From Basidioascus undulatus (taxonomy: Eukaryota), in assembly GCA_000826855.1 (NCBI GenBank), contig JTLS01000015.1:1-54533 (forward strand): a DNA stretch of 54,533 nt. Reading direction: 5' to 3'. Under the pieces are notes generated by a model. That model worked only from the letters and a program-made list of their open reading frames with translations. It was not told where the DNA came from and ran no database searches. A program made the translations under genes and the position numbers. This document shows positions 1 to 54,533 of this stretch, in pieces (the first letter of the stretch is position 1; every line of letters begins with the position of its first letter).

Positions 1-2298
1 ACCACCGCCTCCCTTCCTCTTTCATAGCATTCCCATTCCGTCCCTTGTCAGCCCACCCGCCCGCACCTTCACCACACCACCGAAGGCAAGATCCCAGCAG
101 GACGCACGCTTCGCCGTGCCCTCCGCGTCCTGCGCGGCAGCCTTGAGAGTCTCCAACTCCTTCTCCAGGCGCTCCTTCTCCTCCCCGCTCTTCCCTGCGG
201 CGTCCTCCAGCTCCGCAATCCGCTCGGCAGCAGCGACCGCGTCGCCCGCGCGCTCCTTGAGCTGCGCCAGCTCTGCGTCGAGCGCGTCATTGGCGGAGGA
301 CGCCTCGGACGCTTGGGTCTTCAGGGCGTCGATCTCAGATTGGAGGGAGGTTGCGCGCTATTAGACGAAAAATAGAATGGTGGCGTGAGTGGCGGCGTGG
401 GACGGAGGAGACAGGCTCAGACGAACCTCAGCGGCCTCCTTAGCCTCGCCCGCCTTAGCCCGCAGCTCCTTCAGCTCCTTCTCGAGCTCCTCCGTCTTCC
501 CCGCTTGGCCATTCAGCGCCTCCAGCTCCGCCCGCAGCTTATCCGCGTCCACGGCGGATTCCTTGAGGCTCGCAAGCTCCGCCTCGAGCTCGGCGACGCG
601 CTGCTCATCCAAGGTCACAAGAGCGTCAGGCATGACAGGAGGAAAGAAGTTGCGGGAAGTGGGAGAGGAGTAGGGAGACGTACGGCAGAGGAAGAAGCCT
701 CAGCATCCACCGCGGCGGGAGCGGCTGCGTCCCCGTTCGCGGTCGCGGAAGCGGCGGCGGGCGGGTTAGCGCGCAGCTCTGCTAGCTCCGCTTGCGCCTT
801 CTCCAGCTCGGCAGTGAGGGACTTGATCTGTGTACTCGCATATTCTCATCAACTCCTGGCGACCATACTGTGCCATTACCGGCTGTCCTACGCACCTTCT
901 CGCTCTCCGCCGCAGGCACAGCCTTCTTGACGCCCGTCGCGCCAGCAGCCGACGGCGCAGCGCGCACGGCGGGCTTGGTGGCCGCCGTGCCAGCTGCGGT
1001 CCGGGTAGCGGTCGACGTCGCCGTGCTGGGCTTACGGACAGTGGTGTTGGACGCTACGGCGGGCCGGGTCGCAGTGGAAGAAGCGAGGCCGGGCTTCGCA
1101 GCGGCGGAGGTGCTGCGCGCTGCGGGTGCGCCGGCAGAGGTGGTCGACGGGGTAGAGCGGTGGGTGGGGCGGCTCGCAGTCGAGCTTGCGGTGGTGGAAG
1201 ACGCTGCACCGGGGCGAGTAGAGCGCGCAAGGGGCGCCTTCGCAGCGGGGCTGGAGGGGCTCTTCACGCCGCTGGCGGTGGCGGTTGTCGCGCGGGAGGC
1301 GGAGCTGCGGACGCTGGCGGTGCTGGGCGTGGGGCTGGGCGCCTTGCGTGCGGATGCGGTACGAGCGGTAGAGGTCGTGGTGCTCGGCTTGGAGGATACG
1401 CTTGCGGACGAGACGCGCCGTGCCGCAGCGGGGTTGGTGGTGGTGGAGGACGCCGCAGGGGGCTTGGACGACGGCGGGCCGGACAGGGACGCACGGGCCT
1501 TGATGGGCGCGGAAGACGTCGCCGTGCGCGATGGTGTGGATGAGCCGAGAGCGGGCTTGGTCGTGCTGTTTAGAGAAAGGAGGAAATGGAGGTCAGAAGC
1601 GAGTGAGATGAGGCTGTTGGGTTGTCTCGCCGGTGAAGCGAGAAGACGGGGCCTGCCTTCCTCCTCACCACCGCCGTTTCTCCAATGACCCGACATAATA
1701 AACCCAACCCAACTAAAAACAAGCCTTCAAAAATAACAACAATCCCCATCCCAGCCAGGCAGCTCGTCCCATCTCCCGAGCGCTCTCTCCACGCCCGCGC
1801 GCCTCAGAACAAAAGCAAGACACGTGTCTGCGAGCGCACTCACCTCGTCGCTCCCGACCCCCCAAACTTGCTCGCCAGACCCTTCACCACGCCGCCCTTG
1901 CCGGCGGCGGTACCAGCAGCGGCGGAAGGCTTGCGCGCTGCGGCGGGGCCGTCGGACTTGGGGGGCGCGGCAGCGGGCTTGTCCTCCTCTGCCGGCTTCG
2001 GCTCTTCGGCGGGCGCAGGAGAAGCCGCAGCGGGCGCTGCCTCCTCAGCGGGGGCGGCGTCGGCGTCGGCGGGGACGGGAGAGGAAGAGGGTTCAGCAGC
2101 GGTGACGGGCTCGGCGGGGACGTCCTCGTCGGCAGCGGCGCCGTTTTCCGCGGCGCTCTCCTCGGTGTGGCCGTTCTCTTTGTTCGAGTCTGAGAGGATC
2201 TGGTCCGTCTCGAGCGCGGGCTGCTCGGTAGCGGCCTCCTCCGGCTGCTGCTGCGCGGGCGGCGAGGCTGGCAGCTGTTGTTGCTCAACGTCGGCCAT
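1..2298 (-). CDS. Low-complexity/coiled-coil protein, 3' end beyond the window start
   Basis: ATG at 2298 (MADVEQQQLPASPP...). Exons ~2298-1844, 1565-896, 827-684, 600-427 and 357-108 are joined by GT-AG introns. An acidic A/P/E N-terminus precedes a basic S/T/A/P/R/K region and then heptad-rich segments (RVAELEAELASLKE, LEKELKELRAK). No family recognised. Confidence 0.75.
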
Positions 2299-4597
2299 AT
2301 GTCTGTTGTCGTTGTTGTTGATGATGGCGATGTGAGTGATGTGCTGGACGAGCGAGATCAAGGGTCGAGTTAGTTGGTGCACGACAGCTACCCGCGAAGG
2401 CGCGCACGGACAACGCGGACACGCGTATGTCGACCGCGGATCAGGCGCGGGCCGTGCGGGCTGCCCGTCTTTCAACAGCACGCACAGCAGACACGGACAT
2501 GGGAATATTCTGGAGGTAAAACTTCAGCTCTGGAAAGCGTGTCGAAAATGCAGTTGGGTTACAGACGGAGAGCAGCGGTGTGCATGAGTCTGCCAGGCGA
2601 CCAAGTGAGCCGGATGCTGGATGACCGGCATTTGCGTACAATGCTCTGCCGCATGTCCGTCCAAGCTCTAAGAACCCCTCAGTCAAACCGCAACCGAAAG
2701 CAGAAAAGAGAAGCTGAAAAGGTTGATTATCTCCCGAGAGCGCAGAGCGTCCGCAATCCCGTTTCACCGCCAGTCTATGCCAGTGGCATCAAGGCTTCTT
2801 CTACACCCCCTTCAGATTTCATACTCGTCCACAATCACGGTTTTATTTAACTTGGAAGAGAGAATCCCTTCCCACACAACCTGTTCTCCGCCCAACTATG
2901 TGAGAAGGTGAAAGAGTTCATTTCTCACTCAATAGAAAAGATGCCTGCGGCGGCTGCTTCGCGGCGCTGAATTGCGACGCAGTCCGCCTTAAGTTTTCAG
3001 GTCAGCTTGGTCCGGAACGGCAAATTGCATTGCTTGGAAGTATATAAACAAATATACTCAATTATAAGGGATAATTCTCAGAATGACATACAGAAAATGA
3101 AAGGACGAGACTGCACCTCGTAGCCCGCAGACGCTGGGCGAGGCTAGAATCACGCCGACGTGCTCGATTCACAAATTGGCAAGGGTGGGCCTGGAGGGGN
3201 AAGGGGGGGGGGGGTAAATTATTGTATTCAAAACGGTGTCTCATAGGTCCAGGAACATTCCACAAAGAGAGACGACCATGGCGCAATCTATACTCTATGG
3301 ATGGCGCATGGTCACTATACTACCATTTTATGCTGTTTATGCTCATCAGCGACAGACATGCTTGCACAGTAGTTATTCCCAAAATTTGAAACCTCACTGA
3401 AACAAGCATGCAGAAGGTTTTCCGGACCGGCTTTAGCTTCGCCGAGAGAGACTGTGTGTGCGCAGCCCTGCGAGAGATCAACGTGCTCATCAGGTCGGTT
3501 GACATGGCAGCTTGGCTTCTTGTCCATCTCTCACTGAAAGTCTTTTCAGTCCTCATCAAAGATGTGTGTTGAAATGATCTGTCGGACCGGCTGCTCCCAA
3601 CGAGGCTGATGTTCTCAGACAACAGCCTCATGCAGCGCACAGCTGCACGTAAAGGGCGATGAAAAGCTTGCGGTCCTGCTCATATCTGCGGGCTTTCAAG
3701 GGAGCCATCTTGGTTCCTAGAGCAGTATTCTACATCATTCCGGTACTCTTTCAAAAACAGGACCAGTCCCTGCTGGAGGACATGCACCGAGTGGATATGT
3801 CCAGCAGTCACTGTCGTTAGTCGATGAGCTTCCCCACAACCTGTTTGTCCTATCAAGCGGTATCTCTACACAGCTTTAGATCGGTTGGGTAGGATAAAAC
3901 CAACTTCGCTACGAGGAGCACTATTTCTGTCCTGGCAGGCTTCCACTGTACTCAAGAGCCCCTCCTAACAGAAGCGCTAGCGCTGCGCACCGTGGCACTG
4001 TTGAACGTGCTCTGCTGCCAGCTTGTCTCCCCGCGCACATCGTTTTTGGAGCGGGTAGGTAGGTTCCTAAAGTAAGATATCAGTGGAAAAATAATCTTTG
4101 TGCATCGAATGTGTAAGGCATCCAACGGAAGTCTGCGACACAGCGCAGATGAAACTGGTTTCGACAGGCTTCGGTGTCGTGCTTCACATCGCCTGTGAGC
4201 GTCATTTCTCTCCATATACAGGTATTATTGTGTCAAAGTGCCATTCAAACGGCGAATGCAAGTGTCTCAGAGTGCGACGGACTGCAAGAAAGCGAGAATG
4301 AAACTGCGTCTTCGCCAGAGGTCGGGACGCACTTCCGACCCCAACCGATTTCTGTTATTCAGTAATTCACAGCGGCACCCCGCACTGTGCAGCTCACTGT
4401 CTCGTCCCCGCTCGCCTTGCCCCAGCAGCTGCATCAGGCTTCGCGTAACGAACCGCACTCACCGCACTCGACCCACTCTCGCTCGCTTACCCAGTCCCCA
4501 CTCGTTTCCAGCAGCAATACCCCCAGCCCGCGCCATTCCCCTGCGCGTCCTCGCCGTTCCCAGCCCCTTACTTCCCACCGCCTCCTAGCAGTCAGCC

Positions 4598-6397
4598 ATG
4601 GCTCCCGCAGCTCCCGGACAGAAGGGCGTCAACTGGTCCAACATCGCCGTCGGTCAGTCCCTGTCTTCTCCCTTGGTGGGTGCGCGAGTGTGCTGAACCT
4701 CGGAGGATGCGCAGGCGCGATCATGAACCTCGTCCGTTTCTCACAGTCTCTGGAGTCTCAGGTAGTTGCTGAAGAGCGTTGTACGGTCATGCAGTTCGAA
4801 GTCACCACGCTGGGGCAACCGTTTGAGGTTCTCAAGACGCAGATGGCCGCAAACCGGACGCAGACGATGCCCCAGGCGGCCAAGACCGTCTGGTCTCGCG
4901 GTGGTGTGCTGGGCTTCTACCAGGGTCTGATCCCCTGGGTGCGGCTTCCCCCCCTCAGTCCTCCTCCCCACACAAGCCCAGGTCGACTGAACGGTACTTG
5001 TCGATCCGCAACAGGCCTGGATCGAGGCGTCCACCAAGGGCGCTGTTCTCCTCTTCACCGCCGCGGAGATCGAGAAAGTCGGCACTTCCAGCGGGCTCAG
5101 CCCGGCCGTGTCGGGCTTGCTCGGCGGCATGGGCGGCGGTATCGCCCAGGCATACGCGACCATGGTACGCTCCGCACTTCTCCCCTTTGCACCCTGACCC
5201 TCTCGCCCTAGACTAGAAGCTAAGAGGGTGTGGCTGGGTATGACGGAATGCTTCGGTGGTGGTAGGGGTTCTGCACTTGCATGAAGACTGCCGAGATTAC
5301 GCGGCATAAGGAGGCGGCCGCGGGCATCAAGCCCCCGTCGACGTTCAAGGTGTTTATGGACATCTACCACCGTGAGGGCATTGCTGGTATCAACAAGGTG
5401 AGTGTTCCGAACTCTTCAGCTTCCCCTTCTGCTCGTTCCTGGCGTATTCCTTTCTTCCCCTTACTCGCCTTTCCCCGCCCCTTTCCCTACCCTTCCTCCC
5501 TCTCCCGCCCAATTACTTCCCGTCCACCCACCCACTCACCTCTTCCCTGTTCCTTTACAGGGTGTCAACGCCGTCGCAATCCGGCAATGCACGAACTGGG
5601 GCTCGCGCATGGGGTTCGCGCGCCTCGCCGAGCAGGGCATCCGCTCCTTCCGCGGCAAGTCCGAGTCGGACAAGCTCGGCGCACTTGACAAGATCGCCGC
5701 GTCCACCGTCGGCGGCGCGCTTGCGACGTGGAACCAGCCCATCGAGGTCGTCCGTGTTGAGGTAAGTGCTTTCGGTCGCCGACTGGGTTCGGCTGGCACT
5801 GGGCGCCTGCACCGCGCCTTCTTGCGCTCGCTTTTACACAGCATGCTCGAATGTCCATTGCACATGCTGACTCCTTCCCCTTATCCTTTCTCTTCTCGCC
5901 CACAGATGCAGTCCATGGCGAAGAAGGCGGACGGGGTCAAGCCAAAGGGCGTCATCGGCACGCTTGGCATGATCTACAACGAGAACGGCATCAAGGGCCT
6001 CTACCGCGGTGTCACCCCGCGTATCGCCCTCGGCGTGTGGCAGTGCGTCCTCTTCTCATTCCCTCCTCTTCCGGCTCGAAGACTGACCTGAGACTTGCAA
6101 TGTGCGCTTGAACAGGACGTAAGTCCCTATTTCGTTGGGTTACGGAGTAGGTTTATACAGCAAGGGTACTGAAGTGGTTGATCCGTGCGCCAACTCAGTG
6201 TCTGCATGGTTTCCGTACGTCTCCTTCTCTTCCTACGCCTGCCTGCTCCCGTTTCTCTCACTAACCTGGTCTGACGTATCGCAGTTCGCCGACTATGTCC
6301 GGGACTACGTGCGTCCTCCACCGCCCTCGCTCCCTCAGCCCTTTCAGCTGACGTGACTCGACTCAACCCTCTGCAGGTCAAGGCTCGCTCTGGCTAA
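4598..6397 (+). CDS. YHM2: Mitochondrial carrier, citrate/oxoglutarate carrier Yhm2
   Basis: Spliced product [45 protein letters not shown]...GFYQGLIPW...[14 protein letters not shown]...[15 protein letters not shown]...[14 protein letters not shown]...[36 protein letters not shown]. Contains carrier PX[DE]XX[KR] motifs and sequences I recognise as Yhm2-typical. Confidence 0.93.
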
Positions 6398-7715
6398 GCG
6401 CTGCCAGCACGAGCAGGAGAGGGAGATAGACGCGGGCTGAGGCTTCGAGGTTTGGGAGGGAAGCGTTGGAGTGGGGTGGGACAGTCATACAGCTCGTCGG
6501 GCGTATAGGAGAGTGGGAGGACCGGTAAGGAGGGACGAAATAAAAGGCCCACCTTGAGAGCTCAGGAAGAGGGAAGGGAGACGTACATTGGGTGGTTCTC
6601 TTTTTCGTTCACGCTTGCACAGTCCTTTCGTTCGTTTTTGAAGCTTTGTTAGGTTGCGGAGTGGGGCCGTGCGCGAGGATGAGGTTGCGTTCGGCTGGTG
6701 GTCAAGCTGCAACTCGCACTGCACTGTCACCTGCAGATTCTTCGCGGTCTGGACTGCTGGTGACACGGCCATCATCGCTCCAACGTGGCTCTGCTCAACT
6801 CTGCAGGTGGTTCGCGCCTTGAAGCACCGACTGTGGGCAGTTGTGTAGCAATGGAAGTCTGCTGCCGTCCGCACGTAGCTATCGCCTGAAGACTGGTGCC
6901 CGGCTCGCTCATGCATGCCCGGCTTGCTAGCTCGTATGCACTTATTGTAGATCACTGACAAACCCGCTGTAGATGTGCGCAAAATAGTAAGTCCGATCAA
7001 AAGTACCGGCTGAATAGCGGGTAGTAAGCGCAGTCAAATCTGGTTGGACTGCCCTGCGTTCGCAGGCCCATGGGCAGCCCATGGGCACTGCGCTGGCATT
7101 TATATTCATAGAGGCCTTTTGAGTAAACTCCAGGCTGAAGGCAAATTCCGTAGCGGAGTTATGGACTGGTCATCGTCAGTGCGGCTGCGCCCGGCCTCCC
7201 TTCCTAACTTCTTACTCGTCGTGATCCTCGACGAGTTCGACGCGAGTCTTCCTCGCACGCGGCTCGGGCCACCAACACTCTCTGAACCGCGTACCATGCC
7301 CCCCCGCCGCCGTATAGCCGGGACAGTTTCGACCCTTTACGGCTCAGCTCGTATACCCACGCGCAGCTTGCGTGAGCGATAGCGGAACATGAGGGCTCCA
7401 ACAATACTTCAGTTCGTGTTGTCTACTCATTCATCTGCTCAACCTCGTACCTCCCTCCCTCTTTGGCGAGCAGCTCGGGAAGCAAAACAACAACCACCTC
7501 GGAAGCATCGCAGAATCAGCCACTATCAAGGTGACGTCAGAACACTTGCCTCCGAGATCAACAAGCCTGGTGGAGGACACGATCTCGCCAGCAAACGCCC
7601 TGCCGTGCGACGCGTTGCCGCACGGCACATCTCCAGAAATAAATCTCAGTCATCGACGACCACACATCTTCATCCCTAACTCCCACCACCACTCTCACAT
7701 ACAGAACGATCAGCC

Positions 7716-10121
7716 ATGTCTCCTACGATCTCCCACCGCGAGCTTGGCAAGGGCGGTCCTCAGGGTGCGTTTCTCATACACCCTTCACCTCCAATGGTCT
7801 GGCTGAGTTCTTCAAATGAACACACATAGTTCCCGCCCTTGGTTTCGGAGCGATGGTGAGTAGCACAGCGCTTTCCTCCTCTTTTTCCGGGATCGGCGTG
7901 GATGGGGCAGGGGACGTCCCGGAAAGCAGCCTTCTGGACTTCCTCGACCTTCTTCCCTCAGAATCGGGAGTTCAGGCGATCACATACTACTATATTGTGC
8001 TGACGAAATATCTCGTGACTGCAGGGAATGTCCGCCTTCTATGCTGGGCAGGTTTCCGACGACGAGAACAGGAAGGTCCTTAAGAAGGCATGTCCCATGT
8101 ACCTTCCCCAACGGATCAGCGATCCTGACCCGCCTTCAATCATCCTAGGCCGTCGAATTGGGTTCCACCTTCATTGATACGGCCGACGTGCGTTAATCCC
8201 CATACGGAGGTCAGCGGCTTGCTACTAACGTGCGCACGCGACCTAGATCTATGGCCCTCCGATGGTACGTCTTCCTTACCGACCGCACGTCCTTGACCGT
8301 TATCGCTCATGAGCTTTCGTTCGGATACAGGGCAAGAACGAGCGCCTGCTCGGAACGCTCCTGAAGGACCCCTCGTACCGGTCGAAGGTCTTTATCTGCA
8401 CGAAGTTCGGTAATCACCTTGGTGCGGACGGCACGTGAGTTATCGTCCCACTGCCTAACGATTTCCGCGTTTTCTATTTACACATTTCGTGTTAGCATGT
8501 CAATCAAGGGCGACCGTGCCTACGTTCGTCAGCAAGCTGAGGAGAGCCTGAAGAACCTCCAAGTCGAGTACGTGTCCGCTATCTCCGAATCTTTCATTCC
8601 AAGGCTCGCTGATCTTCTCCCTTCAACAGCTCTATCGACCTGTACTACCAGCGTAGGGCTCGCTCAACTTTTTTTTAAGGTGGAAACGTGCTGATGGACT
8701 TGATCTCTAGACCGTGTTGACCGCTCCGTTCCGATCGAGGGTCCGTTCTTTCGTCCCACCCTGTCACCCTTCCAGCAATGCTGACAGGATCCTTTCCCTC
8801 CCCACATCCAGAGACCTGGGAGGAGCTTGCTTCTCTTCAGCGCGAGGGCAAGGTCAAGCATCTCGGTATTTCCGAGGCTACATCCGACGAGATTCGTCGT
8901 GCGCACAAGGTCGCGAAGATCTCGGCTCTGCAAATCGTGCGTTTGATGCTCAATGTAAGTGCCAAAGCTATTGTCAGCTCATTGCCGTCTTATCGCAGGA
9001 ATTCTCGCCTTGGACTCCTGGTCGGTACAGTTTGAGCTCGGACCTACACAAATGTGAAGCTGAACCCTCACGGATCAGACATCCGCGAGAACGGGATTCT
9101 CGACACTTGCAGGGAACTCGGAATTGCGATTGTCGCCTACAGCCCTTTGTACGTACCGACCATGGCATGTCTAATGTTTACCCACTAACGCACTTTTCTG
9201 CAGGGGTCGTGGTGAGTCTTGACGAGGAACAGAATAGGCATAATGGACAATGGACTGACGGGCGTATCGCTAGGCTTCCTGACCGGTGCTTACAAGGTAT
9301 GCTGTTCTGGCGTATAGGCTGCTTTGTAGAAGACATTGACCAACTGTGTGCATCCAGAGCATCGATGACTTCGAGAAGGATGACTACCGGCGCTACAATC
9401 CTCGCTTCATGGGTGACGCATTCAAGGAGGCGCGTCTCATCGAGCCTTGTCCCTCCTCAGCAGAATCGAGTGCTGGCGAACCGCTAGTGCGTCAGTTGTC
9501 GGCTGACATCCCTTCTTCACTCCAACAGAACCTCAAGCTGGTTGACGAGCTCAAGGCGGTATGCAGGTTTCTCGCGCTTTCGCACTAGCCCTTCCAGATT
9601 GACCCCATCCGCCCGCAGATTGCCGAGAAGAAGGGCATCACCGCAGGCCAGCTTTGCCTTTCCTGGGTTCTTGCTCAAGGCGATGACTTCATCACGGTGA
9701 GTAGTTTGCAGGCAACTTCAAACTCTCGCGGGACGCCTGATGTCTGACCGCCGGCCCATGTAGATCCCCGGCACCAAGAAGGAGAAATAGTACGTGGAGA
9801 GGCAAGGCATTGAGCGGAAGCGGCCTCGCAGGAAACTCACATGGCTGCATCTCCGTGTCTATGCAGCTTGATTGAGAACGTTGCGTCGGTCGACGTTAAA
9901 CTGAGTGCGTAGGAGCGTCCCGCTACACGATCCCCATTACTGACAGCCGTTTGAGCAGCTCGCGAAGACCTCAAGGAAATCGATGCCGTCATCGGTAAGA
10001 TTAAGGCCGTGGGCGACCGGTAAGCCACGCTTGTATGGTTGGAAGCTTCGACAAAGCTTCAGCTGACACATGGTGGACGAACAGCTACGCCGGGACTATG
10101 CAGTCTCACACTGCCTTCTAA
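7716..10121 (+). CDS. Aldo-keto reductase (AKR13/YakC-like), ~21 exons
   Basis: Spliced motifs: LGFGAMGMS, FIDTADIYG (catalytic Asp/Tyr), FICTKFG (Lys), IDLYYQHRVD (His), GKVKHLGISE, VAYSPLGRGFLTG, IPGTKK. About 20 introns counted, two with GC donors. Confidence 0.93.
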
Positions 10122-10503
10122 TTGCATACCTCGCATACTAAGCATCCGTGCGGCTGCGCGATATCGAATGAATTAACTGCAGTGGATCTGGCTCAAATGG
10201 ATGAATGACCGTTGCTTTTGGACTCCTTGATTGCAAACTACGCAAGCTCACGCGATGACGAAGTTTGCAACGCGCAGCAATGCAAATAGTGTAAGCAAGG
10301 GGAGCTTGGGTAACGAAAAGACAAGGACTCTGTCCAGAATTGAACGTTGTCAGAAGCACCTTAAATGATGTGAAGGAATATGCGCGTCGGACCAGCGATG
10401 CTGATACATGGAGAATTAAAAGTTTTGGAAGAATAGTGGGGAGAAGATGACACAAGGTATCCAAAGCTGGACGACGACCACCAGAGTGAAAGGAACGGCT
10501 TCT

Positions 10504-12948
10504 TTAAGACGACCAGCCGCCGTTGAAGTACTGGTTGCCCAGGTCCGAGCGGCCGGAAGCGCAGCTGTCCAGATTGAAGTGAGCTATCGTTCACCTAGCA
10601 AAGGGTAGAGGGCGTTGTGAGCTCACTCTTGGTTCAGGCACAGGCCGTTGTCGGACTCGACAGCACCGTAGCCGTTGCTCTTGGCTGTAAGGAGAAGGGA
10701 CATGGTCAGCATAGTCAGCCTGGTGGGTTATCTGCCCACCAATACACAGGACATACTTAGGTCCATAGCTGTGTACGATGCGGAGAAGCAGCTTGTCAAC
10801 ACGAAGTGCGAAGAGTAAATGGTGTCCTCATCGTTGAACACGTACCGCCGTACCACGAGATCTGGATGTGTTCGAGGAAGTCAGACTCGTATAGTTAATC
10901 CAAGACATAGGACATGAAACGTACGCGCTCGAGCCAGTCATTCTGGCTGGCGAACGCCGCAACCTGTTGGCACGGCGAGCAGGTCATTGTTGCTCGACAG
11001 AGGAACAGCCGCTGCTGTGTGGCACGTACCTCGTTCAGGAAGTTCGGCACGGACGCGCAGTTCTGGGAATTAACAAAGTCCGTGCAGGCGACTGGAATAT
11101 AGACAAGTTAGCAATGTATCAAAACATCCATGATACAGGGTTATTAGGTAAACCCACTCTCGGTCACCCAGATGGGCTTGCCGAAGGCCTCGTGGAAGCC
11201 TGATTCAAACTTCAGCATCCGGTCCAATTTCAGATCACGAAAGCTCTACTATACCCTTCGTATAGTTCTTGAAGTCCTCAATGTTGATACCTGGGGGTCC
11301 TCGATGGTAAGGATGGGAACATGCGAAGGCCGGACGGAATACCGCATCCCCACGCACCGTACCAGTCTGGATGGAGCCATTTTTGAGTTTCACCTCCTTC
11401 TGCACCTATTAGACAATCTCAGCACTCACGGATGGCGATCACGTCCGGGTCAGCTCCCCCTGACAGGAAATCACCAACCCAACCTGCTCCCTGGCCCCGG
11501 GTCAGCCAGGTGCCCACGGATGATCCAAACGAAGGAAATACTGGCCCCAGGACATGCCGGCCGATGTACAAGCCGGAGAGACTTTAAAAAATGTAGAAAT
11601 AGCACAGGAATCGTCAGCGAAACCGAGGAGCACCCCAGCATCCTGCCCGCACTCACCGAGCGTATACTGCCCCTTGAACTTGCCAAGCGTCTCCTTCCAG
11701 TGACCAGCACCGTCGAACCCGCTGGGAATCTAAAGAGGTAGGGAGGGGTCAGCTTAAGAGGATGTACAGGTCCCCCAAAAGACGTGCGTTGGACTGTCCA
11801 GCTTGGTCGGGCTCGTTGAAGCCCATCAGATGGGTCTGCAGGAAGTGAAGGAGTCACCAACGGTATGAGAATATTTAAGGGTAACGTACGACACCCTGGT
11901 TGCCCCAGTAGGTGCTCTGATTCCAGAACTGGGCAACACGCTCGTCGTCCATGCCCCAGAGCTCTGCCCAGACCTAGTTAGACCTGCTCGTTCCCAGCGA
12001 GATGCGCCGACATACGGGGGACATAGTTGAAAGTGCTCGGGGCAGGGGTAATCCAGTCGTAATCCCCGTAATAGGTAGGGTCGTCCTGCCTTATGTCTTG
12101 TCAGTCAAGCTGTCGGAATTCAGAAGCGAAGGAAAGCTCACAGCGATGCTGCGCCCTGCCCGAGCAACATCGTCGTTAGCCTTCTGTGCTCGGTGACGAA
12201 CGTTACGCACTGGCACTCACAGTTGTAATACTGAATTATGTCGCCGCCGGGATGTTACTGTTAGTTAAGTATTAAAGAACTGACAAGAAGGCAACATACC
12301 CAGCTGATCTGGCCGTCTGAACATCCCAACCACAGTCAGTTTCATCCCCCCAGTCCCACTCCGTTGACTACGTACTGGTCCAGTGGTTCTGGAGAACGCC
12401 GTTGTAGGGACCGTCGGCGTCTATATGATAGACAATAACACCATCCTATTAACGAATGCCCACGAGGTATTATGGCACGGTAGACGAACAGGCACTATAA
12501 ATAGCGTGTCAGGAAACTGTGGTATCCGGACGCAATGTCAAAAAGGAAACGTCACGCACAGTCCCCACTTGGTGCTGACGCCGTTGGAGCTGGTCGAGCT
12601 GGATGCAGCGGAGGCGCTCGAAGAGGTCGTAGTCGGAGCAGCAGAAGTGCTGGATGACCCATCGGCAGCGGAGGTGGTGGTCGCTGCCTCGGTAGCGGAC
12701 GTGTCCCGCTGCTTGCACGCGCGCTTGTTCTTGTAGCCGATCTTGCTGTCGCGCTTTAGGCGCCGCCCACGCCCAGCGTGCTTGTGGTGGGCCTGGCGAC
12801 GAGCCATACGCTGGCCGGGCGCCTGGAAGTCAGGCGAGATGCGGGAGGCACCCGAGTTCGGGTTGGCGAGCGCCTGGGTGCCTGAAGAAGGCGACGAGAA
12901 GAGCGCGACCGCGCCCGCCGAGGCGAGTAGGAAGAGGGCGAAACGCAT
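10504..12948 (-). CDS. Secreted glycoside hydrolase family 128 (Asl1-like beta-1,3-glucanase)
   Basis: Signal peptide MRFALFLLASAGAVALF, basic propeptide, Ser/Thr linker, then KWGLAY...SWYYNW...YVPQLWG...LMGFNEPD (acid/base Glu)...IAIHWYG...GKPIWVTE (nucleophile Glu), ending GNQYFNGGWSS*. One junction near 11460-11520 is uncertain. Confidence 0.88.
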
Positions 12949-13689
12949 GATGTTGGGAAGGGGTATTTTATAATGAGCGTGTTCAAGGAAACCTGTAGAA
13001 TCTGGTGAACAGAGTACGCGTCGTTGTAGACGCAGCAGGTGGAAGGAGAGGCGCAAGAAGTACGGGGTGAGAGAACGTCGGAAGGAATTGGGCGGAGAGG
13101 CGATAGAGAACAAACCAGGGATGAATGAAGAGACGAAGACGTGCACAAACAAAGGAGTAAGGGGATGAGAAGTCGACAGAAACGGCTGCCAGGCGGTGGA
13201 AGACTATTTATGGGGGTAGGAAGTTGACATCGAGCGCAGCTCGGAAGAAGTACTGCGAGGAGGCGCCGCCCGGCTGGAGAGCGGGGACAAACGAACAGGG
13301 ACACGGATAAGACGGGGCGGTGTGCGCAGCGTGAGGCGAGACCGTGAAGAAAATTGACATCGAGCTTGAGGTACAAGCAGATCCAAATGGACACCGAGCA
13401 GGCTGTCAAGCTACTCGTTTCTGCTCGCGCGCGCTCCCGCCTTACAATCTGTTTTTGCCCTGCTATCTTTCCAGAAATCCTGAGTTATCAAAATAAATCA
13501 TGGACAGCTGTTGATCGGTTCGTCTTCGGCATGGCGAGTTTGGCAACGAAAGAAGACGATGAAACGTTTGGCAGCCAGGGGTCGGCATGCCCGCCCCCGT
13601 CGGGCCTCGACTGCTGGTGGTATACCCTCCTGTTCGCTTTATTCTTCTGACAAGTTGTCTCCTTTGAATGTTTTTCAACCCAAATATCT

Positions 13690-15400
13690 ACTTGTACCCT
13701 TTATCCGAACCGAGGATATGAGTGATTCCTTGCCAACCCGTTGACAGGAAGGTGTTGGCGCACCGTGCCAAATCCAGGGCAGAATGAAATTTCGAAACTT
13801 CCTCGAGACCGCCTTCTGTATTTATACGCAAGGATATTTTGATCGATGTCCTTATGCTATTTTCTTTGTCAGTGCTGAATGAAGCACTTCCACCCGAGGA
13901 GGCCATGGCCAACGATGGACAAGCTTTGCGCAGCCGGCGCAGTAACACTTTGGAGCTGACGTTCATCTGGGCGTTCCTTGAGATCAGATAAATGGATTGG
14001 AATATTAAAGATAGTCATGTTGATCTCTGGGAGTGGTTAGTCTTTTGAAGCTCGCATACACTGTAAGAGAAGCTCGTTGAGGTCGTGTCCTCGGGCTACG
14101 GGTAGCCGCCCATACAAGGGATAGAGGTCTTTGGCCCTTAACAAATCTGTTGAGTCTCGACGCCTCCAATAGCTTACGCCTTTTGTACGATTGTAACTAT
14201 ATGCCGTGCGAATGAGGCTGCTGGGATCCTGCAGAGGCCTGACATTCCCTTTATAGACGTTGCCGCCAACTTTGCCACTTTACATATGACCGGGATCATG
14301 TTAATTCTGACATGTCCACTCATGAAGATGGAAAGGACATTCGGTCTCACTTCCTGAGTTGCTCTGCCAACCGTCCTCGTTACCCCCTCGCAATCGGTCA
14401 CCTCGATGTCCATCTAGTGAGTCTTCTTTGAAAGTGTGCTGTGCTGACGACTATCGCATTCCAAAGTATTGCCTTTTTAGACCAAAATACGAAGTACACA
14501 GGATATCTTAGGCCATTCAAATTATTGGAACGCTGCATGAAGACCAGGCGCTGTACTGTCATATGCGTCCTGCCCAGTCAGCTACAATTCTGACACTCAA
14601 GTCAAGACCGAAAGAAGTGTTGAGGTACTTTAAGTTTTCACACCTGAGTGGATTTTGAGTTAAAGTGGTCGTCGTCTGTGCAGAAGCCGAAGGTCTGCCT
14701 GTACGAAGAGGGAACGGCCCTCGACGCCTGCTCAACACGAGCTCCTCCAGCGCAAGTCAAGCTCGAAGTATATAGCATATAGCTCTAGACAGCGGGAAAT
14801 TCGTAGTTTTTCAGTGAACTGCTGTAGATTGTCTTTCAAAGCTCTGAAAGCATACAAGGTTCGTGACGCCCCCCTCAAAATGCATCGAGCAAGCAGGTTG
14901 CGCTGTCTCCGCGAAGAAGTCACCCTGGACTCCAACACTTCAGGCAATACAAAAAACAAGAAATGCACGTGACCTGCCTTCTCGAAGTTATTGAGATCGA
15001 GGAGCGCAAGGCCGCTGGCAGGCTCACGGGTGCCGTGTCAACAAGACGAGTGAGAACACTACTGTTCAGGAAGGCGGTTAGTACTCACCGTGCCGCAACA
15101 TCGCTGATGCTGTAGAAATCGCAGGTGAAACGGTTGACTCCCTCCTTCAGGGTAATCTTTGGGCGAGCGAGTTATGAAAACTTTCGCTCGGATGGAGAGG
15201 CGGCTGGACTGTGGACTCGTCGATCTCGCCTGTCGGGATCAGGCACATGGTCGTGATCCTTTTGTCGCTGGGATGCATATTGTGGTGTGGATCCCAACAG
15301 ACGTTGGAGAGCTTTGTTCTGTAAAGCAACAGCCACTTCGCAAGTCTTCGCCAATCCGCAGAACCACACACAACCCGCATCCGCGACTTGATCTCGGCTT
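13690..15400 (-). pseudogene. Possible decayed coding sequence (LRR/F-box-like remnant)
   Basis: Successive minus-strand protein-like ORF fragments (14732-14968, 14174-14413, 13688-13966) are interrupted by stops, with a GTGAGT donor near 15088. Leu-rich segments such as LLRRLRKACPSL. The family assignment is only a guess. Confidence 0.2.
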
Positions 15401-15747
15401 CATTTCGAAAGTTCAAGGGCTCTCTTGCGCTCGTCAAACTACTCAAGGGAAGACAGGTGGAGGAGAAATAGAAAGGAAGGGAGGCCTCATGTACAAGGAA
15501 GGGACAGGTGGGGAGGGTATGCGGGGCCGGAATTGCAGGTTCTAATGGCGGAGTGCAGCAGCGCTAGATAACGGGAAGCAAGCGGGCAGGCGGATGAGAG
15601 GAGGGCGTCGTTGCGTGAACGTAAGCGGCGGGCGAGGAGGTCAAATAGTAATGTGAGGACATCATGTACGAGAGGGGAAAGGTAGATGGAAGAGAAAATT
15701 CAGAGAAGTGCCGACGGCCTCGTTCGTGCCCGATCCCGTGCGCACGC

Positions 15748-18114
15748 TCAGGCGGCTATATCAGAAGAGCAGACGTGTCAGATTGAAAAGACAGAGGGGA
15801 CATGGCTAATGCGAGGACGTACCAACGCCCGTGATAGACTCCTGCGCCTTCGAGGCGAAGTACCGTACGTCCGCGTCGTTGTCCTGCTTGAGCTGCTCGA
15901 CCGCGGGCACAATCTGTCGTTGCACGACCTCCTGCCCTTCGGGGTCGGAGGCGATGACGCAGGCGAGGACCTCCAGCGACTTGGCGACGTTGAAGCGAAC
16001 CTTTCATGCGAGGCAACGTGCGTCAGTCTCCGGCGGCGATGAGAGTGAGAGGACGGCAGCGCACATTGGGAATGGGGTCGTTGACGAGTGACAGAACGAC
16101 GTCCAGGATGCTTTCCCGGATGACGGTCGCGTTGAGCGCCGGCGCCATCGTCTACTCGCCCCTCGCCCAATAATCAGCGACCGCGCTGTCCCTACTCCGG
16201 GAGAAACCGAGACGCACGGTGATAGCAAACACGGTCGTCATCCTGTAGAGGTAGTTGGAGTGGTTGCCCATCGCGCAAACCTTGGGGACGATCGTCTGGC
16301 GCGCCCAGTCGACGCCAAAGACCTCCGCGAGTTTGCGGAGGTTGACAGTCGCCGCCTCGCGGATGGAGAAGACGGTATCGCCGAGCCAGCTCATGCAGAG
16401 GTTGCCGAGCTGCTCGTCAAAGAAGGCGACGCCGAGTTGCTCTGCGAGGAGCGGGATGTACTCGATGATCGCCTGCCGCACGCGCCACTGCTTGTCCTCC
16501 GCGAGCTCGATGATCGCGGGCAGGAGTGCTTGCGAGAGGAGCTCGATACCGATGACTTACAAGTCCGCCACCCTACATCAGCACCGCGCTGGAAGAGCCC
16601 CGCTTCCCGTTGCTTCGAAACTCACCGGAGTTGACCAGCTCGAGCTTGGAGATGATGTTGAGCCGGACGTCGGGGAACTCGTCCTTGAGGAGCTGGAGGA
16701 AGAGCGGGAGGAGGTGCTCGATCGTAGCCTCCTTGCCGAGGAGCGGGGCGAGGCCGGAGAGGTGCATGCCGAGCGCTGCCCGGACATGTTGAGACTGGTC
16801 GGTCGCGAGCTCGCGAACGCACGGCATCAAGCGCGCGAGGATGATCTCCTGGTCGACGAGCTTAGCGAATCCTGTGATCGCGAAGCGGTGTAAGTTGCAA
16901 TACCTCGCAACAGCCATTATCGCCTCCGAGGACGAACCTGGGATTTGGCCAGCAGCCGCCGTCCGGACCTCCGCCTCGTTGTCCTTGAGCAGCGTCACGA
17001 ACGCCTGGACCAGCTCGTCCCTGACGACGTCCTCCCCAGTCGACTCCGCCAACTGCCGCCACGTCACCCGATAAGCTTCCACCCCCCGCCTGCTGCTCAT
17101 GTCCGGCGTTTCCACGCACCTCCACAAAGTGCTGCCCGACCATGTACCGCACGCGCCAGCTCTTGTCTTGGCACGCCGCACGGATGCTCGGCAGAAGCTG
17201 AGCCTTCGTGTCGTCCAGCGACAGCTTTTGGGCTATGGCGATCAGATCCTCGACGGTCAGGAGGCGGACAGAGTCCTGGTCGTCGTTGGAGAGCTTCTTA
17301 TAGAGCGGGATGATGTCGGAGAGGATGAGGGAGGCTTCGAGTTGCTTTGCGACATCCTGCGTACCGCCCAGACCCGCGCGGTTACGGACCAGCTTCGCCA
17401 TGTATGGACGAAAAGAAGCGCACCCCAAGATACCGAGCGGCAGCGCGCTTGACCATGGGCGTGTCGTCGTTGCACAGGCCCTTGAACAGCGTCCGCAGCT
17501 CCTCCTTGGTAGGCTCGCTTGCCCGCGGGTAGACGCCCGCGAACAGCGCGGCGGCGGAAGTGCGCGAGGTGAACCAGTCGCCGGTCGCAAGTCGCCGGAC
17601 GAGGGGGAGGAAATGTTGCTCGATCTGCTCGGGTGACAGAACGGCGCCGATCTTATTGAGTGACTCGCAAGCCTGCAGATTCAAAGTCAGCATCGCCCGT
17701 GTCCAGCCCCGCAAAAGTTTGGGAACACCCCTGAACGCACCTTCTCACGAACCAAGGTCTCCTCAACCGCCGCGAGCGACTCGAGCGGGCCGAGGACGAC
17801 GTGCGCCCACTCGGGCCCACCGACATACTCGACGAAGTTACCAAGCTCCTCCGCGAGCGCGAGGAGGACCTCGTCCTCGTCGTCGAGGCTGTCTTGGAGG
17901 AAGGGGATGAGCTCGTCGCGCGTCCGATCCGGGCCGAGTGCGAGGGCGATGGTAGAGATGCGGTGAATCGCGTTCAGTCGAAGCGTCACGTCGTCAGACC
18001 TGCCCATCGCCGTCGCACACGTCAGAGATAGGAGTGCGATGAGAGTTCAGCGCAGATGGAGGCTGACTTCAGCTCATCGAGGAGGAGCGCGACAGGGAAG
18101 AGGTTGTCGTCCAT
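15748..18114 (-). CDS. TPD3: Protein phosphatase 2A scaffold (A/PR65) subunit, HEAT repeats
   Basis: [27 protein letters not shown]..., [90 protein letters not shown]. Canonical introns throughout. Confidence 0.97.
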
Positions 18115-19889
18115 CGCGGAATAGGGGGCAGGGGCCGAGGGAAGGAGCGGGGAAGCGTGTCTGGGTTCGGCCAAGGGAGCGTCAGTTCCCATCGGTATAA
18201 CTGGCTCACATTACCACTCTGCACGGGAATAGACAAGGCGTAAAGATCGTCCAGTGCAGCCTGTGGTTCCCGCCCGGTCCCGGCACGGGAAGCCGTCCCT
18301 GCCTCGCCTGGATGCCGCTAGCAGACGCACCGTCTGCGACCTTCCTTCCTTCTAGATGCTTCCCCGCTGTAAAATACAGTTGTCGGGACTCACACAAGCG
18401 TGTGTTCAAGCAGCGAGCCTCGTCTTTGTGCGCGGGAGTCGCGTGCCGAGAGCGTGTCTTTGAGGGCGCTGAAAAGAAGGACCGCAGCACAGGCGCAAGG
18501 GTGAGCCTATGCCGTATGAACGCAGAGCGCTGGGACCGCTGGTCGTACGCAGATGCTCGCCAGAAATGTCGCTCGAGAGGGTTCGTAAGGTGTAGGAATG
18601 CGCGAGCTGGTTGTTGGAAGGGACGCGTTCAGGCCAACGGCCACGACGAGCGGGATTGGGTTAGTTTCGACCGCTGAGGTTGCAGCTTGGTGTGCCTCGA
18701 CGCTATCTCGATGCTACGCAGTGTTCTTGCAGTACAAGGGACTCTCAGAAAGAGACAATAATTTAATTGTATTTATAAATCTTTTCAGGTTTTTAACCAG
18801 GAAAATTTGCCCTGTAACTAGTGTGCTGCCTGTGACACAGTTGTCGTTACGCTCGACTCAGCCGAAGTTCCAACTGGCAGCAAGATGCGCACTTGATGGC
18901 GGTTTAACGTCTTGGCCTGTGGAAAATGGCGAAACTTTTCTATGAGAGTTTTTCATTTCAGTGGAATGGGCTTGGGCGGAAGCACTGGCAGCTGCTGTAG
19001 TTACTTTCGTTAGTGCCTGCGCGTGCGTCGATGTGGCCCTGCACAGTCGATCTGCTCACTCTGTATCAAAATACTGGACATAAAATAGTGGTCATAGGGT
19101 CTTTACCAAGTTAAGCAGTCCCTCTGAGTTCAATTGTGGTTGTGGTTTCCGCGTAGGCCGAACCACACCTGCAGCTCTGGTCCTCGCACTCAGCATCATA
19201 ACGGCGCCAGAAAGACATAGCTTACACGTCTAAGACAGGGAAGTCAGCTTTTTTTTCATCTGAACATAGGCTAATAACTTCTTTGGAGGATGGGACCAGC
19301 TGACCGGATGGTCGCAGACTTTCCACGGCGCTCTGTCGCTGGAGTCACCACGTACCTCATACTACAACGCCCGGACTGGAAGAGGAGCATGGCCAGATAA
19401 ATTATTAGTAGGATTAGATGAGAGTTTCATTAGGTCACAGGACACAGCACTCCAAGAATCGGCCGGTAAGGCGAAGCAGGGATGAAAAGCTAGTCAGGCG
19501 CAACCCACGTCTCGAAGACCAATTGGTTGCGTGACCCAGAAAATTGGCTCACAGCACAAGAGTTACTCAAGATAACTGAGTGCAAGGGACATGGTAGAGA
19601 ACGCTTACGTTGACTACCCCCACAACACCAGGACCTTGTTCCTGGGGAGGAGTCGTGGATGCTACATAGCGCCTCAGCTCTGCTAAGCACGAAACTCACT
19701 TGGGATGTGTGGGATTTTTATTGAGTGGAATGAAGGGGAACACCGAGTATGTCCCGACTCGTGGCGCCTAAACTCCCTCACCAAGGGCAACCGAAGAAGC
19801 ATGCCACGCAGAGAAGCAACTTCAGATATCACGTAGACTACTGCGCAGGCCCCAAGCCCCGAAGAGCAACCAAACGATTTCAGGAGTAA

Positions 19890-21205
19890 CCTTAATGAAT
19901 AAAGATACCCGAGAGCACTTTGAAACTCTGACGCTGCTGCATATCGCATTTGCGGCGGCGGTCACGCTGCGCGGGAGAGACTATGCACGCGGTTTGCCAC
20001 CAACCACCGCCATTCTTGACCAAACTCAGCTTTCTCCGCCAAAAGTTTAACATTTCCTCTGGCCTATTCCATACCATCGTAATGTCCACGCTCTCCCAGG
20101 ATCAGTCTCCGAACACCTAGCAATCTGGTTCCATACGCGCTTGGTACGACCGTCGCTGCGCTGTCCAAACTCGAGAATCTCAACCTCCCGATCGACGCTG
20201 GGCTCCCGCGCCCCTTCCTGGGCACACAGGGACTTCGCATGCTCAAACTTTTTTTTCCCTCTATTCTTCCCTCTGGGCCGTAAAGCGTCAGTCGAGCAAG
20301 CCAACGGCATGCTTGACGATGCTTGCGAGCTCGCGCAGCGCAACGCTTCCACTTTGACTGACCTGGACGTCGAGGCGGCTGGTCTGAGTCAAAGCACTCC
20401 AGCGCGGGGCTCGACTACTGTAGGATTCTTGTAGGGGAATACTTCCATCTCGAGTATCTCCAGTTCTCTGGCGACTGCTTCCCTCCCCTTGTGCCGTCGC
20501 ACGCTGGCGAGGACTCGGAGCCGACCGCATTTTCGTCTCTTCGGTCGCTGAGGTTCTTCGCCGCCGACCTGAAGTTGGAAGAAGGCATCTTCCCTCTGCC
20601 CACCAGCCTGGTCCAGCTGGGAATTTAGTGTCAAACATCTCAGTCTTCTTTCGCAAAATTCAAGACCTTCCGCATCCCACTGCATTGCGCGACCTCTGCC
20701 TGACGGCCAACTTCACTGTCGGTGAGCTCCACGCTGTCTTGCGTTCTACACGTTGGCTGCAGAAGCTCACGTCCAGGAGGCTGGAGAACGGCTTGACTGG
20801 ACGGTGAGCTCCGATACTGTCACTCTGTAACGGCCGTGTTTGCAGAGTCTGGCGCTGGTAACCAACACGGAATGCTCGCAGCCGGTGCTCGTCGATGTGT
20901 TTGGCTAGGTGCCGCATATGGTAGAACTCGAATTCGAGCTTGAGCACCTTGAAGATGAACTGGGCCCCTTCTTTGAGGTTCAGGACCCGGAGGAAGCCGA
21001 GCTTGCCTAACTTGAGACGGGCAAGGCAGTGCGCATGACCGCTGTGGGCGAGGTGGCCAGCAGGCTTCCACAGCTCCGCTCGTTGAGGTGAACTTCCCGG
21101 CCCTTGAAGGACTCCGAATCCTTCACATTCTCCTTCTATACCCACGGTGGCGTGGCCACGGGGGTCAAAGTAGAGCCTTTTTGAGGAGAGCGCGATTTGG
21201 GGCAC
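19890..21205 (-). pseudogene. Possible decayed, frameshifted LRR-type gene
   Basis: Overlapping minus-strand ORFs in successive frames (20660-21205, 20389-20685, 20047-20352, 19892-20089) carry LxxLxL-like motifs (LRVLNL, LRCLTL, LEILEM, VEILEF). Confidence 0.3.
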
Positions 21206-21502
21206 ACGCTGCAGCTCGGGTCTGTCTTATCCTGTGGTACGATATCCTGCATTCAATGTGGGATGTATTAATTTTCAAAAAGAAGCTTGCATAGCTTGTG
21301 CTACTCGGTCCTACAAGTTCCTTGATTGGCAACGCGACGAGCTGAGCGGCCGAAAGCCGCCGCATGCTGCCGCTCACGCCGCTTCCATTTCGTCGTCATT
21401 GAGCCCCCCTGCTCGCTATTGTCCACGTCCTCCTCGCCTCCTCCTCCTTTACTACCGATCTAGTTACAGTATATTTTTGCTGTACGAGGCAGGCGCGGCG
21501 GG

Positions 21503-24500
21503 ATGTTTGACGAGTATCTTGAGCACACCAACTCGCCTGACGCTTTGGGCGGGCTTGGGCGGGCAAGCGCGGTGCCTGCGCCGTACGAGGGGTGGGAGCA
21601 GGGGGCGTATGCCGATGTGAGTATTCCCTATTTCCCGTACTCCCAGAGGAACACATAAGGAACCCTCGAAACTCTCCCAGGTCGCCTCCCCGCTCCCTGC
21701 GCCGTCAGCGTCCCCGCCGATCTTCGACCTCTCCCTCGTGCAGTTCACGCCGCCTGCGCCGCTCCTGCACCTCGCCGCGTCGTCCAACGTGCTTTTTATC
21801 CTCCTCACAACCTCCACTCTCCTCCGCATCGATCTCGCCCACGCAGACACCATCACGCCCATCGAGATCCCCTCCACCACCGCCTCCCTCCCGCCCGACA
21901 CACGCGTCTTCCCAGACCCCACCGCGCGACACGTCCTCGTGTGCACGCCCCAGGGCGAGAACTACTATATTTTCGAGAGCTCGAAGAAGGCACGCGCGCT
22001 CGGCAGACTCCCGCGAGGGACGGTCGTAGAGTCCGTCGCGTGGAACCGACCCCCCTCTCCTTCCTCCTCCACATCTACCGGCCCGATCCTCCTCGGCACG
22101 CGACAAGGGACGATCCTCGAGGTCGTCCTCTCCCCGTCATCATCCTCGGGTCCAGGCGCGGACGTCTTCCGCCGAGTGGGAGGCGGGGCGGAGGAGCGCT
22201 ACGTCCGCCAGGTATTTGCGCTGCCGGAGCCCCAGTCCGTCAGCGGACTGAGGCTCCAGATCCTCGATGGCGCAAGGAGCGCAGCGGCGGTAATAGCGAC
22301 GACGAGTACGCGCGTGTATACGTTCGTTGGCGCCCTGGGACGGACGGACGGAGAGGGCGGAGGCGCGTTTGAGAGCTTGTTCACTCCGTATGCTGGGGAG
22401 GTGCCGCCGAGTGAGTACTGCTTCCCCTGTTCCTCTCCCATGTTTCCCCCTTGAAACATGGATCTCATGGTCTACGCAGAATTCCTTGAGCTTCCCGGCG
22501 AACTATCGTACTCCGAGGTGCATTTTTGGACTCCGCCACGGATGACTACCTCCGCCCCACCCTCTCCGCCAAAAGCCATGGCCTGGCTTACCGGTTTGTC
22601 GTCTACACCGTTTCTCCATCCGCTCCGCTCACTCACTCTTCCCCTCTAGGACCCGGTATCTACCACTCCACTCTCGTCTTCCCTCCGGCCGCTCCCGCCC
22701 CCTCGCCCGACACAGCACTCCTGCACTCCGCCGCGCTGCTCCCCTACCCCGCCTCGCCCTCCCCCGTCTCCCCCTCAACGCTCCTCACCACCCCGCCGCT
22801 TCACATCGCGCTGACCCAACACCACTTCCTGCTGCTCTACTCGGACCGCCTGCGCGCCATCCGCGCGCTCGACGACCGCGTCGTGTGGGAGGAGACGCTC
22901 GGCACGGACGCGGACGAGGGGGAGCTCGTCAGGGGTATGGCGGTCGACGAGGTCGCTGGGACGGTGTGGCTTTGGGGGGAGAGGGGAATCTGGGAGCTTG
23001 CGGTGCGGGACGAGGAGAGGGACGTCTGGAGCGTCATGCTCGAGCGCCGGATGTTCGAGGACGCGCTTAAGTTCGCCAAGGTACATACCTCTTTCCCATT
23101 CCCCTGCCCCACTTTCCCTTCTTTCTTTGTTTCATCCCCGTCGTTCAGACTCAACTGACGCACCTCTCCCCCAGACCCCCGCCCAGCGCGACCTGATCCA
23201 CTCTTCGCAAGCCGATGACTACTTCGCCCAAGGGCGCTTCCTCCAAGCCTCACAGTCATATGCGTCGGCCGCGTCCTCCGCGTCGTTCGAGCACGTCGCG
23301 CTCCGCTTCGTCGACGCGGGCGAGATGGACGCGCTCCGGTGGTACGTCTCCGCGCGTCTCGAAAGAACACGAAAAGGGGTGCGTCCTTCCCTTCTCCCCT
23401 CTCTTGCCCCCATCCCTCCTTCACTTCGGTTATTATGCTGCTTTCCTCGCACGAAAGACGAGACTGACACAAGGACCGCGTACGGGAAAAGGACCTGACG
23501 CAGCGCATGATGCTCGCGACATGGCTGCTCGAGATCTACCTCTCGAAGTGCAACGACCTTGAAGACGCCATTGCGTCTGCATCGGGCGCCGGCGGCGATG
23601 GCGGAGGAGGCGGGGTTGACGACCTTCGCACGGAGCTCGCTATCGTGGAGGATGACCTGAGAGGGTTCTTGGAGGGGTACAAGGTGCGTGCTTTGATTGT
23701 CCGCGGATTGAGGTTTGGGAGCACGTGGACTGATGTGTTGGGTCAACCATAGGCCAACCTCGACAAGGGCACGGTGTACGACCTGATCGCGAGCCACGGA
23801 CGGACGGACGTCCTCCTGCACTTTGCTGAGCTCGTCGGAGACTATGCGAAGGTCGCGGAGCACTGGGTGATGGAGGAGGAGTGGGAGCGGGCGATTGGGG
23901 TGGTCAATCGACAGGTGCGTTCGTCTTCCTGTCTCCTCTTCTCCGGAAACTGACGCTTGGGCATGGACGAGCAGTCCTCGCTCGACCTGTACTACCGCTT
24001 CGCCTCGGTCCTCCTTCGGAATGCGCCGGATGCGACCGTCGCGTCCTGGATGCGCCAGCCGTTGCTCGACCCTCGGCGGCTCATCCCCGCGGTGCTGAAC
24101 CTCCAACACCGGCCCTCCCCCACTTCGTCTACCTCTTCCGACTCCGCCTCCGCCTCCGCCGCTGCGATCCGCTACTTGCACTGGTCTATAAACTCGCAGG
24201 CGACGCCGTCCTCCGACTCCCCCACAGTGCACAACGCGCTCGTCTCCCTCCTCGCGTCCGCGTCTGACGAGCCCGCGCTCCTGCGGTACCTCTCCCTCGA
24301 AACCCCGCCGCCGCGCGCGGACCTGGACTACGCGCTGCGCCTGTGCGCGGATCGCGGGATGGTGAACGCGTGCGTGCAGATCTACGGGCGCATGGGCCGC
24401 TGGGAGGAGAGCGTCGATCTGGCGCTCGAGCGTGGAGACCTCGAGCTCGCGAAGATGTTCGCGGACAAACCGGAGGGAGACGAGGCGCTGAGGAAGAAGC

Positions 24501-25470
24501 TTTGGTTGAAAATCGCGAGGGTGCTTGTCCAGGACAAGAAGGACATCAAGTCGTGCGTCTTCCTGTCACTCCCGTCTCATCACCTTTCAAAAAGCACGCG
24601 AGTTGACATCGCCCGTCGTTGGCTGTGCTCCAGGGCGATGCGGTTCCTCGAAGCCTCGGACCTCCTCAAAGTCGAAGACATCCTTCCCTTCTTCCCCTCC
24701 TTTGCCGTCGTCGACGACTTCAAGGATGAGATCTGTGCCGCGCTCGAGCGCTACGCCGAGCGCATCCGCGATCTCAAGTCTGAGATGGACGACGCGACGC
24801 GCAGCGCGGACCACGTCCGCCGCGACATCGACGCGCTCAGGCAGCGCTTCGTCGTCGTGGAGCCGGGCGAGAAGTGCAGGCTTAGCGGGAGACCACTCGC
24901 GGGAAGCCAGTTTTACGTCTTCCCGAGCGGATACGCTTACACGGTCGAGGCGCTTATCGAGAAAGTGCGCCGCGTTTCTTGTGCCTCCGTCACCTTTGCC
25001 ATCAATCGCAACGCTCAACTATGCATCTGACTTTTTCCCGTGTCCTACAGGTCACGTCATATGCCCCGCCGCACGTCCTCCGCCGAATAATTCATCTTCA
25101 GAACGAGATCGCGCGCGAGACCAACAGCCCCCTCCCCGACCGTCGCGCCTTTGCCTCATCCGTCCTCCTTCCCCCCACCACCACCAACAACCACGGCACC
25201 AGCACCGCGGGGCGCCTCGCGCAAGCAGGCGACCGCCTCCGCGAGCTCATCCTCCCCGACGCCCTCGCAGGCATCATCACTGCGCCGCGCTCGTCGGAGA
25301 AGCGCGGCATCGCAGTCCCGAGCAATGCAAAACGCGTGGAACGACTGAAGGCGGAGCTAGACGAGATTCTGGCCGCGAGCGACCCGCTGTGCGACGCGGT
25401 CGTGGCGGAGCTGGATAGGCCGTTTGTACAGGACGGGGAGGGCGGGGACGAGGACGGTTGGGCGATTTGA
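21503..25470 (+). CDS. VPS18: Vacuolar protein sorting Vps18/Pep3 (HOPS/CORVET core subunit)
   Basis: MFDEYLEH...; VFPDPTARHVLV, VESVAWN, TGPILLGTRQG, AWLTGPGIYH, LTQHHFLLLY, DEERDVWSVML, SFEHVALRF, QRMMLATWLLEIYLSK, LRKKLWLKIA, LLKVEDILPFFP, VDDFKDEIC. C-terminal RING-like region is degenerate (see findings). Confidence 0.96.
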
Positions 25471-26875
25471 GGGGATGGGTGGCGGAGAGAAGGGCGGTAC
25501 GGATCCGATGCATTGCGTTATTGGAATACGCTGAGGGTGCAGCAGCGGCGAGCGTATTGTGGGTGGTTCGGACCGCTCTGTCCTGCTGACGCACTATTTT
25601 ACGCACTACTCGCTGCCAGTGCAATGCCAGCAGTCACGCATATTCTTCCAGCAGCTCAGACTTCGTTGCTCAAATGTCGAGCTCCGGAGGGGCCAAGAGT
25701 GGCCAAACAAGCCATAACCGATCAACAAGCGTTCGTTTTCCTTCTCAAATGAACTACTTGACTTGGAATTAACGGTCTATCTTGTGGATGGTCAAGCGGC
25801 CGAAACTCTTGCAGATTCAGTACTCCACACACGTCGTGCAGGAAGTGGAAGCCTTCCCGCTGGAGGAGACCACTCTCGGGTTTGGCGCGGTCGCAGAAAG
25901 GGACACGCACCAGCCGTTCTCGGAGCCGGCCGAGATTGACGCCCAAGGTTCAGCGGTATTGTGGTCAACGTCTTCGACTACCCTTGACGATAAGGCGGAC
26001 GACGAGTCAACCAAGCACTTGCACGTACCTCCTCCGCTGTAAACGATTTGTCGTAGTGCGGAGAATTCAGCAGCTGAAGAGACGATGCATGAGTACTGTT
26101 TGCCACGACCCGTGTCGTTTGGGTCTTTCGATGCGTAGTGGATGATTGATTTCACACTCAGCCGGACTCAGTGCGCTGCTGTTACAGTCTTCGATCGCAA
26201 CAAAACTCTCCTCATTCCACCGCACTGTAGCTCGGTATTCAGATCTCCCTACTTCACATGTTCAGGTTTTCTGACAGGATCGCTTGCAGCTGAGTCCAGC
26301 TTCATTGACCCAAGAGTTATTCTATTTCAGCGCACTGAACTGCGGTTAGTCCACCCGTTGGAACGCCTTCGCTGTACGCTCTCCGTGAAACAACGCATCT
26401 TTCTACCATTTGTGTTCGGTCGAGCGGGTCAAGTTCCCAACTAATCAGCCTGGTCTCCAGTCTCTCACTATATCCCTGACCTCCTATGGGCCAATATAGA
26501 CTGTAGTTTTCGGCCGACACAGGAGGTGCCATGTATAACCTGGCATTGCCGACCCCGATCATGTAGCGTTGGGATACTCGGTCACCGACTTACCATGAAT
26601 GAATGTACGATCTTTATATAGATATCTTATTTCGGTCAATAAATTGTAGGATGATGTACAGCGGCCGCCTCATTTGTGAGGTTGCCTGATAGCAGAGTCA
26701 CATTCACGAAGAACGGCGCCGTCCGACTCTATCTTTGGTCTTCCTGCCTCCTCCTATTGCCAAGCTGGCGCCGTCCGCGAGTATGATCATGTAGAACACA
26801 GCATTTGAACTTCTCCATCGTCTACCCTTTCAGTCTTTCTTGTTTGCTGACCCACCCACTGTCTTTACCCCAATC

Positions 26876-29800
26876 ATGCTAATCCGTACGCCCACACTCT
26901 TTGCTTTCGTCTTTTTCGTCGCTCTCTTCCTTCTCACTGCCGAGGCCCGCAATCCACACGATCGCGCGAACCGCCGCCCCCACTCGAAGCATCGTTCAAG
27001 GTCGTGCAAGAGTCGCTCAATTGGTAATGTTCAAGTTGACAACTCGGTCGAAGTTGATGTCAGCACCAGTTTGGCGAACGCGTCCGTGAGCGTATCGTCG
27101 GATTCCTCGGGCAACAGGCTTGTGCACTATGGCTTGGTTGTGTCTGAGGGTACTGGAAACCCCGATGGGGCCAAGGAACGGTGCGTATGTTTCACGTGTG
27201 CGACTCCAAGCTCGGCTGATAGAGAGGCGTACGTTGTCCGCAGGACGGTTTACCTGATCAACGGACACTTCCCCGGACCGCTCCTTACCCTTGACGAAGG
27301 TGATGATGTCGAGGTATTTCTTCCTCTCTTGTTTGAGATCTCGGTCCAACTGCCTGCTTTCGGCCCACCAGGTTTTTGTGCTGTCGAACATCTCCAAGGG
27401 CATGTCGCTGCACTTCCACTGTATTCAGGTAAGCCTCGTTCTCGTCAAGTATGTCCGGCTTCACACTTCGTTGACGTGCAAAAGCTGTACTAGAAAGCTG
27501 GCACCCCTTGGAGTGACGGCGTAAGCGAGAATTTCCGCAAGCAGTCTGCCGGAGCATCTTCTGAGCACCGAGCTTCCACAGGTACCCGCAGTTACGTAGC
27601 GGATGATTGCACCTGGTGGCAACTTCACCCACCGCTGGCACGCCGATAAACCCAGATTCTACTGGGCTCACGCCCATAGCTGTCAGTTCATCTATATTGA
27701 CGTTGCCCTCCGATGCGTCCTGACGTCGTCCTCCCAACAGCGCAGATGCAGGATCACGGTCTCGCCTTCCCCATCATCGTCCGGTGCGCCTCCGAGGGCC
27801 AGAAAAAAAAAATTGTCTGAAAACTTGCTCACGCGCTTTTGTACACGGTCTAACGACCGTGAGCGGCCTTTTTCGCTTAACTGCTTGGACGCGACCGGCA
27901 TCGCTCAGATGTAAGCTGCCGAGTTCGACCAACACCCGATCATGGTTTCTGACTGGCGCACAAGACGTCCTGCGAGCTTACCGAGTTGTGGCATGCCGCT
28001 CACGACGAACCTCTAGCCTCGAGTGAAACTGGGAGGACTGGCCCCTTTTTTTTTTTTCATCGAGGTTTTCAAGTGCGCCGACTCGGTGCTTCTACATCTG
28101 TCCGGACGCTGCCAACATGTCGACCTGGTCCACCGAGCATGGCTTTGGCATTCTCACTGCAAAGAGATGAGTCGTGGGCGCATCCCTTCGGCTGTCTTCG
28201 TTATTATTTCACCCTCCTTTCTCACGTCCGGCATTTCCCGCAGGTGCACGCCCCTCTCCACCGCCTTCAACACTCGCGCTCTTACGCTGTACGCTCAGCC
28301 CGACCTCGTCGACCCTGCGACGTGGCGGGACTGCACCGCTGCTGGGCTCGACACCCCCTTGGAAAGGATCAAGGTGGACGCTGCCAGCGGTTGGGCGGCC
28401 TTGAGTTTTGTCAACTAGGGCGGGCTGTGGGAGTCAAGGGTGAGTCTTTTCGCATATCAAAAGTCGTGCAAATGACAAATCTGGGCTTCACGTGGGGTGG
28501 ATTATAATGTCGGTCGATGAACATCCGATGTGGGTTTACGGTGAGTGCTCACCCCCGCCATCGCCTGTTGGTTATGTTGTCCATTTTCAACCACTCCACA
28601 GCCGCCCATGGCATGTACCACGAGCCTCAAGAGGTGGACGTTATCTCGGTCAGTCTGCCCTTGTACCTGCCCCAGTGAGCTTTCGCTGATGGTTTCGTGG
28701 CAGATTCCTTCTGGAGAGCGATACCAAGTGAGACGGTCGGTTTCGTCGCTGAATTTCATCAACTGAAGGTACGGTCATGTTAGGTCATGATCAAGCTCGA
28801 CAAGCCCGCCGACGCATACACCATACGAGTTTCCGTGAACACCGTCTGTCAGGTTAGTAAATCGATAAATTATCAGGTCCTAGCGACGCAGGCAAAACGG
28901 TTTGGCTGGGAGCCTGCTGATCCTCTCTGGCTACGCCGTCCTGCAGTACGTCAATGCTCCGAGCCCCACGCCGTCGTGCCCGGTTCGGGCTTCCCTCCCA
29001 TCCCTACCTCCACACCGTAAATGGACTACACCTCGGTATCCATCAACAACGCGTCCATCCTCGACGAGCAGTCGCTCCGCCCGTTCCGGCCAACCCGCCG
29101 GCCCAGCACGCCGCGGACGTCACACTCCGGTTCGGCATGTCCCGTCCGAACGCGACGCTGTGGGCGATGAACTCGAATGGAATGGGCAACGCGTAAGAGG
29201 AGATGGACCCGCTGCTCTGGAACTGGCGCACGAGTAGCTTCGTGGGGACCCCGAACGTTGCCGAGGTCGAGAAAGGGAGCTTTGTGGACGTTATCCTTCA
29301 GGCAACAGCTGGCAGGTGAGTGTAATTTCCGTACAAACCCTGCAAGTGGCCTGCATACCCATCACTGACAGGCTCGTGCAGCCCCAATCACCCGATTCAC
29401 AAGGTCCGTCCGCTGTCCTTCCGTATCCTCGACTTATATCAACTGACCGGCATCTGCCCCTCCACTCTTTTTAGCACTTCAACAAGGTCTGGGTGCTCGG
29501 ATCCGGACCAGGCAGCTTCAGCTATGATTCCGTTGCGGACGCGGTCGCTGCCGAGCCGGACCTCCTGAACCTGTCCAACCCTCCACTGCGCGCGCCTGGG
29601 ACCATCCCTCTAATTTCCTAGAAACAGACCCTGAGCTCAGCCATGATTTTCCGTAGACGGCTGGAATTCGCCCGCGGCTGAAGCGGATCCAGCATGGATT
29701 ATCGTTCGCTGTCAGTACCTTTGCCGTTTCATTTTCACCTGCCTGCCGCTGACGGTGCTTTCTCGCAGACGTCGCCACGAGCCTTGGTCCCGACGTGATG

Positions 29801-30173
29801 CACTGCCATATCTCTCAAGTTCGTCTCTTTGTTAGCCAGGTTCTTTTTCTCTGCGCCAAGTGGTACGGTGAAAGCTGACTGCTTGTACTGCGCCGTTCTA
29901 CACAGCACGTGCTCGGCGGGATGGTAGCCGGTACGACCTCCGCAAACCGGTTTGCCAAGCAGGACATTGAGTACTCACCTGTTCTCTCATTCAACAGTCA
30001 TTCTAGAAGGCATGGACCTACAAATCCCCGGTGAGTATGCCGCTCCCGCGGAAGGCTCGTCCGCCTTGTTAGCAACTCCCCATCCCCCACCCCTTTTCGT
30101 CTCACGCGAAAACGGACGCTATCCTTGTTCTGCAAATGCATTCAGTGACCTCGCATTGCGTCTCGTAGTTTAG
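26876..30173 (+). pseudogene. Laccase-like multicopper oxidase (AA1), pseudogenised
   Basis: Signal peptide, LINGHFPGPLL, copper motifs HFH, YWAHAH, HPIHKH and MHCHISQHVLGGM. In-frame stops inside conserved exons at 27597-27599 (TAG), 27912-27914 (TAA), 28416-28418 (TAG) and 29194-29196 (TAA). Splice sites look damaged near 27848 and 27965. The 3' end is approximate. Confidence 0.85.
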
Positions 30174-30648
30174 CACGCGGAACGGACGCTTTATTCAACG
30201 TCACTTATCTATCGAACTTGCTGAGTTACGTACGTGTTCACGTCGCACAACTCTTGCGCATTCATCCGCATGTCGTTCGAAACTTTGGAGACTAGGACAC
30301 GACATCCTGCTACTTCATGCAGTCCACTCACCGCACAATTCCTTCCAGAACGTCACCGTCAGCCCAGTGGTAGTTTGTGACGACGCGGACGTTGAATATG
30401 CTGCCTGTAAGCCCCAACTTTACTGGAGCGCGACTTGTCTGCGGTGTGCTGACGCTCCGAAATGCAGTCTCTGCGTCTAGGGGCTACTGCCTCACAGCGG
30501 TCAGATTTGCATGGCCCTCGTGAGTGCACCCAGTATTGAGGGGTCTGACTGGGTCTCAAATGCTGACGTGGACCTCGACGAAGGCACGTAGACTCGCGTT
30601 TATGTATAAGAACAAAATGAAAGAGAAAGGGCGTAAGAGAGATTCAGA

Positions 30649-32090
30649 TCATCGTCCCCTTGCGCTGCACGGCCTCCGCGTGGGCACAGCGATCTGCGGC
30701 GAGGGCCTCGGCGTCGCGGGGAGGCCTGCCGGGCGCTGCTGCTGCTGCTGCTGCTGCGGCCTGTACGGGTGCGATGACGGTGGGCCTGCGAAGAGCGGAG
30801 GCGGGCGGCGGATATTGGACGCCGCGGAGGAGGGTCGCGCGCGGGAGAGGAGTAGACGGACGCGGTCCCGACGGAGCGCATCTCGTCGAAGGTGGTCAGG
30901 ATCTCGGCGAAGCTGTCTGGGCGGAGGGCGGGGTCGATTGGGGAGAGGGAGAGGGAGGTGCAGGTGGCGGGGGAGAGGGAGAGGCGGTTGATCGGGGTGG
31001 GCGGAATGGAGGAGGCCGAGGCGGGGAGACCAAGGAACGGACAGAGGGGGAGACGAGGCCTGCTCGGGGTCCTGGAAGGGAACAATGCGCGATGGGTGTA
31101 GGCGTTGGCGTGGGAGAAACGAAGGAGGAGATCGGTACGCACCGTCTATGAAACTCGTCACGTCCCAGAACGCCCGCTCGCTTTCTGGGCCCCCAGGTAC
31201 TCTCAGAATACCTTCCGTCCCCGTCTTCTCCAATACGACAGAAGGTACGCGCGGTGTCCCCGACGCCTCAGCAGGGGTGGACATGATCTCGAACACGCTC
31301 CCGGCGTATTCGATGGGCGTCCGGACGTCCGGGCTCGACGGCAGACTGGGCCCGGGTAGGGCGACGCCGACCCTGGAGATGCTGCTGATGCTGCTTGCAC
31401 CGTGAGGAACGTTAGACGCTGGAGAGCTTCGAACTGCTCGCAGTGCATGGGAGGGGTTACGTTCGATCAGTTCAGCTTCTGGGGGATGAGAGGGGGAGAT
31501 GCGCACGATCGCGAACGTCAGCAACAGCAGGGCCAGCAGCGCCTTCATCACGAACCCGACGTTCTCCCAGCGCTTCCTCCACCCCAACCCACCCGCGTTC
31601 CTCCCCGCGCCAGCCAACCCAACAAGCACCAGTGCGCCGACCACTCTCGTCGCAGCACCGGCGATCTCGCGCGCGATGCAGAGCGCAAACACGATGCGGC
31701 GACGGTCGGTCGTGGTTGTGGTTGTGGTAGGGGCGAACCGCTGGCGCATGAGGAGGAGCTGAGCGAGGTCGAGGATGTTTGCGAGGCTTTGGAGGAGGCC
31801 GGCGGAGGCGGCGGAGAGCGCTGCGGCTGAGATGGAGGGGGGGGGGAGGAGGGAGAGGAGGGAGAGCGGGAGGAGGGCCACGGTCGGGAGGAGGGTCAGG
31901 AGGGGCGTCACCTGCGTGAGAAGGGGGTGTGAGTAGATTGTTTTGTGTGACGGATGGGGATTGTGAAGCAAATGGGGCGCACGATCAGGAAGAAGACCGT
32001 GAGGGGAATCGTCCCGTTGGCGGAGATGAGGAGCGTTGGGTCGCGCAAGACAGCGGGAGGAAGACATGGCCCGGGCGTCGTAGCCGTCAT
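30649..32090 (-). CDS. Uncharacterised multi-pass membrane protein with disordered Pro/Ser-rich tail
   Basis: MTATTPGPCLPP...TVFFLI, an intron, then several hydrophobic segments (VTPLLTLLPTVALLPLSLLSLL, IVFALCIAREIAGAATRVVGALVLVGL, FVMKALLALLLLTFAI). The frame and splicing of the 3' half are unresolved. Confidence 0.55.
30736..30757. repeat. (CTG/CAG)~7 microsatellite
   Basis: gctgctgctgctgctgctgc run in the tail region of the minus-strand membrane protein gene. Confidence 0.7.
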
Positions 32091-32785
32091 GAATCTCATC
32101 CGACGCTCGGAACCTAGTCATTAAGGAAGTGCAGGATCCAGACAAGCCGGCCCCGCATGAAGCGTCGGATTGAGCTGAGGAGGACTGTCACGCTAGAAGA
32201 CTTAAAACGCACAGAATACGGACCGATGGAGCGACAAAAGAGGGAACGAGCGTGATCGAGAGTGAGAGAACCGGGAGTTCGAAAGATGAGTGCGAGATCG
32301 ACGACGAGAGAGCGCTTGGAGTCGCGCTCGCAGTCGAGGACGACGAGAAGGAACAATATCCTGGATATTCGAGTGCCAGGTACGCTTCGAGACAAAAGGC
32401 GATGGAAACCAGAGCTTGAGGACGGCTGTTGCTAGGGAGGAGCGACGATCATCGCATCAGGGATGCCCATCAGGCACCGCCGCGCTGCATCGTGTTTGCA
32501 GTGCCAGCCGTACCACAAATGTTGAGTAAAAGCTCAAGTCAGTAGCAATTTATTGTCAGCTTCCTGTGTCAGTTGCGTGGGGGCATGCTCTACATGATAG
32601 CGAAGAATCTAGGGCAAGAGAGAGGGCACTCCGCGTTTCGGCCGGTGGCCAGTCAAACCACATTACGTAAGAATCTCCTACACAAGACTTCCTCCAGCGA
32701 GTTGCCTGCCAGGCTCCAAGAGGCTCGCCAGCCTCGTTCTCCCTTTCCGTTCGTCTCGTCAGCAGTATCCACAACGTCAGCCATC

Positions 32786-33270
32786 ATGTCCGAGCCTACA
32801 TCCACCGCGCCCGCCGCGCCCTCCTCCTCCTCCGGCCCCCCCTCCGAAACGACCCCCTCCACCTCTATCGCCCCCACCCGCACGCTCTCCACCCTCGCCG
32901 CCATCCCCAAATCGACCCACAAGCCCTTCGTGCGCTCGCACCTCGCCCCCGCGGTGTCGCAGTCCTTCGCCGCGCGGCAGGCGAAGGAGGCGCGCCTGAA
33001 GGAGGTCAAGGCGCGCGAGCAGGAGATGAAGGAGGCGGTGGAGAGCAAGAAGCGCGAGCGCCGGGAGACGACGCTGGAGCGGAAGCGGATCGCCGAGGAG
33101 AAGGCCAGGCTGGCGGAGGTCGCTAGTAAGGTGCGTTGGGCTGGAGCTGGGGGGGAGGCTATGGTGGGGGCGGTGCTGATTTGGGGAGTGGTGGGGTGCG
33201 ATAGGCGAAGGAGAGGAAGCTCAAGAGGCAGAGGAAGAGGGAGGGGAGGAGCGCAAAGGTCAACCAGTAG
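32786..33270 (+). CDS. CGR1: rRNA-processing protein Cgr1
   Basis: Small basic coiled-coil protein: SFAARQAKEARLKEVKAREQEMKE...ERKRIAEEKARLAEVASK|AKERKLKRQRKREGRSAKVNQ*, with one intron at 33131-33204. Confidence 0.82.
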
Positions 33271-33809
33271 ATGGACACGCCGGACGTTACTCTTTATCTC
33301 TGTACCTTCATACCTCTCCAGCGCACTCACATTGTACTTGTACCACTTCGCCCGTCACGCTCGTTTCTGGCCTTTCATCCGCCCGCGTCCGATCGCAGGG
33401 CCCAACTCCGCGTGCTCACGACATCAAGCGGTCTCTTCGTTCTCTTCTCTCTTCGGACGTCTGCTGACGTCCTGATATACTCACGAGCGATTCCGGTCTG
33501 GTTTCGACAGTGTTTCTTCGTCTCTACAGCGCCACTGGATGATCTTGATTCCTCGCTTTCACTCGCCACCTCGCTTCGCACACCACCGGGCATCGACACA
33601 GACTTGGACCCTGACATAGTACCTTTACCATGCTGCTGAGAGGGTGGTACGCTGGAAAGCTTTTGGGTGTGATTGCCGAGCTGGCCAATGTAGGCCTTGA
33701 GCTCGTCCAGGCCCGCCCAGCCACAATCTACCCTTCAGAAAATCGTGACCACTCTCATTTCTCCGAATTCATGTCCTGTGCAACAGCTTGGAGTAACTAT
33801 CGGTTTTGA

Positions 33810-34733
33810 TTCTCGATACTGTCCCGTTGGCATGCCAAGCGCATTGGAAGTCGCACTGTGGCGAAGCTGGGAGGACTTGCGGAACACGCGGAGTTGACGC
33901 GCGTGTTCGAGGTCTCGGGCGCCCCCCTGGGCAAATCAGAGGTACGCTCTTCGACTGCGTTACCATGTTCAATTCCATAACTTTTCGTTGATTATGATCA
34001 TCATGCCTTTATGCTGCTTGACAGAAAACTCGCAAGCTTATCAAGACGCTGAAGAAGCTGCCAAATGGATTCTTCCCCGTACGTTTGCCTGTCCCTTTCC
34101 GCCTCTAATGCACCAACGATCATAGGCTGTGTGTTGATGCTATAAGACTGTAAGGACGGACAGCATGGTTCCTTTTCCTGCTACATGCTATCCTTGCAGG
34201 ATCCACAGAAGTGGTCGAAGGCGCAGGGCGGGGAGCTGCGAGGCTGGAAGCCCGAGTGGATGCAGACGATGGTGGATAAAACGGCGCAGAGGATGAAGGG
34301 TGGGAAGAAGTATACGGGTCTCGACAACGTGGGGACCGAGCTCCTGCAAGTCGTTGCCGTCGCCCTGCTGGACGGCCGTATTCGGCGTGATTGTGCGGGA
34401 GGCCGGAGAGCGGAAGAGGCATTAAATGGACGTGGTGCTTTCCGTGTTGCAGCTGTCGGCAGTCAGTGGCATCTTGTTGCTTTGATGATTGGCCCTAGGG
34501 TGCGCTCTGAAGGTGAATTGTCAAAACAACTCATCTAGACGATCCGCTTTTCTTCAGGTGCCCTGAAGGCTCTCAGTTCGAAACCCAGCCGGTGGCTCAA
34601 GGTCCTGGACCTCTTACGACGGCTTGTTCAGGCTGTACCAGGCTCTTTGTGCCTTGCGGCCGCTCAAAAGGTAGAAATCCTTGATACACAAGCAAGTTCA
34701 AATACTTCCATCGACAACAAAGATAGGGCCTGA
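33810..34733 (+). CDS. Orphan multi-exon gene or gene remnant, unknown product
   Basis: Protein-like segments bounded by canonical splice signals: ...GGLAEHAELTRVFEVSGAPLGKSE|GTACGC; KTRKLIKTLKKLPNGFFP|GTACGT; CAG|DPQKWSKAQGGELRGWKPEWMQ...; CAG|ALKALSSKPSRWLKVLDLLRRL...DNKDRA*. No start codon identified. Confidence 0.4.
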
Positions 34734-35051
34734 CATGGCCACGGTAGTAGACTCGGGTAAGCAGAGCGGAGATATCCTGATAAGAGTGTCAGAGTATAAT
34801 AATTGGTCTGATAAAGTGGTATTTTTCCATAAAGGTGGATTTTGTACTTGCCGAAATGCTGCGACTGAAGCTCGCACTCTGCCAAGTGGCGAAACGTGCA
34901 GGGCTACAAGGCCTGCGGCGGCTTTTTCGTATCTTGGCCTCATGCCGTCGTTGCAACTTGCATTTGCACCACGACGACCTCAACACGAAATGCCTCTTTT
35001 CTCAGACCGATAACCTAGCTCCCCTTCCTCTGGATTGACTAACGCATCGTG

Positions 35052-37369
35052 ATGTGTGTTTCGATCGACCGAGTCGAGGGTGTTACGGTGCTCACCCGGG
35101 GACATCGCAGGGACGGCTATTCGATCCTCGCCCTCCTCGTCTTCCTCCTCGTCGGTCCGTCATCTCAATCTGAACCCCACTGTTTCGAAGTTTAAATGTT
35201 CCAGACTGGTTTCTATGCAGCGTTCTTTGTGATCTGGCCCCTCCGCATCCCCGTCCCACTCCCACCGCTCCACCCGCGTCTGCCCCGGCGCATCCGCCTC
35301 GCCCTCGATTTGAACACCGCGCCCGTTTCCGGGGTGCTCCTCCTCCTCGTCACGCGCACGATCGGCGCGCATGAGCTCCGATCTGGTATAATTGGCGGTG
35401 GGGAGACGCATGCGAAGCCGTACGACGTGCTCGCGCTGTTCATCAGCTTGGTGCGTTCGCTCCCTTTTGGGCGACGATCCGGAGACGCTGGCTATGAGCT
35501 AAATAGAGGGGAATGGTAGGCGTATATCAGCATATCGTTGGATACTACCGGTGTATTGCGCTTTCTGGCCTTCTGGGTCGCCAGGCGCGGAGGTACGTCG
35601 GGAAGGAAGCTGTACCTTTATCTCTACTTGTTCTTCTTTTGCCTCGCCGCGTTCGTGGGCAACGTGAGTCTACCCCTTGTTCTTCTTTCCACTAGACCTT
35701 TTTGCACGCTTTTACTGACGTATTTCCTCTCTACTCGTAATTTTACAGGACCCCATCATTCTCTCCGGGTACGCCAACTTCCGCGCCGAACCTGAGGCAC
35801 ACGCTCAATTCGTCCACTCAACTTAGAACCGCCTTTCTAGCGTACTTCACGCGAGTGACGGGCATCACACCTCCTTCAGCGTGGATCTTTTCCCAGTTTG
35901 CAGCCGCCAATCTGGGTGCGCTTTCTCTTCCTACCCCACTCGTCCCCCCCGTCTTACCTATTCGCCTTCCGCCCAATAGCGAGCGCTATCCTACCGCCAA
36001 GCAACCCGACTAATCTCGGTACGCCTTTTCATTCCTTCACCAATGCATTGCGTCTTCTGATACCCTCCTCACGGGCAGTCCTCACGTCCACCTTCTCCCT
36101 CTCCTTCCTCACCTACGCGCTCTACCTCCTCATCCCGACCCTCCTGACCTCGCTCGTCGTCTACCCCACACTTCTTTTTGTCTTCACACTCCGCCGCCCA
36201 CCTGCCTCACCCATCTTCTCCGGCGCCGACGCCCACGCGCGTTACATTCCTCTCGCGCTCGAGCACCCGCCTGACGTCACTCCGCGCGCGGCTTTGCTCG
36301 ACCCGGTTGGCGCCATCTTCGGGAGCGTCCTACTCGCGTGCACTCTCATCGTGCTCGTCGTGTGCAGCGTCGTGGTCGGAGAGGACATGGACGTCTGCTG
36401 GGTGACCTTGCCAGCCGCGGGGATCATGCTGGTTCGGGATCTGTGGTGGGATTGGAAGGGGAGTGGGAAGGGAGGATCGGATACAGATGCGGCTGAAGAA
36501 GCCGAACAGCAACAGGCGGACGGGCACGACGTCGTCGAGGCGCGTGCACACGTCGGAGCTCCCGTCGAGCTCAACGCCCTCCCTCCAGCCAGCTGCTCCC
36601 CTTCCCGTATCTCCTCCGTCTCCGCGAAGTCCTCCCGGCAATCCTCTCCCCGCCGTATTCTGGCACCCTTCCTCCGCCTCCCCGCGCTCTTCCCCACAAC
36701 AGCCCACGTCCTCGCCTCCCTCCCCTATCCGCTTCTCCCCTTCGCATTCAGCCTGTTCATCCTCGTCTCCTCCCTCAACACACACGGATGGATCGGAATC
36801 TTCGCTTCCTGGGCTGGCAAAATCATCGGCGGGTCGGACGTCCGCGCCGTCTTCCTCACTGGCTTGTTCGGTGTCATGCTTTGCAACGTCCGTCCCACCT
36901 CTTCCCTTCGGTTTTCTCCTACCCCTTCCGCGCTCACACGGACACGCAAACCAGGGAATCACCAACATCGGCTGCACGCTCCTCCTGTCCCAGATACTCC
37001 TGCACCCATCCTTCCTCTCCCCCGCCTCTGGCCCGTCCAACGACTCTCAACGCATCACCTGCGGCGCCGCGTTCGCCCTCGCGTTCGCGTCCAACGTCGG
37101 CGCGTACAGCTTCACGTTCTCGGCGTCCCTCGCCGGGCTTCTGTGGCGCCGGATCCTCCGTCAGAAGGGGATCAGCGTGGGAAGGAGGGAATGGGTCGGC
37201 TGGAACGCGCCTGTTCTGGCGGTCAGTTTGGGGGTGGGCCTAGGTACGTTGAAAGTTATTTGAAGCTTCGTGGGCGTAGACATCGGGCACTGACGGGACG
37301 AGGGCGGTGCTGCGGGGACGCGCAGCGGTCGTATTGGCCGAGGTGCGGATCATGTTCCCTGCTGCATAA
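35052..37369 (+). CDS. ArsB/NhaD-superfamily permease (fungal arsenical-pump-like, Lsi2-related)
   Basis: Motifs KPYDVLALFISLAYISISLDTTG, GNDPIILSGTAFL, SNPTNL, TNIG and ASNVGAYSFTFSASLAGLLWRRIL, with many transmembrane segments and canonical introns. Confidence 0.88.
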
Positions 37370-37907
37370 TCAGCCTCGATGGCGCTGTTTTCATTTCCAC
37401 TCTGGTGTCTTCGGAATATATACATTCATCAACTTGTTTCATTTTGCTCGTCTTCTCGGAGCGAGGCGACGGGGAATCAAGGCGACGGAAACCCGTTGTC
37501 GACTTGACGCGGGATAGTGATCGTTGCTTAGAACGACAGCAGATATCCGTCTCAGGTGCTTGTAAGAGTGAAATCGGACCTTCGAGCATCAACGAGCATG
37601 AGATAGAAGCGCCTGTGTACGCGAACGCCGCGGGAAAGCGAGTCGAACGACAAAAATGGCAAGCTTTGAAAGAATAGGCGTACCGGACCCATTGGTCGAA
37701 CTACATGAATGTGAAAACTAAAACCAATTGAGAACCGTGAAGTCTCAGTCGATGGTAAGGTACGAAGGAGATCGACTGGCGCAGAGTCCCAGAGGACACG
37801 ACGCGCCCTCGACGCGTCCTCAGGTTGCTTTCCTTCCTCCTTCCGCGTTTCTCCTCTCGCGTTCGGTCGCTCCGCGCCAGCCTCTGACGGGCACCCATCA
37901 ACGCCCA

Positions 37908-40900
37908 ATGGCGCCCTTTACACCGCTCTCTTCGTTCAACATCCCGGTGGCGGCCTCGCTGCCGCAATGGTCGGCATGTCCGACGATGGACCTCCTCGCG
38001 CTACCCGCCGCGGAGGGCGCCAAGGTCGCGCTTTGGCGCATCGCAGGTACAAAGGTCTGGGAGGCGGAAGTTGAGGCAGCCGGAGAGGCAGGTGTCGCGG
38101 CTGGCGCTTGGAGAGCGGACGGTGAGTCTTGGGTATCTGAACTAGGTCGAATGTCCTTGGGGATTACATGTGGGAGTTGGCAAGCTCGGTAAGAAGGGGA
38201 ACGCTCTGGCATGGAACCGGTTTTACGTTGCTGTTACCGGGCACGCAGAATGATTACTTCCTCATAGAATGCTGATAGCTCTCCTTAAAGGCAATCTTCT
38301 CGCCCTGTCCCCTGCATCCTCCCGGCTCATCCACCTCGTCTCCGTCCACTCCGGCCAGACCGTGCAGTCCCTTCACCTCCCAGAAGGGCAGCATGCGCTA
38401 CGTCTTGCCTGGGCTGAGGTGCGTCTTCGCGTTCCACTCGTCTCAGGGCCAAAACATGGCTCAGATAGATACTACCTCGCAGGCAGACGGCGAGGAAGTC
38501 GGCGGTGTGGACTCGAGCGCTCAAGTGCTGGGCATGCTCCCGCTTCTACCGCCTTACAAGGACCAGTCGACCTCGTACGCGCCTTTGGTCCACCTATCTA
38601 ACTTTTGCTAATCCCACCTGCTTTGTAGAACGTCTCTCTTCACTTCCGCCCTCCCCGCCGCGGTCGCTCCTCGTGCCCGATCCCCACATCCATCCATGTC
38701 CGGCTTCCCGCGCATACCCCTGGCACCCACATCTGCCACCATCTCCTCATCTACAACCTTCCCACTCTCCGCCTCGGGTCAAGCGGTGCTGCTCGCCCTC
38801 ACACCGACGCACCTGCACATCTATCTGCACGGCACGCTCCTGCTGTCTTCCATCCCGCTTCCCTCACTCTCGCCATCTCCGCCCGTCATCTCCGCTTCGT
38901 CGGACCTCAAGTCCGTGTCCACACTGTCCCACAATGTTCATCTCGACATCCCCCCCAGCCTGTCCAAGTTTGCGCGCAACGCGAGCAGGCTCGCCAGTGT
39001 GCTCGAGTACGCACTGGAGGGTGTACGGCGGATGGAAGATGCATGGACGGGCGACGCGGGTGCGCGGAGGGAGAGCGACAGCTGGCTGGACAAGATGAGG
39101 GAGGAAGAGCGGATGGGTGCGTGGCGGTTCTGAACCACCCTGCGTCGGCGAGTCTCCTGACGCTAACGAAACGGGGAGGACAGCTACCGACCCGACGCCG
39201 CCTGACCTCGAGCTCACACGCCTACTGCTCACAGGCCGGGCTAGCGACACCCTCACCGAGTTCGTCTCGTCGAAGCTGACTGAGAGGGTGCGTCGCGCTT
39301 CTGCGTTGTTCCCGTCGCTCTCGCTGAGCAATGCTCTCCACTCGGTAGGCGCTCAGCAAGTGGACGTCCACCGTCTGTTCCGCCCTCCGTCTGATCCGCA
39401 CCACGACCCTCTCAAGCGTCTTCCCCGCTATCGAGCGGGTCATGGTGCTCATCGATGAGCTGCGAGCATTCGCGGAGACGTGCGTCTTCTCTCCGTCATC
39501 ATATTTGCGACGAGCCTGTAACCGAGGGTTTTTGATCGATGCGTACGATTTCCAGACCGATCCACTTTGACGCCTTCGCGCTTCAGCCGAGTGAGCTCGC
39601 TTCCTTGGCCTCCCTCGCGGCACGCGCCGCGCGCAGAGCGTGGGACCTCGGTCGTGCGGCCCGGGTCGAGACGGAGCGATTTGGGGAGTTTGGGAAGTGG
39701 TTGAAGTTCGGTACGCGGCTTAAGATTTCACTCGGTAGTCTCGATAATTTCAGCTGACGGTAATTGAGCCGCGCAGAGATCGACCGCATCGCCTCGCTTG
39801 AGACTCCTCCGGACGAACGCGAGCGCCTCAAGGCGACACACGACGTCCTTTCCTGCGCGACGTACCTCGAGACGGGGCTGGTCAACTCTCCGCTTGACGC
39901 GTACCTTCTTCCCCCGCCGTCTCCGCGCCCACTTCCTCCCTACACTCCTCCTACCGCCCAAAGTCTGGACGAGACGCTCGCTCGAACGCTGTCCGTCCTC
40001 CGCGGAACCGCGCCCCCGGAGGACCTCCCTCTTCCGAACAGACGCGTGAGCGGCACGGGCCGCGTGTCGACTGGACCGACGGTACCGCGCCGAAGCCTGA
40101 GGGAGGGCGGCCGGCCGAGCTTGGGTGGGGCGGGGGCGGGGCCGAAGGCTAGGGATGGGCTGGAGAGTGGGATGGAGAAGGCAACGCTGCAGGAACTTGT
40201 GGCGGAGCTGGCTAGGAGTGCGCGCGAGGTTGTCAAGCGCGCGGTGGAACGGGCTGGGGCGCGGGTGCAAGTGCGGGACAGGGAGACGTTGTGGTCGGAG
40301 GTGGGCGTGGTGAGGGAGAGGACGGTCGTGCAGGTTAGTTCTGATGTCGACAGTGAGGAGCCTCGTCTGTAGCGGGTACGCTGACCGAGACGGCGGAGCA
40401 GGGCGAGACGGCGTGGCAGTACCTCGCCTACACCTCTTCCGCGCCCCAAGACGACTCGCAACTTCGCTGTATGACATGGCCTTCTCAATCGGCCGCGCCG
40501 TTTGCAGCCGGATGTACACTGACTGCGTTTTCTAATCCCCGAAGTGCACCTCACTCGCTCTGCGCTGCCCTCCGCGCCTTCCAGTCCGCGCACAACGCTC
40601 ACGTTCCATGTCGACCCGTCGTACACCCTCCTCGACCACGACTTCTTCGACGACTCGACGCTCGTCCTTCTCCTTCGCTCATCCTCCGACCCTCCAGCGC
40701 ACATCCTCGCTGTAGTCCCGTATTCTCCCGAGACGCTGGAATGGTCATTCTCGGAAGTGCGTACATACTTTCCTGGCCGCCGCGCTTTGATTTTAACGCT
40801 TAAGCCGAGCCGCTGATGATTGCCGTGCCGTTCACAGGAAATGCCCTTGCCCGTCGAAAAGCAGCGCGAGCTGACAGGCGAGCCGGTCGCACTCGCGCTG

Positions 40901-41062
40901 AACGGGAGGAAAGGGCGGCGGATTGCCGCAGTGCTTGGCGGAGCGGGGAAAGCGGTGGAGGTGTGGGATCTTGATGAGGATGAAGATGAAGAGGAGGACG
41001 AAGAGGAGGAAGGAGAGGGAGAGGGAGAGGGCGGTGAGGGGGACGAGGAGATGAACGAGTAG
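37908..41062 (+). CDS. APC4: Anaphase-promoting complex subunit 4
   Basis: N-terminal ACPTMDLLAL...VALWR...VWE...AWRADGNLLAL (ANAPC4 WD40-like), then LTRLLLTG...LTEFVSSKLTER.LSKW, FPAIERVMVLIDELR, FGEFGKWLKFEI, LALNGRKGRR, and an acidic tail. Confidence 0.85.
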
Positions 41063-44000
41063 GCTGCTGAGCCTGGCACATTGACGATGCTGTGATGTGC
41101 ACCCAGCGCAGTGTGGGGTTTTCCTGATGTGCCCTCCTCAGGTGACCTGGCGCAACGTCCCCACGTTGTGAAAATGACTGGCTTGTAGCACGCAAAAACT
41201 GATGCAGCGTAATATCTGAACTGCACCTCCTTCATACGCACATGCAGTGAATAATAGTTCAGAAGGCTTCTGGCCTCCCTACGCATGTATCATAATTTTT
41301 CCAGCATGACTGTGAGCCTGTGGTGGTCTCAAGGTACGCAGCGGTCCTGATTCTCATCTGGTTGCCTCAGAAGCTCTGCGGAAACATCAACGTGCGTTTC
41401 CATTGACGAGGCTGCCTGAACTGATGTTTTGGCAGGCGGTCTGGCGTAAAGACGAAGACCAACACCCTTGCGAGGGAGTTTGAGAGAGCCTTTGTTGTTA
41501 TTTTTGTATGGTTTACCGTATGGTTTTTGGGCGTTGGGGGTCAGGCAAGGGAAAGTGGGGAACGTGAATCGCAGCTGCCCGTCGCGAGGGTGATTGGACA
41601 TCATTGCATCCGCCGTCCTTAGCTCGGGCTCGGACCTTGGTTGAACCTTGGTGCCAAAAGGGTTTTCTTGAACCAAACGCAAAGAAAGGACTGCTAGTGC
41701 AGACTTCGGAAAGCCATCCGTGACTCCGTCGCGCTGTGTGTTTGTGAACGCGACTGCATGCGTGGTCGGGTTAGGTCTTCGCGGTGTTATAATACCAGGA
41801 CCGCTTATGATAAAAGAGAAGAATTATGAAGAGGGAGGAGTGGGCTACCGTACGGCCGTCATTACTTTGCGCATCGGAGGTGAAAAGGGAGCGGCGCAAG
41901 TATCCTATGCCCTATGCAGTTCCGTGGGTTCAAAATGCGGCGGATCAGGTAGAGTCGCTAGTTCAAAACGTTTTGAGTTTCAAGTGAATCCTGTGGGTTT
42001 GTGATGGATTTGAAAGAGCTGGATAGGTCCCTACATGACGACTGCCGTGGCAGCGCTACAACGAATCACTTGCTGATCTTGCCCAATAAGTACACGGCCG
42101 GTACCCGTTCAGAAAGTTTGACGAATTAGGGGCTGGGCATGGAGAACATATATGGAAACAACTGAATGTTTTTTCTGAGTTTGTTCACAGGTGGAACGAC
42201 TTCGCAATGCCGCGAGCTTCGTCCAGTCGAACTGGCTGCAGGGCATTTCGGAAGCCCTCGCCTGGGTCATGTGCATGGTATACTCGAAAATGGAACATTA
42301 GCACATGATTCTATAGGACCTGCGGTTTACCGACAGTCCCTCGACCTGAGACCGGACTATGTATCATGCAACGTTCGGCTGTGCCCTTTCACCTGTCGCA
42401 TCGGCCTTTTTCATGCCTCTTTGTGAGCCGCAGGTCTGTTTACGGAATGGGTTTTTTTTTTATTCTTTGCTTGCCTCGCACCACCCTTCAGCTTGGACAA
42501 CTGGCCACAACGTTGCGGTATGGGTGGTTTGCAGCTTACAACTTCAAGCTCGCTTTACCTCTATTGGGTCATTGACCAGTATGTAACCCTGATAATAAAA
42601 GTCTATTCATTGGATATTGGGCGGGTTCAGAGGACGGGCCGCTCTACTGGCCGGCCCTGAACTCGACGTTGTGTGTGCTTCTCCGCTCCTCAACCTTCTC
42701 ATTGTCAAGGCTAGTTCTGCCCGGACAGGGGTCATGCATTGTAAGCCAAAATAAACACATGAAAAGTGTTGCAAGATGGCGTCTCCTGCTGTGGCAGCAA
42801 CAGGATGGATCATAGTTAACTAGCAAAAATAGTTGAATAGTTGAGGGACACCCGACTTGAACGGATAACCTTGCGATCTGGAGTCGCACGCGCTACCATT
42901 GCGCCAGCCCCCCGACGTTGTTCTATTAATCTTCCAATTTAGAGAATAAAGGAAGGTTTTGTCTAAGGGTCGTGAAATGAAATCTTATCTCTGGGGACAT
43001 GCATTGGCCCACAAAGTGGCTGTGTTGGTTCTGCGAAAAGCTTTAAAGCAGTGCTGCGGGTCCTTTCCAACTCAGTAACTGCAGAATGGCTAGCCTGCAT
43101 GTCGAGTACCACTGCGAACCCACAGTTGGTTGCGGAGTCTTTGTGCATTAGAGTAAGTTGCCCCGATGCATTTGGTCTATCGGTAGACGCAGAGATAAAA
43201 TCCCATACTCCCGAGGCTGGGGCAAAACCCTGTCATGCCACCTCACAACTCTTTTTCTCTCCTTGGGGGCCACCAGCGTCAACTTACATATCCAATAAGC
43301 AGACCAGGGGTGAAATGGTGATATAGAACTAGAGACATTTATGTAGGTCACACAAGGGCCTGCAAGAAGTGCGTCGAGGCAACCACCAGCATATTAGCCG
43401 GCAGCTTCCCAGACGAAACGGACCGCAGGTCTTCTGTCCGGACCCTTACCATTGTTTGGGTCTTCACTGGAACCTTTTCGGTTTGCTTCTAAACCAAAGC
43501 GGTTTATAGTAGTGGGTCCTGAAGAAAAGAAAAGGAGTTCATATATGCGGGAGGAGTCCAGGTAATTTCAATGAACCTGCTAGTATCGGATCGCTACAGA
43601 GTCGAATCAATCGATCCATTCCAGACACCAGAAGAGAGTGAATGTTCCCAGCATACGATAAATTAAGGGATGTTTGGATCTTACCTTTGCTCGGGATCAC
43701 CAAGAGGATGAGCATCCGGTGGACTAGGGAGTACGCCGGTTTTTCGGTATAGGGGAAATCAGGCCAAAGTTGAGAAGCCGGACGGGCAGGCGTAGATGGT
43801 TTATGTGCGTTCTCTTGGGGAAGGGAAAGATCACTACTTTTCTCGTGGAATGCCATAGTGATAAAGATCCTCACCTGCAGCAGAGAAGAGGAGCTTCGTA
43901 CCGCGAACGCTTCTGCCCTGAGCGGCGCGACAGCGCCCCCTCCGATTCTCGCGTTGTCGGTCCGTCCACCTTTCGCGGCACTCGCGGCCCTCCATAGTCG

Positions 44001-44933
44001 CGCTGATTAAGGTCCCAAGGCCCCAACAGCCATTTTCTTCTCACCTTCTGGCTGACAGGACTCGCGAGGCGCAGGGCAAGGGTGCTTCCGTCACGCCAAA
44101 CATCGCAGCAGCCGCGCTCGTCGTCATGGACTTGGCATACCGGCGCAGGCCGTACCAGGGTCGGGAATCAGAGGTTCCCTTCGTGTGAGGAAGTCTGTGG
44201 AGCAAGGCCATCGTCTTTAAGGCAAAAAGTGGGAGGTGACGTTCGAGGACAAGGCGAATGAGGGCGACGGCCGCTGAGCGCCCGCAGCGATGCGATACTT
44301 CTCTTCTTCTCTCCCCCCTTCGAGGAAGAAAATTGCTGAATCTGAATGAGCGTGTGGTTCCAGTCGACCCTTCAGCGAAGCCGACGTCGAGCGCATGATC
44401 GCCTATAGACAGCGCTATCCGACCGTTTTGCAGGCCATGGACCTGCTCGCACATGACGTTGGTTCCCCGCTTGTTCTGTCATCAGCAGGGATATCCCACT
44501 TTTGAAAGAGCCTTGCTAGTATCTACGCCACTCTTCCGACACCTACAAGACAAATGGGGCCGTGACAAAATCGAGATAGAGCGGCTCGTGCCCCAAAGCT
44601 CGCTGCGCGAACTTTGAGCAGCCGGTCTTCTATATTTCTAAACTGGTTTCCCCGGCGGCATTACCTGATACCGGAGGATAAATTAGAAGACCCCCGCACG
44701 CGTCCTCGAGCTCCAGGTCTCGGGGTGCAAAGAGGCAGCTTGCCGAAGATTCCAGCCGTCCCAGGTGCGCAACCGCTTACTCCGTCCACCTCACACTGTC
44801 AAATCCCTCAACTCCTTGGACTTTCCCATGATATCGCTTCAAATTGCACAGATAATACATGCCCGGAAAACTACATGTACACAGTCCCACTCCATCCTTG
44901 CGACGGCCCATCCCGGTAATGGTGACAGACTGC

Positions 44934-47900
44934 TCAAATGTCGTACCCTGCAAGGAGAGTTGAGTCAGCAGCCTGTGCATATAATTATGAATAAAGACGC
45001 ACTGAAGGTGAGGTTTTGTTTGCTGTTTTGTCAGAACAGTGCAGTCAGCAGGCAGCAGAGGATCAATCCACATTCGGCGGAAACTAACTCTGTGAGGTCT
45101 TCAAAGGCACGGTCCACTTGAGCGATCTCGCCCATTGCGTCCCGGAGCTTGTTTTCCCTGATGTTGTAGAGCATGTGCGTGATGGCCAGGACGAGGGCGA
45201 TTAAGAGGCAGATCAAGGATGCCATGAAGCCATCCTTATATCCAGGGGCCTATTATGCCATAAAAGCGGACGGAAAGTCAGCTTGACAGTCGCCGTAATG
45301 AACACACTGGGCGAGATCGGACCTGGTCCTTCTTGAAGAACAGCGGGCCCCTGGATTGTGCCGAGTCAATTTACCATGATATGCTGGAGGCAGGGATGAT
45401 AACTTACGCGATGTTTCCCAAGCAGTACCCCACGTACAGCCATCCTGCTGCGAATGTTTTCTTGGAATATCCGCCGACATTGGAGATGGAGAAGCCTGGG
45501 GCAACAGGTTATTGGATGCCTCGGTGGTGGATGGAGAAGTTCGATTACCCATGCACTGAGCATATCCGGCTGAAAAAGGAGCACAAATCCAAGTCTGAAA
45601 GATGGCTTTCAGGGTTATGCTGACGCAGAAGTCCAGAAACATAGCACTCACGGCGAAGAGCAATGCTCCTTTCATCGATACTCTGTCCAAGGACTAGTAA
45701 TAGGGTCGTAAGTTACAAGCGGAATGATTGGAGGAAAAAGAAAAGACCGACCCAGAGCATGGCACATCCGATGATGGGAAGGACGCAGAAGAAGCATACC
45801 TGGCGTGATGCTGGCATTCAGCTATGGGACAAAATAAAAATGGCGCGAAAACGACACACCACCGCTGTACGCAAGTTCCTGTACTTCGACGAGAGCCAGC
45901 CGCTCACAAAGACTAGAGAAGAAGCAATCATTCAGCACGCTTGCTGTGTACATGTGATCAGAAAAAAGAAACGACGCGTACTGCCGACGAACGAGAAGAC
46001 GCCGGCTTCAAGCAAATAAATCGGTGAGGATTCGTTTGCAGCTGCCTAGCTACCGGACTTACATGGAACAGTCTGAAGAATAAGCGGGTTGGCGAGCGTC
46101 AGCCCCCACATGTAATCTCGGTCGCCAGCGCATCATCCACATACCAACAATAGAGTCTCATAAGAGTCAAATCCCTGGGTGTACTCGTCAGCGTAAGGCG
46201 TCGATTTGGATATAGGGAGCAGGCCTACCATCGACTGAATGATGATTGTACTGAACGTGGAGACAAGGCCGTTTGTTGTGCTGATGCAGAAAGCCATGCA
46301 GAAGACAAGCCACATGCTGCGCTCATGGGACCGCTCAGTACGCCTGTGTGCCACTGGTTCTCCCCGACGACACAAAATCTTACGCACCGAACATCCGTCA
46401 AGGCCTCTCGCACTTGATAAATTTGGAATTGCTTGACTTCGATACTGGATTGATTTTCGCGCAGGCGCTCCAGGGCCTGACAGAATGCGAAATCAGCACG
46501 ATAGGAAAGCGACAGTCTTGCGAAAGTCGTCGCTCGTTAACACACCACGTAGCGTTCGCGCTCTGTCAGGAACTTGGCGGTGAGGGGGCTGTCCGGAAGA
46601 CTGCAGAGTGATTGGTTAACATCGTGCTCTGTAGCCTTCTTAGGTGGAAGCAGCCTACAGAATCCAAACGGCCACGCCCCACAGCAACGTCACAGCACCC
46701 GTATGAATCCTAGTCTGTCAGTGCGATGCATTGTACGCCGAATGTGAAAAGTAGGCAGGACTCATCAGAAGTAGAACAGAATGGGCCAGGGTCCAGCCTT
46801 CCCTGGGGCCACTTGCGGAGCGCGCAGGATGCCGTACGCTGCAGCGGCAAAGAGACGAGATCAGTCATGTCCCGTTATGAAAAGATTAAAGTATCGGCCA
46901 CATACAGATGAAGGACGCCACAATAACCGCTGCTCAACGTCCGTCAGCACCTAGTGATTCAAGAGGCGACCTTTCCGTGCGTACAGCCTCCAGTGAACGA
47001 GTACCACTGTCGAAAAAAACCTTCAGTTGGTGTTGGTTTCCCACACTGACAATAAGACCCACCGTCGCAGCACGGAAGGCTTGTTCACTTTTGCGGTAGT
47101 ATTGCCCAACGAACAGCCTGCCGAAAGGGGTTGGCGCAGGGTTCTGGCCGTTGCCTGCATGACACTCACATGAAAGCACTGTTGGACATGCTCAGCACAA
47201 GCTATCATGCGACAGTTATCCCTATGATAACTCACGGAGAAATTCCGGCTTCGAGAAATCCAAGGAAGAACCTCTGGAGTGGACTGCTTGTAAGCTGCCG
47301 ATGGGTTGAGAGCCGCCGAAGGCTTGCCCACCTGAGCCATGAGGCCTTCGTAGTTCTTGCAGGCGGGCGTAATTATGAAGACAATTCCCCAAAGTAGGAC
47401 GTAAGTTGCACAGCATTTGCCGATCTGGAGAAACCGATCTCCATTTCAGCCGCAGATGTGAGCCGGCAATGGGGAGCAGTCGTATACCGGCAATTTCTGA
47501 GCGATCCAGGCCAACGGCAGCGATCCAGCCAGGTACCCAACACTTTCGCACGTGCGTTATGTTAGGGGTGGTCTCCAAGGCTGATAAGAGAGATGCGGAC
47601 TAGAAAATCATGGCTGCGTTGGAGTAGCGTCCCGTATCGAGCGTGCCACCCACGACGCGGTAGAGTCCGAGGTCTTTTCAAGATGCTTGTTCAGCAACCA
47701 ACGGAAACCGATTCAAGGAGAGTACTATACCTTGAACTATACCAAATATAGCGGCGAGACTGAGCCCAACCTTGTCTACGTACTGCGCAGCCGCCAGAAA
47801 ATCAGCCATGCTTTTTGTTCAGTCTCTGGGGTATCTACTCATGCTCACCTGCAAGCCTTGGGTTATGCACATGATAGGCTGCATCCTCCAATCAATCTTC

Positions 47901-48076
47901 TTTAGCAGTGCCGCCTCCTCCTCAGGGGTGATGGGCTGCCCCCGATGAGCTTCGAGGAATGCGAGCGCTGGGTCCGCCTTCCCATGGTGCTCGTGGTGCG
48001 GAAGCGTCCCACCCTTCTCCGCCTCTTCTATATTATAGATCTCTCCACCCTTTTCGGTAGTTGGGCTGAGTGACAT
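44934..48076 (-). CDS. MFS anion:cation symporter, allantoate permease (Dal5)-like, ~26 introns including one AT-AC intron
   Basis: LLKKIDWRMQP, YVDK, RFFLGFLEAGISP, YRKSEQAFRAATWYS, WPILFYFWGAVTLLWG, LPDSPLTAKFLTERER, SNVGGYSKK, GYCLGNIAGP, RENKLRD, AFEDLTDKQNLTFRYDI*. Confidence 0.92.
46701..46765 (-). other. Non-canonical AT-AC intron (U2-like signals)
   Basis: Minus strand reads TTC TG|ATGAGT...CTGAC...CATAC|G GGT GCT. Removing these 65 nt restores TGG (Trp) and the family spacing WxxxFxxxG. Confidence 0.72.
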
Positions 48077-49997
48077 AGTGGACGTGATGATGGTGTGGTT
48101 ACGCTCAGGCATGACAGCTCCTCTATAAGAGGAAGTAAGACGAGTTGTCCGGTCTGCCGGCTAAAGCGTCAACCGGGCGGCAACACAAACATTGACCGTT
48201 CCAAGAGAATGGGAAGATCATCAGGTCCGTCAAAATGCCAGTAGGTACAAAGTGAGCAGGACGAGAACCACTGTAAAGCGAAGTCAGGAGGACAACGCGC
48301 CATGTGCGTTGTGCTCGTGATCAGGGACGAAACTCTGCTGCTGTCCGCTCTTGGCACACCCAGTGAAGGCGTGGAATGTGCAGCACAGCTACAGCAACCC
48401 GGCAGCAATTAGCAGTGTTCACATCATCTGCATACACAGGCGTTCATCAGACAGCTGGCCACCAGCTGGCTCTTGACACGCGAGCCAGTGATCGCCGGCA
48501 AGTGGCTCCCACCCGCGTGACGACTCAAAAACTGATACGGGCACTCGAATCTATGTTGGATCCAAGGGAAAATGGCAGACACTTGAATGGACAGTGAAAA
48601 AAATCGCATAAAATGGCTTGCATTGCGCTTCCAGGCAGCAGAATTTCGCACACGTAAGATCACCCCATCCTCAGATTCTGTTCTCCCAACATAGGATATA
48701 ACAAAAAGCTACGCTAGAGAAACCCATCCTCAGTGTATCTTGGGGCAAGATCTGCGAAAGCACAGGACAGAGTCAGCTCGTGGGTACCCTGAACCATGGA
48801 CCTACAAGTCGTGAGCCTGCCCAGCATCCCGCAAATCACCCATCAAATCCTACGCATGCGGATACATACACGGTAGGCTGAGTGACCTGCTCAACCAAGC
48901 AGATCTGTTTCCAGAGATACTGGGATGGGTGAGACGACGCACTTTGAATCCCGGCACTAAGGATGAAATCCTGATGTTGGTAGGAGTGTGCCCCTATCAA
49001 GAGTGCAAGTCAGAAATACACAGCATCAAATTAAGTATCCAATATGCGCTGCAAAGTTGGGGAGGGAAATGCAAGAGGGAGCAGAGCAACAGGTGGTCGT
49101 GGTCGTGGGGAAAGACGACCACCCGTCGCGCGCGCTGTAAGGTGCCGTGATGCCTCCACCCAACTCTTCGTCTGAATTTCGCGTTCGTGCCCAAGGACTG
49201 CATGGGCACTTCAATTATTTGCTTCGATCCCTTACGATAAAGACTCCCAAGACATATATACGAACTTTCTGAATTTCCTGTGAGTGAGACCCGGCCTCTT
49301 TGAGGGCTAGAAGAATCTTGTATTACGTGTCAAGATGATGGCTCGAACGCGCAACTGCATGACCTCTGTGCAGTGTCTTGGCACACCGGTTAATAATTCT
49401 CTTCCAGATGGCCCCCGTAGCTCCCATCTGCATCTGCGTGCCAAGTGAGACACATGCATCCGCTCCAAATGGCTCCCAATGTGTGTTCATTGGGAAGACA
49501 GATGTCCTTGCCAGGTGGAAGCCACATGCGTACTTTTAGCTGGGTGCCAGTCGAAGCGTGAGCGGCTGTGTACTCGTCCACCGAAGCGTGGCAACCCGAT
49601 CAGGTACGGGCGGAGATGCGGACGACGATGCTGTCAGACAACTGCACCCGACTCGCATCGTGGGGACCTGATCATAGCCATGTGGGTTCAAGACTGAGGT
49701 ATACATGCAGTGGGTGAAGAAAAGAAAAGAGTCAGGCAGGAAAAATAGGAAAAAAGCGAAGTGTAAGGAGAACCAAAGACAGCCTCAGCGCGAGGTCACG
49801 ATGGACAGAAGAAAGCGCACCGGTAGAAGAGTCTGATGCAAACTGGCAGGGTGAATGATGCAAGGCGGCAACAACGAGGAAGCAAAAAAGGGGGCGGGGA
49901 ATGGAGAAATGCAAGAAACGCGATGCTAAGAAACCAAAACACGGTACGGAACTCAAGATGCCCGGAAGAGAGATGGAAACAAGACATGAGAATGAAA

Positions 49998-52900
49998 TCA
50001 AGCGCTGAACGTGCCAGGCGAGCCGCTCGGGCCCGTCATGGCGGTTTTGACGAGGCGGAGAAGCTTGGAGCCCGTCATGGTGCCCGACGCGGCGCTGCCG
50101 CCCTGCCCCGAGTAGGCAGTGTTGGACGTCTGGATAGCTGCGAGCTGCGCTTGGAACTGCGGAGACGACGGGTCTTCGAGCGACTTGGAGCGGTCCCACA
50201 TGCCCTGCGTGGATGAGCACGGGAGGTCAGCATGAGCGGCATGGATACGAGAGAGCAGGATGGAAGAGGGAGACACACGTCTTCATCCTGCAGCGGAAGG
50301 TCCATGATGATTTCGTACGCGCGCGCGTTGAACAGGATGTTCATCGGGTACCGCTGCCGGCGAGTGATCTGCTTGACAGCCTGATCGCGCGTGTAACAAC
50401 ATATCCCGAATCAGTAGCGCCCACAAGCTAATGCGTCGATCCCACCGCCCGCCAACGCACCTCAGCCATGATGGCGAACTTGGACCAGTGGATCTTCTGT
50501 CCGCCTTTGCCGTCCGACTTGCCATCCGGATTGGCGATCGAAGTCGCGAGGATGTCCTGCATGTGGATGCCGCTGCGCGAGGAGATACCAGTGCATCGAG
50601 GTCGTCAGTCGGCCAGCCTCGTGTCTTTCTTTCGCACACATATGCTCTGCACGCACAGATACGGAATCGCCGGGCTCGGCGTGTTCTTCAGCACCTCACG
50701 ATACGTCGCCGCCGCGCGTTCGCTAGCCATGATCATCTGCGTGTTCGGGACCCTTCAGTATCGTAGAGCGAGATTCCTATTGGTCGAGGACCAGGCGCAC
50801 CTTGAGTTTCTTATATTTTTTCAGCACGTCCCCGCCTGGCTGGAAGACGTGGCTCTTGGTGAGCTCGAGGCGGAAGACGGCGGTGAGGTCGAACCCGCCG
50901 AGGACGGCGTGGAGCGTGTGGTAGTTGTTGAGTAGGCGAAGCTCCTCCGCGACCGCGACAAGCTTCTCCATCATCCGCACGCGCAGCTTGACCTTTGGCT
51001 GCGAGAGGATCAGGTTCGCGACCCTGCCAGGCCGAAGGGAGTCAGACAACGCAACGCTTTGGTGGTGAGAAGTTCAAGAAAACGACGGACCAGTTCGAGA
51101 TGTAGTTGAAGTGCCTCGTCGAGTCCGCGATGGGATCGCCTCGGCGCTCGGCATCGTCAGGAACGAGCACGTGGCGGATGATATCTCTCGCCTGTTCGGG
51201 TCACCGCCGTGCACCAGTCAGCCGCGTCCTTCCACCACCTCCTCATGCGCCCAAGCCCACGTACCTTGATCTTCGAAAATAGCGACCACTCGATGCGCGT
51301 CAACTCGCGAGCGACCTCTTTCTCCGTCAAGCCCGCCTCCAAAAACGTGCCCGCCGCCCTGCCCACCGTCCTCCTCTCCTTCCCCCTTCCCTGGCCCTGG
51401 CCCTGCCCTCCGCTGCCCACACTCGCCCCGCTGGTAGTCGTGGCGGTCGTGGCGCCGGTGGTGTGAATCGAGCTTGACGAGGACGAGATGGACTGGCTCT
51501 GCGGGAGCGGGGGGAGGGGCGACTGCGACTGCGTGAGCGAGTGTCCGAGGGGCGTGCCCGCCGAGCTGCCCGTCGCGCGCGAGAGGTCCGAGTCCGAGCG
51601 CTGCCGTCGCTCGGGCGGGTATGCGCTTGCAGAAAGAGGCGGGTTGTTGCCCGCCGTGACGAGCACGCTGTCCCTGCGTGGGAGCGTTGGGGGCGCAGCG
51701 ACATCGACGACCGCGTCGGGAATCGAGATCGAGCTCCCGTTCGACGCAGCGTACTTGGTCGTCACCACGACGTCCACGTTCAGCCCGATGCCGATCCCGC
51801 TGAAATCGAAGCGCGGCCGCTGCTCGTCGTCGTCGTCGTCCTCCTCTACGTCCGTCGCGCCGCCGCCCTCCTCGTACGCGCGCTCGTCCTCGTCGGGCGG
51901 GATGCTCCATGCCGCGTCTGGGTCCTCGCTGACCGTAGGGTGCTCGAGGTGCCGCTTGAGCTCGGCCGCGTAGTGTAGCGTGTTGACGGACTTGACGAGG
52001 CGGGCGAAGAACTCGCGCAAGCCAGCGGTCGCGAGTGCGGACAGGAAGTCGCCTGGGTAGTCGTGCAGCCACTTGTCGACCATGAGGCAGATTCTGAGCA
52101 TCCATACGTTGAGCCCAATCAGTCCAGTCACACAGTGCTTGAGCGCGGGGAACACGCAGAGATGTCAGCAAGCATACCTCGACTGCGCAAAAGTAACAAG
52201 CAGGTGCTCGTTCTTTGCCTCGAGCGAGTCGAAGCGCTCGATGAGCTTGGCAAGGACGTCGTACGGTCTCGCGAACTTGCGGAACATGAGCAGGAAACTC
52301 GCGACGAACTCGTTGTCTGCCGCCGTCCGCCGCACCCTCACATCAGTCCCACGCCCAGGCAAAGAACATGAGATGTGATGGAGAGACGATACGCACCGTT
52401 TCCTGATACGCCCGCAAACAGGAGCTTGTCCATGAGCTCGTCAAACGTGACGTAGACGGTCGATTCCCTGCGTCCCTCCGAAATCCAGTCAGTACCTTTT
52501 CTCACTCTCAACAGCCAGTCCTCTACCGACTCACGTCTCCCCTCCCGTCCGGGTGATCGTAGCCTGGACCATCACCGGCTCCTCCTCCTTCACCCTCGCC
52601 GCCCCACTCCTCCCCACCGCCTCATGCGCCTCTTCCTCATCGCTCCCCGCACTCGCAACGCCCGCGATCCCGCGCACCGCCTCCGCCATGATCGCGTCGC
52701 CCTCAGAGCTGCTCACGCTGAAGCGCGTCTTGCCCGGCGGCAGCGGCTGCGACATCCGCGTCGCGTGCTGGAAGAGCGCGTCGTCCGTGATGCTCCGCCC
52801 GGACTCATCCGAGTCTGAGCGCGCGCGGGACAGCGGGACGGAGGACGGCGAGGACGCGCCTGGCGCGGGGGCGAAGCCGTAGTCTGATGAGGACGCGGAG

Positions 52901-54533
52901 GGGAGGGTTTTAGGGGAAGCGGGATTGTGATGCGCTTGCGGCTGGCGCGCACGTAGTTCTCCTGTTTTCCGGTCATTTCGCATTGAGTTCAAGCCTCAAG
53001 GGGAAAAAAATGCAAGGGAAGGACAGACTGCGATGTTTCCGGATGCTCCGCAATAGCCAGTTGAACGTCCCGCGCATGCGCCGGCGCCCCTCGTCCGTGT
53101 CCGCGCTGACCTCGATGAGGCCGACGTCGAACTCGCGCCCGACTTCGAGCGCGTCGACGGGGTTGACGCGCACCAGGCCGGCCGGCCGCGGCGGGCGCTC
53201 GACCTCGCTCGAGCGGCAGGCGAGGAGGACGAGAGGCAGGGAGAGGGAGGAGAACGCCTCTGTGTGGGGAGGTGAGCATGTGAGCAAGGAGAGGAACGAA
53301 AAAAGGGGATAGAGGGAAAGACGAACCGAGCAGCTCGGGGATCGCCTGGAATGAGCGGTTGTCACTCGCATCATAGCAAATGATAGCGCCGTCGATGCGG
53401 GGCAAGAAGCGCGGCCAAGCGAACGCGGCCTGTCTACGCCCGCCGTTGGAGGACGCGGCGGAGGATGCGGCGGAGGCGGAGGAGGCGAGGTTGAGCGCGT
53501 GGCTGGCCATCTCGATGACCTCGACGACGCGCGTCTCGTTGTGGATGACGACCTGCGTGCTCCGGCTCGTGACCTTGCCGCGCTCGGACGAGGACAGGAC
53601 GGCCGCGGCGCTGACGCCCCACTTGCGGAACCCCTTCCGGATCACCGTCGTCTTGCCCACGCCGGGCGGGCCGATCACGGCGAGGACAAAGTCCGCTGCG
53701 GAGCGGGGTGGGGCCTGCGGGGGAGAGAGCGTGAGCGAGCTGGAAGCAAGGGACGCAGGAGGCAAGGACGCACAGATATGTCTTTGAGGAGGGCGGAGCC
53801 GGACCCCGAGCGCGGGCGGTTGGCGACGTGCGGCGGCTGCGCGAAGGGGGCCATGTTCGCGGACGTCGGGGAGGAAGACGCCGAGGTCGACTTGGACATC
53901 GGCGGTTCGGCCCTAACCTCTTCTGCGAGCTTCTCCCACCCGCCCCCAATGGAGTCCTCGAACGCGGCGCGCTGGCGCGCTAGGCTCTCAGCCGTCTGCG
54001 CTGCGCTGCGCGCCTGGCCCGCCAGGACGGGTGTCTCCGGCTGCGCCTGATTTTGCTGGGGTGGGGCAGTGACAGGCTCGACAAGCGAGCTGCGACTGCT
54101 GCCACCGCCGCCGCCGCCCATGCGGCGCTCCAGCTCGCGCCCAAACGTGCCCAGCACGGGAGGCTCATGCTGCTGCGCCGCTGCGAAGGGGTGCTGGTGC
54201 GCGTTCGCGTGGTGGTGGTGGTGGCCGTGGTGGTGGTGTGCGAGGTGGGGGAGCAGTCCAGCGCCATGCGCCTGCGCAAGGAAGCGCATGTCCGGCACGC
54301 TCGTCTCGAGGAGCCCGCCCCCGTCGTCCTCGTCCTCGTGCGGGTCTCGCTCGTCGTCGCTCGCCGCATCGCGGCGGTAGCGGGTGAACTCGTCCGCGAG
54401 GCGCTCGACGCGCGCGACCTCGTCCTCGATCCCCAGCGCGGCGCACGTGGGGGACGCGGGCGAGCTCCCCCCCTTCTACGGCCGCCAAAATGCGCTCCTG
54501 GACCGTTACGAGGAGGTCGACGGGCTCCTTGAG
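49998..54533 (-). CDS. Ras guanine-nucleotide exchange factor (REM + CDC25 domains) with an internal Ras-like P-loop domain; 5' end beyond the window
   Basis: Ras-like VLAVIGPPGVGKTTVI...IDGAIICYDASD...SF. REM: FDELMDKL, FVASFLLMFRKF, WLHDYPGDF. CDC25: VARELTRIEWSLFSKI, HFNYISNWV, VAEELRLLNNYHTL, PAIPYLGIHMQD, KIHWSKF. Confidence 0.9.

Follow-up and report, generated by a model that had tools for sequence, protein, structure and literature searches.

A probable U2-type AT-AC intron in a Dal5-like fungal transporter gene

We analysed a gene for a Dal5-like transporter on the minus strand of a 54,533-nucleotide stretch of DNA, here called the window, and find that its eleventh intron, which begins with AT and ends with AC, is in all likelihood (a probability of roughly 0.85) a genuine, constitutively removed U2-type intron of the class known as "AT-AC type II". 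That this pair of ends stands out beyond chance was confirmed by its first place among 27 possible variants by fit to a protein family profile, by the donor matrix and by the depth of transcript contigs. The intron had been proposed in a first-pass annotation of the same DNA, and the positions which that annotation gave on the minus strand for the termini, the CTGAC motif, the neighbouring TAG and the GTTCTA donor proved correct, as did the length of 65 nt (Table 1).

Gene model and protein family

The gene model was obtained by joining exons by their coordinates on the minus strand, from 48112 to 44934. GT-AG termini are present in 25 of the 26 introns, which range from 52 to 73 nt in length, intron 11 being the sole exception, and the spliced frame is open over 531 codons, in agreement with the earlier claim that no lesion is found at the other junctions or in the exons. 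Two of the exons are micro-exons, and the one designated exon 7 is needed to keep the spacing of the family.

Word-index protein searches gave no match for the exon 1 and exon 25 peptides, and a Pfam search with five peptides from the window returned no family. Using phmmer, the exon 25 peptide retrieved five short fragments only, and the profile built from these five fragments retrieved 222 proteins, the best 120 of which were listed. The listed proteins are fungal MFS proteins with PF07690, several of them annotated as allantoate permease, a name that stands here as annotation only. The spliced model aligns end to end with each of the 83 retrieved family proteins of 440-600 aa, and because of this match the 27-exon model, including its 9-nt and 10-nt exons, was considered validated. 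Among these 83 proteins the closest is P0007, with 40.5% identity over 506 aa (E 1e-133). Judged by full-length similarity, the gene product is an MFS transporter of the allantoate permease (Dal5)/ACS family. In a FastTree phylogeny the model forms one clade (support 0.976) with three proteins of Meredithblackwellia and one of Phenoliferia, genera of the Kriegeriaceae (Microbotryomycetes, Basidiomycota); this basidiomycete affinity comes from one gene tree. The comparison covers homologues of about 40% identity at most, none of them a true orthologue.

Table 1. Positions of the transporter gene, of intron 11 and of the sequence elements discussed in the text. Coordinates are those of the window.
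Feature	Position	Strand	Description	Basis
Transporter gene, coding part	44934..48112	-	27 exons, 26 introns; CDS 1596 nt, 531 aa	
Exon 7, micro-exon	47170..47178	-	9 nt, encodes A-F-M; outside X3 cover	full-length alignment, sole support
Exon 11	46766..46838	-	73 nt; 3' end ...FYF followed by TG, bases 1-2 of the junction Trp codon	
Intron 11	46701..46765	-	65 nt, AT..AC, phase 2	top of 27 frame-keeping variants; X3 depth fit unique among 13 hypotheses
5' splice site ATGAGT	46760..46765	-	A at +1, otherwise the GTGAGT common in this gene	
CTGAC, branch-site-like	46717..46721	-	branch A 17 nt from the final intron base	
Bypassed in-frame TAG	46710..46712	-	8 nt past the branch A, 9 nt before AC; use would add I-H-T	
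3' terminal AC	46701..46702	-	context CATAC/G	sequence, gene model
Exon 12	46659..46700	-	42 nt; 5' end G (base 3 of the Trp codon), then GAVT...	
Rejected alternative donor GTTCTA	46772..46777	-	below all 25 real donors	donor matrix, -4.62
Exon 17, micro-exon	46063..46072	-	10 nt	X3 contig: 139-nt skip with exactly these 10 letters between the sides

Splice signals of intron 11

Exon 11 ends with ...TTC TAC TTC TG at 46766, and the next codon of the unspliced message is TGA. Between this point and exon 12 the minus strand opens with AT (46765-46764) and closes with AC (46702-46701), and removal of everything from the one to the other joins TG with G into a Trp codon that is followed by Gly-Ala-Val-Thr. 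Donors were scored with a matrix built on the gene's own 25 GT-AG donors, positions +1 and +2 being excluded; the donor of intron 11 reached 3.69 bits in this way and ranked third among the 26. It follows the consensus at all positions except +1, which is how a major-type 5' splice site of such introns is characterised in the relevant part of PMC1557818. In the other introns having a CTRAY-type motif, 13-28 nt separate the last copy from the 3' end, the exceptions being a second copy at 8 nt in intron 25 and a copy at 45 nt in intron 18, and the CTGAC of intron 11 would accordingly represent a branch site of the major type at a typical distance. The first-pass description of the intron as one that combines AT-AC ends with U2-type internal signals is borne out by the rank of the donor and by the 17 nt that separate CTGAC from the 3' end.

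Excision and fit to the protein family

Excision is needed at this place because homology to the family runs on both sides of the intron in different frames. The Dal5-like transporter is intact only if the AT-AC intron is removed, as had been claimed, since translation otherwise meets the TGA and the homology resumes in another frame. From the start of exon 11 to the end of exon 12 there are 27 pairs of GT, GC or AT with AG or AC that keep the frame and leave no stop, and only two of them are GT-AG. We scored the 27 products against a profile made from the 83 homologues, with the model itself left out. The AT-AC product obtained the highest score (599.9 bits), followed by GTTCTA..GAC, a GT..AC pair at 46777/46689 (593.4 bits), by the ATGAGT..TAG variant with three additional residues (592.2 bits) and by GTTCTA..TAG, the highest true GT-AG pair (588.9 bits). 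The margin over these alternatives, 6.5-11 bits, is good but not overwhelming and favours the AT-AC excision from the protein sequence. Together with this top score, the length of the product restores the spacing of the family, again as first suggested: the conserved distance from Trp to Gly equals that in 82 of the 83 homologues, P0040 alone being longer. The Trp at the junction is limited among the 83 homologues to P0006, P0007, P0008 and P0088, the four proteins that share a clade with the model.

DNA and transcript contigs

The termini were checked in the DNA runs X1 and X2, each from a different study, either of which is possibly the window's own source. One contig of each run (depth 15.9 in X1 and 50.3 in X2) covers positions 43000-50000 unbroken, and no letter differs from the window across the gene, both terminal bases of intron 11 included. 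An assembly error at the ends of intron 11 is unlikely, as the X1 and X2 DNA contigs agree; the AT and AC ends, for which the first-pass annotation had asked for a comparison with DNA reads, are identical in both runs and in the window. The sole differences listed lie at 44403-44444 and belong to another X1 contig, one derived from a repeat.

None of the runs is recorded as RNA. A third one, X3, bears the label 'DNA?' and was made from the sample that also gave X2; what marks it as transcript-like is its spliced contigs alone. These contigs lack introns 14-26 exactly as modelled, and of the 15 joints listed, with seven more beyond the listing, all 11 simple ones were predicted to the base by the model, in a comparison that allows for left-justified cuts. 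Cover by X3 is absent upstream of about 47085 (exons 1-7). The binned depths were evaluated arithmetically, and an X3 contig of depth 7.66 reproduces seven bins exactly. For intron 11, whose joint (46700/46766) is not among the 15 listed, the X3 evidence consists of such binned depths, and it assumes a single contig depth over exons 8-14. Thirteen hypotheses were compared, namely 12 splice pairs and retention of the intron, and only excision of 46765..46701 allows the bins 46510-46743 and 46744-46977 (98 and 97 nt) to share one depth, 3.293-3.307. The same depth also accounts for the 32 nt of exon 14 that lie outside the first contig, and for the next bin it yields a whole number of nucleotides, 44. 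The binned depths of X3 would be indirect evidence that intron 11 is excised precisely in RNA.

Alternative readings

The two alternatives named in the first-pass annotation, the TAG acceptor and the GTTCTA donor, both come with lower profile scores and with a misfit to the X3 depths. Used together, they would delimit a canonical GT-AG intron (donor at 46777, acceptor at 46710) and leave transmembrane helix 6 one residue shorter (...L-I-H-T-G...). This is one of the two frame-open true GT-AG pairs, and its acceptor has precedent, TAG serving as acceptor in three of the 25 other introns, but the donor at -4.62 bits is worse than every one of the 25 real donors and a mere 8 nt separate the TAG from the branch A. 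The resulting protein falls 11 bits behind that of the AT-AC form, is without the Trp common to the four closest relatives and falls one residue short of 82 of the 83 homologues, and the bins would demand depths of 3.04-3.06 and 3.71-3.74 simultaneously, all of which makes such an intron highly unlikely. We regard it as very unlikely that the AT donor is joined instead to the upstream TAG, in a 56-nt AT-AG intron that would add I-H-T to helix 6 either in the main form or in a sizeable isoform. That pair is in frame and free of stops, its product lies just 7.7 bits under the AT-AC form, and a rare isoform of this kind would be dropped from contigs; against it, three residues are added where 82 of the 83 homologues have none, the lengths of 107 and 97 nt would require two different X3 depths, and an A at +1 combined with a 3' G blocks the second step in the yeast and human tests described in the relevant part of PMC1557818. 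The GT..AC pair at 46777/46689 was rejected for its depth misfit and its lower profile score.

A null allele or young pseudogene would have a mutated GT-AG intron that is retained, its transcripts ending at the in-frame TGA that the unspliced message presents immediately. For this to be so, two independent changes would have landed on a compatible A..C pair, an unlikely accident, in a gene that shows no other damage (its 25 further introns are canonical, and both micro-exons and the 531-codon frame are preserved) and whose downstream part is transcribed and spliced in the X3 contigs; as retention would moreover require depths of 2.28-2.30 and 2.68-2.70 together, which gives no fit, a loss of function appears highly improbable. 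Least credible is removal by the minor spliceosome as a U12-type AT-AC intron, which we judge extremely unlikely. A U12-type branch box is TCCTTAAC-like and precedes the 3' end by 10-15 nt. The last 42 nt of intron 11 contain no such box, in place of which stands CTGAC as in the gene's other introns, and an Rfam search found no minor snRNA genes within the window, only a tRNA. One subclass of U12-type introns typically has AT-AC ends, according to the passages of PMC7072748 and PMC1557818 that treat them, but the donor ATGAGTCC agrees with the U12-type /ATATCCTT (consensus as given in part of PMC5029451) at two of eight positions, those of the AT. Furthermore, the gene groups with the Basidiomycota, in which no convincing minor introns or snRNAs were found according to the relevant section of PMC10639083.

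Proposed splicing mechanism

For the preferred reading, a U2-type AT-AC intron, we infer that the major spliceosome removes it, on the grounds of its motifs and of the placement of the gene with Basidiomycota, seen in the light of the corresponding part of PMC10639083. U1 and U6 would recognise CTG/ATGAGT through position -1 and positions +2 to +6, all in agreement with the consensus of this gene, the CTGAC branch site would pair with U2, and the A at +1 would be tolerated in the first step. In the second step the first and last bases of the intron would have to be compatible, either G with G or A with C. We propose that the nearby TAG, 8 nt from the branch A, is skipped because A at +1 calls for C, and not G, as the last base, and that the AC which follows the branch by 17 nt is used in its stead. 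Joining of TG and G as Trp would then restore transmembrane helix 6 of the transporter. Whether removal of the intron might also limit expression of the transporter was a speculation of the first-pass annotation. That this A-C pairing logic probably operates at intron 11 is in keeping with experiments on yeast and human U2-type introns, in which a G1-to-A change was rescued, less efficiently, by a change of the last G to C (part of PMC1557818).

A related locus and a possible intron slide

A metagenome scan yielded six loci, of which L003-L005 have few introns and are uninterrupted through helix 6. L002, a gene of the same subfamily that resembles the Phenoliferia protein P0088, has an intron of 57 nt (1692-1748, GTGAGC..CAG) within the same Trp codon and likewise encodes ...F-W-G... 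there. The L002 intron is in phase 1 (T/GT...AG/GG) whereas intron 11 is in phase 2 (TG/AT...AC/G), i.e. it lies one base upstream. The other intron positions of L002 and the model are mostly unlike, as far as a comparison by eye shows, and shared intron positions were rejected as a proof of homology since most of them differ. Given 26 introns spread over 531 codons, it is not improbable that one of them shares a codon with an L002 intron by coincidence. The L002 sequence supports the spliced product, but its GT-AG intron is no proof of a GT-AG ancestor and gives no direction to the joint change of both terminal bases noted in the first-pass annotation. If the two introns are homologous, the AT-AC intron might have arisen through a one-base intron slide, a doubtful scenario to which we attach little weight. 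If it were true, it would be a natural instance of a splice register that moved in evolution together with the paired change of both terminal bases, and would provide a rare view of how non-canonical introns of the major spliceosome originate and persist.

Comparison with known AT-AC introns and significance

U2-type AT-AC introns are an already described, rare class that includes fungal examples, and intron 11 adds one more. The sections of PMC1557818 that bear on this class list 24 natural AT-AC II introns among 610,067 (SpliceRack), name human SCN4A/SCN5A and TAF2 as examples and mention AT-AC introns hypothesised in fungal xylanase genes. For fungi, AT-AC introns are described as rare in annotations (in part of PMC7072748) and account for about 0.03% in the gene models that were built with RNA-seq guidance for A. 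niger, P. chrysosporium and T. lanuginosus (in part of PMC4084796), and the account of the Ascomycota and Basidiomycota in PMC10639083 reports, where it deals with them, that no convincing minor introns were found. AT-AC splicing is documented in S. cerevisiae, which is without the minor spliceosome; the nested RPL30 AT-AC intron of this yeast is a side product of 1-2% whose donor departs from the U2 consensus (both from the relevant part of PMC5029451).

Intron 11 resembles the metazoan AT-AC type II introns in its AT..AC ends, in a major-type donor that departs from the consensus only at +1, in an ordinary branch site and in being a coding-region intron whose removal is obligatory. It differs from them in its donor, which is ATGAGT here and a strong /ATAAGT there (as given in part of PMC5029451), in a fungal host with very short introns (65 nt in this case) and in a U2 dependence that we read from the sequence signals. 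Like the engineered mutants that combine G1-to-A with last-G-to-C (described in part of PMC1557818, and by Parker and Siliciano 1993 via PMC5029451), it has A-C in place of G-G, but these were laboratory constructs of lower efficiency and intron 11 belongs to a natural gene. With the cases from Dikarya (RPL30, A. niger and others) it would share AT-AC splicing in fungi without a minor spliceosome, and unlike in RPL30 its removal is the only route to the protein and its donor is near the consensus. The terminal dinucleotides are the sole likeness to U12-type AT-AC introns, intron 11 having neither the ATATCCTT donor nor the U12 branch box, in a lineage from which the machinery is probably missing.

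Intron 11 thus represents a well-documented specimen and not a new principle, AT-AC introns of this kind being already known, in the parts of the literature cited above, from animals and, as about 0.03% of introns, from gene models of fungi. It provides a clean natural example of A-C in place of G-G, in a very intron-dense fungus and with an AG 9 nt upstream that is ignored. Its main practical value lies in correct annotation: gene finders that accept only GT-AG and GC-AG introns would truncate or mis-splice the transporter, and would probably also miss its micro-exons of 9 and 10 nt.

Splicing of the transporter gene and its surroundings

The coding sequence of the minus-strand allantoate-permease (Dal5)-family transporter gene, 1.6 kb in length, is interrupted by 26 introns of 52-73 nt each (window 44934-48112), an extreme frequency of about one intron per 61 coding nt. 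Several of these introns carry weak donors (GTCCGC, GTCCGA, GTATAG and GTAATC), and those in the downstream part of the gene are spliced nonetheless, as seen in contigs of the third run, X3. At the transporter locus these contigs are without introns and transcript-like, so the label of X3, "DNA?", is probably wrong. Two micro-exons were placed in the gene; for the longer, a spliced X3 contig that skips 139 nt of the window holds the 10 letters of the micro-exon between the two sides of the skip. The X3 contigs also show that the adjoining region at 48663-49085 is transcribed, with two competing joints directly upstream of the transporter gene, which suggests alternative splicing or exon skipping.

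Positions of features in and around the transporter gene and elsewhere in the window
Feature	Position	Strand	Basis or remark
Long table-11 ORFs, 448-539 aa	30649-32145, 35898-37517, 39940-41286		
tRNA gene	42842-42913	minus	Rfam match, 56.2 bits
Repeated element, 111 nt	44369-44479		X1/X2 contigs; ~450 nt downstream of transporter stop codon
Micro-exon, 10 nt	46063-46072	minus	spliced X3 contig
Micro-exon, 9 nt	47170-47178	minus	family spacing only
Joint 1, skips 191	48751 to 48943	minus (GT..AG ends)	X3 contigs
Joint 2, skips 56	48884 to 48941	minus (GT..AG ends)	X3 contigs

Other features and a related intron

A second, identical copy of the repeated element lies inverted at another place on the same contig of DNA run X2, and a copy with 16 differences was found on another contig of DNA run X1. 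Apart from the tRNA gene, Rfam returned no match in the whole window. The three long ORFs had no match in Pfam, nor did an Atlas search with one of them (39940-41286) give any; probably these frames either stay open by chance, the DNA being G+C-rich, or belong to spliced genes.

A gene related to the window transporter gene, and resembling the Phenoliferia protein P0088, was found on a metagenome contig (locus L002). Its 57-nt GT-AG intron (L002 1692-1748) interrupts the same Trp codon as intron 11 of the window gene, one base further upstream, in phase 1 versus phase 2; this offset reflects either a one-base slide or coincidence.
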